Of a DNA stretch of 64,000 nucleotides, positions 1 to 64,000 are shown piece by piece. Position 1 is the first letter of the stretch, and every line of letters begins with the position of its first letter. Source of the stretch: Candidatus Latescibacterota bacterium (GTDB lineage: Bacteria > Latescibacterota > UBA2968 > GCA-2709665); the NCBI GenBank assembly GCA_965222075.1, contig OZ244937.1, forward strand, positions 1,024,001-1,088,000, in the 5' to 3' direction. The notes beneath the pieces are model-generated. The model did no database searches, was not told where the DNA came from, and saw only the letters and a program-made list of their open reading frames with translations. Both the position numbers and the translations under genes were made by a program.

Positions 1-3000
1 ATCCATCCGTGCATCAAAATTTGCATCCGATGAACTGGATCCAAAAGCCGCGCCAAATAACGCAAAATCAGTTTGATTGACCTCACCATCACCATTAAAA
101 TCGCATGACACAGGTGCCGTCGGTGTCGCCGAGGCACTCGCTGAGGCCGTGCCATTCCCCCCAGCGTTCACCGCCCGCACCTGGAAGGTGTATCTGGTTC
201 CATTGTTCAGACTCCTCACCGTATAACTCGTCGTGCCAGAGCCACTGCCTGAAATATCCGTCCAATCCGGCGACCAACTGCTGCCACTGTTGGTGCTCTG
301 ACGATACTGATACTTTGTGATGCTCGCATTGTTCGGGTTACTCCAACTCAACACAACCTGACCATTCCCTGCAGTCGCCGTGAAGTTCGTGGGCGCGGGC
401 GGCGGTGTGACCGGTGCCGTCGGTGTCGCTGAGGCACTTGATGAGGCCGTGCCATTCCCCCCAGCGTTCACCGCCCGCACCTGGAAGGTGTATCTGGTCC
501 CATTGTTCAAGCTCCCCACCGTATAACTCGTCGTGCCAGAGCCACTGCCTGAAATATCCGTCCAATTCGGCGACCAACTGCTGCTGCTACTGGTGCTCCG
601 ACGATACTGATACTTTGTGATGCTCGCATTGTTCGGATTGCTCCAACGCAACACAACCTGACCATTCCCTGCAGTCGCCGTGAAGTTCGTGGGCGCGGGC
701 GGCGGTGTGACCGTGACCGGTGCCGTCGGTGTCGCTGAGGCACTTGATGAGGCCGTGCCATTCCCCCCAGCGTTCACCGCCCGCACCTGGAAGGTGTATC
801 TGGTCCCATTGTTCAGACTCCTCACCGTATAGCTCGTCGTGCCAGAGCCACTGCCTGAAATATCCGTCCAATCCGGCGACCAACTGCTGCCACTGTTGGT
901 GCTCCGACGATACTGATACTTCGTGATGGTCGCATTGTTCGGGTTGCTCCAACGCAGCACAACCTGACGATTCCCCGCAGACGCCCTGAAGTTCCCAGGT
1001 GCCGACGGCCGCGTAACAGGCGCCGTCGGTGTCGCTGAGGCACTTGATGAGGCCGTGCCATTCCCCCCGGCATTCACCGCATGCACCTGGAACGTGTATG
1101 CGGTCCCATTGTTCAGACTCCTCACCGTATAACTCGTCGTGCTGGCACCACTGCCTGAAATATCCGTCCAATTTGGTGACCAACTGCTGCCACTGTTGGT
1201 GCTCCGACGATACTGATACTTCGTGATGGTCGCATTGTTCGGGTTGCTCCAACTCAACACAACCTGACGATTCCCCGCAGACGCCCTGAAGTTCGTGGGC
1301 GCGGCAGGCCGCGTGACAGGTGGGGGCGTGACCGTGACCGGCGCCGTCGGTGTCGCTGAAGCACTCGCTGAGGCCGTGCCATTACCCCCGGAATTCACCG
1401 CATGCACCTGGAACGTGTATGCGGTCCCATTGTTCAGACTCCTCACCGTATAACTCGTCGTGCCAGAGCCGCTGCCTGAAATATCCGTCCAATCTGGCGA
1501 CCAACTGCTGCCACTGTTGGTGCTCCGACGATACTGATACTTCGTGATGGTCGCATTGTTCGGGTTGCTCCAACTCAACACAACCTGATGATTCCCCGCA
1601 GACGCCCTGAAGTTCGTGGGCGCGGCAGGCCGCGTGACAGGTGGGGGCGTGACCGTGACCGGCGCCGTCGGTGTCGCTGAAGCACTCGCTGAGGCCGTGC
1701 CATTACCCCCGGAATTCACCGCATGCACCTGGAACGTGTATGCGGTCCCATTGTTCAGACTCCTCACCGTATAACTCGTCGTGCCAGAGCCGCTGCCTGA
1801 AATATCCGTCCAATCTGGCGACCAACTGCTGCCACTGTTGGTGCTCCGACGATACTGATACTTCGTGATGGTCGCATTGTTCGGGTTGCTCCAACGCAGC
1901 ACAACCTGACGATTCCCCGCAGTCGCCGTGAAGTTCGTAGGCGCAGACGGCGGTGTGGCCGTAACCGATGCCGTGACCGTGACCGAAATCGGCTGCGTGG
2001 CCGTCAAGGCCCCGTCGCTGGCCGTCACCGTAATGGTCGCGCTGCCTGCGGCCACCGGCGTCATCGTTACCGTGCTTCCCGATACGCTCACCGTCGCGAC
2101 GGATGCCGCCGACGTCGTGGCCGAATAGGTCAGACTATTCCCATCGGAGTCGCTGAACTTGCTCGACACGTCAACCGATGCGGCGGCTCCACCCACCGTC
2201 AGCGATTGCGCGCTAATGGACCCCACCGCCTTCGGCGGGTCATTCACCGCAGTCACCGTCACCCTCACCGTTGCCGTTGCCGTGCCACCATACCCATCCG
2301 ACACGAGATAGACGAAGCTGTCCGTCCCATTGAAATTGGTATTGGGCGTGTACGTGATGCTCCTCCCGGTCGAAGTTACGGTACCGTTCGACGGAATGGA
2401 CGTAGCGATCACGGTCAGCGGGTCACGTTCCGGATCGCTGTCGTTGTCCAGCACGCTGATGGTCGCGGCCACGTCTTCATCGGTCGTCGCGTCGTCATTC
2501 CCCGCCGTCGGCTCCTGGTTGACACCGGAAGGCGTCACTGCCGATGCAACGGACAGCGCGATGGCATCAACGCCGATCCATGCATTTGTGCTATCTGAAT
2601 TTCCATCCATACCAACAATTCTTGCCTCGCTGCCATCATATGCAGAAACATCCCACGTATATTTGGTGAAATCGTCCGTTCCCGGCGCAAAAGTCCGTCG
2701 CTTTGTTGTCCAACTGCCATTTTCTAATACCTGCAATGCGACTGTATTCTGGTTGCGGGATACGGAGCTGTCGTATCCGCACACCTTGAGATTGATATAC
2801 GGCCTATAGATGACAAAGGAATTGGAGGTCAACGTTCCCGTGCCGGTCTGTGGATCATAACTGCCCGCGCTATGTGTGCCTACCTCCCCCACTTCCGATG
2901 AGTCGTTATAACTCCGATACGTATTGTCCTGCGCCCAGGGCCCGGTGGCCGTCCAGGAAGCCAGGGTTGTATCCGCGCCACTCACACTCACCTCTTCCAT

Positions 3001-4836
3001 ATTGCCATTTGCCAGGGCATTTGCCAGGGTGCCGTGAACGGTAAAGTCCATCACGGCCTCACCGGGCTCACAAGGAAACCATCCTAAAGACTGGCCGCCC
3101 ACAGTGAAGACTCGATATACAAACGTCCTCACGTCACAGCCAGTTGTTGTTATGGTCCCCGGAACGGGGCCGGTCCAGGGTAGGCCATAGTTTGGATTTG
3201 CCGCACCGAATCCCTGCGTAGTTGGATTGCCCCACACCTCAGGGGGAGAAGAGAAGGTTACACCAAAGGATACCGACTCTCGAATCTCATGTTGTCTTAC
3301 CGCATAACTACGACTAGAAATTGAATCTGGAAAATCAACCAGCGTCATTGTTCGCTTCGTCAGGCCGACATCCATACCGGTCGTAGACTGGTGCAGAAGC
3401 ACATAGGGCGGTGTGAGCATATCCAGGGCTTTTTTGGCATCGAGCAAGCCATGTCCCGAGGTTTCATCAAAGCCTGTGTCCTGAATATCCCTGGCGCTCC
3501 GTTTGATGATTTCATAGACATCTTCATTGGTCAGGTCTTCATTGAACAGCTCCTTATAATAGGCTAACATCAGACCGGCGGTACCGCTCACGTGCGGCGT
3601 CGCAAATGAAGTGCCGCTTCTACGAACATAGGAGTCGATGTTGCCAGTCACCGGAATATTCTCTCCTGGAGCCGCAACATCAATATGAGGACCCGAACTC
3701 GAACCTTGGGTGGGGCGCTCCGAATCCTGCCACCTGACGTCATAATTGCCATGGGCAGTAGCGCCAACGGCTAACACGTGTTGTTGATACGCTGCAGGGT
3801 ATAGAGGTCGAGGGTCAAAGTAAAAATTTCCCATGCCAGCCACAGTGGCGATGCCGAGCTTATATGCATCGCCGATCGTCTTTCTAACAACAGAGCTACT
3901 TGTAGTATCAGCCCAACTACAGTTGATAATGTCCGCACCACCTTCTACGGCCTCCCGAATTTTCCTGGCAACTTCATCGTCACTAACTGGATTGTCAATC
4001 GTAGAAGCAATGTTTTTGGATATAATGGTTGCATGCCAGTCAACGCCGGCAATGCCGATGCCATTATTCGTATTTGCGGCAGCGATCGAGGCCACCTCAG
4101 TCCCATGCCCATTCCATCTTGGGGGGGTGTTATCTCCAGTGAGTTTGCCGGCAAATTCGAGATGTGACTGGTGAACACCCCCATCGATAATGGCGATCAC
4201 TGTTGAGGGGTCACCTTTCGAAAGATCCCAGGCTTCCGGCGCTCTGATGCGATCCAGGTTCCACTGAGGGCCAGGGAGCGTCGTCCCGCGAAAATAGGGA
4301 TCGTTGGGCACGGCCTGGGGATAAACAAATCCATTTGGTTCCGCAAATAAAACCCCGGGCAGGCTTTTCAGTTCCTCACAAATCGCTGCGATGTCGGCGT
4401 CGGACGGGAACCTGAGCTTGTAAATTCTGCTGTAATCGTGGAGAACGACAGATCGCCCGGTTCGATGTGAAACTCTTACACGATCAAAAGCAGGGTTAAA
4501 GGTTGGGAATACCTTCATCAGACGTTCGGGGGAATGTCGGGTAAGCAAATTCTTGTAAGCCGGCTCGACCTTCTCGCTATTCTGAAATTCAAGCCATTCG
4601 GCTACCACCTTGCCTTCCGGAAAGTCCATGAATCCAGGGGCTACCTGAATCAGTACTTCCCGGGCTACCTGCTCGGGTGTCGATATAAGAAAGGAAGGCG
4701 TTTCACTTGGAGGAACATAGGGACGTTGGGCATTTTCAGAGGCAAATATCCCCGCACACCATGCCAGAATAGAACAAAGCAGGGTAACGCAGAATGGCAA
4801 TGGAAGGGTATTTGGGGTATTCCTGGCGTTTATCAT
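1..4836 (-). CDS. Secreted S8 (subtilisin-like) serine protease with propeptide, Ig/cadherin-like domains, 6 FN3 repeats and C-terminal dockerin/EF-hand-like module; runs off the left edge
   Basis: Manual translation from ATG 4836 (MINARNTPN...) shows no stop to position 1. Catalytic triad motifs are VIAIIDGG, WNGHGTEVAS and SGTSFATPHV, with oxyanion GMGN. Also NDDATTDEDV..YTPNTNFNGTDSF (Big_9-like) and terminal DFNGDGEVNQTDFALFGAAFG. Not in the ORF track. Confidence 0.93.
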   Translation of the reverse strand, partial: MINARNTPNTLPLPFCVTLLCSILAWCAGIFASENAQRPYVPPSETPSFLISTPEQVAREVLIQVAPGFMDFPEGKVVAEWLEFQNSEKVEPAYKNLLTRHSPERLMKVFPTFNPAFDRVRVSHRTGRSVVLHDYSRIYKLRFPSDADIAAICEELKSLPGVLFAEPNGFVYPQAVPNDPYFRGTTLPGPQWNLDRIRAPEAWDLSKGDPSTVIAIIDGGVHQSHLEFAGKLTGDNTPPRWNGHGTEVASIAAANTNNGIGIAGVDWHATIISKNIASTIDNPVSDDEVARKIREAVEGGADIINCSWADTTSSSVVRKTIGDAYKLGIATVAGMGNFYFDPRPLYPAAYQQHVLAVGATAHGNYDVRWQDSERPTQGSSSGPHIDVAAPGENIPVTGNIDSYVRRSGTSFATPHVSGTAGLMLAYYKELFNEDLTNEDVYEIIKRSARDIQDTGFDETSGHGLLDAKKALDMLTPPYVLLHQSTTGMDVGLTKRTMTLVDFPDSISSRSYAVRQHEIRESVSFGVTFSSPPEVWGNPTTQGFGAANPNYGLPWTGPVPGTITTTGCDVRTFVYRVFTVGGQSLGWFPCEPGEAVMDFTVHGTLANALANGNMEEVSVSGADTTLASWTATGPWAQDNTYRSYNDSSEVGEVGTHSAGSYDPQTGTGTLTSNSFVIYRPYINLKVCGYDSSVSRNQNTVALQVLENGSWTTKRRTFAPGTDDFTKYTWDVSAYDGSEARIVGMDGNSDSTNAWIGVDAIALSVASAVTPSGVNQEPTAGNDDATTDEDVAATISVLDNDSDPERDPLTVIATSIPSNGTVTSTGRSITYTPNTNFNGTDSFVYLVSDGYGGTATATVRVTVTAVNDPPKAVGSISAQSLTVGGAAASVDVSSKFSDSDGNSLTYSATTSAASVATVSVSGSTVTMTPVAAGSATITVTASDGALTATQPISVTVTASVTATPPSAPTNFTATAGNRQVVLRWSNPNNATITKYQYRRSTNSGSSWSPDWTDISGSGSGTTSYTVRSLNNGTAYTFQVHAVNSGGNGTASASASATPTAPVTVTPPPVTRPAAPTNFRASAGNHQVVLSWSNPNNATITKYQYRRSTNSGSSWSPDWTDISGSGSGTTSYTVRSLNNGTAYTFQVHAVNSGGNGTASASASATPTAPVTVTPPPVTRPAAPTNFRASAGNRQVVLSWSNPNNATITKYQYRRSTNSGSSWSPNWTDISGSGASTTSYTVRSLNNGTAYTFQVHAVNAGGNGTASSSASATPTAPVTRPSAPGNFRASAGNRQVVLRWSNPNNATITKYQYRRSTNSGSSWSPDWTDISGSGSGTTSYTVRSLNNGTRYTFQVRAVNAGGNGTASSSASATPTAPVTVTPPPAPTNFTATAGNGQVVLRWSNPNNASITKYQYRRSTSSSSSWSPNWTDISGSGSGTTSYTVGSLNNGTRYTFQVRAVNAGGNGTASSSASATPTAPVTPPPAPTNFTATAGNGQVVLSWSNPNNASITKYQYRQSTNSGSSWSPDWTDISGSGSGTTSYTVRSLNNGTRYTFQVRAVNAGGNGTASASASATPTAPVSCDFNGDGEVNQTDFALFGAAFGSSSSDANFDARMD
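117..1950 (-). repeat. Six tandem ~300-321 bp coding repeats (fibronectin type III domains)
   Basis: Units start at ~117, 417, 723, 1023, 1344 and 1665. Each encodes approximately APTNF..AGN.QVVL.WSNPNNA.ITKYQYR..WTDISGSG..TTSYTV..LNNGT.YTFQV.AVN. Confidence 0.95.
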
Positions 4837-5310
4837 CGGACCACAACCTCCTTTCTCAAAACGGAACCGTCTGGCTGAGACACCAAAAAGATCCAGGTGC
4901 CAACCCTCAGAGGAGGATAAATCACCAGGGGGGGATACCCCCGCATCTCACTCAATGCGAGGGGACAGATACCGGTATATCGTCGTCCCCATACGCTCAC
5001 TTTGTACCCGACCAGATCAATTCTCGTCGTGTCAAAATGAGAAAAAACGGGACATCCATAGGGGCCAATCCCGCCCAAAAATCCTACGTTCATGCGTATC
5101 AGTGACCGCCAATGGAGATGTCGTTGGCTGCAGCCGGATGAATTCACCGTGCCCAGAGCCCCGAGAGAGAGACAAAACCGCCACGCTGTCGACTTTGATT
5201 TGAAAATCCCGAACATCAGGGTCCGACTTAAGAGGGTAATAATCGCACCCCAGGCAGGTGAGACCCATCAGGACCGTCAACGAGACAAAGACCGAGATTT
5301 TCTTCTGCAT
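4833..5310 (-). pseudogene. Small lipoprotein copy A (putative protease inhibitor), frameshifted by a 1-bp insertion at ~5095
   Basis: N-half in ORF 5032..5310 and C-half in ORF 4833..5216. It reads catgcgtatc where copies B/C read catggtatc. Lipobox LTCLGC; TGA overlaps the protease ATG (ATGA). Confidence 0.8.
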
Positions 5311-5655
5311 GACAGATACTCCTTCTGGGTTGTCCAGAGTTCAGGAAACACATTAAAAGTCCGCAAAAACCGTGCCAATTTTGTAAAAAATGGATAAATG
5401 ATTGCAGGAGAGGAAATTAGAGCAGATGGGGAACGATTTGAATTTTTCCGGTATTGTTGCATAATGCGCCTAATCAAGCGCACGGGGAATGCATACTCGC
5501 TCAGACGGAGTGGGATAGGTATCTATTTATAAATGACTTACGGAAGATATGAGGAAGGAGAGACAGAGGAGAGTTGCAATTTGCAATAGAAGACGCAATT
5601 TGCAACAGTAGGGAAGGGTGCCGCCGACCGTCTCGGAGGCCGTTGAAAGGGGTTA

Positions 5656-5748
5656 TCAAGATATACGTCGGGCCGATGGCGGCCCCGGGCGGGAGCCTGC
5701 TCGGGTGTCGATATAAGAAAGGAAGGCGTTTCGCCTGCTGGCGTTCAT
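5656..5748 (-). pseudogene. Deleted stub of the protease 5' end downstream of lipoprotein copy B
   Basis: ATGAACGCCAG followed by gaaacgccttcctttcttatatcgacacccgagcagg, nearly identical to ~4668-4704. The internal ~115 bp are missing and the frame stops after ~30 codons. Confidence 0.8.
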
Positions 5749-6230
5749 CCTCGGACCACAACCTCCTTTCTCAAAACGGAACCGTCTGGCTGAGACACCA
5801 AAAAGATCCAGGTGCCAACCCTCAGAGGAGGATAAATCACCAGGGGGGGATACCCCCGCATATCACTCAATGATTGGGGACAGATACCGGTATATCGTCG
5901 TCCCCATACACTCACTTTATACCCGACCAGATCAATTCTCGTCGTGTCAAAATGAGAAAAGACGTAACACAAAGTGGGTCCAAGCGGGGCATAAAATCCT
6001 ATGCGCATGGTATCAGAGACCGCCAATGGAGATGTCGTTGGCACCCGTCGGATGTATTCACCGTGCCCAGGTTCAAAGACCCTCAAGGGAGACAAAACCG
6101 CCACGCTGTCGACTTTGATTTGAAAATCCCGAACATCAGGGTCCGACTTAAGAGGGTAATAATCGCACCCCAGGCAGGTGAGACCCACCAGGACCGTCAA
6201 CGAGACAAAAACCGCGATTTTCTTCTGCAT
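5745..6230 (-). CDS. Small lipoprotein copy B (putative protease inhibitor/partner), 161 aa
   Basis: MQKKIAVFVSLTVLVGLTCLGC lipoprotein signal; paralog of copies A and C; purine-rich RBS upstream. Confidence 0.85.
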   Translation of the reverse strand: MQKKIAVFVSLTVLVGLTCLGCDYYPLKSDPDVRDFQIKVDSVAVLSPLRVFEPGHGEYIRRVPTTSPLAVSDTMRIGFYAPLGPTLCYVFSHFDTTRIDLVGYKVSVWGRRYTGICPQSLSDMRGYPPLVIYPPLRVGTWIFLVSQPDGSVLRKEVVVRG

Positions 6231-6337
6231 GACAGATGTTCCTTTCTCCTTCCTCTCCTGAGCATCAGACCCTCTGCGCCAGACACACCCTCCTGCTTCT
6301 TTCAACGCAACGACCAGGACCCACGATAATCCGGATC

Positions 6338-8494
6338 CTATTCAGCGGACTGTGGGAACAGCACAAGCGGCGCACCTGCGGCGATCCGGATGCCATCGTA
6401 GGAAACACTGCCATCATCGTACACTGGTATCTCAGGCGCAGCACCCAAACTGACCGTAGTCGGTCCGGCCCCGGTCTGGGTCACCACAACGGGTTCGCTC
6501 TCGGTGTGACCCGATGAAATCGTAGCCGTCGTGACCGACAGGGTTCCTGCCTGCGCCGACAGGGTGACGGTCATGTCGAACGGCGCACCCTCGGCAAGTG
6601 TGACCACGATGGTGGCGGGACCCGGTGCGGCATTATCCCTGTTGTCTGTGCGTTGCAGTTCCATCGTCAAGGTAAAAGGAGATCCAGGGTTATTGTCAAG
6701 CCATAGCACCTTCAGCTTGTCCAGGCCGAAGAACATACTGTCAGGCAGTGTACTCAAATTGTTGTGGCTAAGATCCAGCGCGCGCAAGCTGTCCAGGCCT
6801 GAGAACGCACCCTTATGCACTGTGCTCAAAGCGTTGTTGAAAAGCCATAGCGCTTCCAGCCTGTCCAGGCCGGAGAACACACCTTCAACCAGTGTGCTCA
6901 AATCGTTCTCGTCAAGCAACAGGACTCTCAGTCTGTTCAGACCTGAGAACGCACCCTTATGCACCGTGGTTAAAGCGTTGTGGGAAAGCCATAGCATTTC
7001 CAGCCTGTCCAGGCCGGTGAACACGCCTTCAACCAGTGTGCTCAAATCGTTGTCCTCAAGCCTCAGCGTGCGCAAGCTATCCAGGCCGGTGAACACACCG
7101 TCAACCAGTGTGCTCAAATCGTTGTCCTCAAGCCTCAGCGTGCGCAAACTGGACAGGTCGGAGAACACACCTTCCGGTAGCGTGCTTAAAGCGTTCTCGT
7201 CAAGATACAGGGTTCTCAGTCCGGACAAGCCGGAGAACACACCATCAGGCAGTGCGCTCAGATCGTTGTCCTCAAGCTTCAGCGTGCGCAAGCTATCCAG
7301 GCCGGAGAACACACCATCAGGCAGTGCGCTCAGACCATTGCTGCGTAGCCCCACCCTTTGCAGACTGGACAGGTCGGAGAAGACGCCTTCAGGTAGCGTG
7401 CTCAGACCGTTATAGGAAAGCGCCAAACCTTTCAAATTGGACAGGCCGGAGAACACACCCTCGGGCAGTGTGCGCAGACCGTTGTAGCGAAGCTCCAGGA
7501 CTTGAAGGCTGTCCAGGCTTGCGAATACACCCTCAAGCAGCGTCGTCAGCTTATTTTGAGAAAGCTCCAGTCCTTTTAGACCGGACAGGCCAGAAAGATC
7601 AGCCTCCTCCAGGGCAGTGATACACGCCTCACCAAGATACAAGCCTGTGATCGAGGAGAGTTGCTCCGTCGTGGCCAGGGCACAGTCATCAACAGCAGAC
7701 AGCACCCTCAAGATGGCATCGCGGACCTGCGGGGTCCGGTTGCAAATCCCCATCGTGATGACGTCCACCGCTTTGCCAAAGTTTCTGGCAAAGATTTCAA
7801 AATCTCCAAATCCAATAGCGCCATCGCCGTCCAGGTCGAACCTGGCGTCGAAATCTTCATCACCTGAAGACTTCCCAAACTCAGCCGCGAACGCGACGAA
7901 ATCCGAGAAACCGACCGTCCCATCGTCATCGAAATCCGACATGGCGGCTCCTCCAAACCCATTGTGACCGCCATGGTGAGAACATCCAAGGGAAATAATG
8001 CCATTGGGTTCTGCAAACACAACCCCCGGGAGGCCCTGCAGATCCTCAGAAATAGCTGTCCGGTCGGCTCCAGGCGGGAACCTCAACTTGTATATCCTGC
8101 TGTAATCGGAAAGAACAACCTGATGCCCCGTTCGGGAAACGATCACCCTGTCGGTCGTGGGGTCGAAGTTAGGAAATGCCTTGATCAGAATTTCCGGAGC
8201 ATATCTGTCAAGCACATCTTTTAAAGCCGGCGCGACATTCTCGAATTCATGCCACTCGGCTACCACCTTGCCTTCCGGAAATTCCATGAATCCAGGTGCT
8301 ACCTGAATCAGTACTTCCCGAATGACCTGCTCGGGTGTCGATATAAGAGAGGAAGGCGTTTCACTTGGAGGAACATAGGGACGTTGGGCATTTTCAGAGG
8401 CAAATATCCCCGCACACCATGCCAGAATAGAACAAAGCAGGGTAACGCAGAATGGCAATGGAAGGATATTTGGGGTATTCCTGGCGTTCATCAT
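6338..8494 (-). CDS. Chimeric secreted protein: S8-type signal/propeptide + dockerin/EF-hand-like module + ~13 typical-type LRRs + Ig-like C-terminus
   Basis: First ~165 aa are paralogous to the protease N-terminus up to FAEPNG. Then DFDDDGTVGFSDF..DLDGDGAIGFGDF and 24-aa LxxLxLxxNxLxxLPxGVFxGL repeats. Confidence 0.9.
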   Translation of the reverse strand: MMNARNTPNILPLPFCVTLLCSILAWCAGIFASENAQRPYVPPSETPSSLISTPEQVIREVLIQVAPGFMEFPEGKVVAEWHEFENVAPALKDVLDRYAPEILIKAFPNFDPTTDRVIVSRTGHQVVLSDYSRIYKLRFPPGADRTAISEDLQGLPGVVFAEPNGIISLGCSHHGGHNGFGGAAMSDFDDDGTVGFSDFVAFAAEFGKSSGDEDFDARFDLDGDGAIGFGDFEIFARNFGKAVDVITMGICNRTPQVRDAILRVLSAVDDCALATTEQLSSITGLYLGEACITALEEADLSGLSGLKGLELSQNKLTTLLEGVFASLDSLQVLELRYNGLRTLPEGVFSGLSNLKGLALSYNGLSTLPEGVFSDLSSLQRVGLRSNGLSALPDGVFSGLDSLRTLKLEDNDLSALPDGVFSGLSGLRTLYLDENALSTLPEGVFSDLSSLRTLRLEDNDLSTLVDGVFTGLDSLRTLRLEDNDLSTLVEGVFTGLDRLEMLWLSHNALTTVHKGAFSGLNRLRVLLLDENDLSTLVEGVFSGLDRLEALWLFNNALSTVHKGAFSGLDSLRALDLSHNNLSTLPDSMFFGLDKLKVLWLDNNPGSPFTLTMELQRTDNRDNAAPGPATIVVTLAEGAPFDMTVTLSAQAGTLSVTTATISSGHTESEPVVVTQTGAGPTTVSLGAAPEIPVYDDGSVSYDGIRIAAGAPLVLFPQSAE
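6688..7660 (-). repeat. 72-bp tandem LRR-coding repeats
   Basis: Recurrent tccaggccg..gaacacacc and gtgctcaaatcgttgtcctcaagc units. Confidence 0.9.
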
Positions 8495-8979
8495 CGGACC
8501 ACAACCTCCTTTCTCAAAACGGAACCGTCTGGCTGAGACACCAAAAAGATCCAGGTGCCAACCCTCAGAGGCGGATAAATCACTAAGGGGGGAGATCCCT
8601 CCATTCTAAGCACTCTGAGGGGACGGATACTACTCCTGAGATCATCTTTCCCCCATACGCTCACTTTGTACCCGACCAGATCAATTCTCGTCGTGTCAAA
8701 ATGAGAAAACCCGTAAGCTCCAGTGGGGCCAACCCAACCATAAAATCCTATGCGCATGGTATCAGAGACCGCCAATGGAGATGTCGTTGGCACCAGCCGG
8801 ATGTATTCACCGTACCCAGGTACAATGACCCTCAAGGGAGACAAAACTGCCACGCTGTCAACTTTGATTTGATTATACCGAAAATCAGGGGCCGACTTAA
8901 ACGGGTAATAATCGCACCCCAGGCAGGTGAAAGCCATCAGGACCGTCAACGAAACAAAAACCGCGACTTTTCCTTGCAT
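8491..8979 (-). CDS. Small lipoprotein copy C, 162 aa
   Basis: MQGKVAVFVSLTVLMAFTCLGC; same framework as A/B; ATGA overlap with the LRR chimera. Confidence 0.88.
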   Translation of the reverse strand: MQGKVAVFVSLTVLMAFTCLGCDYYPFKSAPDFRYNQIKVDSVAVLSPLRVIVPGYGEYIRLVPTTSPLAVSDTMRIGFYGWVGPTGAYGFSHFDTTRIDLVGYKVSVWGKDDLRSSIRPLRVLRMEGSPPLVIYPPLRVGTWIFLVSQPDGSVLRKEVVVR

Positions 8980-9249
8980 GACCGATGTTCCTTTTTACGA
9001 GTACATCAATGCTTTGGATCGCGTGAAACCTTTCCTCAACGCTATCTGAATTATGCACGGCTCTCATATAATATATCGTAACTTATTATATAAACCAAAG
9101 TACATGTTGTATCACAACTGTTGTCAAACGAAAAATCGGGAGTCTGGCCCGGGTCAGGGCCAGGTCGTCAGGAAGGGGGGATGGGGGTAGGGATACGGGT
9201 GGTTGGATACCGGCTGCAGGGGGTTAGCTGGCGCTCAGGCCGGGGATTC

Positions 9250-9281
9250 GGCCCAGGGACAGCGGGCGCTGTCCCTGGGCC
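9250..9281. terminator. Perfect GC-rich inverted repeat (candidate terminator or REP-like hairpin)
   Basis: GGCCCAGGGACAGCG-GG-CGCTGTCCCTGGGCC downstream of the 9330..10160 gene; no U-tract. Confidence 0.5.
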
Positions 9282-9329
9282 AGTTCATGAGGAGGGTGTG
9301 AACAGCCCTCATTTTCTTGAGACCTGAGG

Positions 9330-10160
9330 TTATTCGACCACCACCAGCACCGCCTCTCCCCGCAGGATTTCGTTGACAATGATGACGTGGGTGATGCCCT
9401 CGCTCACTCCCAACATATAGTCCTGTCCCTTTTTCAGCTTGCCCGAACGGCCGATCAACTCCTTCAGTTTCTGACCCGGATTCAGGGGCAGTGGCTCGCC
9501 GATGGTGAGGATTTTGACCTTGTAATCGTCGTGTCCAGGTTTCTGGACCAGTTTGTACCCTTTGCGGAAGAAGCGGCGGCCCGTCTCCAGGAATCCATCC
9601 TCCTTGAGACGATTCTCCGTGCCCACCACCACGCGCACCGCGGTTTTCGCCTGGTCGAGTTCCGCTTTCGTTCTTTCGATATTCTTATTGGCCTCGTTCA
9701 ACTCCTGCGACAACTGCAGGGTGAGGTCTCTCTGTTCGCGCAGGGCGGCGGTGAGGCTGTCCGACTCGATGATGAGCCGGTCGATTTTCGTTGTGTCGGC
9801 CTCCTTCTCCTCCTGCAGCAGGCTGATCGCCTTCTCCAACTTCACGTTCAGAAGCCGGCGTTTCTCGGCTATAGCGCGGTATTTCTTCACCTCTTTCTGG
9901 AGTTGCTGATTTTTCTTTTGCAAGAGCATCTCGAACTTGGTGAGGCTGTCGAGTTGAGCCTTCAGCGTGACGAGTTGGGCCTGGGAACTGCCCGCCTCGT
10001 ATTCGAGCGATTCGATGCGGGCACTGCTCTCCTCTATCTTTGCGGTGAATTCCCGTTTCTGCTTCTCCAACTCGCTTTCTCCGCAGGCGGTCAGGCCAAC
10101 AAAGAGGAGCAGGGATAGGGAAAAACCGGAAAAAACCGTCTTCATCTGACCATCTCCCAT
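9330..10160 (-). CDS. Coiled-coil lipoprotein, function unknown
   Basis: Lipobox VGLTAC; long heptad-rich helix; globular C-terminus. Confidence 0.8.
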   Translation of the reverse strand: MGDGQMKTVFSGFSLSLLLFVGLTACGESELEKQKREFTAKIEESSARIESLEYEAGSSQAQLVTLKAQLDSLTKFEMLLQKKNQQLQKEVKKYRAIAEKRRLLNVKLEKAISLLQEEKEADTTKIDRLIIESDSLTAALREQRDLTLQLSQELNEANKNIERTKAELDQAKTAVRVVVGTENRLKEDGFLETGRRFFRKGYKLVQKPGHDDYKVKILTIGEPLPLNPGQKLKELIGRSGKLKKGQDYMLGVSEGITHVIIVNEILRGEAVLVVVE

Positions 10161-10241
10161 GTTAGGGGTTGAAGTTCAGGTTCCGCAATACAACACAATG
10201 GGAACCGTTGTATCTTGAAAGACGTCAAAACGCACAGGTCG

Positions 10242-12437
10242 TCAGTTTGACGAAGTTTTTTTGCCTGCCTGTGCCGTGCCCGTCACGGCAGACAGGCCGA
10301 AGTTGTTGGCAAAGATCACAAAATCGCCAAACCCGATGGTGCCGTCCCCATCCAGATCGTACCGCGCATCATACCCCGCATCGTCCTGGCTTAACCCGAA
10401 CCGTGCTGCAAAGATCACAAAATCGCCAAAGCCAACGGTCCCGTCGCCGTCGAAGTCCGGATCAGGGGTTTGAGGGGTGATAAACGGCGACACGTCCCAC
10501 AACAAAATCGTGCCATCCTTTGAGCCGGATGCCAGTGTCGCCTCGTCGGGCGAAAACGCCACGGACCAGATCACATCCCGATGCCCGAACGCAGCCATCC
10601 GTTCGTGCGTCACCACGTCCCACAACCGCACCGTGCTCCCCATGCCCTCCGCTTTCTCTATTGTCGCGACAGCAAGCAGCAACCCATCCCGGGAAAACGC
10701 TACGGAAGTGATGTCCCGCTGACTCTTGCCAACGATCGCGATCGGTTCTCGCGTCGCCATCTCCCACAGCAACGCCGTGCCGTCACTTGACCCGGAGGCG
10801 AGCAGCTTCCCATCAGGCGAAATCGCCACGGATTGAACAAAATCCGTATGCTCTTCCAGGGTGGCGATATTTTCTCGCGTCGCCACATCCCACAACTTGA
10901 CTGTACCGTCCTCAGACCCGGAAGCCAGGGTGGCTCCGTCGAGCGAAAATGCTACCGAATTGACCCCACCAGTATGCCCTTCCAAGGTGGCGATACTCTC
11001 TCGCGTCGTTACATCCCACAGCTTGACCACGCCCACTGACCCTCCGGTAGCCAGGGTGGTGCCGTCGGGAGACAATACCATCGAATGAAGGAACCTACTC
11101 GGCTCTTCCAGGGTGGTGATGTCCTCTCGCGTCGCCACGTCCCACAACTTGACCGACCGCCTTGACGCGATGGCAAGCACCTTCCCATCCCGTGCAAACG
11201 ACACCGAATGGGACGGGCCCGCAGGGTGGGCGATCTCTTTCCGTGTCTCTACGTCCCACAGGATCACGCCGTCCCAGCCGGCAGAGGCGAGCGTGGTACT
11301 GTCGGGCGAGAACGTCACTGAACTGACGAAATCCGTATGTCCTTCAAGGGTAGCGATACGGTATGGCGAGATTTCCTCAAGCACAAAAGACGTAGAGCCC
11401 AGATTGCCATCCGCATCCACGGCCAGGATAGAAATCGGATGCCGTACAGGATCGGAAAGGCTCGTCCGGTAGAGGAAAAAAGAATAGTGGTCATCTCGGT
11501 CGGTAGACGGAATCACACCGTCATACTGGAACTCCACGACGGGGTCTTTGTCGCCCGCCATGCTACGACATGCCTTCACTTCCAAACCTTGAGGGCCATC
11601 AACCAAGAGAAAGACTTGGTGTAGCCCCGCCGAGGCGCTGATATTGAGTCGGACGGCGACGCTCAGTGATTCTGCCGGATAGGTACGTGGCGACAGGAGG
11701 TCAAGAGTGGGCGGCGGCCCCTCTCCGGTAGGGGTATCGGGATTGAAGTAGGGATGTACCGCCAGAAACTCGGCGTGGCAGGCCGATAATTGATACCTTC
11801 CCGGGCCATACGACATGAGGTAGGCACCGTCGCTGAAGTCGTGCCTCAAGCCGAAGGCGTGACCCAGTTCATGGGCCACCAGCCTAAACGATAAAGCTTC
11901 GTCTTCAACAAACACAAATCCGCCGTTTTTCCCTTGTCTGACTCCGAACGCGGCATGGTAGTTTATCGCAGCGCCGATGAGATAGACGTTCGCATCAAGG
12001 TCAAACGCCTGTCCAAGTTCGTCAATCACACGACTTGGATTTTCATTATGACCGTCCACGCGATGCACCAGCGGCTCGCCCTGCGCATCGGTTTCAAACT
12101 GAAAGGTCCTGTCCCCGTAGCCATTCGCTTGCATCTGCTCGGCATAGAAAGTCTGAACCCGGCGCATTACGACCTTCATCGAATCCACCATTTCTTGTCG
12201 AAATGGGCGATCACTCGGCAGGAAGTAGATCATCCGCACCGTGCGGGGTTCACCCGCGTTCAGATCCCCCAGCGGCTTGGCCGCAGGGCGGGGATGGTCC
12301 CGCCGCCACTGCTCGTGGTCGAAGGCGCAAAAGTGCACACTGTCGGCCGGCGGGGACGAAGCAGCACTGACGGCCATCGGCGAGAGGACGAGGCCGATTA
12401 ACGCGAGAAAAGCGGAATGCAGAACGGACTTTTTCAT
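10242..12437 (-). CDS. Secreted metzincin-like metalloprotease + WD40 beta-propeller + dockerin/EF-hand-like domain
   Basis: Signal peptide; HELGHAFGLRH (HExxHxxGxxH) with YLMSYG Met-turn; repeated GH..V.SVAFSPDG..LASG..D..V.LWDV; DFDGDGTVGFGDF-like loop x2. Confidence 0.9.
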   Translation of the reverse strand: MKKSVLHSAFLALIGLVLSPMAVSAASSPPADSVHFCAFDHEQWRRDHPRPAAKPLGDLNAGEPRTVRMIYFLPSDRPFRQEMVDSMKVVMRRVQTFYAEQMQANGYGDRTFQFETDAQGEPLVHRVDGHNENPSRVIDELGQAFDLDANVYLIGAAINYHAAFGVRQGKNGGFVFVEDEALSFRLVAHELGHAFGLRHDFSDGAYLMSYGPGRYQLSACHAEFLAVHPYFNPDTPTGEGPPPTLDLLSPRTYPAESLSVAVRLNISASAGLHQVFLLVDGPQGLEVKACRSMAGDKDPVVEFQYDGVIPSTDRDDHYSFFLYRTSLSDPVRHPISILAVDADGNLGSTSFVLEEISPYRIATLEGHTDFVSSVTFSPDSTTLASAGWDGVILWDVETRKEIAHPAGPSHSVSFARDGKVLAIASRRSVKLWDVATREDITTLEEPSRFLHSMVLSPDGTTLATGGSVGVVKLWDVTTRESIATLEGHTGGVNSVAFSLDGATLASGSEDGTVKLWDVATRENIATLEEHTDFVQSVAISPDGKLLASGSSDGTALLWEMATREPIAIVGKSQRDITSVAFSRDGLLLAVATIEKAEGMGSTVRLWDVVTHERMAAFGHRDVIWSVAFSPDEATLASGSKDGTILLWDVSPFITPQTPDPDFDGDGTVGFGDFVIFAARFGLSQDDAGYDARYDLDGDGTIGFGDFVIFANNFGLSAVTGTAQAGKKTSSN
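10264..10296. mobile_element. 33-bp CCTG..CAGG palindromic element inserted in-frame
   Basis: cctgcctgtgccgtgcccgtcacggcagacagg adds LSAVTGTAQAG between FG and KK of the dockerin-like tail. Confidence 0.6.
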
Positions 12438-12457
12438 AGCACGCGTCTGGCGGCCAA

Positions 12458-12919
12458 TTATAGATCCTGAAGATGTGTGAAGTTAACTGCGGCGGATGAA
12501 TCTTTTGCCAGAGCTGCGCGATAAAGATCAAAATCGACAGTGATCAACGGCCTTTCAGCCGTGACAACCTCCAGGAGCACCGCGTCGGCCAGCCCAAGCC
12601 GTCTGAACTCACTGTTGCGCGAAGCGTCCGTACTTGCAACGACGATCTCCTCGCTTTCCTGAATGATGAACCGGAGCCTGTCGAAGAAGCGGGAACGCTC
12701 CGGATCCGCATGTTGAGCGAGCAGATTGGATGTTTCGGTCAGCGTGTTCGGCGTTACGAACACCCGGGCAACCCTGGCAAGCAGTTTGAGCAAACGCTCG
12801 TAATCTTCCGCGGCAAATCTTTGCAGCCGACGATGCTTGAGGATCAGATCTCGATCTACACTGCCCACCACGAGCAGCACGAGAAGATTCGCGTCAATGA
12901 AGAACCCGGCCGGGGTCAT
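12458..12919 (-). CDS. PIN-domain protein (putative toxin)
   Basis: FFIDANLL, TPNTLTETSNL, GLADA and LITVDFDL acidic PIN motifs. Confidence 0.85.
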   Translation of the reverse strand: MTPAGFFIDANLLVLLVVGSVDRDLILKHRRLQRFAAEDYERLLKLLARVARVFVTPNTLTETSNLLAQHADPERSRFFDRLRFIIQESEEIVVASTDASRNSEFRRLGLADAVLLEVVTAERPLITVDFDLYRAALAKDSSAAVNFTHLQDL

Positions 12920-12923
12920 CGGC

Positions 12924-13205
12924 TTATTCCGAAGCCGTCAGGACGCGATCCTTGACAGATACGACACGACCGTCATGGTCATGGATGCGAACGACCTTAT
13001 AGGAGCGTGCTGGAGATCCCTCACCAAACGTAGCGCTGATAACGTTTTTATGGTCCCACGGCCGAGAGAAGCCGATGGTTATTTTCCAATCATTTGACAT
13101 GGCGTCAAAGTCAATCTCCTCAAGGCCGACATTCGTGATCTCTTCACCGGCGAAGAGTTCGGTAAGGTATTCTTTCGCCTTCTGCGCGGCTTCTTTTACG
13201 TCCAT
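12924..13205 (-). CDS. Small hypothetical protein upstream of PIN (putative antitoxin)
   Basis: 93-aa ORF with RBS GGAGG, ending 4 bp before the PIN gene. Confidence 0.75.
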   Translation of the reverse strand: MDVKEAAQKAKEYLTELFAGEEITNVGLEEIDFDAMSNDWKITIGFSRPWDHKNVISATFGEGSPARSYKVVRIHDHDGRVVSVKDRVLTASE

Positions 13206-13297
13206 TCGGGCCTCCGTTCTATTCTCCCATGTTGGATAATTTTCTTTTTACCATGTCTGAGTGTGCCCGCACAGCCCTCTGCGTCTCTGCGGTGAAT

Positions 13298-14170
13298 CTA
13301 TACTGCCAGTGCACGCTGGACGGTTTCGCCGATGTCGGCGGGGCTGTTGCAGACGTGGATGCCGGCTTTTTCCAGGGCGGCTATTTTTTCGGCGGCGGTG
13401 CCGTGTCCGCCTGAGATGATGGCGCCGGCATGGCCCATGCGCCGGCCCGGCGGGGCGGTCTGGCCGGCGATGAAGCCGATTACGGGTCTGTCGAAGGCGC
13501 GGCGGACGTAGGCGGCAGCGTCCTCTTCATCCGAGCCTCCGATCTCGCCGATCATGACCACGGCAGCGGTGTCGGGATCTTTTTTGAAGAGCTTCAGGCA
13601 GTCGATAAAATTGGTGCCGATGACCGGATCGCCGCCGATGCCTACGCAGGTGGACTGTCCGAGACCGGCAGAGGTGAGCTGAGAGACGGCCTCGTAGGTG
13701 AGGGTGCCGCTGCGGGAGATGACGCCGATACGCCCCTCTCTGTGGATGTCGCCGGGCATGATGCCGATTTTGCATCTGCCGGGGGAGATCACACCGGGGC
13801 AGTTGGGACCGACCAGGCGCGTTTTGTGCGAGGAGAGGTAGTTTTTCACACGGACCATGTCGAGGATCGGGATGCCCTCGGTGATGCAGACGGCGAGGTC
13901 GACGCCCGCATCGGTGGCTTCCATAATGGCGTCGGCGGCAAAGGGGGCGGGAACGAAGATGACCGATGCATTGGCGCCGGTCCTCTCCACGGCCTCTGAG
14001 GCCGTATTGAAGACAGGAACGCCTTCAAAGTCCTGGCCGCCTTTGCCGGGTGTGACGCCGGCGACGACCTGCGTGCCGTATTCCAGCATCTGCCGGGTAT
14101 GAAAAGATCCCTCGCCTCCGGTGATGCCCTGGACCATGAGGCGGGTTTCACTATCGATGAGAATGCTCAC
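13298..14170 (-). CDS. sucD: Succinyl-CoA synthetase alpha subunit
   Basis: [36 protein letters not shown]; GTG at 14170 overlaps the rpiA stop and has RBS GGAGG. Confidence 0.97.
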
Positions 14171-14880
14171 GCGTCCTCCCATTGCGGATTGCAGATGAGG
14201 GGTTGAGGCTCGGTCCGCTCTTCGCAGGTGCCGTCGGCCTTTCCGATGATGATCCGGTGCGCCAGGCCGGTGAAGAGACCGCACTCGACGACGCCGCAAA
14301 TGGCGGTGATTTGGGCTTCCAGCGCCGGGGGATCGTCGATGCGGCCGAAGGCGCAGTCCAGGATGTGATTGCCGTTGTCTGTCAGAAAGGGGGCGTCTTC
14401 CTGCATGCGGAGCAAGGCCCGGCAGCCGAGGTCTTCGAGGCGCCCCCGGGCGATCTGCCAGCCGAAAGGGGTGACTTCGACGGGCAGGGGGAAGGCCCCG
14501 AGGCGGTCTTTGAGTTTGGTTTCGTCGACCACGATGATCTCTGTTTGGCTGGCGGAAGCGACGATTTTTTCCCGAAGAAGAGCGCCGCCCCCTCCTTTTG
14601 TGAGATTAAACGCGGGGTCTACCTCGTCGGCGCCGTCGATGGTGAGGTCAATGCGGGTGATTTCAGAGAAGTCGATCAGCGGGATGCCCTCATCCCGGGC
14701 CTGAGCGTGGGACTGTTCGGAAGTGGGGATACCCCGGATGTTGAGGCCCTGCCTGACGCGTTCTCCCAGTTTTCGGATGGCAAAGGTGGCGGTTGAGCCG
14801 GTGCCGAGGCCGACCACCATGCCGTCTTCCACGTTGTCCGAGGCGCGCTCTCCGGCGACCTGTTTGGGATTTGGAGGCAT
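14167..14880 (-). CDS. rpiA: Ribose-5-phosphate isomerase A
   Basis: [33 protein letters not shown]. Confidence 0.97.
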
Positions 14881-15125
14881 ACAGGGCTTCCTCTGTAAGA
14901 CCGATTTCTCCACTCACTTTTCGCACGCGGGAAGATACATACTACCCTCTGATTTGGCAATTACTTTAACAGGGACGGTCGGTGAGGACTGAGACGATCG
15001 ACGTTTGGCTTATGAATGTCTCGGCAAGCCAGGCGCGCCAACCCGCAGGCGTGAAATTGTGGAGAATTTTAGATATATTGTGTGATGATACGGTTTGTGG
15101 CACAGATTTTTTTTGAAGGGGGTAT

Positions 15126-15971
15126 GTGGTGGCCTATTCTACGCTGGAAGACTTTTTTGGGGATATTGTGGGCAAGGCCCGGCAGGGGCAGGGGATCTCG
15201 GAAGCGGACCTGGCCCGGGCCGCGGGGCTTACGCCGGGTGAGATCGGGCAGATCGAATCTTATGCGTTAACGCCGGACGATGAGCGCATCCACGCCCTGG
15301 CAAAGGCGCTGAACCTGAATGGGGAGAAGCTGGTGGGGGTTGCCCGGGGCTGGGTGCCGGTGCATTCCAATGAGTCGTTTGAGAGTGCGGAACTGGCCGT
15401 GGATCGGGCGATTCTGAACGTCGGGATGGAGGTCAACTGCTACGGGCTTAAGTGTAAGCGCACCGGTGAGGGCGCGTTGATTGACGCGGGAGGACAGGCC
15501 CGGCGTATTCTGGACATGGTGGACCGCATGCAGGTCCGGGTGACCCATATTCTGCTGACACACGGCCACGGAGACCACGTGGGCGCACTGCGAGAGATGA
15601 AAGAGGCAACGGGGGGACGGGTTTGTTGCTGCGAGCGGGATTTTTCGCTGTTGGGGGGGCTGAAGCCGCTGATTGAGGAGGTAGTTGAAGAGGGATGGGA
15701 AACAGAGGTGGGGGCTTTGAAAATAGAGGCCGTGAGCTTGCCGGGACATACGTCCGGCGGGATCGGGTATGGCACGGACGGTGTCTTTTTTTCAGGGGAT
15801 GCGCTCTTTGCGGGGTCCTTAGGGGGGGCCCGGGGTGCGGCCTATACCGGACAGATCGAAGCGGTGCGGCGCAAGGTGCTGTGTCGGGATGAGAAGATCC
15901 GGATCTTTCCCGGGCACGGGCCTATTACAACCGTAGAAGAAGAGCGGGCACACAATCCGTTTTTTGCGTAG
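15126..15971 (+). CDS. XRE-type HTH + MBL-fold metallo-hydrolase (glyoxalase II-like)
   Basis: N-terminal HTH (SEADLARAAGLT..IGQIE); THGHGDHVG, PGHT, SGDALF, PGHG. Confidence 0.9.
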   Translation: MVAYSTLEDFFGDIVGKARQGQGISEADLARAAGLTPGEIGQIESYALTPDDERIHALAKALNLNGEKLVGVARGWVPVHSNESFESAELAVDRAILNVGMEVNCYGLKCKRTGEGALIDAGGQARRILDMVDRMQVRVTHILLTHGHGDHVGALREMKEATGGRVCCCERDFSLLGGLKPLIEEVVEEGWETEVGALKIEAVSLPGHTSGGIGYGTDGVFFSGDALFAGSLGGARGAAYTGQIEAVRRKVLCRDEKIRIFPGHGPITTVEEERAHNPFFA

Positions 15972-15988
15972 AGGAAAGGAGTTAGACC

Positions 15989-18900
15989 ATGGCCGTGTGG
16001 CGTTGTCTTTTGAGTGCAGCAGCGTTTGTCATGCTCGCTGGGTGGGTTGCGGGCGTCTCTGCGCAGGAGTATTTCGGAAAGAACAAGGTGACCTACGACG
16101 ACTATGACTGGCACTATATCGAGACGGAGCATTTTACGATCTACTTCGATAGGGAGTCGCTGCCGGTGGCGGAGTTTGCGGCCAAGGAGGCGGAGCGTGC
16201 GCTGGCGCAGATCGAGAAGGATCTGAAGTATACGCTTAAGGGGCGCTATCCGTTTGTGGTTTACAATTCCCACAATGGTTTTTCGGTGACGAATATCTCG
16301 CCCCAGGAGATACCCGATGGTGTTGGTGGTTTTACGGAGTTTGCTCAGGGTCGGATTGTGATACCCTATACGGGTTCGTATGCGGATTTTCGGCATGTGA
16401 TTCACCACGAGCTGGTGCACGAGGTCACGGTGGAGATGTGGACGGGAGGGGGTCTTTTGGGTGGTGTGGTGGCACAGACGGCGTCGATTCCGCCCCTGTG
16501 GGTGGTGGAGGGTGTGGCGGAGTATCTTTCGCGTGGTGGGTGGGACATAGGTGCGGACAATTTTATGCGTGATGCGACGATAACGGGTTATGCGCCACCG
16601 ATTGAGTTGTTGGGTGGTCTGTTCGCGTATAAGGGTGGTCAGTCTGTGATGTATATGATCGAGCAGACGTATGGTAAGGAGAAGGTGGCGGAGTTTATTT
16701 CCAATTTTCGTTCAGCGCGTTCTGTGGACAAGGCCCTCAAGTCGTCGGTTGGCATAGGTCTGGAGGAGTTGGACGAGAAGTGGCAGTTGTGGTTGAAGCG
16801 TCAGTTTTGGAATGACATCAATCTGTATCAGCACCCCGAGGAGGTGGGCAAGAACCTGACCAAGCCGGCAGAGCAGCGGACGTATTTTGGTTATAATCTG
16901 GCTCCGAGTTTTTCTCCTCAGCGGGACAAGATCGCCTACCAGACGCTCAGCAGTCAGGGGACGTTTAACCTGCGCTTGATGTCAGCGATTGACGGCAAGG
17001 ACTTAGGCAGGCTTGTGGAGGGAGAGCGGTCCTCGGATTTCGAGTCGATGTTTTTGCTTCGTCCGGGTGTTACGTGGTCTCCCGATGGGAAGCAGATTGC
17101 CTTTGCTGCGAAGTCGAACAACAAGAATACGCTTTACATTCTGGAGGTTCGCAGGAAGAAGGTGAGGAAGCGTTTCAAGTTCGACCTTGACGGTTTGTTC
17201 GAGCCGGCGTGGTCTCCGGATGGGAAGCGTATTGCTGTTGTGGGTTTGAAGCATGGGTGGTCGGATATTTACATTGTGAACCTGGATGACGAGTCGTTGG
17301 AGCGTATCACGAACGATCCGTATGATGAGAAGCAGCTGGACTGGTCTCCGGATGGGGCGTGGATAGCGATGAGTTCGGATCGTCCCGATACGGCATTGGC
17401 GTTTGACGGTCAGAAGGATTTTCCGTTTGGTCAGTATGATATATTTGTGGTTCGTCCGGATGGTTCTGAGATTCGTCGTGTGGTTGCCCACGAGGCGGGT
17501 GAGGTTCATCCCTCGTGGGGTGGTGACAGCGAGACGCTGGCTTTTGTGTCGGACCGTACGGGTGTGGGTAATATCTACATTGCGCATTTAGACAGTGGTG
17601 TGGTGTATCCGGTGACGAATCTTCTTGCGGGTGGTCAGGGTGTGGACTGGCATTATATGGACTGGTCAGCGGATGGTAAGAAGATGGCGTTTACGTCTTT
17701 GCACAAGGCTGGTTACGATATTTTTGTGATGAGTGATCCGCTTTCGAAGCGGAAGCGGGCTGAGGATTTGCCACTGACGCGTTTTGCCAAGCGGGAGCAG
17801 GGTATAGAGGATAAGACGTTTGTAGAGCGTCAGCAGGAGCGTCAGAAGCAGGCGCAGGCGTCGCAGGGGGAAGGTGAGGGAGAGTCGATTGAGTTGGCTG
17901 TGGCGCCTGAGGACACCGGCGTGGTGGATCGGAAGGTCGAGAAGTGGGTGTCCGATCAGATGTCGCTGGCCACAGAAGAGGCAAAGTCGGAGGCTGGCGA
18001 AGCTGTGGAGGCGCCCTCCGACAGCAGCGCCGTGGAGGCACCCTCCGACAGCAGCGCTGGGGATGGAGAGGGTCTGGGCGCGGCGCTTGAGGGTTGGAAC
18101 AAGGAGTTCAAGATCAACAAGTATAAGATCAAGCTGAAGCCTGAGTTTTTCGGTGCCAACGCGGGTTTTGATACGTTTTACGGTGTGAGCAGCCTGGTGC
18201 AGTTGTCGATGAGCGATGTGTTGGGCGACCACCGTCTGGTGCTGTTGACGAGTGTGAATTTTTCATTGAAGGACAGCGATTTTTTCCTGACGTATGCGAA
18301 TTTGAAGCGGCAGACGAACTTCGCGGTTCAGGCGTTTCATACGCGTTTGTTCTTTTTCAGCGGGGGGGTGTTGAACGCCGACCGGTATTATGGAGGGGCA
18401 GCGGGTCTTGAGCGTCCGTTTAACCGGTTCACGCGTTTTGAGCTGGGCACGCGTTTTATTACCATCTCGCGCGACCGTCTGAACTCGTTCGCCAATCCCT
18501 TTGTGCGTGGGGGCTTCACGGGGGGGACGGTGCGTGGCCAGCCAGGTGAACACGTGGACACGCGTCGTGCGGTGATTTCCGAGGCTGCGCTTGTTGATGA
18601 CAATACGATGAACAGCCTGTTTGGTCCTGTGCACGGGCGTCGGTTGCGGCTCTCGTTTGAGGGGAGCTTTTCAGGGATGAAATACAGGACAGTACAGTTG
18701 GATTATCGCAAATATGTGCGTGTGCTGGACGACTATACCTTTGGGTTGCGGCTTGCGGGGGGCACCAGCTTTGGGCAAAACAGACACGTCTTCTTCGTGG
18801 GGGGTGTCAACAACCCGATCAACCCGAGGTTCTCCACCATCGCCTCTGTTGACGACAGCCGCATTTTCTTCTCCCGTTTCATCTGGCCCCTGCGTGGGGT

Positions 18901-19249
18901 TGAGCTGTTTGAGATGGCGGGCGACTCTTTTGCGCTGGCCAATGTGGCGTTCCGTTTCCCTCTGCTTCGACAGTTGACCCTGGGCTGGCCGCTGCCCCTG
19001 TTTTTCCAGAATGTGCAGGGCGAACTGTTCCTGGATGTGGGCGGGGCGTTTGACCGGGACAATTTCGACCCCTGGGAGGCACAAAGCGGGGGGTTTGAAC
19101 TGCGCGATCTCGAGGCGGGCTACGGGCTGGGTGTTCGGGTCAATATGGGTATTTTCCTCTTCCGCTACGACCTGGCCTGGCCTACCGACTTTGCCCAGAC
19201 CTACCATCCCTTGCAGTACTTCTCAATCGATTTTACCGGGATCTTCTAA
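15989..19249 (+). CDS. Peptidase MA-like + PD40/TolB-like propeller + Omp85/BamA-type barrel protein
   Basis: Signal peptide; HHELVHE..EGVAEY; WSPDG repeats; C-terminal beta-strands ending in F; short duplicated AVEAPSDSS repeat. Confidence 0.88.
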   Translation: MAVWRCLLSAAAFVMLAGWVAGVSAQEYFGKNKVTYDDYDWHYIETEHFTIYFDRESLPVAEFAAKEAERALAQIEKDLKYTLKGRYPFVVYNSHNGFSVTNISPQEIPDGVGGFTEFAQGRIVIPYTGSYADFRHVIHHELVHEVTVEMWTGGGLLGGVVAQTASIPPLWVVEGVAEYLSRGGWDIGADNFMRDATITGYAPPIELLGGLFAYKGGQSVMYMIEQTYGKEKVAEFISNFRSARSVDKALKSSVGIGLEELDEKWQLWLKRQFWNDINLYQHPEEVGKNLTKPAEQRTYFGYNLAPSFSPQRDKIAYQTLSSQGTFNLRLMSAIDGKDLGRLVEGERSSDFESMFLLRPGVTWSPDGKQIAFAAKSNNKNTLYILEVRRKKVRKRFKFDLDGLFEPAWSPDGKRIAVVGLKHGWSDIYIVNLDDESLERITNDPYDEKQLDWSPDGAWIAMSSDRPDTALAFDGQKDFPFGQYDIFVVRPDGSEIRRVVAHEAGEVHPSWGGDSETLAFVSDRTGVGNIYIAHLDSGVVYPVTNLLAGGQGVDWHYMDWSADGKKMAFTSLHKAGYDIFVMSDPLSKRKRAEDLPLTRFAKREQGIEDKTFVERQQERQKQAQASQGEGEGESIELAVAPEDTGVVDRKVEKWVSDQMSLATEEAKSEAGEAVEAPSDSSAVEAPSDSSAGDGEGLGAALEGWNKEFKINKYKIKLKPEFFGANAGFDTFYGVSSLVQLSMSDVLGDHRLVLLTSVNFSLKDSDFFLTYANLKRQTNFAVQAFHTRLFFFSGGVLNADRYYGGAAGLERPFNRFTRFELGTRFITISRDRLNSFANPFVRGGFTGGTVRGQPGEHVDTRRAVISEAALVDDNTMNSLFGPVHGRRLRLSFEGSFSGMKYRTVQLDYRKYVRVLDDYTFGLRLAGGTSFGQNRHVFFVGGVNNPINPRFSTIASVDDSRIFFSRFIWPLRGVELFEMAGDSFALANVAFRFPLLRQLTLGWPLPLFFQNVQGELFLDVGGAFDRDNFDPWEAQSGGFELRDLEAGYGLGVRVNMGIFLFRYDLAWPTDFAQTYHPLQYFSIDFTGIF

Positions 19250-19316
19250 CCCGTCCCTGCGCCAACAGGTATAGGACCTGTCCCTATTGTGTGAGTGGGA
19301 GATCCACTTCTGGATG

Positions 19317-19342
19317 AGGCCTCCCCGGGAAGGGGGAGGCCT
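19317..19342 (+). terminator. Hairpin downstream of the BamA-like gene
   Basis: AGGCCTCCCC-GGGAAG-GGGGAGGCCT followed by a T-rich tract. Confidence 0.55.
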
Positions 19343-19447
19343 GCTGGTTTTGTCAGATTGTGGCAGGGCTTTCGGGGATTGTCTTTCTGGTGGGTCTGGG
19401 CCTCCTGATCTTTCACGCAGGGAGACCCTGAGTCTCCTTGGAGGAGG

Positions 19448-19765
19448 ATGAGCATGGCGGCAAAAGACCTCTATTTGGAGGGGTTGAAAAAGATCTCGGT
19501 GGGTGATTTCGGTGGGGCGATTGAGGCCTTCCGGAAGGCCCTGGGGGAGGATGACCGGTTTTTTCTGGCTCACCTGGGCTGGTCACAGGCCTTAGACAGG
19601 CAGGGCAACGTTGATGAGGCGATTGTTCAGGCGAAGAAGGCCATCGAGATTGCCCCCGACGAGCCTTTAGCCCATACCAGCCTCTCCCGTCTGTTTCAGC
19701 AGAAGGGGATGATTCCCGAGGCGGAAGAAGAGATGGCCATCTCCCAGCGCCTTCAGGGGACATAG
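19448..19765 (+). CDS. Small TPR protein
   Basis: GAIEAFRKAL..AIVQAKKAIEIAPD TPR pattern; RBS GGAGG. Confidence 0.85.
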   Translation: MSMAAKDLYLEGLKKISVGDFGGAIEAFRKALGEDDRFFLAHLGWSQALDRQGNVDEAIVQAKKAIEIAPDEPLAHTSLSRLFQQKGMIPEAEEEMAISQRLQGT

Positions 19766-19797
19766 GTATCGGCCCGCCCTTTAGATTGCAGAGCAAG

Positions 19798-19826
19798 GGG
19801 ACGTTTTGGAGGAGCGTCCCTTTTTT
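19798..19826 (+). terminator. Rho-independent terminator
   Basis: GGGACGT..GCGTCCC followed by TTTTTT. Confidence 0.65.
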
Positions 19827-19846
19827 GTGTTACCCCCAAATGGGGA

Positions 19847-21970
19847 ATGCCGATGGCTGACCTCAACCTGCGGTTTTCCGTTCTTCTGGTGGGGATGCTG
19901 GCAATGCTGCCGCCCCCATCAGAGGCGGGGTCCAGGACAAACACCCGGGTTCGTCCCTGCGGTGTGCTGGCGGATTCTCTCTTCAGGGCCGCGATGGCCG
20001 ATACGACGCGTCCGGTGAAGGAGAGGATCACGCTGTTGAAGCAGGTTTTGAAGGTGGACAGAAACCACACGGAGGCCCTGCACGCCCTGGGATGCCTCTA
20101 CATGGCACAAAATACGATCTTCAGTCGAGACCTGGCCCGCCGCAGGCTGGAAAGGGTTTTGCAGCTGGACTCCGAAAATGTGAGGTACCACGAGTCCTAT
20201 GCCACCCTGCTGCGTCGACAGGGGTTTTACTACAATTCGATGAGACATTTTAAGAAGATTTTAGAGATGGATGCCGACCATGCAGACGCGGCTTGCGAAG
20301 TGGGGGAGTACCTGCTTCGGGATATGCTCAAATATGTCGATGCCCGCCGGTTTGACGGAGGGGGAAGCATGCGGTCCTTCGGACTGGAGAGCCGGGACGA
20401 GGCCGCGGATTTTTTCCAATATGCGCTCCGGAAAGATCCTTACTGTCGGCGTGCCTATTACCGGCTGGGGTTTCTGAGTTTAGAGAGTGGGCGTCCGAAG
20501 GGCCTTGTGAGGCTCTCGAAGCTGCTGCTGGAGCGCTATCCCGGCGACCCGGACGGGCTGCTCTTCCTGGGGCTGGGATATCAGGAAATGGGAGATATGG
20601 AGAGGGCCGATCGGGCGTATCGGGAGGCGCTGGATTGGATGGGGGAGCGGGACCGGCGGGTGATGGAATCCCCTGAGTTGATCGGGTTGATTGCCGGCCG
20701 GGAAGAGCGGCTGGGCCTGGGGCTGTCCAACGGTCGGGATGCGCGCGGGGAGGCTGTTTTCACGCCCGGGTTGGCCCGGTTCTGGAAGGTGAGAGATCCG
20801 CTTTTTCTGACCCGCTTTAACGAGCGACGCATGGCCCATTACGGCCGGGTCGCCTATGCCAACCTCCGGTTTTCCAGGCCGGATGAAGGGGTGGTGGGCC
20901 GGGAGACCGATATGGGCAAGGTCTGGATCCGGTACGGCCGTTACCTGGGGAGGGAACGTACGATCGAGCCGTACCGGGAGGTCTGGGCCTACGAGGATTT
21001 TCGGATTGTCTTCTACTCATACGACTCTTTTCATTGGTGGATCGAATTTTCAAAAGATGACCAGTGGGTGACCGGGCGGTATGGGCGGGGGGACGTGCTT
21101 TCGTCCGGATTCGCCCGCCGGGAGCGCTATGTCGATCCCTATGCGGACCAGAAATACCGTTTGCCCACCCAGGTGGGGGTCTTCAAGGCGCCCGACAACC
21201 GTGTAAAGGTCGACCTTTCCTGGGCCCTCCCAAAGGTCCGGCTGGGTTATTTAAAGCTTTACGATACCTATCAGGTGAACCTGCAAGACGGGGTATTTCT
21301 GTTCGACGATGCGGACGATCCGGTGGTGCGTCAGGTGCGGCGTCGGGAGGTGTTTCGGGATGTCTGGCAGGATACGTTGAAGTCGTGTTATCTGCTGGAT
21401 CGGGCTTCGGTGACGCTGGAGGGTGGGGCTTTCCGGCTGGCTGTGGAGGTGAGGGATAAAGAGAAGGAGACGATCGGGACCTTCCGGGATACCCTCAATG
21501 TGGAGCCGTTTGGCGAGGTGAGGCTGGGGCTGAGCAGTATTATTCTGGCTACCCAGGTGATCGGAGGTGAGGATGGTGGCGGGAGGGGCCGCTTGCAGGT
21601 GATCCCCAATCCGGTCCGGACCTATACCCGATCCGAACCGCTTTATCTCTATTTCGAGGTCTACAACTTGGCGCAGGATGCCTTTGGGCAGACCCGCTAT
21701 CGCGTTGAATACCGGATAGGGATGCCCAAGTTGCGGCGTTTGCCCTTACGGCTGGACCGGGCCGCAAGGGCGCGGCTGGGCCTGGAGGGGGAACGGTGGA
21801 CCGTTTCGGTGGCGACGGACTACACGGGAGGCCGGTCCGACGAATCGCTGCACTTAGACGTCGCTCTGAGCGATCTGAAGCCCGGGTTACAGCTCCTGAC
21901 GCTGGTGGTCACGGACCAAAATACGGGATTGCGGGCAGGACGAGAGGCGCTGTTTCGGATCGTAAAATAG
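19847..21970 (+). CDS. TPR + GWxTD-domain protein
   Basis: TPRs; FWKVRDP..NER..HYGRVAYANLRF..GRETDMGKVWIRYG (GWxTD variant). Confidence 0.85.
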   Translation: MPMADLNLRFSVLLVGMLAMLPPPSEAGSRTNTRVRPCGVLADSLFRAAMADTTRPVKERITLLKQVLKVDRNHTEALHALGCLYMAQNTIFSRDLARRRLERVLQLDSENVRYHESYATLLRRQGFYYNSMRHFKKILEMDADHADAACEVGEYLLRDMLKYVDARRFDGGGSMRSFGLESRDEAADFFQYALRKDPYCRRAYYRLGFLSLESGRPKGLVRLSKLLLERYPGDPDGLLFLGLGYQEMGDMERADRAYREALDWMGERDRRVMESPELIGLIAGREERLGLGLSNGRDARGEAVFTPGLARFWKVRDPLFLTRFNERRMAHYGRVAYANLRFSRPDEGVVGRETDMGKVWIRYGRYLGRERTIEPYREVWAYEDFRIVFYSYDSFHWWIEFSKDDQWVTGRYGRGDVLSSGFARRERYVDPYADQKYRLPTQVGVFKAPDNRVKVDLSWALPKVRLGYLKLYDTYQVNLQDGVFLFDDADDPVVRQVRRREVFRDVWQDTLKSCYLLDRASVTLEGGAFRLAVEVRDKEKETIGTFRDTLNVEPFGEVRLGLSSIILATQVIGGEDGGGRGRLQVIPNPVRTYTRSEPLYLYFEVYNLAQDAFGQTRYRVEYRIGMPKLRRLPLRLDRAARARLGLEGERWTVSVATDYTGGRSDESLHLDVALSDLKPGLQLLTLVVTDQNTGLRAGREALFRIVK

Positions 21971-22024
21971 TAAAGGCGCTGCTCGGCTGTCGTGGGTGTC
22001 GATCTGTAAGATCGGCGCTTTTTT

Positions 22025-23041
22025 TTACGCTCTGGGGGCAAACGATCGACTGCGGCGCAGCAGGAGGCTTACAAGGCCGGGGCCGCCGGTGATGAGGAAG
22101 GTGAGGTAGGCGATGCTATGGAGAACAGTGGCAAATGCAACGGCTTCGTCAAGGGGCACTCCGTAGAGGTGGTAGAGGCTCTGGCTGCAAAAGTAGTGGT
22201 AGGTGCCTATGCCGCCCAAACTGGGGAGAACGATGCCGACCGTTGAGATGGCCATAACCACCAGGGCGGCGGCGAGGTCGAGCCCGTAGCGTTCTGGAAA
22301 ATTGAAGGCCAGAAAGGGGAGGTAGACGGCCAGGATGTAAATCCCGCTGAGCAGGAGGGTGGAGATGAAGATTTCGGCATATCCCGCCACCGTGCGGATA
22401 GCCTCCATGCCCTGAAAGAATGAGCGCATCATTTCCACGAGGCGGTCAGCCAGCCTGTGTGATATGCCCCCAAAGATGCGCTGCAGAACCGTCAGGGTAC
22501 GTTCTCCATAGAGGGAGAGAACACCAAAGAGGATCATGAGGAGGAGCGAGACGAGGAGGGTGATCAAAGCCGCGGTTTCCATCCTGGGGTCTATGCGGGC
22601 GATTTCTGTTCGGAAGAAAAGGAGGGCGATGCCGAACAGGGCCGCCAGGACGAGCATGTCGATAATCCGCTCGACCACCACGGTGGCCAGAAGGCCGCTT
22701 ATGGGGAGGTCCCGGTCCTGTTTGACCGCGATTACGCGCGCAACCTCCCCCGCACGGGGAAAGAGGTTGTTTCCCGCATAACCGATCAGGACGGCCACAA
22801 AGGTTCGCCAGAGCGAGATGTCGCGGCTGATGGGCGCCATCAGGATCTGCCATCTCCAGGCGCGGGGAAGGTTGGATAGAAGGAGCAGGAGGGCCGTGGG
22901 AATAAGCCAGGAGGGCCGTGCCTGTTGAACCTCCTGCCAGAATCGGTGCAGGTCAATACCCCGAAAGGTCGCCCAGAGGAAGGCCCCGCAGATGCCCAGG
23001 ACAAGGGTGAGCTTGAGGAGGGTTTTCAGGTAGCGAGTCAA
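22025..23041 (-). CDS. Lysylphosphatidylglycerol synthase TM-domain (flippase-like) protein
   Basis: RAWRW, N.LFPRAGE, VVERIID, PS.GGIGTYH; multiple TM helices. Confidence 0.88.
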   Translation of the reverse strand: MTRYLKTLLKLTLVLGICGAFLWATFRGIDLHRFWQEVQQARPSWLIPTALLLLLSNLPRAWRWQILMAPISRDISLWRTFVAVLIGYAGNNLFPRAGEVARVIAVKQDRDLPISGLLATVVVERIIDMLVLAALFGIALLFFRTEIARIDPRMETAALITLLVSLLLMILFGVLSLYGERTLTVLQRIFGGISHRLADRLVEMMRSFFQGMEAIRTVAGYAEIFISTLLLSGIYILAVYLPFLAFNFPERYGLDLAAALVVMAISTVGIVLPSLGGIGTYHYFCSQSLYHLYGVPLDEAVAFATVLHSIAYLTFLITGGPGLVSLLLRRSRSFAPRA

Positions 23042-23050
23042 GCGCTGCTC

Positions 23051-23953
23051 TCAGGCCAGATAACCGAGTCCGCGGAGGGCGGTGTCTTTTTTTCGCCAGT
23101 TTTCATATACCTTCACGTGGAGATCGAGATAGACAGGGCGTTCTAAGAAGGCTTCGATTTTTTGCCGGGCATTCCTGCCGATCGATTTGAGGGCTTTGCC
23201 TCCCGTGCCGATGACAATGCCTTTCTGGGAGTTGCGCTCTACGATAATGTGCGCCTGAATGTAGGTTTTGGGGCGGTCTTCCCTGAATTCCTCAACTTGA
23301 ACGGCGACCGCATAGGGGACCTCCTGGCGGAGCTGGGAAAAGAGTTCCTCCCGAATGAGTTCTGAAACAAAGAAACGCTCCGGTTGTTCGGTGAGCATGT
23401 CATCGGGGTAGTACCGGGGTCCGGGGGGCAAAGCCGCTTCCAGAACAGACCGGAGCTGGAGGAGGTTGTCGCCGGTTGTGGCGGAGACAGGGAGGACCTC
23501 CTCTGCCGCAACCGTTGCGCGGATGGTGTTTAAGTACCGATTGACCGGGTCGGCGCTGACCAGGTCGGTTTTGTTGAGGGCGACCGTGCGGTGGGCGTGG
23601 GAAGCCGCAAAGGTGTCCTGGACCTCGCGGTCCAGGGTGTCTTCGAAGTTTGAGGCATCCACGATGCCCAGAAGGACATCCGCATCTCGCAGGGCGTCCT
23701 GGATCTTATTGCACATGATCTCCTGCAGCCGGTAGCGGGAATCGAGCAGCCCGGGCGTGTCTAAAAAGAGCATTTGAGACCCGGGTGTGGTGAGGATGCC
23801 CAGGATGTTGTTCCGGGTGGTCTGCGGTTTGGGGGTGGTAATGGAGAGCCGCTGGCCAACCAGGGCGTTAAACAGGGTCGATTTTCCCACATTGGGCCTG
23901 CCTACGATCACGATATAGCCCGACCGGAAGTCGGGAGAGGCGTTGGAGGACAT
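23051..23953 (-). CDS. era: GTPase Era
   Basis: GRPNVGKS, KPQTTR, DTPG, NKTD, KH domain VIGTGG. Confidence 0.97.
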   Translation of the reverse strand: MSSNASPDFRSGYIVIVGRPNVGKSTLFNALVGQRLSITTPKPQTTRNNILGILTTPGSQMLFLDTPGLLDSRYRLQEIMCNKIQDALRDADVLLGIVDASNFEDTLDREVQDTFAASHAHRTVALNKTDLVSADPVNRYLNTIRATVAAEEVLPVSATTGDNLLQLRSVLEAALPPGPRYYPDDMLTEQPERFFVSELIREELFSQLRQEVPYAVAVQVEEFREDRPKTYIQAHIIVERNSQKGIVIGTGGKALKSIGRNARQKIEAFLERPVYLDLHVKVYENWRKKDTALRGLGYLA

Positions 23954-24017
23954 AGCTGACCTGGAAGCATTGAATCGTGAAGATTGCCAGAATTGAAGAT
24001 TGAAAAATCTTCAATCT

Positions 24018-24971
24018 TCAGAAGTAGGCGGACGCGGAGATCCGGTAGGTGTTGTCCAACTGGCCATGTTCGAGGAAGGCCAGATCGAAGCCGAAGCGGC
24101 CATACAGGTGGATTCCGGCGCCTGCGGTGAAGTGGTCTCCCTCTGCGCCGATTCGGAATGCGAGTTTGTCCTGGAAACGGTATTCGACACCTGTGTGCAG
24201 CCCTTCTATGTCTTCCAATCCCGACTTTTCCTCGCCGATGTGGACGCTTGTGCTCCATGTGATCCGGCCCCGCAAGACAGGGATCATTCGGGTGTAGGCC
24301 ACGCCGAGCAGGAGGCTGGGAGGGATGTGATCGGCGGCCCCTGAATCGAAGCTGATCCGGGTTCGGGTGAGGTTGCGGAGGGTCAGGCCGGCGGAGAGAT
24401 CCGGTCGGGGGGTATAAAGCGCCCCCAGATCGATGCCGTAACCGGAGCCACTGCCAGCGCTCAGATCGCGCCAGATCAGTTTGAGGCCCACGCCAAGGGA
24501 GAGGGTTGAGCGGGCCTTTCGCCCGTAGGCGAGGGTGAGGGTGACATCCGTGGTCCCCACCACCTGCGAGACAAGGGGGCGATTGTCGGGCCCCAGGGGC
24601 ACAGACGGGTTTTCCAGAGCCGTCAGCTTGATGCCATCCACGCCGAGGCGCAGAAGCCCTATGCCAAAGCCTCCAACGGATGAGGGGCCGGCAAGGGTGA
24701 AGGCGTCGTGGTTGACGGTTCCGCCGAACTGTTCGGCGTGTTGAACCTGGACCTCCCTCCGGCTCAGGCGGGCGAGCCCGGCGGGGTTCCAGTAGACGGC
24801 CGTGGCATCGTCGCTGATGGCCACAAAGGCGCTGCCCATACCCAGGGACCTCGCGCCGGCACCCAGCAGCAGGGGGTCGCCCCCGTAGCGGGAGGTATTC
24901 TGCGCCTCTGTTTGGCCGGCGGTTGACAGGAGGCTCAGCAGGAGGAGGCCAGTAAGGGGTGACCGCTTCAC
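24018..24971 (-). CDS. PorV/PorQ-family outer-membrane beta-barrel
   Basis: GARSLGMGSAFVAISDDATAVYWNPAGL signature; terminal F. Confidence 0.85.
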   Translation of the reverse strand: MKRSPLTGLLLLSLLSTAGQTEAQNTSRYGGDPLLLGAGARSLGMGSAFVAISDDATAVYWNPAGLARLSRREVQVQHAEQFGGTVNHDAFTLAGPSSVGGFGIGLLRLGVDGIKLTALENPSVPLGPDNRPLVSQVVGTTDVTLTLAYGRKARSTLSLGVGLKLIWRDLSAGSGSGYGIDLGALYTPRPDLSAGLTLRNLTRTRISFDSGAADHIPPSLLLGVAYTRMIPVLRGRITWSTSVHIGEEKSGLEDIEGLHTGVEYRFQDKLAFRIGAEGDHFTAGAGIHLYGRFGFDLAFLEHGQLDNTYRISASAYF

Positions 24972-25570
24972 CGGGGCGCTCCGCTTTGGATTTCTAAGGG
25001 GGGAATCAGGATGGCTGCGTTCCCCGGTTGGAGGGCTGACCCAAGGGCTTTGACATCACGCCCCCTGAGTTCTAAGTGGCCGAGGTTGGGCGATGTGGGG
25101 GAGCCGACCGGCTGGATCAACAGGGAGGGGGAGAAATAGAGCCTGGAGATTTCACGGGGGCCTTCGATCAGACGGCCGATAAAATCCAGCGGCAACCGCC
25201 GTCCCCGGAGCCGGAGGCCGTGGTTGCCCGGTTCGGGCGTTACGGGATCGATGCGGTTGGCCATGTGGAACAGCAGGGTTTTCCGACGTGTATGGGGGAC
25301 AGGCCCCCAGCTCTGGATCGGACAGGTTCTCAAGAGGCGTCCGCCCGCTTTGAGGACGACCTCCCCGGCTGGCAGGTCGATGACCAGATAATAGGCCTCC
25401 CGATCGGCCCGAACGAGGCGGTATTCGATTTCCAGTGCGGTTTTTTTGCGCCAGAGGGCCCGTTTTTGAGCGGACGGTTCAGGTTCTGCGCCGGCCTGTT
25501 CCGCGGCCTCCAGGCTGCCGGCCAGAAGGACCAGGATGGGAAAGAGGATATGGGGCTGTCGCAAGGTCAA
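24968..25570 (-). CDS. L,D-transpeptidase-like protein lacking the catalytic Cys
   Basis: YYLVIDL..VLKAGGRLLRTCPI; GHLELRGRDVKAL..LQPG in place of GCIRL; start (TTG) inferred from overlap with the upstream stop. Confidence 0.6.
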   Translation of the reverse strand: MTLRQPHILFPILVLLAGSLEAAEQAGAEPEPSAQKRALWRKKTALEIEYRLVRADREAYYLVIDLPAGEVVLKAGGRLLRTCPIQSWGPVPHTRRKTLLFHMANRIDPVTPEPGNHGLRLRGRRLPLDFIGRLIEGPREISRLYFSPSLLIQPVGSPTSPNLGHLELRGRDVKALGSALQPGNAAILIPPLEIQSGAPR

Positions 25571-26199
25571 TAGATGTAGACCCGGCTGCCGGTTTTGGTG
25601 AGGGCATAAGCGGCTTCGAGATCGGCGTCGTTCAGGCGAATACAGCCGTGGGTGATGTGACGGCCGATCAGGTTGGGATACAGGTTGCCGTGAATCACAT
25701 AACCATCCCCCAGTTCCAGCGCATATTTTCCCAGGGTAATCGGGTCTAAACGACTGAAGTCCCACGGCAGGACGGGGGCGGATTGGCCCTGTTCCACAAA
25801 GGCCCATTTGGGCTTTTTCCAGATGGGGCCTTCGACCTTCCGCTGGACCTGGAAGACTTTCTTAGGCGTGTTAAAGTACCAGGCTTCCCGCTTTTTGCCC
25901 AGGAGCACCTTCCCGCTGCCGGTAGAGCAGACGGCCTCTTTGAGGATGCGGTCTCCCCTGCGAATCTGGAGGCGGTTGTGGACGGTATCGATGACAATGT
26001 AGGGGTCATTGCCCATAAACAGGGCCTCTTGAAGGTCCTGGATCTCGGCCTGGATCCGGGCCAGGGAGCGTTCATCGGGCACCTGGACGGATGGCTCCGG
26101 GGCTGGGTTCGCAGACGCGGGGGTGTCCCGGTAGAGGGCCTTGTAGAGGACTGCTGCTGCGGCCGGAATCAGAAGGAGAAAGAGGAGATATCTGCGCAT
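25567..26199 (-). CDS. L,D-transpeptidase (YkuD family)
   Basis: CSTG, YVIHG..THGCIRL catalytic His/Cys. Confidence 0.93.
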   Translation of the reverse strand: MRRYLLFLLLIPAAAAVLYKALYRDTPASANPAPEPSVQVPDERSLARIQAEIQDLQEALFMGNDPYIVIDTVHNRLQIRRGDRILKEAVCSTGSGKVLLGKKREAWYFNTPKKVFQVQRKVEGPIWKKPKWAFVEQGQSAPVLPWDFSRLDPITLGKYALELGDGYVIHGNLYPNLIGRHITHGCIRLNDADLEAAYALTKTGSRVYIY

Positions 26200-26290
26200 G
26201 GTGAGGGCCTAAAACCGGAAAACCGAGAAGGGGTTTCGCTTCTCGGTTTTCCAGAGCATTGCACGATTGGGAATCAATCGACACCGCGGT

Positions 26291-26905
26291 TTAAAGTTCA
26301 TACCAGGGGCGATTCTGCATCCGCCATTCCTCGACTTTCTGCATTGCCGTCTGCACGGCGCCCTGCACCTGAGACAGTTTGTCCTCGGCGGATCGGGCCT
26401 GGCCTAAGGCATCTTTGAACTTGCCGGTATTGAGGCTGTTCTTCGCATCGCTCAGTGAGGCTTCGGACTGCCCCAGGTCTGATTGGAGCTGATCGAGGTC
26501 AGCATCCGCACCTTTGCCCCGGGGCACATTGTTGAGGGCGGTTCTGAAGTCGGTAAGGTCCGTGGAGAGACGGGTGACCAGGTCCTGGGCCTCGTTACGG
26601 GTCTGTTCCATGGTGACTCCGGCCTCTTGCATGGCGCGGTCGGCCAGCTCTTTTGCACGGATTGCAGAGATCAAGGCGGCCTCATAGTCCCTCTGTTCGG
26701 ACTCGGGGTCGCCCTTGACGTTGGCATCGTTCAGGGTATCCTGGGCAGACTGGTAAGTCTCCGGGGCATAGATGTCAGCCTCTGCGTTTTTGGCAGCGGC
26801 CAGCGCATCCGCCGCCGCTTTGAGTTCGGCTTCGGGCGGCTGGGCACAACTGAAAAAGGCGAAGGCCAAACTTAAAACCAGACCGATTCTTAGGACAGAT
26901 CGCAT
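26291..26905 (-). CDS. DUF4398-like helical lipoprotein
   Basis: Lipobox FFSC; A..A.A..YAPE..AQD.L pattern; RBS GGAGG. Confidence 0.8.
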   Translation of the reverse strand: MRSVLRIGLVLSLAFAFFSCAQPPEAELKAAADALAAAKNAEADIYAPETYQSAQDTLNDANVKGDPESEQRDYEAALISAIRAKELADRAMQEAGVTMEQTRNEAQDLVTRLSTDLTDFRTALNNVPRGKGADADLDQLQSDLGQSEASLSDAKNSLNTGKFKDALGQARSAEDKLSQVQGAVQTAMQKVEEWRMQNRPWYEL

Positions 26906-26972
26906 CCTCCCCTCCTTTGTTAAGGACAGAGCCAATGATCTTCGGATATATACGTATGCAGGTATAAACAGT

Positions 26973-27001
26973 AAGATAAAACTTAACTTTATTATTGTCA
27001 A
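26973..27001 (-). promoter_or_regulatory. Sigma70 promoter
   Basis: TTGACA-17 bp-TATCTT on the minus strand upstream of 26905. Confidence 0.65.
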
Positions 27002-27234
27002 TACAAAAGTGCGTGCGCCCCACACTGGTCCTTTGAAGCGCAACCCGAAATTTGCCGTTGGATGTGTTTGGAAAAGAGAAGTTTGTGGTTGCGGTATGTC
27101 GCTGGAGAAAATATATTAAGTCCACCGGTTCGATGTGATATTTCACCTGGGTGTTTCATCTTTCAGATGGACCCATGCCGGGCGTTGGGAGCATCGCGGT
27201 TCGGTGTTTCGGATCCACCTGTCCGGGAGGGAAA

Positions 27235-27498
27235 ATGGAAATTAGCAATCAGTTGCTCGCGGGTGTGCTGGCCGCGCTGGGCGCTTTGATTATCCGGAGG
27301 TTTCGGATCTCGAAGCGCATCCCGAAGCGCATTGTTCCATTGGTTCCGATGGTCCTGTCGATGGTTATCTGGGGTTGGGTTTTTGTCAGAGATCCCGGGC
27401 AGTTTGCATCGATCTGGGAGATGCTGGAGACGGGCATCATCAGCGGCCTGCTGGGAAGCGGGATGCTCCATATTCTGCTTGGAGTAACGTCAGAATAA
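27235..27498 (+). CDS. Small 3-TM membrane protein (holin-like)
   Basis: IPKRIVPLVPMVLS..GIISGLLGSG; RBS GGAGG. Confidence 0.65.
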   Translation: MEISNQLLAGVLAALGALIIRRFRISKRIPKRIVPLVPMVLSMVIWGWVFVRDPGQFASIWEMLETGIISGLLGSGMLHILLGVTSE

Positions 27499-27603
27499 GC
27501 ATGTCGAAGCCCTGTTCCACACCAGGGCAGGTGAGGTTGCAGACGATGGCTCAGGCAGTTCTTGAAGTCCCGATAGCCAGGCGGGAGGGCGAGTCGGCAG
27601 CGT

Positions 27604-30486
27604 TCACCGGGGAGCCAGAAAACGATCTCCGTTGAAGTGAATCAGATGGTCTGGTATTTCAGATAACCAGACTTCTGTTTCCCAGGCGATCTCGGCGATG
27701 AAATTCTTGAAGATCGTGAAATCGGGAAATGCACTCACGTATACTCGTCTGGCAGAACAGACTTTAAACATCTCCTCCAGTTCGAGGTGGCGTTTGGGAG
27801 ATACCGGGCCGTGAGAAGTGACGGCTTCAACCAAAAAAAGCCGGTTCTGTTTTTCTTCATAGAAAACGATATCGGGTAGCTTGTCGTGACTTGATATGGG
27901 TATACCAAGCTCCTCGAAGCTATCTTCGTTGAGGATTAAGGACTTATTTTCTGAATCGCCAAGGTATAGAAGTTGGGCTCCGGGAGCGAATCTTGGTCCG
28001 AACTCCTCAACAACGGCAGCTTGTAATTCGTTGTGCGGACCAGGCGAGAGGTGAAATTCCTTTCCACTTGCCAATCGCAGAGGTACTCTGTGTTGTTCTC
28101 GGCGTTTCTGATAGATTTCAAAAAGCGCACCTTCAGCTTCATTAAAAGAGGCAATCGCTTGGTTCCACATTTTGGAACGATATGCTCTTATAGTGCGAAT
28201 CGCTGCATCCGATAAGGCATAATGGGTCCGCGGGCTGTTCGTGGGTAGGGTAAGGTCGTCAGGGTTCCGAACGACAAGGACTGCCTGCTCAAATTGGTGG
28301 ATGACCTGACGGCGGATCGTTTCGCGGGTGTTCTCTGCATATTCTCGACCGTATCTATCCCTGATTTCTTCCAGAATATCGTGTATACGCAAACTCTGGC
28401 ATTTCGCTTCAATCCAGGGTGTATCTTCTGAAAGCTGGCCCAGAACAAGCAATGTCAGAGCGGATATTTCGTTTTGTTGGGCATGGGGTAGCCCAAGGGA
28501 TTTCAGGATCTCCTGAGCTTCCTGTATTTTTCTGTTCGCCATACGGGTTTCCTTTATTGTAGGGAAATCCCTTGGGATATATCCAGATTCTCTTAAGGTC
28601 GAAAAAACGATAACGTCTATATCCACTTCTGCTTCGGACAGATCAGCTTTGTGATACTGTTCGCCAATCTGCCTGATGACTCCTGGTGGTGGAAGCGGTA
28701 ATGCGCGTAATTCCGTTGCGTTTACCTGGGTATGTCCACTAATAATGCGAAAATACCGATCTAATAGTGCACTGTTGAAGAGAGCTGATAGTCCAAGTGT
28801 CTCTTCGACTTCGAGTTCGCCATCCTTTTTATATATATAGTTGAGATGATTCTCCAGCCCTATCCAGCGATGGGAAAATTGGTCTGCGAGAAAAGGCGCT
28901 GCAATAAGACGACGTGGTTCTTCCTTTGCACTGAACCTGCGAAGGAGGACATAATTAGAAACCCGAACGGATAAATCCTGGGCGTTCCGGTCCAGAGATA
29001 CGCCCTGTGGCTTATTCCCTTTGATCGCAGGCCATTCAACTCTTCGGTGCTTGATATTATGCATCCATAGAAGCGGAACAGCGCGGTTTTGTTTAACTGC
29101 ATCTTCATCTGTAAGAAATGGTCGAGCGCGAAAGGCTACCACCGGGCCTGTAGACACTTCCAATCCGTGCTGTTGTAGCGTACCGGTCCAGCTATCCACG
29201 ATTTCTATAACCTGTTCGTCGAACTCGCTGGTCGGCAGCCTGAAGGTGAGCGTGTTTTTGTATTCGCCAAGGAAATGCCTCATGGATACCCGACGGGTAA
29301 TCGATTGGTCTAAATCGAGGGCGCTCTTCGATGTGGATATCTCCAAAAATGTAGGCCTGCCTGCGCCGGAGACTGCTCGGCAGGCTGGCTGGCGTGCCTT
29401 TCCTTCTTGCAATCTGCCGTATGTAATGATAACATTCTCCTGAAGGACAGAATCTTTACTGAACGTTTCGTGGCGTGATTCAAATAAGTGAAGGGACAAA
29501 GGGAGCACCTGGCTGATAAAGTCCTGCCTGAATGTGGAAAAGTAAGCGCCGGAACAGAAGCTGCGTGGCACAATAAAGCACGCGCAACCCAGTGGGGTAA
29601 GCATTCTTACTGCAAGTGCCATGAACAAGGTGTAGATATTGGTATGTCCCTTAATCTGGCCTGCAACTGTTTTTACACGAAGGTCGTCGCTATTGAGTTT
29701 AAAGTAGGGGGGATTTGCAATAATCTTGTCATATAGAGATGGTGTGTTCAGCTTACCGGGTTTGTCAGCCTGGAATAGGGACAACTGATAAGAAGGGATG
29801 CAATCGAGGATAAAGTCCCGGTTATATACTTCTGTGTGAACGGTTATGCCCTTTTCCTGAGCACGTCTTGCTGCCCGATCCAGTGACTTACGAGCCACTT
29901 CGCATAAGTCTTTGTCGATTTCATATCCGTCGATCCACAGCTCTTTTGGGCTTCCATCAATTATAGCGCACTCGATAAGGGCACACGCCAGAACGCCTGA
30001 ACCAATAGCTGGATCAAGCAACCTTTCACCCTCTCGCAGTGGTCCGAGTTGCTTGGCCATAAAACGGCCAACCAGGTCGGGCGTAAGGAATTGACCGTTT
30101 TGCTTACGGTGTGCTTCAGGCCTTTCTGACAGCGTATCTTCACCAAGCGTAAGACTATAATTTACGAGGTCTGGTAAACCATAGGGTACGGCCTTCTCTG
30201 CCACGGACATGGCAGATACATGGTGCAGGACGGATGAAGCATACTCAGGGTCTTTTTTAATAAATTCCTTCATCTTTTCTGTAACTCTGCCCGATAGCAG
30301 TAATAACTCGTCAAGGTCGCAGCCCAGAACCTTTGTGAGACGTAGGATTAACGATTCAGATGGCAGAATTTTTCCAGCCTCGATTCGTGAAAAGTGGGCC
30401 GGATCAACTCCCACAGCAGATGAGAGTGACCGTAAGCTGATTTTTTTACGCCTTCTGAGGAAACGCATATATTCGCCGATTTCCAT
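27604..30486 (-). CDS. Fused XRE-HTH + N6-adenine methyltransferase + BsuBI/PstI-family restriction endonuclease
   Basis: N-terminal HTH; GQFLTP, LLDPAIGSG, NPPY; C-terminal YAENTRETIRRQ..HQF, LSPGPHN, HDKLPD..EAVTSHGP, IAWETEVW..PDHLIHFNG; lower GC than flanks. Confidence 0.93.
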   Translation of the reverse strand: MEIGEYMRFLRRRKKISLRSLSSAVGVDPAHFSRIEAGKILPSESLILRLTKVLGCDLDELLLLSGRVTEKMKEFIKKDPEYASSVLHHVSAMSVAEKAVPYGLPDLVNYSLTLGEDTLSERPEAHRKQNGQFLTPDLVGRFMAKQLGPLREGERLLDPAIGSGVLACALIECAIIDGSPKELWIDGYEIDKDLCEVARKSLDRAARRAQEKGITVHTEVYNRDFILDCIPSYQLSLFQADKPGKLNTPSLYDKIIANPPYFKLNSDDLRVKTVAGQIKGHTNIYTLFMALAVRMLTPLGCACFIVPRSFCSGAYFSTFRQDFISQVLPLSLHLFESRHETFSKDSVLQENVIITYGRLQEGKARQPACRAVSGAGRPTFLEISTSKSALDLDQSITRRVSMRHFLGEYKNTLTFRLPTSEFDEQVIEIVDSWTGTLQQHGLEVSTGPVVAFRARPFLTDEDAVKQNRAVPLLWMHNIKHRRVEWPAIKGNKPQGVSLDRNAQDLSVRVSNYVLLRRFSAKEEPRRLIAAPFLADQFSHRWIGLENHLNYIYKKDGELEVEETLGLSALFNSALLDRYFRIISGHTQVNATELRALPLPPPGVIRQIGEQYHKADLSEAEVDIDVIVFSTLRESGYIPRDFPTIKETRMANRKIQEAQEILKSLGLPHAQQNEISALTLLVLGQLSEDTPWIEAKCQSLRIHDILEEIRDRYGREYAENTRETIRRQVIHQFEQAVLVVRNPDDLTLPTNSPRTHYALSDAAIRTIRAYRSKMWNQAIASFNEAEGALFEIYQKRREQHRVPLRLASGKEFHLSPGPHNELQAAVVEEFGPRFAPGAQLLYLGDSENKSLILNEDSFEELGIPISSHDKLPDIVFYEEKQNRLFLVEAVTSHGPVSPKRHLELEEMFKVCSARRVYVSAFPDFTIFKNFIAEIAWETEVWLSEIPDHLIHFNGDRFLAPR
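29356..29384. mobile_element. CCTG..CAGG palindromic element inside the methyltransferase
   Basis: cctgcctgcgccggagactgctcggcagg, a GC-rich patch in an AT-richer gene, encoding ACRAVSGAGR. Confidence 0.55.
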
Positions 30487-30558
30487 AATTATCCTATTGA
30501 TTATTTTTCACTTATGAAATAAGCTCCCCAATGCGTCGTATTCGTTGCGGGTAGTGCT

Positions 30559-30590
30559 AATATATTCACTGTTGATCGATTTGTCAACAG
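30559..30590 (-). promoter_or_regulatory. Sigma70 promoter of the RM gene with an overlapping inverted repeat (candidate operator)
   Basis: TTGACA(30587-30582)-17 bp-TATATT(30564-30559); CTGTTGA-N8-TCAACAG at 30569-30590. Confidence 0.7.
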
Positions 30591-30633
30591 CATATCCAGA
30601 TCGATGGACGAATAGATATTCCACTTCAGATCT

Positions 30634-31758
30634 TCAAAAACGCTTCAGACCCTCGATCAGCGTTTTGGCTTCAAAAACAGTGGCGTTTTTGAACGTGCGC
30701 TTTTCTTTTAGAACGTAGGTTTTCAGCGCTTTTCTGGCCAGACCGTTCTGGCCGTCGTTGAGGTAAGCCAATCCCAGGTAGTAGTAGGCATCCGTCTGCG
30801 TGGAGTCGATCTCTACGGCTTTCTGCAGGTGCCGAATTCCTTTTTTATAGTTTTCCCGATTGAAGTAAGCCAGGCCGAGTCTGAGGTGGAGAACACCGTC
30901 TTCGGGATGTCTTGCGGTGGCTTTTTCGTAGGCTTCTACTGCTGCACCAAAATCTTTCCGGTTAAACGCCAGGTTGCCCAGGCTTGTGTGGGCATCGACA
31001 TAGTCGGGAGCAAGTTCGAGGGCCTTTCGGTATGCGGCTTCGGCCCGATCCACCTGGCCTTTTTGGGCGTAGGCCATCCCGAGATTTCGATAGACGTAGT
31101 GGTGGTCGGAACGGTTGCTTTTGAGTTTAAGCGCCTTTTGGTAGATCTTGATGGCGTCGTCTACTTTGCCGGTGTAAAAATAGGTGAGCCCGAGGTTGAG
31201 GTATGCATCGCTGTACTTCTTGTTGAACCGAATGGCCCGTCGATACTCCGCTATGGCCTGATTGATATAGCCTTTGTGGTAGTAGGCAAGCCCGAGGAGA
31301 TTGTAGGCAAACGCCGAAGAAGACCTGATCTTCAGGGCGGCTTTATACTGGGGTATGGCGTAATCGTAGTCTCCTTTGTGATAGTAAGCACGGCCCAGAT
31401 CGATGCGCGCCAGGAAGAAGTTGGCGTCTGTGGCCACGGCGCGTTTCAGGTAGGGGAGTGCTTCCTCTGGATCGGCATGCACGCGGGCGTAGAGGTAGAG
31501 ATTGCGCGCATCCCTGGGGTTGGACTCCAGGCGTGTGCGGTACTCTTTCAGGAGCTGGGACCGACGGTCCATTTTGAGTAAGAGGTTCTGATAGTCTATA
31601 TGGGCCTTAACGTCGTTGGGGCGCCGGTTGATGAGCCGCCGATAGTGCGCGAGTTCGGCCTCGTGTTGCGCACCGGCTGGTCTCCCGGCCAACACAAGGG
31701 CCGCTGCGACGGTGAACAGCAAGGTCTTGAGAAGGGTTCGTTTTTTACCACACCGCAC
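30634..31758 (-). CDS. Secreted TPR-repeat protein
   Basis: Signal peptide and ~9 TPRs; GTG start at 31758 inferred from RBS AAGGAG. Confidence 0.88.
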   Translation of the reverse strand: MRCGKKRTLLKTLLFTVAAALVLAGRPAGAQHEAELAHYRRLINRRPNDVKAHIDYQNLLLKMDRRSQLLKEYRTRLESNPRDARNLYLYARVHADPEEALPYLKRAVATDANFFLARIDLGRAYYHKGDYDYAIPQYKAALKIRSSSAFAYNLLGLAYYHKGYINQAIAEYRRAIRFNKKYSDAYLNLGLTYFYTGKVDDAIKIYQKALKLKSNRSDHHYVYRNLGMAYAQKGQVDRAEAAYRKALELAPDYVDAHTSLGNLAFNRKDFGAAVEAYEKATARHPEDGVLHLRLGLAYFNRENYKKGIRHLQKAVEIDSTQTDAYYYLGLAYLNDGQNGLARKALKTYVLKEKRTFKNATVFEAKTLIEGLKRF

Positions 31759-31922
31759 GGATTGTTTCTCCTTGATACGTGCATAACCGTGGTGGAGCGC
31801 ACCTGCGCCTCTACCTACATAACGTATTGGTATACCTTTTGTTATGAAGACAAAAGGGCCGATAGCGTTGCTTCTCATCGCCCCTTTTTCCGTTTGTTTT
31901 TACCGCAGAATATCGGAGAGGG

Positions 31923-32774
31923 TTACCGGTCTTTCTTCAGGAGGGTATTGAGGGGAAGCCTGGGATTGTAGAGGTATTTCGCTTCTTCGGGCATCAGCAT
32001 TTTATCAAAAATGGCAATTTCGTCTATCTTGCCAGTGTACTTGTAGTGGTTTAACCGGACAACCTGATCCGCCATATCCCAGGTTATGTCCTGGCGGAGG
32101 CCTGACTTGCGGCCCTTTTCAACGCCGTTGATGAAGAAGGCCCATTCGGCATTGGCCGCGCTGCTGTTGAAATTTTTCCACGTAATGACGATGTGGTGCC
32201 ACTCGTCTGATTTCCAGTTAAGATTTTCCACGCGGATGACCCGCTGGTTGACCATCTCATCGGAAACTTCCCGGGTCTTGTTTGGATAGCACCCGAATCG
32301 GAGCGCGCGCGGGGGTCTGGTAAAATCGACAAAGATAACAGCATCGTCCCAGGGGTAGGCGTTGTCTTGCTTTTTTCCGATGTGGAAGGGTTCGGGATAG
32401 TTGGCCTCCAGATCGCGGGAAGGATCAACGCTCAACCAGAAGGAGACGGCGCCGGACCAGGCTTTGCTGTTGTTGTAGGGAAAGTTGCCTTTGGCCCCGT
32501 AACTGAGGGTGCTGGCACCTCCTTCAAAGGACAGGCAGCCGTCGATTTTGCCGCCGCTGGCCTCACGCTGGGGAGGGTTGGCCGTTTCAAGCACGGCGAG
32601 GTCGGGGCCTGCGCAGGAGAGCGCATCAAACCCTTTTTCAAAATTCGAAAAGAAAAGGACATGGTCCAGCAGGCTTGCTTCAATCTTTCTCTCCTGTCCA
32701 CCGCAGCCCAGCATCAGGGTGAGAAGGACCAGGGCGGTGGAACCGATGACCGTGGGGGAGAAACGCCATTTCAT
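31923..32774 (-). CDS. LamG-like jellyroll lipoprotein
   Basis: Lipobox MLGC; WHHIVITW..FFING, GKIDEIAIFD. Confidence 0.85.
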   Translation of the reverse strand: MKWRFSPTVIGSTALVLLTLMLGCGGQERKIEASLLDHVLFFSNFEKGFDALSCAGPDLAVLETANPPQREASGGKIDGCLSFEGGASTLSYGAKGNFPYNNSKAWSGAVSFWLSVDPSRDLEANYPEPFHIGKKQDNAYPWDDAVIFVDFTRPPRALRFGCYPNKTREVSDEMVNQRVIRVENLNWKSDEWHHIVITWKNFNSSAANAEWAFFINGVEKGRKSGLRQDITWDMADQVVRLNHYKYTGKIDEIAIFDKMLMPEEAKYLYNPRLPLNTLLKKDR

Positions 32775-33170
32775 GATCGATACTCCTTTCAGAGGCTTTC
32801 AAAGTCTCCAACATTGGGCAGTTCGTACAGGCCTACCAATATATACAAAGCAGACGCCTGCGCAAGGGTTTTATCATGGTGTAGACCTCGGCGTTGCGGG
32901 TTTCAGGGTACGCGTTGGGCAGAGGCAAAAGGCAAAAGACAAAAAGCGGATGGCTATCTGTTTTGAAAGAGATTCTGTAAAGATCAAAAAAATCATAGCA
33001 TTAGGCAAGGGATTGGAAAGGGAGGAAATCCCTTGACAACCCCGATTTATTTATTCTTATTAAGACATTAGTGAGATTTTGACCGTCGGATTCCTTTAGA
33101 ACCGCCACAGGATGATTGTCGGGGGCTGAGAAGCCTGGAAGTCCCCAATTTTTCTACTTAGGAGCCTGCG

Positions 33171-36100
33171 ATGCTGCGTAGAATCGGCAGTGTGGTTCTC
33201 TGGTTAATTGTCCTTTTTATGCTCGCTTCGGTCACCATCTGGAATCCCGGAGAGGTTACGGACAAGTTTGTTGAGTGGTTTAATATTAAGCCCAGTGTGC
33301 CCGAAGAGAGGCCGGTGATTATCTCGGAGCGTGACCGGGAGATTCGGGAGGCTGCAGAGTCGATCTCTGCGTCGGACCTTCGGGAGACGGTGGCAGCGCT
33401 TTCGGGTATGGGATCCCGGGTGCCGGGCTATCCGGGCCACAAAGAGGCCTTTGAATACGTCAAGGCACAGTTTGAGCAGATCGGCCTGGAGGACATTCAG
33501 GTAGAGGAATTCCAGGTCACGGTCCCCGTCGATAAGGGCGCCTCTCTAAAGATTACCGAAACCGGGAAAGAGATCGGGATTTATTGCCTGTGGCCCAATC
33601 ACGTTCGGCCGCCGTCCCTGCCCAGGGGGGGGATTAAGGGGAAGCTCATTTACGGGGGGAAGGGGTCGTTCAAAGAGCTGAATTGGAAGCCGGTTGACAA
33701 AAGCGTTGTCCTGATGGAGTTTGACTGCGATCAGAACTACCTCAACCCGCGGATGCTGGGTGCGAAGGCAATTCTCTTTTACGACAACGGACGGGTCAGC
33801 CGGGGGCAGGCGATGGATAAATTCCTGCAGGTGCCGGTGGATGTGCCAAGGTTCTGGGTGGAAAAAGCGGAGGTTGGGCGCTTGATGGCGTTGGCCAGGT
33901 CGGGCAAACAAGAGGTGATGCTGAAGGCCAGGATGGACTGGGAGAAGGTACCTGCCTGGAATATCTACGGCACCCTGCCCGGCGTGGATGCGTATATTAC
34001 CAAGCGTCAGGAGCGGAAGTGGAAGGACGAGATCGTTCTGCTTTCCGGTTTCTACGACGCCGTCTCGGTGGTTCCCGCGCTGGCGCCGGGGGCAGAAAAC
34101 GCCACGGGGATGGCGGCGCTGCTGGAAACGGCCAAGGCGCTGAAGCGCAATCCGCCCAAGTATACGGTGATGGTTATGGCCAATGGAGCGCATTTTCAGG
34201 GCCTGGCAGGCGTCAACGACTTTCTGTACCGGCACTCCCGCGAGAGCGAGCATTTCCGAGAACTTATCCCGGAGGACCAGAAGATCGATTTTCGGCTCTT
34301 TATCGGGTTCGACCTGTCCAGCGAATTCGACCAGGTCGCCAGTTTTTCACATGCGACTTTCTACAATTCGACATGGAGGACCAACAACTACGAGAACAAC
34401 CTCTTGGCGCCCTATGCGGACAAGTTTGACGGTTACCTGCCCAAGATCTTTCCCAACGAGGAACGCCACATAGACGCGATTGCGCCGCCCAAGCGGACCT
34501 GGAAGAATTTTATGCCCATCCGCCTGGGGTTTGACAGCGAGGCGGTCAAATTTGTTGGGAAGGAGGGCATCACGCTGGCCACGCCTTCCACCGTCCGGCA
34601 GCGGGTGGATACGCCTGTGGACCGGCTGGAATATGTCAATTTCTCGAATCTGACCCGACAGGTTCAAACGTCGGTCGGCATACTCTTGAAGGCCGTAGAA
34701 GACCCCGAATTTTTCCGCGTATCCAAGCTCAAGTTGCAGGATCTGGGGCACTCCTTGGAAGGGCGCATCCTCTGGTGGGAGCGGGATGTGGACTTTGCCA
34801 TTCCCCGGGTGCCCGTGCCGGGAGCCGTGGTGACCTACCAGCAGCCGGGTCCGGTGCCCAGCTGCGCTGGGGTGCGCACGCTGATTGTCGATAAGACCAC
34901 AGCAGGGCCTTCTTATAAGGGCAACCCGTCTCAAGGCTCGGCATATGGCTCCAAGGATGTGGTGGCAAAGACCGGCCGTTTCAAGTTTGATATTATGCGG
35001 AATCGTTTTTCCAACCAGATCCTGGCTTATCAGTTAGACGACGAGGGGCGGATCGTTTCGGCGCCCGATCTGGGCAACGAAGGCGATAAGAAATTCCCCA
35101 CCACCCAGGGCTACGGCTGGTGGGAGAATGAGACGATGGAGGTGCTGTTTAAATGCCGGTCAATCAGTGTGTTTGAAATTATCGATTCGAGCTACCTCTC
35201 GGCGCTCGACTATATGACGGTATTTAACGAGGGCGATACCCAGCCCTTAGAGTTCGGCCACTACTACATCAAGGATCAAAGCATCAAAGAGGGGGATGTG
35301 ACCCGGGCGGCGGTGGCTTTTGCTGCGCTGGATCCGACGACGGGCAAATCGGAGCATTTGAAGATTTTGATGAGTACCGGCCTGTTCGGGGTGAAGTATC
35401 TGTTGATCAACGCTTCTGAAGAATACTTAGATCATCCTGTTAACAAGCAGGATGTGGACGTGAAGCTCTTAGAGCAGTCGCGCGGGATTGGATATCCGTC
35501 GGGGGTGATTTTCAACCCTTCCTACAAGGCGGCCAAAGATATGTGGGTCATCGACGATATCCGCATGAAGCAGCTGGCCCAGTACGGGATCAAAAATACC
35601 CGGCTGTCAATGCTGCACAAGGCGGCCCGCGAGGCCCTGCTGGAGGCGAAGGAGCACCATGCCAACCGCAACTACGAAGCCTATATGGCGGCATCTCGGC
35701 AGGCCTGGGGGCTGGAGGCGAGGGGGTATCCGGAGGTGATGGCCACGGCCAACGACACGGTTCGAGGCATTATCTTTTACTTTATGCTGTTGCTGCCCTT
35801 TTCTTTCTTCTGTGAACGCCTGATTTTCGGCTTCCCCGACATCACGCGACGGCTGGTCGGATTTGCAGGGATCTTTGTTTTGTTCTTCATCATCCTCCGG
35901 TATGTACATCCGGCGTTTAAGCTGAGCAGTTCGCCTTATATCATCTTCCTGGCGTTCGTGATTCTGGCCTTAGGCGCGATTGCCATGTTTATTGTGGTCT
36001 CCAAATTCGGGGAAGAGGTCCGGAAGATGAAGCAGGCGTCGGCAGGCACGTACGAAGCGGATGTGGGACGGCTTTCCGCCACGTCGGCGGCGATTGTCCT

Positions 36101-37922
36101 GGGGATTTCCAATTTGCGCAAGCGCCCGCTGCGCACCGGTCTGACGGCGGTGACCCTGACCCTGCTTACGTTTACCGCGCTTTCGTTTACGTCGGTGCAA
36201 ACGTCGATCAAGTTCTACCGGCTGCCGCGAGACAACAAACCGACTTATCAGGGGGGGCTGGTGCGAGATCGGGCCTGGCGGGGCCTGCAGGAGTCTGTAC
36301 TGGAGTACCTGACGAGCGCGTTTGAGGGCCGGGCTTCGATTGTGCCCCGCGCCTGGTACCTCTCCCAGGTTCGGGGCGAGCGGGCCTATGTGAACTTTAC
36401 GCGCATCACCGAGCAGAAGGCCAACCTGGGATCTCGGGATACCTACATCGATTTCGATGTGGGCCTGACCTCGGGGAAGGACAGCTTTGTCAATGGCCTG
36501 CTGGGCCTGACGTCTGATGAGCCGGCCATTACCGGGGTGGACCACTTTTTGATGAGGGGGCGCTGGTTCCAGCCGGGAGAGGAACACGTCTGTATTCTGC
36601 CCAACGACTTGGCAGAGCTGGTGGGGATCTTCCCCGAAGATGTCGGAGAGGCGAAGGTCGAGATGCTGGGGCGCACCTTTACGGTAATCGGTATCTTAGA
36701 CTCGGAGTCTTTTAACAAGTACAAGGATATGGACGACGAGAAGCTGACGCCGGTGGATACGGTGTCGGAGAAGGACGACCTGTCCGATGCGCAGGACCAG
36801 GACCCCCGGGTTGTGGCGGCCGCGCCGATTGAGTCCTTCACCCACCTGGAATCGACGAATGTGATGCTTGTGCCCTACCAGTTCGTGCGCGACATCGGGG
36901 GGGCGCTGAGTTCGATTGCAATTGCCAACTTCACCGATGACCAGGGCGTGCCCAAGGAGAACTTCGTCCCCGATATCGAGGATTTTATGACCCGGGTTTC
37001 GCTGACCATGTTTGTGGGATACGGCGAGGATGTGACGGTCTACAGTTCGATCGGGTCCACAGCGCTGTCGGGGCTGGGCGCCCTCTTTATCCCGATCCTG
37101 ATCGCGGCCCTGATCGTGCTGAATACGATGATGGGGGCGGTGTACGAGCGTTTCCAGGAGATCGGGATCTACTCCGCCGTCGGGCTGGCGCCCAACCACA
37201 TTGCAGCGCTGTTTTTGGCGGAGGCGGCTGTGTTTGCCACGGTGGGGGCCGTGTTTGGGTACCTCATCGGGCAGGTGCTGGTTCTGGGGCTGTACGAACA
37301 GGGGGTGCTGGGCGGTCTGGAGTTGAACTATTCCTCGCTTTCGGCCATTTCCGCCACCCTTATCGTGATGGCTACGGTGTTCCTCTCAACGCTTTATCCG
37401 GCAAAAAAGGCGGCCGATATGGCCGTGCCCGACGTGACCCGAAAGTGGGAGTTCCCCGAACCGGAGGGCGACCGGTGGGTCTTCGACTTTCCGTTTACCG
37501 TGGGCGGCGCCGAGGTGCTGGGAATGTACACCTATCTCACCCGGGTGTTCGAGTCTTACGGGGAGGGGTCCGTGGGGGACTTTGTGGCCGACAACGTCCG
37601 GTTTACCTCTCAAGACCTGCACGGCGAACCGCAATATGAGATTTACCTGACGACCTGGCTGGCGCCCTACGACCTGGGCATCAGTCAGAACGTAGAGTTG
37701 AAGGCCATTCCGACCGGGGAGCACAACATCTACAAGATCGAGGTGGTGATCAACCGGCTGAGCGGCGATGTGGCTTCCTGGAAACGGATCAACCGTGGCT
37801 TTTTGAACGTGCTCCGAAAACGGTTCCTGGTCTGGCGCACCATTCCGCCTGAAATCAAACACCAGTATGCCGGGGAAGGACAGCAGATCCTCCAGGGAGA
37901 AGTCCAGGAGACGACGACGTAG
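33171..37922 (+). CDS. M28-peptidase-like domain fused to FtsX/MacB-like permease
   Basis: SRVPGYPG, PA-like segment, PALAPGAENATG, LR..LT..TL, NTMMGAVYERFQEIGIYSAVGL (FtsX signature); several TM clusters. Confidence 0.85.
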   Translation: MLRRIGSVVLWLIVLFMLASVTIWNPGEVTDKFVEWFNIKPSVPEERPVIISERDREIREAAESISASDLRETVAALSGMGSRVPGYPGHKEAFEYVKAQFEQIGLEDIQVEEFQVTVPVDKGASLKITETGKEIGIYCLWPNHVRPPSLPRGGIKGKLIYGGKGSFKELNWKPVDKSVVLMEFDCDQNYLNPRMLGAKAILFYDNGRVSRGQAMDKFLQVPVDVPRFWVEKAEVGRLMALARSGKQEVMLKARMDWEKVPAWNIYGTLPGVDAYITKRQERKWKDEIVLLSGFYDAVSVVPALAPGAENATGMAALLETAKALKRNPPKYTVMVMANGAHFQGLAGVNDFLYRHSRESEHFRELIPEDQKIDFRLFIGFDLSSEFDQVASFSHATFYNSTWRTNNYENNLLAPYADKFDGYLPKIFPNEERHIDAIAPPKRTWKNFMPIRLGFDSEAVKFVGKEGITLATPSTVRQRVDTPVDRLEYVNFSNLTRQVQTSVGILLKAVEDPEFFRVSKLKLQDLGHSLEGRILWWERDVDFAIPRVPVPGAVVTYQQPGPVPSCAGVRTLIVDKTTAGPSYKGNPSQGSAYGSKDVVAKTGRFKFDIMRNRFSNQILAYQLDDEGRIVSAPDLGNEGDKKFPTTQGYGWWENETMEVLFKCRSISVFEIIDSSYLSALDYMTVFNEGDTQPLEFGHYYIKDQSIKEGDVTRAAVAFAALDPTTGKSEHLKILMSTGLFGVKYLLINASEEYLDHPVNKQDVDVKLLEQSRGIGYPSGVIFNPSYKAAKDMWVIDDIRMKQLAQYGIKNTRLSMLHKAAREALLEAKEHHANRNYEAYMAASRQAWGLEARGYPEVMATANDTVRGIIFYFMLLLPFSFFCERLIFGFPDITRRLVGFAGIFVLFFIILRYVHPAFKLSSSPYIIFLAFVILALGAIAMFIVVSKFGEEVRKMKQASAGTYEADVGRLSATSAAIVLGISNLRKRPLRTGLTAVTLTLLTFTALSFTSVQTSIKFYRLPRDNKPTYQGGLVRDRAWRGLQESVLEYLTSAFEGRASIVPRAWYLSQVRGERAYVNFTRITEQKANLGSRDTYIDFDVGLTSGKDSFVNGLLGLTSDEPAITGVDHFLMRGRWFQPGEEHVCILPNDLAELVGIFPEDVGEAKVEMLGRTFTVIGILDSESFNKYKDMDDEKLTPVDTVSEKDDLSDAQDQDPRVVAAAPIESFTHLESTNVMLVPYQFVRDIGGALSSIAIANFTDDQGVPKENFVPDIEDFMTRVSLTMFVGYGEDVTVYSSIGSTALSGLGALFIPILIAALIVLNTMMGAVYERFQEIGIYSAVGLAPNHIAALFLAEAAVFATVGAVFGYLIGQVLVLGLYEQGVLGGLELNYSSLSAISATLIVMATVFLSTLYPAKKAADMAVPDVTRKWEFPEPEGDRWVFDFPFTVGGAEVLGMYTYLTRVFESYGEGSVGDFVADNVRFTSQDLHGEPQYEIYLTTWLAPYDLGISQNVELKAIPTGEHNIYKIEVVINRLSGDVASWKRINRGFLNVLRKRFLVWRTIPPEIKHQYAGEGQQILQGEVQETTT

Positions 37923-37950
37923 AAGAGATTTCGGAATAAGGAGGGGAGAA

Positions 37951-39999
37951 TTGGCGACCGAACCGAAAGATGGTGAACAAGAAGATATAGCGCAATACGA
38001 ATCCATTATGCCGGAGGACGCGCCCTTCGAAGATGGGTTTAACGTGAAGACCATCTGGGCGACCCTGTTTGTGGGGATCGTGATGCTGCCCGGGGCGATC
38101 TACCTGGGGCTGGTCACCGGGCAGAGCATGGCGGGCGCATCGGAGTGGGTGACCATTATCCTCTTTTTGGAGATCGCCAAGCGGTCTTTTGTGCGGCTTA
38201 AGACCCAGGAGCTGATTGTCATCTACTGGGTGGCCGGTGGTCTTTTGGGGTTGGGAGCCCGGCTGGGGAGTGGGGCGCATATGTACGGGGGCCCCTTTGG
38301 GGGGCTGATCTGGGACCAGTATTTGATCCAGTCTCCGGCGGCCAAGGGTCTGGCCAAGTATATTCCAGACTGGGTGGTTCCGCCGCTGGATACGCCGGTT
38401 TACGTTGAGCGGACGTTTGTCCACAGCGCGTGGATCAAGCCGGTCCTGATCCTTTTCACGGTGATGGTGATCCTCAGAACCGCCCACCTCGCGTTCGGCT
38501 ATATCATGTTCCGGGTGACGAACGACATCGAAAAGCTGCCCTTTCCGCTGGCGCCGGTACAGGCGAGGGGCGCCACGGCACTGGCCGAGAGCTCGGCCAA
38601 GCAGGAGGGGTGGCGCTGGCGGGTGTTCAGCACGGGGACCTGCATCGGTCTGATCTGGGGGCTTTTGTATGTGGTGGTGCCAACGATGTCGAGCATCTTC
38701 CTGACGGACACGGTACAGATCCTGCCGATCCCGTTCATCGACTTTACCGCGGAGATCAAGACGATCCTGCCCACGGCGATCTTCGGGCTGGGGACCGACC
38801 TTGCGCACCTGCTCATCGGATTCGTGCTGCCGTTCTACGTTGTCATCGGGTCGTTTGCCGGGGCCATCATCAGCAACCTGGTGATCAATCCCTTGCTGCT
38901 CTACAAGATCGGCGTCCTGCAGCGCTGGTCGCCGGGCATGACGGCCATCCCGGCCAGCATCTCCAACCGGTTCGACTTCTGGCTGAGCTTCGGAATCGGG
39001 ACGGCGCTGGTGATCGCACTTACCGGGTTCTACATCGTGGGCAAGGCCCTCTTGGAGCAGCGCCGGAAGGTGCGGGAGACGGGACACCAGACGATGGGGG
39101 TAGGCCTGGAAGATCTGCCCGAGGGGCGGGGCGATCTGAAGATGCTCTATCCGATTTTGCTGTGGGCGGTGGCGACGGTAGGATTCATCGCCATGTGCCG
39201 GGTGCTGGTGCCGGAGTTCCACTGGGGGTGGCTGATTTTCTTCGGGTTTATCTACTCGCCGCTCACCTCCTATATCGGGGCGCGCATGATCGGGCTGACG
39301 GGCAATCCTTATGGTGCGGGCATCCCCTACATCCGGGAGGCGGCCATCTTCCTGTCGGGGTACAAAGGCGCGGATATCTGGTTTGCGCCGCTGCCTCTGC
39401 ACAACTACGGGACGGCGGTGCCGGCCTTCAAGCAGCTGGAACTGACAAAGACGAAGTTTGTAAGCTACGTAAAGCTGACGATTCTGACTACGTTCGTCAT
39501 CTTTATCTGCAGCTTTGTCTTCTGGGAGTTCATCTGGAGGCTGGGGCCGATCCCGTCGTCCACCTATCCCTACGTGCAGATGTTCTGGCCGTTTGAGGCG
39601 ACGATGCAGACGATGTGGATCAAGTCGACACTGCCGCCAGAAGAGGTTCAGGGGGCTGTCGGGTTGGAGCTGCTGCTGGATATCGTGAAGTTCGATTACG
39701 TTGCTGCCGGATTTGTCGCAGGGCTGGCGATCTATATTATTCTGTCTGCGCTGAAGGCGCCGATATTGATTTTCTTCGGATTTGTTCAGGGGTTGAACTG
39801 GTGGCCGCACTTCGTGATCCTCCAATTTGCGGGAGCGTTGCTGGGCCGTTACTATTTTGCCAGGCGTTTTGGGGAGTCAAAGTGGCAGGCTTACGCGCCG
39901 ATCCTGCTGGCTGGATATTCCTGCGGAATGGGGCTGATCGCGATGACCTCGATTGCCGTGGCCCTGATATCCAAGGCCGTTTCGCAGGTGGTTTTCTAA
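37951..39999 (+). CDS. OPT-like putative peptide transporter
   Basis: Very hydrophobic, many TM helices; DIEKLPFPLAPV; TTG start after GGAG inferred. Confidence 0.75.
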   Translation: MATEPKDGEQEDIAQYESIMPEDAPFEDGFNVKTIWATLFVGIVMLPGAIYLGLVTGQSMAGASEWVTIILFLEIAKRSFVRLKTQELIVIYWVAGGLLGLGARLGSGAHMYGGPFGGLIWDQYLIQSPAAKGLAKYIPDWVVPPLDTPVYVERTFVHSAWIKPVLILFTVMVILRTAHLAFGYIMFRVTNDIEKLPFPLAPVQARGATALAESSAKQEGWRWRVFSTGTCIGLIWGLLYVVVPTMSSIFLTDTVQILPIPFIDFTAEIKTILPTAIFGLGTDLAHLLIGFVLPFYVVIGSFAGAIISNLVINPLLLYKIGVLQRWSPGMTAIPASISNRFDFWLSFGIGTALVIALTGFYIVGKALLEQRRKVRETGHQTMGVGLEDLPEGRGDLKMLYPILLWAVATVGFIAMCRVLVPEFHWGWLIFFGFIYSPLTSYIGARMIGLTGNPYGAGIPYIREAAIFLSGYKGADIWFAPLPLHNYGTAVPAFKQLELTKTKFVSYVKLTILTTFVIFICSFVFWEFIWRLGPIPSSTYPYVQMFWPFEATMQTMWIKSTLPPEEVQGAVGLELLLDIVKFDYVAAGFVAGLAIYIILSALKAPILIFFGFVQGLNWWPHFVILQFAGALLGRYYFARRFGESKWQAYAPILLAGYSCGMGLIAMTSIAVALISKAVSQVVF

Positions 40000-40164
40000 G
40001 TCACGAGGACTCGTGACCGGGGTGGGGTGTGGGAAGGGTAGGACGCATAGGGGAACTTTTGCCCGGGTGGGGATCGTCTAAGTCATACGACCAACTTACC
40101 CGGGCAGCTTCTTTTTTCCCGGGGGGATTTCGGAGGGAGATACATATTCATAAGGAGGCGCACC

Positions 40165-40623
40165 ATGAGGGGGGCAGCAAGAACAGGATGTTTCGTGGTG
40201 GCAATCGGTTTGATCGCATCGCTGTCGTTAGAGGCACAGCCTCAGGGCGGTGGGCGGGGTGGGTGGGGTGGGCGCGTCGGGATGATGGCTGCGCGTTTTA
40301 TCCCGGTGGAACAGACGCTGGGGTTCCTGGCCTTTGACGAGAAGATCGGGCTGGCCGACGATCAGCTCCTCAAGGTTCGAAAAGAACTGAAAACGGTTCA
40401 CAAGAAACGGGCCGAGCTTATGCAGGAGATGCAGGGAGGGCAAAGGGACCGTCAGGCAATGATGGAGAAGGTCCGGGGGCTTCGCGGAGAGATGCTGGAG
40501 AAGCTCACAGGCATTTTAAATGCCGAGCAGAACAAGGTGCTGGCAGAATACATGGAAAGGATGCAGAATCGGCGGAGACGGGGTGGTGGGCGTCAGGGGG
40601 GTGGAGGGGGTGAGAGGCTGTAG
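40165..40623 (+). CDS. Spy/CpxP-like periplasmic helical protein
   Basis: Signal peptide; IGLADDQ and ILNAEQ (LTxxQ-like); Gly/Arg-rich ends. Confidence 0.7.
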   Translation: MRGAARTGCFVVAIGLIASLSLEAQPQGGGRGGWGGRVGMMAARFIPVEQTLGFLAFDEKIGLADDQLLKVRKELKTVHKKRAELMQEMQGGQRDRQAMMEKVRGLRGEMLEKLTGILNAEQNKVLAEYMERMQNRRRRGGGRQGGGGGERL

Positions 40624-40776
40624 GTCCTTTCCCCTGCGAAAGAAACCGCGTCGTCGGGAACACCGGCGCCGCCAGCTTGTATGGGGATTTTCCTGTTGAC
40701 AGATGAATTCAGCCGAATTACCTTGGTTCCGGAGGTTTCAAGCGGTTACAAAAGGAGGTGTGCAAGAAGAGGCGGG

Positions 40777-42156
40777 ATGGATTTTCATCACGTTCTGAGC
40801 CAGGTCGAGCGTCCGTTTACGTTTGCGGTGGTGGGGGATACCCACTTTACGCTGCCGGAGTTCTCTCCAGATCCAGACGGGAGGAGGACCGCTCTCAGGC
40901 CACTGGATGTTGACCAATACGTCGAGAATGTGGCCTATGTCCTCTCTCCGATGATGGATGCTCTGAAGGCGGAGGCGCCGGCTTTTGTTGTGATGACGGG
41001 AGACCTGGTGGAGGGGCATGGAGACCCGGGGCGGGCGGAAATACAGGCGGGGCTGGATTTCTTCGATTCTTATGGTCTCCCGCTGTTGCTTGCCCGGGGA
41101 AACCACGACCGGGTAGAGGCGTTCGGTGAGGTCGTCCAGCCTTATCTTTCCCGGGTGCTGGGGAGGGAGCTGGAGGAGGGGCACTATTTCACAGATGTGG
41201 CCGGATGTCAGCTTGTGGTCTTAGATAGCACCACCTGGAAGCATGGAGGGGAACAGCATCGTTGGCTGGAGGATTTGCTGAAACAGAGCCGGAATATCGA
41301 CATTGATCGGACGTTCCTGTTTGGACACCACCCCATCTGGCCGGTGGCCCGGGCATTTTTTACCAATCTCGATTTTTGTCGGGATATGCCCGAACTCCTG
41401 GAACGGTATCCGGTGGATGCTTTTTTCTGCGGCCATACTCACAACCAGAGTATTATTATGCATCGGACCGGAAGGCAACCGGTCCTTCAGTTTATGGGGG
41501 CGCCGATCGGGTTGCCCGAGGAAATCCCAACGCCCTTAGACCGGGTGCAGGCGTTGCTCCCCCCCCCAGACGATTTGTTGACCTGCTGGCCGGGCTACCT
41601 TGAGAATACGGCGCCGGGGTGGTTTACGGTACGGGTGGGCAGGCAGTCGGTGAGGGTTGAGTGGCACCATCTGAATCGGGGAGCCGAAACCACGGTCCGG
41701 TGGCGTCGCCGGGGAGATCTTACCGCTTTTCGTGAGATGACGTACCCACCGGATGCACGGCTGATTTACAGTGACCTGAACCATATCCGAAGGGCCTGTT
41801 TGAGGTTTTGCGCCTGGGATGCCATACAGCCTGGAAAACGCGTTGTTCTAAACGGAAAAGAGATCGGCGTTTTGCCCCCGGGGAACGCGTTCGCCCCCGG
41901 CAGAATGGAACTGCCGGCGTGGGCGCTGGGCGGGCTCCGAATGGAGAACCGGATTGAGATTCAGGCTCCCGAAGATGAGGCGAGCACGGTGGGCAATCTG
42001 GTGCTGGAGGCCGTGCTGCCGGGTGGACGCTTCGTGCGCACACGTCCCACAGGGGAGATTTTTACCTGGTCCGATCGGTGGGATGCCTGGCGGCTGAGAA
42101 CGCTGCAGAAGGTGGCGCCGGGCAGATCGATTGTGACGCTGCTTTCGTTCTGGTAA
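40777..42156 (+). CDS. Calcineurin-like metallophosphoesterase
   Basis: GDTH, GDLV, GNHD, GHH, GHTH. Confidence 0.9.
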   Translation: MDFHHVLSQVERPFTFAVVGDTHFTLPEFSPDPDGRRTALRPLDVDQYVENVAYVLSPMMDALKAEAPAFVVMTGDLVEGHGDPGRAEIQAGLDFFDSYGLPLLLARGNHDRVEAFGEVVQPYLSRVLGRELEEGHYFTDVAGCQLVVLDSTTWKHGGEQHRWLEDLLKQSRNIDIDRTFLFGHHPIWPVARAFFTNLDFCRDMPELLERYPVDAFFCGHTHNQSIIMHRTGRQPVLQFMGAPIGLPEEIPTPLDRVQALLPPPDDLLTCWPGYLENTAPGWFTVRVGRQSVRVEWHHLNRGAETTVRWRRRGDLTAFREMTYPPDARLIYSDLNHIRRACLRFCAWDAIQPGKRVVLNGKEIGVLPPGNAFAPGRMELPAWALGGLRMENRIEIQAPEDEASTVGNLVLEAVLPGGRFVRTRPTGEIFTWSDRWDAWRLRTLQKVAPGRSIVTLLSFW

Positions 42157-42207
42157 GGGCAGATGTGAAACGACGAATTGTACTTAGTAAGGGAGACATA
42201 GAACGCG

Positions 42208-44310
42208 ATGCGTAAAGCGCAATTCACCAACCGCCTGACCCACGAGACAAGCCCCTACCTGTTGCAACATGCCCACAATCCGGTGGACTGGTATGCCTGG
42301 GGAGAAGAGGCGCTGGAGGTGGCCCGCAAAGAAGACAAGCCGATCTTTCTGAGCATCGGGTATTCGGCCTGTCACTGGTGCCATGTGATGGAGCACGAAT
42401 CGTTTGAGAGCGAAGCGATTGCGGCAATCATGAACGCGCACTTTGTGAATATCAAGGTCGATCGGGAAGAACGGCCCGACCTGGACGAGATTTACATGAA
42501 CGCCGTGCAGATGATGACGGGGTCGGGCGGCTGGCCGATGAGCGTTTTTTTGACGCCGGAGGGGGTGCCGTTTTACGGCGGGACGTATTTTCCTCCCGAG
42601 AGCCAATACGGCCGTCCGGGGTTTCGTGAGGTCCTGCTGGCCGTATCGCGACACTATCGGGCAAACCGGGAGAAGGTTGGGGAGACGGGCGGCAGGCTGA
42701 TGGAGGGGTTGCAGCGGCTTGCCCGGTTGCAGACCACGGAAGGGGAGTTGGATGCAAACCTGCCATCGGCGGCCTTTTCACGGATTGCCCGGAATTTTGA
42801 CGCGAGGAACGGAGGGTTTGGCTCTCAACCGAAATTTCCGAATACGATGAACCTGTCGGTTTTTCTCCGGGAATTCGCACGAACGGAAACCCCGCAAGCG
42901 CTGGATATGGTGAAACTGACGCTGGAGAAGATGGCACGCGGGGGGATTTACGATCAGCTTGGGGGCGGGTTCCACCGCTATTCGGTCGATGACCGGTGGC
43001 TGGTGCCCCACTTTGAGAAGATGCTCTACGACAACGCTTTGCTCGCGAAGCTCTACCTGGAGGCCTACCAGGCAACCGGCAACCCCTTCCTGCAACGGAT
43101 TGTGCGGGAGACCCTGGCCTATGTGATGCGGGAGATGACCGATCCGGAAGGGGGGTTTTACTCAACGCAGGATGCCGACAGCGAGGGGGAAGAGGGGAAG
43201 TTTTTCGTTTGGGACCCAGAAGAGGTCGAAGCCCTGATGGGAGTGGAGGATGCGCCCCTCTTTTGCCGATACTTCGGCGTCAGCCCGGAAGGAAACTTCG
43301 AACACGGCAAGAGCATCCTGAACGTATCGGTCGACTTAGAGGACCTGGCAAAGTTTCTGAAGGTAGACGAACAGAGGCTGGCCGATGCCGTTGAACGGGG
43401 GCGGAAGGCGCTGTTCGAGGCGCGAGAAAAACGGGTAAAGCCCGGACGGGACGAGAAGATCCAGGTAAACTGGAACGGACTGATGATTTCGGCGTTTGCC
43501 GCGGCCTACCAGACGCTGCGGGAACCGGCCTACCTGCAAACGGCCGAGCAGGCGGCCCGGTTTATCCTGGACCGGATGCGGACCGGGGAGGGGTACCTCC
43601 TGCATACCTATAAGGATGGACGGGCGCGTTTTACGGGGTACCAGGACGATTATGCCTTCCTGATCAACGCCTCAGTCGATCTCTACGGGGCGACGTTTGA
43701 CCTGGCATGGCTGAAGGCGGCGCAGGGGTTGGCCGAGCTTATGGTCGAACAATTCTGGGACGACGCAGAGGGGGGGTTCTTCTTCATTGGCAGGGACCAC
43801 GAGGAATTGATCGTCCGGTCGAAGAACCCTTACGACAACGCCATTCCTTCCGGGAATTCCGTCGGCGCGATGGCGTTGATGCGGTTGGGGACCATTCTGG
43901 GTCGAAAGGATTTCTGTGAGAAGGCCGAGCGGACGCTGAGGCTGTTTCAGCCGTTCATGCGCGAGATGCCGTCGGGATTTGGGCAGATGGTTTGTGCGCT
44001 TGATTTCTTTCTCCAGCGTCCCGTGGAGGTGGTCATTGTAGGGCCGCTGCAGGCTGACGAGACACAGGGCCTTTTGGCGGCGGTGCGGAAGCGGTGGCTG
44101 CCAAACCACGTGGTGACGCTTTGCGACTTGGAAGGGGACGGTGAGGCCCTGGAGATGATTCCCCAACTGCCCGGCAAGAAACAGGTGGATGGAAGGCCCA
44201 CGGCCTATGTGTGCCGGGATTTGACCTGTTCTGCCCCGGTCACGGAGATCAGTGCGCTGGAGGCGCTGTTGGAAGACAGGGGTCGGGGGTCGGGAGTCGG
44301 GGGGCGGTAG
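42208..44310 (+). CDS. Thioredoxin-domain protein (YyaL/SPATA20, DUF255)
   Basis: [41 protein letters not shown]. Confidence 0.95.
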
Positions 44311-44330
44311 GAGCGACCGACCGGTCGCCC
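44307..44330 (+). repeat. GTAG-type REP-like palindrome
   Basis: GTAGGAGCGACCGACCGGTCGCCC. Confidence 0.55.
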
Positions 44331-44379
44331 GTTGTGATCGCCATTGTTCAATAACCCATTTATAAGACAGGAGGTCAGG

Positions 44380-44928
44380 ATGGCGGATGTCCTTATCGTT
44401 GGCGACGGCCCAGGGGGGTTGAGCGCTGCGTTGTTTTTGGCCAAGAATGCGGTGGATGTTACGGTTTTGGGTCAGGATACCACGCCTGTGCACAAGGCAA
44501 TGTTCTACAACTACCTGGGCATTCCGAAGATGACCGGAAGTGAGTTTCAGAAAATCGGTCGTGAACAGGTCAAAAGTTTCGGAGCCGAGATCCACGATGT
44601 GAAGGTCAGCGCCACGGAAAAGACCGAGGGCGGCTTTGCGGTTACCACCGTGGGGGGAGATCGTCATGAGGGGAAATACCTGATCCTCGCGACGGGGACC
44701 AACGTGCAACTCGCGCAAAGTCTGGGCCTGACAAAGGGAAAAGACGGACTTGAGGTAGACCGGGATGGCCGGACTTCCGTTGAAGGGCTTTATGCGTTGG
44801 GCTGGAGTACGCGGCTAAAAAAAACCCAGGCGATTATCTCGGCCGGTCAGGGAGCTGCCACGGCGCTGGATATTCTCTCTACAGAGACCGGAGAAGAGGG
44901 GTTTCACGATTTCGACGTTGTGGAATAA
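44380..44928 (+). CDS. FAD-dependent oxidoreductase (short thioredoxin-reductase-like)
   Basis: IVGDGPGGLSAA, LILATG, TSVEGLYALG. Confidence 0.88.
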   Translation: MADVLIVGDGPGGLSAALFLAKNAVDVTVLGQDTTPVHKAMFYNYLGIPKMTGSEFQKIGREQVKSFGAEIHDVKVSATEKTEGGFAVTTVGGDRHEGKYLILATGTNVQLAQSLGLTKGKDGLEVDRDGRTSVEGLYALGWSTRLKKTQAIISAGQGAATALDILSTETGEEGFHDFDVVE

Positions 44929-44950
44929 CGGCAAGAACGCCGGTGAAGCA

Positions 44951-44980
44951 GGCCCCGCCGATTCGGTGCTCGGTGGGGCC
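44951..44980. terminator. Hairpin between convergent genes
   Basis: GGCCCCGCCGA..TCGGTGGGGCC. Confidence 0.5.
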
Positions 44981-45021
44981 ATTCATTTGAACCAGGGTGG
45001 GGGAGACGCCGCCTGAACGAT

Positions 45022-45597
45022 TCATTCGAATTTTAGCGCTCGGCGTTCGATGGTGACGCTTTCTATGACGACTCTTCGGAGGGGGTTGTGATTTTTGTCC
45101 CGTTTGACAAGGGAGATTTTTTTGGTCACGTCCAGGCCGTCCACGACGTACCCGAAGACGGTGTAGCCATGATCGAGGTGAGGCTGAGGGTCCACACAGA
45201 TGTAGAACTGGCTGCCGTTTGACTCCCGCTGCGGGTTGGCTTCGTCCGGCGCTCGGGCCGCAGCGAGCGCCCCCCGGATGTGCCTGTGTTTGAATTCCGG
45301 CGCAAGGGTGTAGCCCGGCCCCCCAGTGCCATCGTTGAAACGGTCTTTGTCCTTGCTGTTGGGGTCGCCTCCCTGGATCATGAAACCGGGAATGACCCTG
45401 TGGAATGTGGCGCCGTTGTAAAAGCCGTCCCGCGCGAGCTTTTTAAAGTTGCTCACGTGTTTGGGGGTATCGTCGTAGAAGGCAACGACAATGGTCCCCA
45501 GGTTGGTCCGGATCACACCGACTTCCTTACCTTTCTCGCCGCAGGCGACCAGGGCGAGAGAAAAAAAAAGGCACCATCCGAAACGCCAGATGTCCAT
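45022..45597 (-). CDS. Cyclophilin-type peptidyl-prolyl isomerase (lipoprotein)
   Basis: FHRVIPGFMIQGGDP, NGSQFYI, YTVFG; LVAC lipobox. Confidence 0.95.
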   Translation of the reverse strand: MDIWRFGWCLFFSLALVACGEKGKEVGVIRTNLGTIVVAFYDDTPKHVSNFKKLARDGFYNGATFHRVIPGFMIQGGDPNSKDKDRFNDGTGGPGYTLAPEFKHRHIRGALAAARAPDEANPQRESNGSQFYICVDPQPHLDHGYTVFGYVVDGLDVTKKISLVKRDKNHNPLRRVVIESVTIERRALKFE

Positions 45598-45663
45598 GTT
45601 CCCTCCTGAATAGGTGAAATGTGAAACGGCAGAAAAAAGTTGCGAGTCAAAGTCGAAAACCGG

Positions 45664-46755
45664 TCAATAATACCGCTGGGGCGCGTCTTTTTTTGGAGCA
45701 GGTGGCCTTTGCGGTCCGTCTTTTTCCGGGATGCTGTCTTGATCAAGGATTTTTCGAGAGACGTAGACGGGCAGGTTCATCCGTACGGCTAAGGCCATGG
45801 CGTCGCTGGGACGCGAATCGATCTGGATGGAGGTCCCATCGGCCTTCCGGAGGGTCAGGATGGCGCGGTAAGCGCTGTTTTGGGTCTCATCGGTTAGAAC
45901 GTCCACCAGGATGGAAGTGATCCGGATGCCGGTGTATTCCAGGACAGACTGGAACAGGTCGTGGGTGAGGGGGCGGGGAAAGTCCTGGTTATAGAGCTTG
46001 CGCACAATTGCCATGGCCTCACATTTGCCGATCCAGATGGGAAGAAACCGCGCTTCCATCGGATCGTGGAGAAAGGCAACGTACTGCCGAAGAGAATCGA
46101 GGCCTATGTTGTAGACATCGGTTTTGACTGGTTCCCCTTCGGATGACCGGGGGGACTGGACGGGTGGGGCGGGCAGGTCGCCCAGCGCCTCTTTGAGGGG
46201 GGCGGGCTTTTGAGGCACATGCTTTGTCGTGCTGTTTTGATCGAGGATTTTTCCAGAGACATAGACGGGCAGGTTCATCCGTACGGCTAAGGCCATGGCG
46301 TCGCTGGGACGCGAATCGATCTGGATGGAGGTCCCATCGGCCTTCCGGAGGGTCAGGATGGCGAAATAGGTAAAGGTGTCCGTGTCCTGGGCCAGGGGGC
46401 GCAACTGGTCCACCAGGATGGAGGTGATCCGGATGCCGGTGTATTCCAGGACAGACTGGAACAGGTCGTGGGTGAGGGGGCGGGGAAAGTCCTGGTTATA
46501 GAGCTTGCGTGCAATTGCCATGGCCTCACATTTGCCGATCCAGATGGGGAGAAACCGCTTTTCCACCGGATCGTGGAGAAAGGCAACGTACTGCCGAAGA
46601 GAATCGAGGTCTATGTTGTAGACATCGGTCTTGACAGCATCCGGTACCGTGAGGCCCTGGGCAGATGCTGTGGAAGGGTTGTATCCACCTGCGTAGAGGC
46701 TTACCGTGCAGCCGAGGAGAGCAAGAAGATGCCGGAGCAAACCGATGGTGGCCAT
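45664..46755 (-). CDS. Tandem bifunctional nuclease (DUF151/BFN) domains with signal peptide
   Basis: Two copies of LPIWIG..EA.AI..RPLTHDL..IDSRPSDAMALA. Confidence 0.9.
   Translation of the reverse strand: MATIGLLRHLLALLGCTVSLYAGGYNPSTASAQGLTVPDAVKTDVYNIDLDSLRQYVAFLHDPVEKRFLPIWIGKCEAMAIARKLYNQDFPRPLTHDLFQSVLEYTGIRITSILVDQLRPLAQDTDTFTYFAILTLRKADGTSIQIDSRPSDAMALAVRMNLPVYVSGKILDQNSTTKHVPQKPAPLKEALGDLPAPPVQSPRSSEGEPVKTDVYNIGLDSLRQYVAFLHDPMEARFLPIWIGKCEAMAIVRKLYNQDFPRPLTHDLFQSVLEYTGIRITSILVDVLTDETQNSAYRAILTLRKADGTSIQIDSRPSDAMALAVRMNLPVYVSRKILDQDSIPEKDGPQRPPAPKKDAPQRYY
45741..46634. repeat. Near-identical ~390-bp direct duplication (~45741-46128 and ~46239-46634)
   Basis: Long identical stretches, e.g. 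ggcaggttcatccgtacggctaaggccatggcgtcgctgggacgcgaatcgatctggatgg. Confidence 0.93.
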
Positions 46756-46916
46756 CGTGCCCCCTTTCCGGCCAGTGGATCCGATTCTCGGTTGAGATAC
46801 CCCTTACTCGGGTGGTCGTTGATTCCGGGTTGGGGCTCGAATTTTCGCAGGAAAATATAGGGGGGATCTGCGTTTGAAGCAACCCAAAACTTTAGAATGG
46901 TCGGCCGGTTTGCAGG

Positions 46917-46945
46917 TTGACAAGATCTCAGAAATATTCTATCTT
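46917..46945 (+). promoter_or_regulatory. Sigma70 promoter for the yicC operon
   Basis: TTGACA-17 bp-TATCTT. Confidence 0.7.
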
Positions 46946-47013
46946 TACAAGCTACGTAATTTTATAGACTTCGGTTGGGAACAAGAATAGACGTGCAGCC
47001 GTGAGGAGGGACG

Positions 47014-47892
47014 ATGGTTGCCAGTATGACCGGTTTTGGCAGGGGAGAGACCGAGGCAGACGGCTATTGGACATCGGTGGAAGTTCGATCGGTCAACGGG
47101 CGCTATGGGGATGTATCGGTACACCTGCCCCGGACGCTGGCGGAATTGGAGTCCAGAATCAAGGAGGTGGTGCTTTCCACCATTTCCCGAGGGCACGTCA
47201 GCGTCTCCATAACGCTGAAAGGTGAAGCGGTGGGGTGGGGTGTTCCGGTTGTAAACGTGGGGATTCTGGAGGCCTACAAGGAGGGGCTGGAGGTTCTAAA
47301 GGTCCAGATGGGGCTGTCCGGAGAGGTGGACCTGATGCAGGCGGCCATGCTGCCCAATATTTTCGAATTTGAAACCAAAGCACCCGACGTAGAAGCGATC
47401 TGGGCGGTTGTGGAACCCGCCTGCCAGGCGGGCGTGGCCCAGTGCCAGGCTATGCGGCGGATGGAGGGTGAAAAGCTGGCTCAGGACCTTGTGAACCGTA
47501 TTGGGAGGTTAGAGACCCTGGTTTGCAAAGTCGAAGAACTGGCCCCTGCGCGTGTGGAGACGGTTCGGCAGAAGTTAGAGAAGAAGCTCCAGGAATTCCT
47601 CGCCCCGGAACAGGTCGACGAGAACCGACTGCTCATGGAGGTCGCTCTGCTTGCCGAGCGCAGCGATATTACGGAAGAGTACGTCCGGTTCCGCAGCCAC
47701 AACGCGCAATTTCTCCAGACGCTCACATGGGATGAGGCAGTGGGACGGCGGCTGAATTTTCTCCTCCAGGAGATGCTCCGGGAAGCCAATACCATCGGAT
47801 CGAAGGCCGGCGATGTGGAAATTGCCCATCTGGTGGTGGAGATGAAAGAGGAGATTGAGAAGCTCAAAGAGCAGGTGCAGAATATCGAGTAG
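47014..47892 (+). CDS. yicC: YicC/YloC family endoribonuclease
   Basis: SMTGFG, RSVNGR, GRRLNFLLQEMLREANTIGSK, EQVQNIE. Confidence 0.95.
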   Translation: MVASMTGFGRGETEADGYWTSVEVRSVNGRYGDVSVHLPRTLAELESRIKEVVLSTISRGHVSVSITLKGEAVGWGVPVVNVGILEAYKEGLEVLKVQMGLSGEVDLMQAAMLPNIFEFETKAPDVEAIWAVVEPACQAGVAQCQAMRRMEGEKLAQDLVNRIGRLETLVCKVEELAPARVETVRQKLEKKLQEFLAPEQVDENRLLMEVALLAERSDITEEYVRFRSHNAQFLQTLTWDEAVGRRLNFLLQEMLREANTIGSKAGDVEIAHLVVEMKEEIEKLKEQVQNIE

Positions 47893-47938
47893 CCGGTTTT
47901 TCCTTGCGCCGGGGAGGATGTCCTTGGGGCCCTGTTTT

Positions 47939-48634
47939 ATGGATAAACAGCTTTCTGCTGAGCATGCCGGCGTTTTAATCGAGCTGAACGAACGGCTTAA
48001 CCTGAATCCCAGGGCGTTTGCCCTTGTGGTGTCGGGGCCTTCGGGGGTCGGCAAGTCGTCGATCTGTAAAGGCGTTTTGGAGCAAGACCCGGGCGTACAG
48101 CCCTGTGTGACAACCACCACCCGTATCAAAAGGCCCGGAGAAGTAGAGGGTGTAGACCACCATTTTATCTCGGAAGCGGTCTTTGGCGAGAAGGTGGCCC
48201 GGGGAGAATTTATCGAGCGGGCGGAAGTTTATGGGTTCTATTATGGCGCAACAATTGACGCCGTTTCAACGGCGCTGGCCAATGGGCAGGTGGTGTTGCT
48301 GGATGTGGATGTGCAGGGCGCGGCGACCTGGAAGGAGGTATTCAAGGACCGATGTGTGACCGTCTTTGTCCTTCCGCCTTCCATAGCGGTGCTTAAAAGG
48401 CGCCTGGAGGGACGAAAGACGGAAGCAAAAACAGCCTTCCGAAGGAGGATGGAAAGTGTTTGGAAGGAAATCGGGCAGGCGGAGTCGTACGATTATCTGA
48501 TTATCAATCACAGCCTGGAGCAGGCGATTCCGGATCTTCAAGCGATTATTCGGGCAGAGAAACGCCGGCCCTGGCGGATGCAGGACGTTCTCTCTGGATT
48601 CGGCGTTTCGCAAGGAGCGGACGATTCAACTTAA
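47939..48634 (+). CDS. gmk: Guanylate kinase
   Basis: SGPSGVGKS, TTR..RPGEVEGVDHHF, DVDVQG, PPS. Confidence 0.95.
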   Translation: MDKQLSAEHAGVLIELNERLNLNPRAFALVVSGPSGVGKSSICKGVLEQDPGVQPCVTTTTRIKRPGEVEGVDHHFISEAVFGEKVARGEFIERAEVYGFYYGATIDAVSTALANGQVVLLDVDVQGAATWKEVFKDRCVTVFVLPPSIAVLKRRLEGRKTEAKTAFRRRMESVWKEIGQAESYDYLIINHSLEQAIPDLQAIIRAEKRRPWRMQDVLSGFGVSQGADDST

Positions 48635-48654
48635 CCTGGGGAAGGGTGCACCCA

Positions 48655-48921
48655 ATGCCGGAGCTTTTCTTTTTAGAAGAAATCAGCGGAAGCGAGATTA
48701 ACCCTTATGAAGCGGTTACCCTTGCTTCACGAGAGGCCCGTCGAATCAACCAGACGCGTCAGATGGTCGAGATATCCGAAGGTCAGGAGAAGCCGACGAC
48801 GCTTGCGCTGAAACGGCTGGTCGAAAAAAAGGTCCGTCTTGTCGGTGAGGGGGAGGCTGAGGAGATCGAAGAGGGAGGCCATGGCACCTCTAAACCAGAA
48901 GCGGATACTGCTGGGCGTTAG
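48655..48921 (+). CDS. rpoZ: RNA polymerase omega subunit
   Basis: NPYEAV..ASREARRIN..KPTTLAL; located between gmk and coaBC. Confidence 0.8.
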   Translation: MPELFFLEEISGSEINPYEAVTLASREARRINQTRQMVEISEGQEKPTTLALKRLVEKKVRLVGEGEAEEIEEGGHGTSKPEADTAGR

Positions 48922-50080
48922 CGGCGGGATCGCAGCGTATAAGGCAGTGGAGGTCCTTCGAGGGCTGCAGCAGATGGGGGCCGAGGTGCGGGTGGTCATG
49001 ACGGCTGCTGCGACGAAGTTTATTCAGCCGCTCACCTTTGAGGCGCTGTCGCATCACCGGGTCTATGCCGACCTGTTCCCGGAAGAGGGGGACCCGGACG
49101 TCATCCATGTCAGGCTGGGCGGGTGGGCCGACCTGGTGCTGATTGCGCCGGCCACGGCCAATCTGATCGGCAAGATGGCCAACGGCCTGGCAGACGATCT
49201 GCTGACCTGTGTGCTGCTGGCGACCCGGGCGCCTGTTATGCTGGCCCCGGCCATGGAGACCCGGATGTACGAACATCCAGCGGTTCAGCGCAACCTCGGC
49301 CGCCTGCGGGAAGCGGGATACCGGGTCGTGGATCCGGAAGTGGGTGAGTTGGCCTCCGGAGCGCATGGGGTGGGACGGCTGGCTGCGCCGGAGCGGATTG
49401 TGGAGGCGGTTGTGGGTGACCTGGGGCGGTCAGACGCGTTTTGCGGCCGACGGATTGTGGTCACGGCGGGCCGGACCGAAGAGGATATCGATCCGGTCCG
49501 GTTTTTGACCAACCGGTCGACGGGGAAGATGGGCTATGCGGTTGCACGCCAGGCCCGTCTGAGGGGGGGGGATGTGGTCTTGATCAGCGGGCCGGCCAGC
49601 CTGGATGTCCCGCCGGGGGTGGAGGTGGTGCGGGTGCGGACGGTCGCGGAGATGCGCGAGGCCACAACAAAGGTGTTCCAGGGGGCCGATGCCCTGATTA
49701 TGACCGCAGCGGTTCTGGATTTCAGGCCGAAACAGGTGGCTGCATCGAAGATTAAGAAGGCGGAAGAAGGGCTGAGACTGGACCTGATTCCCACTGAAGA
49801 TTTCCTGGTCGAGCTGGGGGCGTGCAAAGGGGAACGGGTGGTGGTCGGGTTTGCGATGGAGACCGAAGATGGGGTGGCCAACGCCCGGAAAAAGCTGAAG
49901 GCCAAACAGTTAGACCTGATTGTGCTGAACGATCTGACCGTGCAGGGCGCCGGGTTCGGAGTGGACACCAATGTGGTGAGCCTGATCGACCAAAGGGGCA
50001 AAACCGAAGCCCTGCCCCGAATGTCGAAGATAGAGGTGGCCGACCGGATCCTGGATTGGGTTGCCAGGCGGTGGCAGTGA
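48881..50080 (+). CDS. coaBC: Phosphopantothenoylcysteine decarboxylase/synthase
   Basis: GVSGGIAAYK, APATAN, PAM, TAG.T.E.IDPVRFLTNRSTGKMG, GFAME. Confidence 0.96.
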   Translation: MAPLNQKRILLGVSGGIAAYKAVEVLRGLQQMGAEVRVVMTAAATKFIQPLTFEALSHHRVYADLFPEEGDPDVIHVRLGGWADLVLIAPATANLIGKMANGLADDLLTCVLLATRAPVMLAPAMETRMYEHPAVQRNLGRLREAGYRVVDPEVGELASGAHGVGRLAAPERIVEAVVGDLGRSDAFCGRRIVVTAGRTEEDIDPVRFLTNRSTGKMGYAVARQARLRGGDVVLISGPASLDVPPGVEVVRVRTVAEMREATTKVFQGADALIMTAAVLDFRPKQVAASKIKKAEEGLRLDLIPTEDFLVELGACKGERVVVGFAMETEDGVANARKKLKAKQLDLIVLNDLTVQGAGFGVDTNVVSLIDQRGKTEALPRMSKIEVADRILDWVARRWQ

Positions 50081-50111
50081 CGCAATCGCGGAATGGGAGG
50101 GAGGTCTGATT

Positions 50112-50804
50112 GTGGAAGAGGCCAATGTCGACCGGGAGATTCTGGATACGATCGAGGAGGCCCGGGAATTTTTGAGACAGCAGGCCGACTTGGGAATCAC
50201 CGATCTCCCAAAGGTAGAGGTCTCATCCTCGTCTTTGGCGTCCAAGGCGAGCCAGCTTGGGGCGTTTCACGATTCCATCCGGGATTGCCAGGGGTGTCGG
50301 CTGTTTGAAGGCCGCCGCGCCGTTGTCTTTGGAAGTGGAACTCCAGACGCGGACGTGATGTTTATCGGTGAGGCCCCAGGACGGGAGGAGGACCGGCAGG
50401 GGCTGCCCTTTGTAGGGGCGGCTGGGGAGTTGCTGACGCGGATGATCGAATCGACCGGGCTGCGCCGGGAGGAGGTCTACATTGCCAACGTCATCAAGTG
50501 TCGTCCACCCAGCAACCGGGATCCGGAACCGGACGAGGTGGCCAGCTGCGAGCCTTATCTGGTGCGACAGATTGAGATCGTCAAGCCGCTGGTGATCTGT
50601 ACCCTGGGCCGGTTTGCCGCTCAGGCTCTGTTGAAGACGACCGAATCGATGGGGAGGTTGCGCGGGCGGGTCTTTGTCTATGAGGGGATCAAGTTGATTC
50701 CGACCTACCACCCGGCGGCGTTGCTGCGCAATCCTCAGTGGAAGCGCCCGGCCTGGGAGGATTTGAAGCTGGTCCGAAGGGAGTACGACGGGCTGGAACT
50801 CTGA
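50112..50804 (+). CDS. Uracil-DNA glycosylase family 4
   Basis: [30 protein letters not shown]. Confidence 0.94.
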
Positions 50805-50881
50805 AAAATCTCCCACAAACGGTTCCAAATGGCTTAATATACCACAAATATTATCCACGCTCCGATGGACATGTTCACCTT

Positions 50882-52270
50882 ATGTCTACAGAATACTTGA
50901 AAACTCAGGTTGCAGGGGTGCCCGCAGACCGGGCGCAGCCCCAGGTCGTGGAGGTCGAAAAGGCGGTGCTGGGCGCTATGTTGATCGACAATGGGGCCAT
51001 CAACCGGGTTGTTGAGGTGTTGGGGGATGAAACGGCGTTTTACCACACCGGCCACCGAAAGATCTATGCGGCGATTCTGGCGCTCTACGATAAGGGCATG
51101 CCGGCGGATCAGGTGACCGTTACCGAGGAACTCTCCCGGCGGGGACACTCCGAAGGGGCGGGGGGGCCTGTTTATGTCGCCGGTCTGGCCGGGGAGATGG
51201 CCACGGCGGCCAATGCGGAATACCATGCCCGGATTGTGCTGGAAAAGGCGCAGCGGCGCAGGCTGATCGATGCGGCAACACAGACCATCACCGAAAGTTA
51301 TGAAGACACGGAGGACATCCGGGAGGTCATCGACCGGGCCGAACAGCGGGTGTTTCGGATTGCCGAAGGCGAACTGGGCAAGGGCGTGATCTCCTTGGAG
51401 TCCAAGCTCCACGAGGCGCTCGCGCTGATCGAACAGGCGCACGACCGGGCGGGCGCCCTGACGGGTGTGACCAGCGGGTATACCGACTTAGACGAGATTA
51501 TGGCGGGACTGCAGCCGTCGGACCTGATTATCGTGGCGTCCAGGCCCTCTATGGGGAAGACGGCGTTGACCCTTTGTATGGCCCGCAATGCGGCCGTTAA
51601 GGGAAACACGCCGGTACTCTACTTCTCGCTGGAGATGTCGGTACAACAACTGGTGCAGCGGATGCTGTGCGCCGAGGCCCGGGTGAATTCGCACCTGCTT
51701 CGAACGGGGCGGCTTTCCGAGGAGGAGTGGCAGCGGCTGGCGGCATGGACCGGCAAGCTGGCAGAGGCGCCGTTTTATATTGACGATACGCCGAGCATTT
51801 CTGTCCTGGAGATGCGCGCAAAAGCACGCCGGGCCAAGTCCGAGCACGATATCGGATTGATTGTTGTGGATTACATCCAGCTGATGACCACCACAGAGCG
51901 GGCCGACAACCGGGAGCAGGAGATCGCCCGGATCTCCCGGTCGCTGAAGGCGCTGGCCAAGGAGCTGGACGTGCCGGTCGTCGCATGCGCCCAGCTTTCC
52001 CGAGCGGTGGAAGCACGGACGGATAAGCGGCCGCAGCTTTCGGACCTGAGGGAAAGCGGAAGCCTCGAGCAAGACTCGGACGTGGTGATGTTTCTCTACC
52101 GGCCGGAGGTCTACGGCATTCCGGATGAGGAGGGGAACAACCAGGAAGGGGTGGCCGAGATTATTATCGGGAAACAGCGAAACGGCCCTATCGGAAGTGT
52201 TTTTCTTACCTTTCTGGGCACCTACCTGCGCTTTGAGGAGCCTGACATCTACCGGGAGGAGCCGTTCTGA
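50882..52270 (+). CDS. dnaB: Replicative DNA helicase
   Basis: SRPSMGKT, FSLEM, DYIQL, QLSR, DLRESGSLEQD.D, KQRNGP. Confidence 0.97.
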   Translation: MSTEYLKTQVAGVPADRAQPQVVEVEKAVLGAMLIDNGAINRVVEVLGDETAFYHTGHRKIYAAILALYDKGMPADQVTVTEELSRRGHSEGAGGPVYVAGLAGEMATAANAEYHARIVLEKAQRRRLIDAATQTITESYEDTEDIREVIDRAEQRVFRIAEGELGKGVISLESKLHEALALIEQAHDRAGALTGVTSGYTDLDEIMAGLQPSDLIIVASRPSMGKTALTLCMARNAAVKGNTPVLYFSLEMSVQQLVQRMLCAEARVNSHLLRTGRLSEEEWQRLAAWTGKLAEAPFYIDDTPSISVLEMRAKARRAKSEHDIGLIVVDYIQLMTTTERADNREQEIARISRSLKALAKELDVPVVACAQLSRAVEARTDKRPQLSDLRESGSLEQDSDVVMFLYRPEVYGIPDEEGNNQEGVAEIIIGKQRNGPIGSVFLTFLGTYLRFEEPDIYREEPF

Positions 52271-52280
52271 TCCTAAGGAT

Positions 52281-53660
52281 ATGGCGATGGCCAAGCTGCG
52301 CATCCGATATGTGTGCCAGGGTTGTGGTGCGGAAGCGTCCAGGTGGTTTGGGCGCTGTACGGGCTGTGGGGAGTGGAATACCTGTGTAGAAGAGCCCATC
52401 TCGCCTGCCCCTGCAAAACAAAGCAGCACAGCGGTGTCGGTGCCTCCCGCACCGATCACGGAGGTGGATGGCCATCTGGAAGATCGGATGGTCACAAGGA
52501 TGCAGGAGTTCGACCGGACGCTGGGGGGAGGGATTGTGTGTGGGGCGGCCGTGCTGGTGGGCGGGGATCCGGGGATCGGAAAATCGACGCTGCTGCTGCA
52601 AGGCGCCGCGGCCTTAGCGCTGGGGGGGCTGAGGGTGCTTTATGTGTCGGCCGAGGAGTCGCTGCCGCAGACCCGGATGCGGGCGCAGCGGGTCGGGGCG
52701 CTGTCGGACCAGCTTTACCTGGTTGCCGAGTCCAACCTGGATTTGATTTGCGGGTATATTGAAGATCTGAAACCGATCGCCGTGGTGGTCGATTCGGTCC
52801 AGACAATTTACCGCCCGAATCTGCAGAGTGCTCCAGGCAGCGTGAGCCAGGTTCGAGCGTGCGCGGCCTGCCTGGTTTCCCTGGCCAAGACCAGCGGCAC
52901 AGCCGTTTTTCTGGTGGGGCATGTGACCAAGGAGGGGACGGTGGCCGGGCCCCGGGTGGTGGAGCACCTGGTGGATACGGTGCTCTATCTGGAGGGAGAA
53001 CGGCACGGGGCATACCGCATTCTTCGGGCAGCCAAGAACCGATTTGGGTCTACCAACGAGATCGGAATTTTTGAAATGTGCGACCGGGGGATGGTGGAGG
53101 TTGCCAATCCGTCCCGGGTCTTTCTCTCAAAGCGGGAGACGGCGTGCAGGGGTACGGCGGTGGTTTGTAGCGTGGAGGGCACCCGGCCGCTCCTGGTAGA
53201 GGTTCAGGCCTTAGTGGCCAGCAGCACCTTCGGCTATCCCCAGCGGGTGGCCACCGGCTTCGATGCCCGCCGAATGGCGATCCTGGTCGCCGTTTTAGAG
53301 AAGCGTTCGGGATTGGCGTTAGGATCGCAGGATATTTTTCTAAACGTGGCCGGTGGGCTCCGCATCGACGAGCCGGCGGTGGATCTGGGCGTTGCGCTGG
53401 CAATGGTTTCGAGTTTTCGGGACTGCGCCTTAGACCACATGACCGTGGCCGTGGGGGAGGTGGGATTGGGGGGAGAAATTCGGCCGGTCAGTCAGGTCGA
53501 CCGGCGTGTGGCCGAGGCCCACAAACTGGGATTCACGCGCTGTATTGTTGCCAAGGCCAACATGGCGGGCCTGAAGGCCCCCGGTGGGATGGAAGTGGTG
53601 GGGGTGTCGGAAATTGACGCTGCTCAGGAGGTGGTGTTGGGCAGGTCATTTAACAGGTAG
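52281..53660 (+). CDS. radA: DNA repair protein RadA/Sms
   Basis: C..CG..W.GRC..CGEWN, GDPGIGKS, KNRFG, GEVGLGGE. Confidence 0.97.
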   Translation: MAMAKLRIRYVCQGCGAEASRWFGRCTGCGEWNTCVEEPISPAPAKQSSTAVSVPPAPITEVDGHLEDRMVTRMQEFDRTLGGGIVCGAAVLVGGDPGIGKSTLLLQGAAALALGGLRVLYVSAEESLPQTRMRAQRVGALSDQLYLVAESNLDLICGYIEDLKPIAVVVDSVQTIYRPNLQSAPGSVSQVRACAACLVSLAKTSGTAVFLVGHVTKEGTVAGPRVVEHLVDTVLYLEGERHGAYRILRAAKNRFGSTNEIGIFEMCDRGMVEVANPSRVFLSKRETACRGTAVVCSVEGTRPLLVEVQALVASSTFGYPQRVATGFDARRMAILVAVLEKRSGLALGSQDIFLNVAGGLRIDEPAVDLGVALAMVSSFRDCALDHMTVAVGEVGLGGEIRPVSQVDRRVAEAHKLGFTRCIVAKANMAGLKAPGGMEVVGVSEIDAAQEVVLGRSFNR

Positions 53661-53683
53661 CAGGAAAGGGGGAATCGGCGCTT

Positions 53684-54358
53684 GTGTCAAGAGAATTTAC
53701 CAGGGTCGGGAAGAGATCGCCTGTGTACGTTTCCAAACTGCTGTCGCTGATGTTGAGGCATCGGCCGGAGGAATTCGGCGTTGCCGTAGACCGTTATGGA
53801 TTTGCCGATCTGGAGGCGGTGGTGTGCGCACTTCAGGAGCGGGATGCACATCTGCGGTTGAACGATATCGAATCGGTGGTTTACGATTCCGAAAAACAGC
53901 GGTTCGAGATTGTAGAGGGACGCATCCGGGCACGCTATGGACACAGCTTTGAGATCGACCTGGGCATCGATCCGGTCGAACCGCCGGAATATCTCTACAA
54001 GGGGGTGCACCTCAGGGAGGCGGACGGGGTGCTGGCGGAGGGGCTAAAGCCGGTCGATCGGCAGTACGTGCACCTCTCTTTCCAGGCCGATGTGGCCGCA
54101 CGGTTGGCTGGGAAGGGAAGGGGGCGCGGCGCCGTGGTTCGGGTGGACGCCCAGCGCGCCCACCGGGCGGGTGTTCCCTTTTACGACTGTGGACCGACTA
54201 TCCTCACACCGGAGGTGCCGTCCGATTTTCTCATTCTGGAGCAACTTCCGGAGGCTTCGGAGATGTCCCCCACTCGGCCCACGACGCAACGCGATGTGGC
54301 CGCACCCCAGGGTGAGCCTATGTATGGACGGAAACGGAGGTTTGGGCAGAAGAGGTAG
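53684..54358 (+). CDS. kptA: RNA 2'-phosphotransferase (KptA/Tpt1)
   Basis: SKLLSLMLRH, KQRF, IRARYGHS, RQYVHLS. Confidence 0.9.
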   Translation: MSREFTRVGKRSPVYVSKLLSLMLRHRPEEFGVAVDRYGFADLEAVVCALQERDAHLRLNDIESVVYDSEKQRFEIVEGRIRARYGHSFEIDLGIDPVEPPEYLYKGVHLREADGVLAEGLKPVDRQYVHLSFQADVAARLAGKGRGRGAVVRVDAQRAHRAGVPFYDCGPTILTPEVPSDFLILEQLPEASEMSPTRPTTQRDVAAPQGEPMYGRKRRFGQKR

Positions 54359-54488
54359 CCGGGAGATGGGCGTGGAGACCGGTCCGGTTTTGGCGGTCTT
54401 TCAGGCAGACCATCCGGAATGTCTGGATGGTTTTTTTAAATTTCTCCATTCCCCTGTCCTCTGAATTGAGACGAAAAACGAGATACCG

Positions 54489-55385
54489 ATGTCAAAGAAA
54501 AAGTGGCCGAATTCGCAGGCAATGCTGAAAGTGGCTGGGGATCTGGCAGAAGAGGTACGGGCCGACCTGATCCTGCTGGTTACGGATTCCGGCGTCAGCC
54601 GGGCTGCGGTGCAGGCCTTAAACGAGGTCTGCCAGACCTTTGTGGTAACCCGGAGCAACAGGTTTTTGAAGGGGATCGAGGCGGTGGGGGTGCAGCGGGT
54701 GCATTTTGATTTTGATGTGGACGATTTGGCGCATTTCGAACGGGTGCGACAGGGGATCAGCCTGGGGATGGAGGGGGGGTACATCCCCAGGGGAAGCCGT
54801 CTGGTCTGTCTGAGCAGCCTGGTGGAACGTCGCGGCGTCGACACGCTGGTGGTAGTGGATACGCCCCGGGGGGGTGAGGATTTCCATCCGGAAAGCGTCG
54901 CCGCCCTGGCCGGCGATCTGCCGATTGAGGTGGTCAGGGCCGTGTTTGACCTGAGTGTGGACATCGGCCAGGAGGGCAGGGAGGGGGAGTCGGTGGGCAC
55001 GCTGTTTGTGATCGGAGACTCCGAGCGGGTGATGGCCAACTCCCGGCCGATGACCTTCGATCCGTTTCGGGGGTATTCCGAGCGTGAGAAGAATATCTGC
55101 AACGCCGATATCCGGGAAGCAGTGAAGGAGGTCGCCTTGATGGATGGGGCGTTTATCGTTCAGGAGGATGGGGTTATTCTGTCGGGTGGACGGTATATTA
55201 CCGCCGATGTCAAAGGCCTCATTTTGCCCAAGGGACTGGGGGCGCGGCATGTGGCTGCTGCGGCCATTACAAACCATACGGTGGCGGTTGCCGTGGCGGT
55301 ATCGGAGTCGACCGGCATCGTGCGGGCGTTCAGGGGGGGAGAGATCGTCCTTACAAGGGCGCCTCACAGACGGCGCCTGCGGTAA
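54489..55385 (+). CDS. Diadenylate cyclase (DAC domain, DacZ-like)
   Basis: EGREG..GTLFVIGD, DGA, GLGARH.AA, VSESTG. Confidence 0.9.
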   Translation: MSKKKWPNSQAMLKVAGDLAEEVRADLILLVTDSGVSRAAVQALNEVCQTFVVTRSNRFLKGIEAVGVQRVHFDFDVDDLAHFERVRQGISLGMEGGYIPRGSRLVCLSSLVERRGVDTLVVVDTPRGGEDFHPESVAALAGDLPIEVVRAVFDLSVDIGQEGREGESVGTLFVIGDSERVMANSRPMTFDPFRGYSEREKNICNADIREAVKEVALMDGAFIVQEDGVILSGGRYITADVKGLILPKGLGARHVAAAAITNHTVAVAVAVSESTGIVRAFRGGEIVLTRAPHRRRLR

Positions 55386-55457
55386 AGGAGGTAGGGTGCA
55401 TTCCTCACTCAAATTACGCGTTCGTCATCCCCGGCCCGAAGTCCGGGATCTGTTCTT

Positions 55458-56009
55458 ATGAACTTGGATCCTGCCAAAATCCGGCTGGTTCGGACAGACA
55501 GTGGAGTACAGGTCGCCATCGACGGTGTCGCTCGGCGGGTGGAGCGGGTGGTCAGGGCCTTTCCCAGGACCGATCCGGAACGCTATGTGGGACTGCTGGA
55601 CCCGGATGGGCGCGAGATCGGGATGATCGAGGCTCCCTCCAGGCTGGACGGGGCGTCCCGGGTGCTGATGGAGGAAGCATTGAAGGCCGACTATTTTGTG
55701 CCCACAATTCTGGAGATCCGCTCTGTGACGCCCAGGGGTAGGGGTACGGGCAGCCTCTGGGAGGTGCTTACCGACGATGGGAAGCGGAGGTTCCGGATCC
55801 AGGATCGGGAGGCGCTGGACGGTTCGGAGGCCCCTGCGATTGCGGTTACGGACGAGGACGGAAAGCGCTATCGCATCGAAGACTACTGGGCGCTGGACCG
55901 GGAGAGCCGGAAGGCCATCCAGGATCTGCTGCCCGACAAGGTGCTCAAAGCGCGATGGGGGGAGAAGCGGTCGTCCAGGGGCAGAGGGCTTGGGATGAGA
56001 TTCAGGTGA
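55458..56009 (+). CDS. DUF1854-domain protein
   Basis: RAFP.T.P..YVGL.D..GREIG, YFVPTI..I, W.V.TD.G. Confidence 0.8.
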   Translation: MNLDPAKIRLVRTDSGVQVAIDGVARRVERVVRAFPRTDPERYVGLLDPDGREIGMIEAPSRLDGASRVLMEEALKADYFVPTILEIRSVTPRGRGTGSLWEVLTDDGKRRFRIQDREALDGSEAPAIAVTDEDGKRYRIEDYWALDRESRKAIQDLLPDKVLKARWGEKRSSRGRGLGMRFR

Positions 56010-56070
56010 AGCTTATGGGCGTATCGGGTCGATTTTCCATGTCTACGCTGGTGCTTAAGGGGGTATAGGG

Positions 56071-57387
56071 ATGGGGCGTGCGGGCGCCCTGTTGTGGGCG
56101 GCAGGAGGGGTAATCGAAATCTGCCTGATCGGCATTCTGGCCCTGGGAGACCTGAGGGGGCAGGTGCCGATTTTTTTGGCCCTGTTTGGCACTGCGACGG
56201 CCGTCTATCTGATGGTGGTGTGGCGGAGCGAAACGGCGTCGCTGCGGACGGTGGTGCTGTTCGGGCTGCTCTTTCGGGCGACTCTCCTGCCTTCGCTGCC
56301 GACGCTTTCGGACGATCTCTACCGGTATGTGTGGGACGGTCGGGTGCAAACCGCAGGAATCAATCCCTACCGGTATGCGCCGGCGTCGGAGGCGCTGGCG
56401 TATCTGAGAGACGACGAGATCTACCCCAGGATAAACCACCCGGAGGTTTCCACCATCTACCCTCCCCTGGCAGAGGCCCTCTTCCTGGGGTGCTATGCTC
56501 TCCATCCGGGCCTGTGGACGGTGAAGATCGCCTTAGTCGGGATAGACCTGCTTGCGGCCTGGTTCCTGCTGGGCCTCATCCGGGTGTACGACCAGCATCC
56601 GGGCCAGCTCCTGATCTACCTGTGGAACCCCCTGCTGGTGGTGGAAGTGGCCGGCAACGGACACGTCGATATTATGGGGGTGGCCACCGTGGTGATGGCC
56701 CTGCTTTATTTGCAGATTGGAGGCTACGGACGGGCAGCAGGAGCCCTGGGGCTCTCATTTCTGAGCAAGTTTTTTGCCATCTGCCTGATCCCGGTGTTCT
56801 GGCGCTGGATGTGCGCACGGAGAGGCGAAGCGGGCGGCTGGCGTGTCCGTTTGCAGGCGATGGTAAGACCCGGCAAGGCCTGGCCGGTCCTGGTCTTCCC
56901 CGGTGTGGTCCTGTTGGGCTATCTGCCCTACGCCGGGGCAGGGGCGGGGCTTTTTAAAGGGCTTTTGACCTATGCGGAGCACTGGGAATTCAACGCGCCG
57001 GTTTTTGGCCTTTTGAAAACACTCCTGGGCAGCGGGGCCGCAGCCAGAACCGCGGTCGGCGTCCTTTTCGGGAGTGCTGTGCTGGCGCTTACGCTGGGGT
57101 GGAGGCCTCCGATCCAGGCGGGCTACCTGCTGACGGGGCTTTTTCTATGGTTGACCCCAACGCTGCATCCCTGGTACTGTATCTGGATGCTGCCTTTTCT
57201 GGTGTTCTATCGGAGTCCGGCCTGGTTGACGTTTACCGGTCTGGTCGTTCTGTCCTACCACGTGTTGATCCGCTACCAGGCTGAAGGCGTCTGGGAGGAG
57301 GCCGCGTGGGTGAAAGGGGTTGAATACGGGGGATTTGTGGCCGTATGGGTCGGTACCCGCATATGGCGGAGGATCAGGGCAGGGTAA
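56071..57387 (+). CDS. GT-C membrane glycosyltransferase (GT87-like)
   Basis: SDDLYRYVWDG..GINPY, TIYPP, WNPL..E.AGNGH.D, HPWY. Confidence 0.87.
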   Translation: MGRAGALLWAAGGVIEICLIGILALGDLRGQVPIFLALFGTATAVYLMVVWRSETASLRTVVLFGLLFRATLLPSLPTLSDDLYRYVWDGRVQTAGINPYRYAPASEALAYLRDDEIYPRINHPEVSTIYPPLAEALFLGCYALHPGLWTVKIALVGIDLLAAWFLLGLIRVYDQHPGQLLIYLWNPLLVVEVAGNGHVDIMGVATVVMALLYLQIGGYGRAAGALGLSFLSKFFAICLIPVFWRWMCARRGEAGGWRVRLQAMVRPGKAWPVLVFPGVVLLGYLPYAGAGAGLFKGLLTYAEHWEFNAPVFGLLKTLLGSGAAARTAVGVLFGSAVLALTLGWRPPIQAGYLLTGLFLWLTPTLHPWYCIWMLPFLVFYRSPAWLTFTGLVVLSYHVLIRYQAEGVWEEAAWVKGVEYGGFVAVWVGTRIWRRIRAG

Positions 57388-57628
57388 GGGCGAGGCCCCT
57401 GTCGCACCCATAGAGAGCCGGAGCCGCACCCCAGTTCGAGTATTTTGCCCCGTTTGTGGTTGTCTCCAGCCGTCATCGCACGACCCATCTTGACTTGGAT
57501 ATTGGGATAATACCCAAGATAGGAAATTCTGTGTCCTCTGCTACTTCATTTTGGCCAAAGTCCAGTTTAAATAAGTTAGTGTTTTTGTAACATGTTGATA
57601 AAATTGATCCTAAGCATTTGGAGGGGAT

Positions 57629-57865
57629 ATGAGCAAGACCCTGGTTATTTCAGATGACCTCTATGAGCGTCTTGAATATGTGGCGCATCAAAAGGGTCTG
57701 AAGAGTATTGAGAAGTTACTTGAATCCTGGCAAGCGGCCGAAAATGATCTCAGCAAGCGTCGAGAGATCGTAGACAGAATAGACGTCTTGCGCAGTAGGT
57801 TATTCCGGACGTATGGCCAGATGCCTGATAGTGTAGATTTGATTCGAGAAGATCGAGCCCGGTAA
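57629..57865 (+). CDS. Antitoxin (VapB-like)
   Basis: 78 aa; MSKTLVISDDLY..DSVDLIREDR; overlaps the toxin start. Confidence 0.8.
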   Translation: MSKTLVISDDLYERLEYVAHQKGLKSIEKLLESWQAAENDLSKRREIVDRIDVLRSRLFRTYGQMPDSVDLIREDRAR

Positions 57866-58323
57866 TGGAAAATGTTGTCGTAGATAGCAGTGTGGCGATC
57901 AAGTGGTTTGTGGTGGAACCCCATTCGGATGAAGCCCGAAAGATTCTGGATGGATACAAGGCCGGTAACATTAATCTTCTCGCTCCGGACCTGATCAATG
58001 CAGAAGTCGGCAATATCGTGTGGAAAAAACACCGACTTCAGGATTTGAGTACTACGGATGCTCAAGAAATCATCGATACATTCCGAACCATCATCTTCAC
58101 CCTCACGCCGAGTGCTGTTTTACTGGGTGAGGCCTATCATTTGGCCGTCACACACGAACGCACGGTTTATGATATGATGTACGTTGCCCTGAGTAAGCGA
58201 GAAAGCTGTCGATTTGTGACTGCCGATGAACGGATGGTCAATGCGATAGGCAAGAGCTTTTCAGATATGCTATGGGTGGCCGACTGGTCTGGAAGTATTG
58301 ACCCTGCTGGAAGCTCTGAATGA
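57865..58323 (+). CDS. vapC: VapC PIN-domain toxin
   Basis: VVDSSVAIKW, APDL..AE, VYD..YVAL, VTAD. Confidence 0.9.
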   Translation: MENVVVDSSVAIKWFVVEPHSDEARKILDGYKAGNINLLAPDLINAEVGNIVWKKHRLQDLSTTDAQEIIDTFRTIIFTLTPSAVLLGEAYHLAVTHERTVYDMMYVALSKRESCRFVTADERMVNAIGKSFSDMLWVADWSGSIDPAGSSE

Positions 58324-58328
58324 TGTAG

Positions 58329-58427
58329 CTACGGGGAAACCGGCTTAAAAGGGTAATATTCGCACCCCAGGCAGGATAGCCCCATCAGGACCGTCAACGA
58401 GACAAAGACCGAGATTTTCCTCTGCAT
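58329..58427 (-). pseudogene. Truncated fourth copy of the small lipoprotein
   Basis: MQRKISVFVSLTVLMGLSCLGCEYYPFKP then stop; DNA nearly identical to 5230-5318, and the upstream leader resembles that of copy B. Confidence 0.85.
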
Positions 58428-58580
58428 GACAGATGCTCCCTTCTCCTCTCTCTCCTGAACACCCGCATCATCCAAACGGTCCAACATAGGTTTTAAGACA
58501 GTTGTCATGCGCCCTTTGGGGCACCCATGATGATGAAAATCGTTGCCACGTCTCGCCTCTGCGATCCCCCCACCGGCGCG

Positions 58581-58695
58581 CCTGCCTGTCTGCGTGCGAC
58601 GCACAGGCAGGCGGGCTGGCGCCCTTGGCTTGCCGACTCCCCCTCAAGGGGGGAGTAATGGGGGCTGCTTTGGCATGGGCAGGCGCACAGGCAGG
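58581..58695. repeat. Cluster of short palindromic elements (CCTG..CAGG type and ACTCCCCCTCAAGGGGGGAGT)
   Basis: cctgtctgcgtgcgacgcacaggcagg at 58585-58611; hairpin at 58636-58656; gcgcacaggcagg at ~58684. Confidence 0.6.
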
Positions 58696-58754
58696 CGCGT
58701 TCCGTGCAGGCAGGTGGTCGTTGATTCATCCGGATCAGGGCAGGGTAAGGGCGG

Positions 58755-58819
58755 GTAGGGGCAACCCTTGTGGTTGCCCTGTCGGGCGTGGATTGGGCGT
58801 CCACAAGGGACGCCCCTAC
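58755..58819. repeat. Inverted GTAG-REP doublet (REPIN-like)
   Basis: GTAGGGGCAACCCTTGTGGTTGCCC ... GGGCGTCCACAAGGGACGCCCCTAC. Confidence 0.75.
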
Positions 58820-58995
58820 GGCTGTCGGTGGCCTCCTCGACGCCGGTTCCGATAACGGTGACCATGCCGGATCTCGTAAGGGCGGGGAGGGGTTGCGGGT
58901 GTGTGTGCAGGTGCGCGTCCGGTGTGAAAACAGCGAATACAGGCTATTTGATCGCTAACCGATCACGTAAGGTCGCGTCTGTGAAGTTCGATCAC

Positions 58996-59310
58996 TCACG
59001 ATTGCTTGAGACGTTTCGCTCGCTCATCTAACCATCGTTGAAAGGACCGCTGGCTTTCACCAGATGGCCTGCCAAGAAGTAGACCTTCTACACTGAGATC
59101 CTCGTCTAAATCGGGCCAATGAAACCCTTCACCATCTCCTATGAATCTCCAATTATTTCGCTCTTCTGGCGTGCTGTGAACAAGCCGGGGATACCAGGCT
59201 AAAGGTACCGAAATACTACGCCCGTCAGCGAAATCGACAGTCAAAGTATCATCTGTAACAACAATATCTTCAGCTTTAGCAACTATCTTTTCAGTCTGAA
59301 AAGTATTCAT
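58996..59310 (-). CDS. DUF2442-family protein
   Basis: DGRSISVPLAWYPRL..R.NW..IGDGEG.HWPDLDEDLSVEGL. Confidence 0.9.
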   Translation of the reverse strand: MNTFQTEKIVAKAEDIVVTDDTLTVDFADGRSISVPLAWYPRLVHSTPEERNNWRFIGDGEGFHWPDLDEDLSVEGLLLGRPSGESQRSFQRWLDERAKRLKQS

Positions 59311-59375
59311 CCCACCCTCGCAGTAAAATTTCCTGATTGTCCGTTACCGCTCTCTGAATACGATTGATGGCCACG
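59291..59375 (-). pseudogene. 3' remnant of a DUF4160-like partner gene
   Basis: INRIQRAVTDNQEILLRGWDEYF* resembles a DUF4160 C-terminus and overlaps the DUF2442 start; no N-terminal half seen. Confidence 0.6.
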
Positions 59376-59507
59376 AAATTAGGTATAGGCTCCGGGTGTG
59401 TCAAGATGAATCCGGATGTGTTGCGAGGCCGGCGGCGTTGCCGGACTGCCGCCAGGCAGGGAAACAGGGCCATCAGGCGCGCGGAGTGGGTAAGGGACAA
59501 AAAAATC

Positions 59508-59536
59508 TTGACTCTCCGGAAACAATCATATAAATT
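59508..59536 (+). promoter_or_regulatory. Sigma70 promoter
   Basis: TTGACT-17 bp-TAAATT upstream of the FmdB gene. Confidence 0.55.
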
Positions 59537-59587
59537 CCAAGTTTGCTTTGATATCCGATTATCCTCAATAAAATAGGGAAGATATTT

Positions 59588-59896
59588 ATGCCAACATACG
59601 AGTACGAATGCAGGAATTGCGGACATACGTTCGAGCGGTTTCAATCGATGACGGCCCGACCAGTCAGGACCTGTCCCACGTGTCGCAAGCGGTCGGTGAA
59701 ACGGCTGATCGGGATCGGAGCGGGACTGATTTTTAAGGGGTCCGGGTTTTACAGTACAGACTATCGGAGTGAAAGCTATAAGAAGGCGGCCAAGAAGGAG
59801 GGTGAAGGGGCACCCAGCGGCAAAAAATCGTCTGATGACAAGGCGTCGGGTGAATCCAAAGGCTCCGGTTCCCAAAGCGGTGCGGATTCGGCTTGA
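59588..59896 (+). CDS. FmdB-family zinc-ribbon protein
   Basis: MPTYEYEC..CG..CPTC..FKGSGFY.TDY. Confidence 0.92.
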   Translation: MPTYEYECRNCGHTFERFQSMTARPVRTCPTCRKRSVKRLIGIGAGLIFKGSGFYSTDYRSESYKKAAKKEGEGAPSGKKSSDDKASGESKGSGSQSGADSA

Positions 59897-59972
59897 AGAA
59901 ATCTGGAACTCAAACGGTTTTGAAGAGTCTATTTTTCGATTATTCTCTCTGAAAAGGAGTCATTACAGCGGT

Positions 59973-60464
59973 ATGGACAGGTGGTTTATCGTTTTTGCGT
60001 GTGCTTTGACTCTGGGCTGCGGCCAGGAGTCGGCGGATGAGCTTTTTACAAAGGGAGAGGCTGCAACGCATCAGGACGCAACCTACCCGGAAGCCAAAAT
60101 TTACCTGAATGAATTCCTGGAACGCTTTCCGGACGACCCAAGGGCCGACCTGGCCCTGCAGGCCCTGGCCCGTGTCCTCCTGAACCGGGGGGAAAACGAG
60201 GCGTCGATTGCCCGGTACGAGGAGCTCATCCGGCGTTTTCCCACCAGCCGGTATGCCGATCAGGCCCAGTTTATGATCGGTTATATCTACGATTTAGACG
60301 GCAAATACGAACAGGCCCGAACAGCCTATCAAGAGGTGGTCAACGGGTATCCCGGTTCGGAACTGATTGACGATGCGCAGGCCTGCATTGCCAATCTGGG
60401 AAAGCCTCCCGCTGCGTGGTTCCCCCCAGATTCGACCACCGCAGGCAGCGCAAAACGTCGTTGA
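59973..60464 (+). CDS. TPR lipoprotein (BamD/YbgF-like)
   Basis: TLGC lipobox; repeated ..L.RFP.S..AD.A TPR pattern. Confidence 0.82.
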   Translation: MDRWFIVFACALTLGCGQESADELFTKGEAATHQDATYPEAKIYLNEFLERFPDDPRADLALQALARVLLNRGENEASIARYEELIRRFPTSRYADQAQFMIGYIYDLDGKYEQARTAYQEVVNGYPGSELIDDAQACIANLGKPPAAWFPPDSTTAGSAKRR

Positions 60465-60732
60465 GAAGGCCTGCTACCCAAAGGACGGTGTGTGCGCCTT
60501 CCCGATTCCCTGCACTTTGTAGATCAAATGTCGACGATTGAAGGAATATGTTATCTGTTCAGCCCTGCATTGCGGTCCGGTTTCTCAATTCACATTCCTG
60601 CCTGTTTTTCCTACCCTTCCGGGGAGCGGACGAGCCAATCCCCACTCTTCCATACGGTTTCAGATTTTTCAAAGGCTTCGCCACAGTTGCAGGAAGACGC
60701 GCCCATTGACCCTTTCCGAATAGGGACAGTCT

Positions 60733-61728
60733 ATGCTGATGACAGAGGATATTCAGGCCATTAACGAGCAGGTTTCCCAGGAGAGCGTATTTGCCCAACG
60801 GGTGGTGGGGGAGGTGGGTAAGGTGATTGTGGGTCAGCAGGCGATGATAGAACGGCTTCTGATCGGGCTGCTGTGCAACGGGCATGTCCTCCTGGAGGGC
60901 GTGCCTGGCCTGGCCAAGACCCTTGCGGTGAATACCCTGGCGCAGACGCTGCAGGCCTCATTCCGCCGTATTCAGTTTACGCCTGATCTGCTGCCCGCCG
61001 ATCTGATCGGGACCATGATCTACCATCAGCCTACGGGAGAATTCATCCCCAAGATGGGGCCGCTGTTTGCCCAGCTGGTGCTGGCCGATGAGGTGAACCG
61101 GGCGCCGGCCAAGGTGCAAAGCGCCATGCTGGAGGCCATGCAGGAGCGGCAGGTCACCATAGGCGACCAGACCTTCCAGATGGAAGACCCCTTTCTGGTT
61201 CTGGCCACGCAAAACCCGATCGAACAGGAGGGGACCTACCCCCTTCCGGAGGCCCAGGTAGACCGTTTTATGGTTAAGGTCAAAGTGACCTACCCCAGCC
61301 GGGAGGAGGAACGGATGATTGTGGACCGGATGGGAGGGGACGCCGTGCCGACCGCACAGCCGGTTGTCACCCCGGCCGATATTGTGCGGGCCCGGTCGGT
61401 GGTGGATCGAGTCTATGTGGACACCAAGATCAAAGACTATATTGTGGATCTGGTGCTGGCCACCCGGGAGCCTGCGGGCTATGGTCTGCCGGATCTGGGG
61501 CCGTTGATCGAATACGGATGCTCGCCCCGGGGCTCCATCTTCCTGACCAGGGCGGCCAGGGCCCACGCCTTTTTGAGGCGGAGGGGCTATGTGACGCCGG
61601 AAGACGTCAAGGCGGTGGGGATGGATATTCTGCGGCACCGGGTGATTGTGACCTACGAGGCGGAGGCGGAGGAGGTTACCCCGGAGGATGTGATCCAGCA
61701 AGTGTTTGACCATGTTGAGGTGCCCTGA
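60733..61728 (+). CDS. MoxR-family AAA+ ATPase
   Basis: EGVPGLAKT, RIQFTPDLLP, DEVNRA, ATQNPIEQEGTYPLPEAQ.DRF. Confidence 0.96.
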   Translation: MLMTEDIQAINEQVSQESVFAQRVVGEVGKVIVGQQAMIERLLIGLLCNGHVLLEGVPGLAKTLAVNTLAQTLQASFRRIQFTPDLLPADLIGTMIYHQPTGEFIPKMGPLFAQLVLADEVNRAPAKVQSAMLEAMQERQVTIGDQTFQMEDPFLVLATQNPIEQEGTYPLPEAQVDRFMVKVKVTYPSREEERMIVDRMGGDAVPTAQPVVTPADIVRARSVVDRVYVDTKIKDYIVDLVLATREPAGYGLPDLGPLIEYGCSPRGSIFLTRAARAHAFLRRRGYVTPEDVKAVGMDILRHRVIVTYEAEAEEVTPEDVIQQVFDHVEVP

Positions 61729-61731
61729 ACT

Positions 61732-62613
61732 GTGGTCCCTGCAGAGATCTTAAAAAAGGTGAGGCGAATCGAGATCCGCACGCGTCACCTGGTGAACACG
61801 GTTTTTTCCGGGGAGTATCACTCGGTGTTTAAAGGCCAGGGGGTGGTATTTGCCGAGGTCCGGGACTATCAGATGGGAGACGATATCAGGACCATCGACT
61901 GGAATGTGACGGCGCGAATGGGACACCCCTTTGTCAAGGTGTTCGACGAGGAGCGGGAACTTACGGTGATGCTGATGGTGGACGCCAGCGCGTCGGCAGA
62001 CTTTGGTACGGTAGACCAGATGAAGGGGGAGATCGGGGTTGAGATTTGCGCCCTGCTGGCGTTTTCGGCGATTCAGAATAACGACCGGGTCGGGCTGATT
62101 ATCTTTACAGACGACGTGGAGGCGTTTATCCCTCCCAAGAAAGGGAAGAAGCATGTGTTGCGCGTCATCCGGGAGTTGCTCTATTTCCGGCCGAGCAGGC
62201 GAGGGACGGATATCGGCGCTGCGCTGGACTATTTGGGCCGGGTGACGACGCGGAGGAGTGTGGTTTTCCTGATTTCGGACTTTATGGATTCGGGGTACGA
62301 GGCCGCGCTTCGGGTGGCCAACCGGCGGCACGACCTGGTGACGATTGCCCTGAAGGACCCTCGGGAGGCGGTCCTGCCCGATGTGGGGATTGTGGAGCTG
62401 GAGGATGCAGAGACCGGCGAAGAGATCCTGGTGGATACCTCGGATTCGGAGCTCAGGACATCTTTTGCCCGGTTTTCCCGGGGGGCGGTCGAAGCGCGCG
62501 ATCGGTTGTTTCGCACGATCGGCATTGACACGATTGACGTGAACACCAACGCATCCTACGTAGAACCGCTGATGCGGTTTTTCAAGATGCGGGCGCGCAA
62601 GATCAGAATATAA
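61732..62613 (+). CDS. DUF58 (vWA-like) protein
   Basis: G.G..FAEVRDYQ.GDD.R.IDWNVTAR, D.S.S, ISDF. Confidence 0.93.
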   Translation: MVPAEILKKVRRIEIRTRHLVNTVFSGEYHSVFKGQGVVFAEVRDYQMGDDIRTIDWNVTARMGHPFVKVFDEERELTVMLMVDASASADFGTVDQMKGEIGVEICALLAFSAIQNNDRVGLIIFTDDVEAFIPPKKGKKHVLRVIRELLYFRPSRRGTDIGAALDYLGRVTTRRSVVFLISDFMDSGYEAALRVANRRHDLVTIALKDPREAVLPDVGIVELEDAETGEEILVDTSDSELRTSFARFSRGAVEARDRLFRTIGIDTIDVNTNASYVEPLMRFFKMRARKIRI

Positions 62614-62631
62614 ACTTAAGAGGAGGTAGAC

Positions 62632-63582
62632 GTGATCGAAGTTGACCACTTAACCAAGCGCTACGGGCCGCTTCTTGCGGTAGACGATCTTTCGTTCCGG
62701 GTTGAGAAGGGCGAGGTCGTGGGATTCTTAGGACCCAACGGGGCCGGGAAGACCACCACGATGCGCATCCTCACCGGCTTCCTGCCCGCGACCGAAGGGT
62801 CGGCGCGGGTGGCGGGGTTCGATGTCTTTGAGAAGCCGTTGGAGGTGAAGCGACGCATCGGCTATCTGCCGGAGCACCCCCCGCTGTACCGGGATATGCG
62901 GGTGCGGTCCTACTTAGATTTTGTGGCAAAAATCAAAGGGCTGTCCACGCAGGACCGGAGGGACCGCATTGCGGAGGTGATGGAACGTTGCGGAATTGCG
63001 GACCGGGCGGAGCAGCTGATTGGCCAGCTCTCCAAAGGGTATCAGCAGCGCGTGGGCGTGGCCCAGGCGCTTGTGCACAATCCCGAGGTGATCATCCTGG
63101 ACGAACCGACCATCGGGCTGGATCCAAACCAGATCCGGCAGATCCGGCAGCTGATCAAGGGGTTGGGCCGGGAGCATACGGTCATCCTGAGTACGCATAT
63201 TCTGCCCGAGGTCGATATGACGTGTGATCGGGTGATTATTATCAACAAGGGGCGGATCGTTGCGGTGGACACGCCGGAGAACCTGACAGCTACGATGCAG
63301 GGGAACGAACGGTTTTACGTTGAAGTGGCCGGGGCTGCCGATGCTGCGGTTGAAGCGATCCGGGAAGTTCCCGAGGTGGTGGATGTGTCGAGGGCCGATG
63401 GGCGCACGGAAGGAGAGGCCGTGGGGTTGCACGTGGATGCGCCCGTTGAAAGCGACATCCGCGCGGCAGTGGCGGCCAGGGTCGTAGAACGGGGGCTGGG
63501 GCTGCTGGAGCTGCGGCGGATCGAGATGAGCCTTGAGGATATCTTCCACGAGTTGACAACGAGTGAGGAGGTGAGCGAGTAA
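62632..63582 (+). CDS. ABC transporter ATP-binding protein (GldA-like)
   Basis: GPNGAGKT, LSKGYQQR, LDEPT.GLDP, STH. Confidence 0.95.
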   Translation: MIEVDHLTKRYGPLLAVDDLSFRVEKGEVVGFLGPNGAGKTTTMRILTGFLPATEGSARVAGFDVFEKPLEVKRRIGYLPEHPPLYRDMRVRSYLDFVAKIKGLSTQDRRDRIAEVMERCGIADRAEQLIGQLSKGYQQRVGVAQALVHNPEVIILDEPTIGLDPNQIRQIRQLIKGLGREHTVILSTHILPEVDMTCDRVIIINKGRIVAVDTPENLTATMQGNERFYVEVAGAADAAVEAIREVPEVVDVSRADGRTEGEAVGLHVDAPVESDIRAAVAARVVERGLGLLELRRIEMSLEDIFHELTTSEEVSE

Positions 63583-64000
63583 TGAGCAATGTGCTTGCGA
63601 TTTTCTGGAAGGAGATGCGGTCCTATTTCGGGTCCCCCATCGCCTACGTGATTGCGGGGGGGTTCCTCGTTCTTACGGGGTATTTTTTCCAAAATATCGT
63701 GCTGAGTTTCCACGAGATGAGCCGCTATTACGCACAGCAGCAGTTTGCAAGCAGGCCCCGGATCAACGTGAACGAGTTGGTGGTGACGCGCTTTTTCGGA
63801 ATCCAGTTCTTTACCTGGCTGATCGTAACGCCCATGCTGACCATGCGGCTTTATGCGGAGGAAAAGCGGAGCGGCACGATCGAGCTGTTGATGACGTCGC
63901 CGGTGACCATCTGGCAGACGCTACTGGGGAAGTTTTTTGCCTGCTTCGGGCTGTATGTGCTCATCGAAATCGCGGCCTTCGCCCTCATCGGCCTTCTGTC
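63582..64000 (+). CDS. ABC-2 permease (GldF-like), partial at the right edge
   Basis: KEMRSYFGSPIAY..LTMRLYAEEKRSGTIELLMTSP..GKF. Confidence 0.9.
   Translation, partial: MSNVLAIFWKEMRSYFGSPIAYVIAGGFLVLTGYFFQNIVLSFHEMSRYYAQQQFASRPRINVNELVVTRFFGIQFFTWLIVTPMLTMRLYAEEKRSGTIELLMTSPVTIWQTLLGKFFACFGLYVLIEIAAFALIGLL

Follow-up and report, generated by a model that had tools for sequence, protein, structure and literature searches.

A duplicated lipoprotein gene overlapping a secreted S8 subtilase gene in a Latescibacterota bacterium, and its candidate role as a subtilase inhibitor

Partner proteins of secreted peptidases and effectors

Standard-mechanism inhibitors of subtilases include the Streptomyces subtilisin inhibitor (SSI), with its Cys-Pro-X motif, as well as eglin c and inhibitors of the Kazal type, and stand-alone propeptide inhibitors of subtilases form the MEROPS I9 type. 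Polymorphic toxin systems are exemplified by Rhs, CdiA and MafB. Also among the closest known systems to the locus described here are the PF27154 YB1M β-sandwich lipoproteins and the NigD-like C-terminal domains. In the sections of the published account drawn on here, the potempins of Tannerella forsythia are OB-fold or eight-stranded barrels that are 4–14% alike, their KLIKK partner peptidases are of a different family for each potempin and carry a type IX tail, potempin C (PotC) inhibits the S8 peptidase mirolase via a disulfide-tied loop, and orphan lipoproteins are noted as well (PMC9890683).

We compared these systems with a locus of a Latescibacterota bacterium, a phylum in whose sponge-associated members LRR, FN3 and WD40 proteins are reported in the portion of the study used here (PMC12993501). 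Judging by its domain content, the genome analysed here may belong with those members. By the window we mean the whole stretch of DNA analysed, 64,000 nucleotides, and by G000 the genome that contains it. In the potempin/KLIKK system the stop of a small lipoprotein gene overlaps or adjoins the beginning of the gene for a secreted peptidase, and here too the two genes overlap (ATGA at positions 4833–4836), the adjacent copy being frameshifted. Judging from the predicted structures, the pair would most likely work like PotC, on the β-sandwich scaffold of a widespread lipoprotein family.

An array of lipoprotein genes in front of S8-type leaders

The lipoprotein gene, coding for about 160 residues, is present in three copies, A, B and C, on the minus strand of positions 1–8979, and the reading of the first-pass annotation that each copy ends in an ATGA stop/start overlap is confirmed at 8491–8494, 5745–5748 and 4833–4836. 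Copy C (8491–8979, minus strand, 162 residues) is intact and has the loop R-P-L-R-V, with both loop cysteines lost; copy B (5745–6230, minus strand, 161 residues) is an intact orphan with the loop C-P-Q-S-L; copy A (4833–5310, minus strand), directly upstream of the S8 protease gene, has the loop C-P-L-A-L and is frameshifted by one extra base near 5095, in addition to a 6-nt in-frame deletion. The frameshift is not a long-read error, because a 204-base short-read contig over 4995–5198, from a run that is possibly the source sample, is identical to the window with zero differences. Intact natural relatives of copy A, P0001 and P0350, carry the loop C-P-L-A-V, and the cluster of copy C has eight members counting copy C itself, six alleles of which were read and found intact with the R-P-L-R-V loop. 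An isolated 5′ fragment of a further copy is matched at 58296–58427 (minus strand).

The DNA of copies A, B and C is 85–92% identical, far above chance. Among these and copy D, which lies outside the window, the last 120 bases differ by 0–2 per 40, and two internal blocks by up to 19 per 40. A Shine-Dalgarno-like AGGAGG (4837–4852, minus strand) sits in the last lipoprotein codons, 10 nt ahead of the next ATG; it is also found in copies B, C and D and at G000:800551, would work as a ribosome site and so probably accounts for the conserved 3′ tail. An AlphaFold2 model of copy B is all-β, with a mean pLDDT of 94.5. The lipobox-position Cys is present in at least 90% of 150 alignment rows, and both loop cysteines in 137 of the 150, one of them in 5 and neither in 8, copy C being among the latter. 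Paralogues B and C share a conserved scaffold (pN 0.04, pS 0.12).

The S8 subtilase gene (1–4836, minus strand; 1634 residues, ending 68 nt outside the window) encodes a signal peptide, a prodomain up to residue 174, a catalytic domain, two Ig-like domains, six FN3 repeats and a dockerin-like tail. It matches the Pfam S8 family at 7e-39 and thermitase at 6e-34, and the alignment with thermitase shows catalytic residues D218, H244 and S410 as well as N337 to be intact; with its Asp/His/Ser triad, oxyanion Asn and N-terminal prodomain the protein is a thermitase-like S8A subtilase. Domain scans found no Por secretion tail at the C-terminus, which ends in the FN3 repeats and the dockerin-like domain. 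P0038 is a full orthologue, 66% identical, in which Glu stands in place of the expected catalytic Asp (IVEGG versus IIDGG) and the FN3 repeats number two versus six. P0038 and lipoproteins P0018 and P0021 all list 803,759 bases as their longest contig, which is suggestive of linkage between protease and lipoproteins.

The leader common to the genes behind the lipoprotein copies, earlier described as one shared sequence, is a true S8 prepro-region, that is, a signal peptide plus an S8 prodomain: its alignment with the prodomains of five related S8 proteins runs over the full length, and two profile matches point weakly the same way (Pfam Fervidolysin_NPro-like, 0.024; Atlas Peptidase_S8_N, 0.89, a lead only). 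Behind copy C it opens a fusion of 718 residues (6338–8494, minus strand), consisting of the signal peptide, a complete S8 prodomain (about residues 32–168), a dockerin-like twin EF-hand (about 187–240), an LRR solenoid and a C-terminal domain, so arranged that the prodomain stops where the S8 mature domain would start. Pfam matches LRR_8 at 6e-79 and Dockerin_1 at 0.057, and no protease domain. Three genomes, G000, G002 and G020, have the fusion in intact form; another one, without a lipoprotein copy upstream, is present in G002 (G002:C4). The prodomain dN/dS is 0.14–0.26 for the G000 fusion against those of G002, G020 and G002:C4 (dS above 1) and 0.39 for G002 against G020, while the LRR part gives 0.26–0.28; by these ratios the fusion prodomain is under purifying selection. 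The number of LRR repeats is variable, as contigs of runs X3 and X5 skip one 72-base unit at 7028–7101, and related alleles of the fusion have 694 versus 718 residues.

The genome holds 35 ORFs with a dockerin-like motif in shuffled contexts, 8 of which also have a WD40 motif. At G000:549846-551120 lies a dockerin-LRR paralogue whose signal peptide is a plain one; it may represent the family that donated the LRR payload. ORFs beside this paralogue (G000:C1:551489-552831) resemble by eye a cohesin-type domain and a FlgD-like tail and are a possible partner of the dockerin-like domains.

Three payloads had originally been proposed: a giant S8 protease, a dockerin-LRR protein and a deleted stub. 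The first two stand, and the third, behind copy B, is an out-of-frame deletion scar of 30 codons (5656–5748, minus strand), which retains about 11 + 37 nt of the leader. The same scar is found outside the window, where the array continues from the S8 gene to a serpin gene, a broken copy D with copy B's scar behind it and an HExxH-WD40 gene. Part of copy B, the scar and the intergenic block (5311–5655), most of which was duplicated along with the lipoprotein gene and the scar, resemble the copy D unit at G000:1021021-1021683 (85% over 678 nt), and the scar is therefore likely to be a single deletion that was later copied. In contigs of runs X1, X2, X5 and X6 the DNA found downstream of the scar adjoins a longer remnant of the leader, and at G000:800551 a leader-LRR relic is preceded by no more of the lipoprotein gene than its final 21 nt. 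Copy D is polymorphic, since the break (L128:4559) shows four additional bases in a contig of run X2, and X7 matches the broken form. The boundary of a duplication is marked by a 192-base copy (95%) of the 3′ end of the gene for a 276-residue coiled-coil protein (9330–10160), which lies directly after the S8 gene; the two occurrences of this repeat are at window positions 9264–9454 and at G000:C1:1023688-1023879.

The serpin gene (G000:C1:1022074-1023336, equivalent to L128:5075-6337) lies to the left of the window, 0.6 kb downstream of the S8 gene. Its product matches Pfam at 5e-98, has a lipoprotein-like N-terminus and finds its closest relatives in G001 (88%) and G058 (78%). Genes for HExxH metallopeptidases with WD40 and dockerin-like parts are present on both flanks of the array (window 10242–12437 and G000:C1:1018403-1020985), and at 12458–13205, on the minus strand, are two short genes, of which the one of 153 residues looks PIN-type by eye, with a small upstream partner.

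Predicted complex and variability of the interface

The complex was modelled from S8 residues 175–476 (alignment of 40 rows) and residues 30–160 of P0001 (150 rows), an intact allele of a relative rather than copy A itself, its loop CPLAV being the nearest to CPLAL of copy A. The score is 0.93 in three runs and 0.07 in the best of three controls, contacts agree to at least 88% among runs and the partner has a pLDDT of 86; of 157 solved complexes 116 reach the mark used for the score, as do 2 of 215 mismatches, and these counts are only approximate with the alignments used here. In the model P0001 Leu119 contacts S410, N337 and the S1 wall (expected error 0.4–0.6 Å), residues 118 and 120 contact H244, and further contacts are made by lipoprotein residues 82–87 and a clade-specific hairpin, 53–61. 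Since Leu119 sits at S410 and N337, residues C117-P118-L119 would be P3-P2-P1. The P0001 loop is predicted to occupy the cleft as a substrate would, its P1 residue at the catalytic Ser and oxyanion hole, in line with the initial idea of a loop docked in the S8 active site. The Cys-Pro-X loop, with X as P1, would be tied to a neighbouring loop by a predicted disulfide, and the predicted P1 residue is Leu in copies A and C, Gln in B and Phe in D. Across the wide family Asp is the commonest residue at the P1-equivalent position (28 of 140), and Asp is unusual as P1 of a subtilase inhibitor.

Solved subtilase–inhibitor complexes are well represented, and structure matches of S8 include 1TEC, 2SIC and mirolase (8EHE), so the pass of the model may reflect likeness to these abundant structures. 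The pass does not show S8 to be the cognate or natural target.

Entropy in 26 close, non-independent sequences averages 2.20 bits over the 21 interface positions versus 0.91 over the 110 others, and the difference persists among coil positions (2.24 bits at 14 interface positions versus 0.82 at 33 others), so that the predicted interface varies more than any other part of the close family. Across six sequence pairs pN is 0.268 and pS 0.244 at the interface, versus 0.079 and 0.103 in the rest; these six pairs give no significant excess that would indicate positive selection at the interface (Fisher p = 0.30), and the elevated pS points to exchange of blocks or to relaxed constraint.

Genomic linkage of the lipoprotein family

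The lipoprotein family is widespread and unannotated, with 180 representatives at 50% identity, and its named hosts include Bacteroidota, Ignavibacteria, WOR-3 and Marinimicrobia. Within the window's phylum 8 of 168 genomes have matches: full copies in G000, G002, G020 and G058, a fragment in G003 and three weak N-terminal matches. Reading by eye the DNA of 18 close junctions in the four genomes, we found an overlapping start in 17 and a recognisable leader following in 15. The intact payloads behind a lipoprotein copy are S8 once and LRR three times, and the sole S8-adjacent copy seen directly is the frameshifted copy A. At least six lipoprotein–leader junctions (L029-L034, L061) are scattered on two contigs of G058, none of the six with an intact payload and several adjoining transposase-like ORFs; the four leaders that are readable far enough all have the S8-type QNSEK insert, and the genome retains a catalytic-region relic, 68% identical to S8 residues 448–526. 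G002 and G020 have three intact, diverging lipoprotein copies each, and a search of both for the S8 catalytic domain gave nothing beyond a conserved S8 at about 40%. That duplication leaves orphan copies behind, as the first-pass annotation proposed, is thus seen here and in G002, G020 and G058. Its other proposal, a unit re-loaded with new payloads in the manner of polymorphic toxins, fails: S8 and dockerin-LRR, the latter without a protease, are the sole payload types found behind the leader in any genome, in a survey that covered proteins of 394–1257 residues, missed P0038 and is to that extent incomplete.

Nor do homologues in the wider family mostly lie upstream of proteases, as had been expected. 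We collected 73 distant loci, about 68 of them distinct: 43 came from 86 pattern matches, and 30 from a set of 401 genomes that gave 39 matches in 36 of them. No locus has an S8 gene beside the lipoprotein family member. The Pfam scan of the distant neighbours comprised 83 proteins, with one N-run ORF excluded, and then 56 further ones, with four duplicate loci excluded, and showed no S8; an S8 profile matched 10 ORFs in these loci, all 10 of which have a secretion-tail domain by Pfam and none an S8 domain. Peptidase neighbours are M54 upstream in three loci (same gene order), MA-2/PD40 downstream in two and a PfpI gene upstream in one, and a trypsin-like gene with His, Asp and Ser motifs lies downstream of the lipoprotein gene in three similar loci of one clade. 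At these three (L165, L168 and L171; about 450–1990) members with a C-I/V-Q loop stand some 55 bases upstream of the trypsin-like gene, which shows no evident signal peptide and no Pfam match at 1e-6; they possibly represent an independent inhibitor–protease pairing. Around related S8 genes, a lipoprotein gene was found at none of 12 loci in the 401 genomes, the loci spanning up to 1.5 kb past the match.

Proposed function, rival readings and comparison with known systems

With reasonable but far from full confidence, we propose that the lipoprotein is a membrane-anchored, standard-mechanism subtilase inhibitor, encoded in overlap with the secreted S8 enzyme and restraining it at the envelope. 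A lipid-anchored inhibitor would be made in step with the secreted subtilase and, by analogy with the potempins, would block enzyme that matures near the envelope. As the protease's own upstream copy is dead in this genome, copy B, copy C or the serpin would act in trans.

The copies might instead form a general shield against proteases of hosts or competitors, diversified by loop exchange, with the S8 link incidental and the serpin and the displayed prodomain as further inhibitors of the island. We regard this as unlikely, while allowing it a modest chance. It would suit a family that is mostly stand-alone and whose loops are still changing between orthologues of G002 and G020, genomes without a match to this protease (the loops of one such pair differ by 8 non-synonymous and 1 synonymous changes), and PotA, in the sections of the potempin account drawn on here, inhibits a host enzyme too (PMC9890683). 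However, almost all of the close clade overlaps with the S8 leader, the excess of pN over pS is not significant, and the serpin neighbour is weak evidence because serpins are present in 52 of the 168 genomes of the phylum.

The lipoprotein might also assist maturation or anchoring by recognising the prodomain, a role like that of PrcB/PrcA in dentilisin; it would then stay with the leader whatever the payload, which would agree with the lipoprotein–prodomain-LRR order being intact in G000, G002 and G020 and with selection on the fusion prodomain. We think this improbable: the model puts the variable loop into the catalytic cleft, a conserved prodomain ligand leaves the hypervariable surface unexplained, the G002:C4 leader-LRR gene has no copy upstream, related S8 genes do without the lipoprotein, and for dentilisin (PrcB-PrcA-PrtP) itself the PrtP model scores 78.4 bits versus a curated cut-off of 300. 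Also improbable is the reading in which the repeats are passive, the lipoprotein tail being a ribosome site copied together with a secretion leader amid domain shuffling, and the copies decaying with no joint function. The motif does lie within the last codons, just those 21 nt are left at G000:800551, the dockerin-motif ORFs including the dockerin-LRR paralogue are shuffled, and two of the four full copies here are broken, with no intact payload behind the six G058 junctions; yet the B/C scaffold is conserved, the alleles read in the copy C cluster are intact and the complex model passes with clean controls.

If the lipoprotein is a subtilase inhibitor, its history may be pictured as follows. 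A stand-alone lipoprotein family would have been recruited upstream of an S8 gene in one lineage, and the unit then duplicated repeatedly, carrying along its near-identical 3′ end, ribosome site and signal peptide. Most duplicates would have lost their payload or broken, so that orphan inhibitors with different P1 residues remain, and in an old side branch a dockerin-LRR protein would have replaced the catalytic part at the maturation site, with the prodomain kept by selection. A bolder version, which we hold to be doubtful and offer tentatively, is that the wider family represents canonical serine-protease inhibitors of a new structural kind, of which the present locus is a loop-swapping array, and that the fusion prodomain serves as a tethered second inhibitor or as a cleavage tag for subtilase activation of the adhesin-like LRR protein. 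Were these proposals true, a large lipoprotein family that has no name would gain a function, a reactive bond and a P1 residue, the bacterial subtilase inhibitors would be extended by a β-sandwich scaffold, and the potempin arrangement would prove to have arisen a second time, outside Tannerella. The prodomain-LRR fusion poses the question of what role a complete protease prodomain has without its protease. All the parts are small and expressible without culturing the organism.

Among the known systems, polymorphic toxins share with this locus a constant N-terminus, duplicated cassettes and orphan partner genes, but there are two payload types only, one of them non-toxic, the partner gene is upstream rather than downstream, and the orphans carry leader scars, not spare toxin tips. 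The fusion is like an I9-type propeptide inhibitor in keeping a complete prodomain without a catalytic domain, under purifying selection, and differs in that the prodomain is the N-terminal part of a dockerin-LRR protein. The standard-mechanism inhibitors of subtilases are approached by the extended loop of the model, in which Cys takes the P3 and Pro the P2 position; the lipoprotein differs from them in its lipid anchor, and they appear neither as sequence matches in the PDB at E up to 10 nor among the top 50 fold matches.

As far as sequence can tell, the lipoprotein–S8 pair is not a member of the potempin/KLIKK system. The S8 enzyme lacks the type IX C-terminal domain of KLIKK peptidases, and profiles A1 and A2 searched against the PDB matched no potempin chain at E up to 10, which is weak evidence because the potempins themselves are so little alike; the first-pass annotation's analogy without homology holds in this sense. 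Unlike the potempins, the inhibitors here would be near-identical paralogues of one family, with a predicted β-sandwich fold, facing a single S8 enzyme whose tail is dockerin-like, and the leader also opens a protein that is no protease. What the pair would have in common with PotC and mirolase is a disulfide-tied reactive loop in the S8 active site, here as a prediction of the model.
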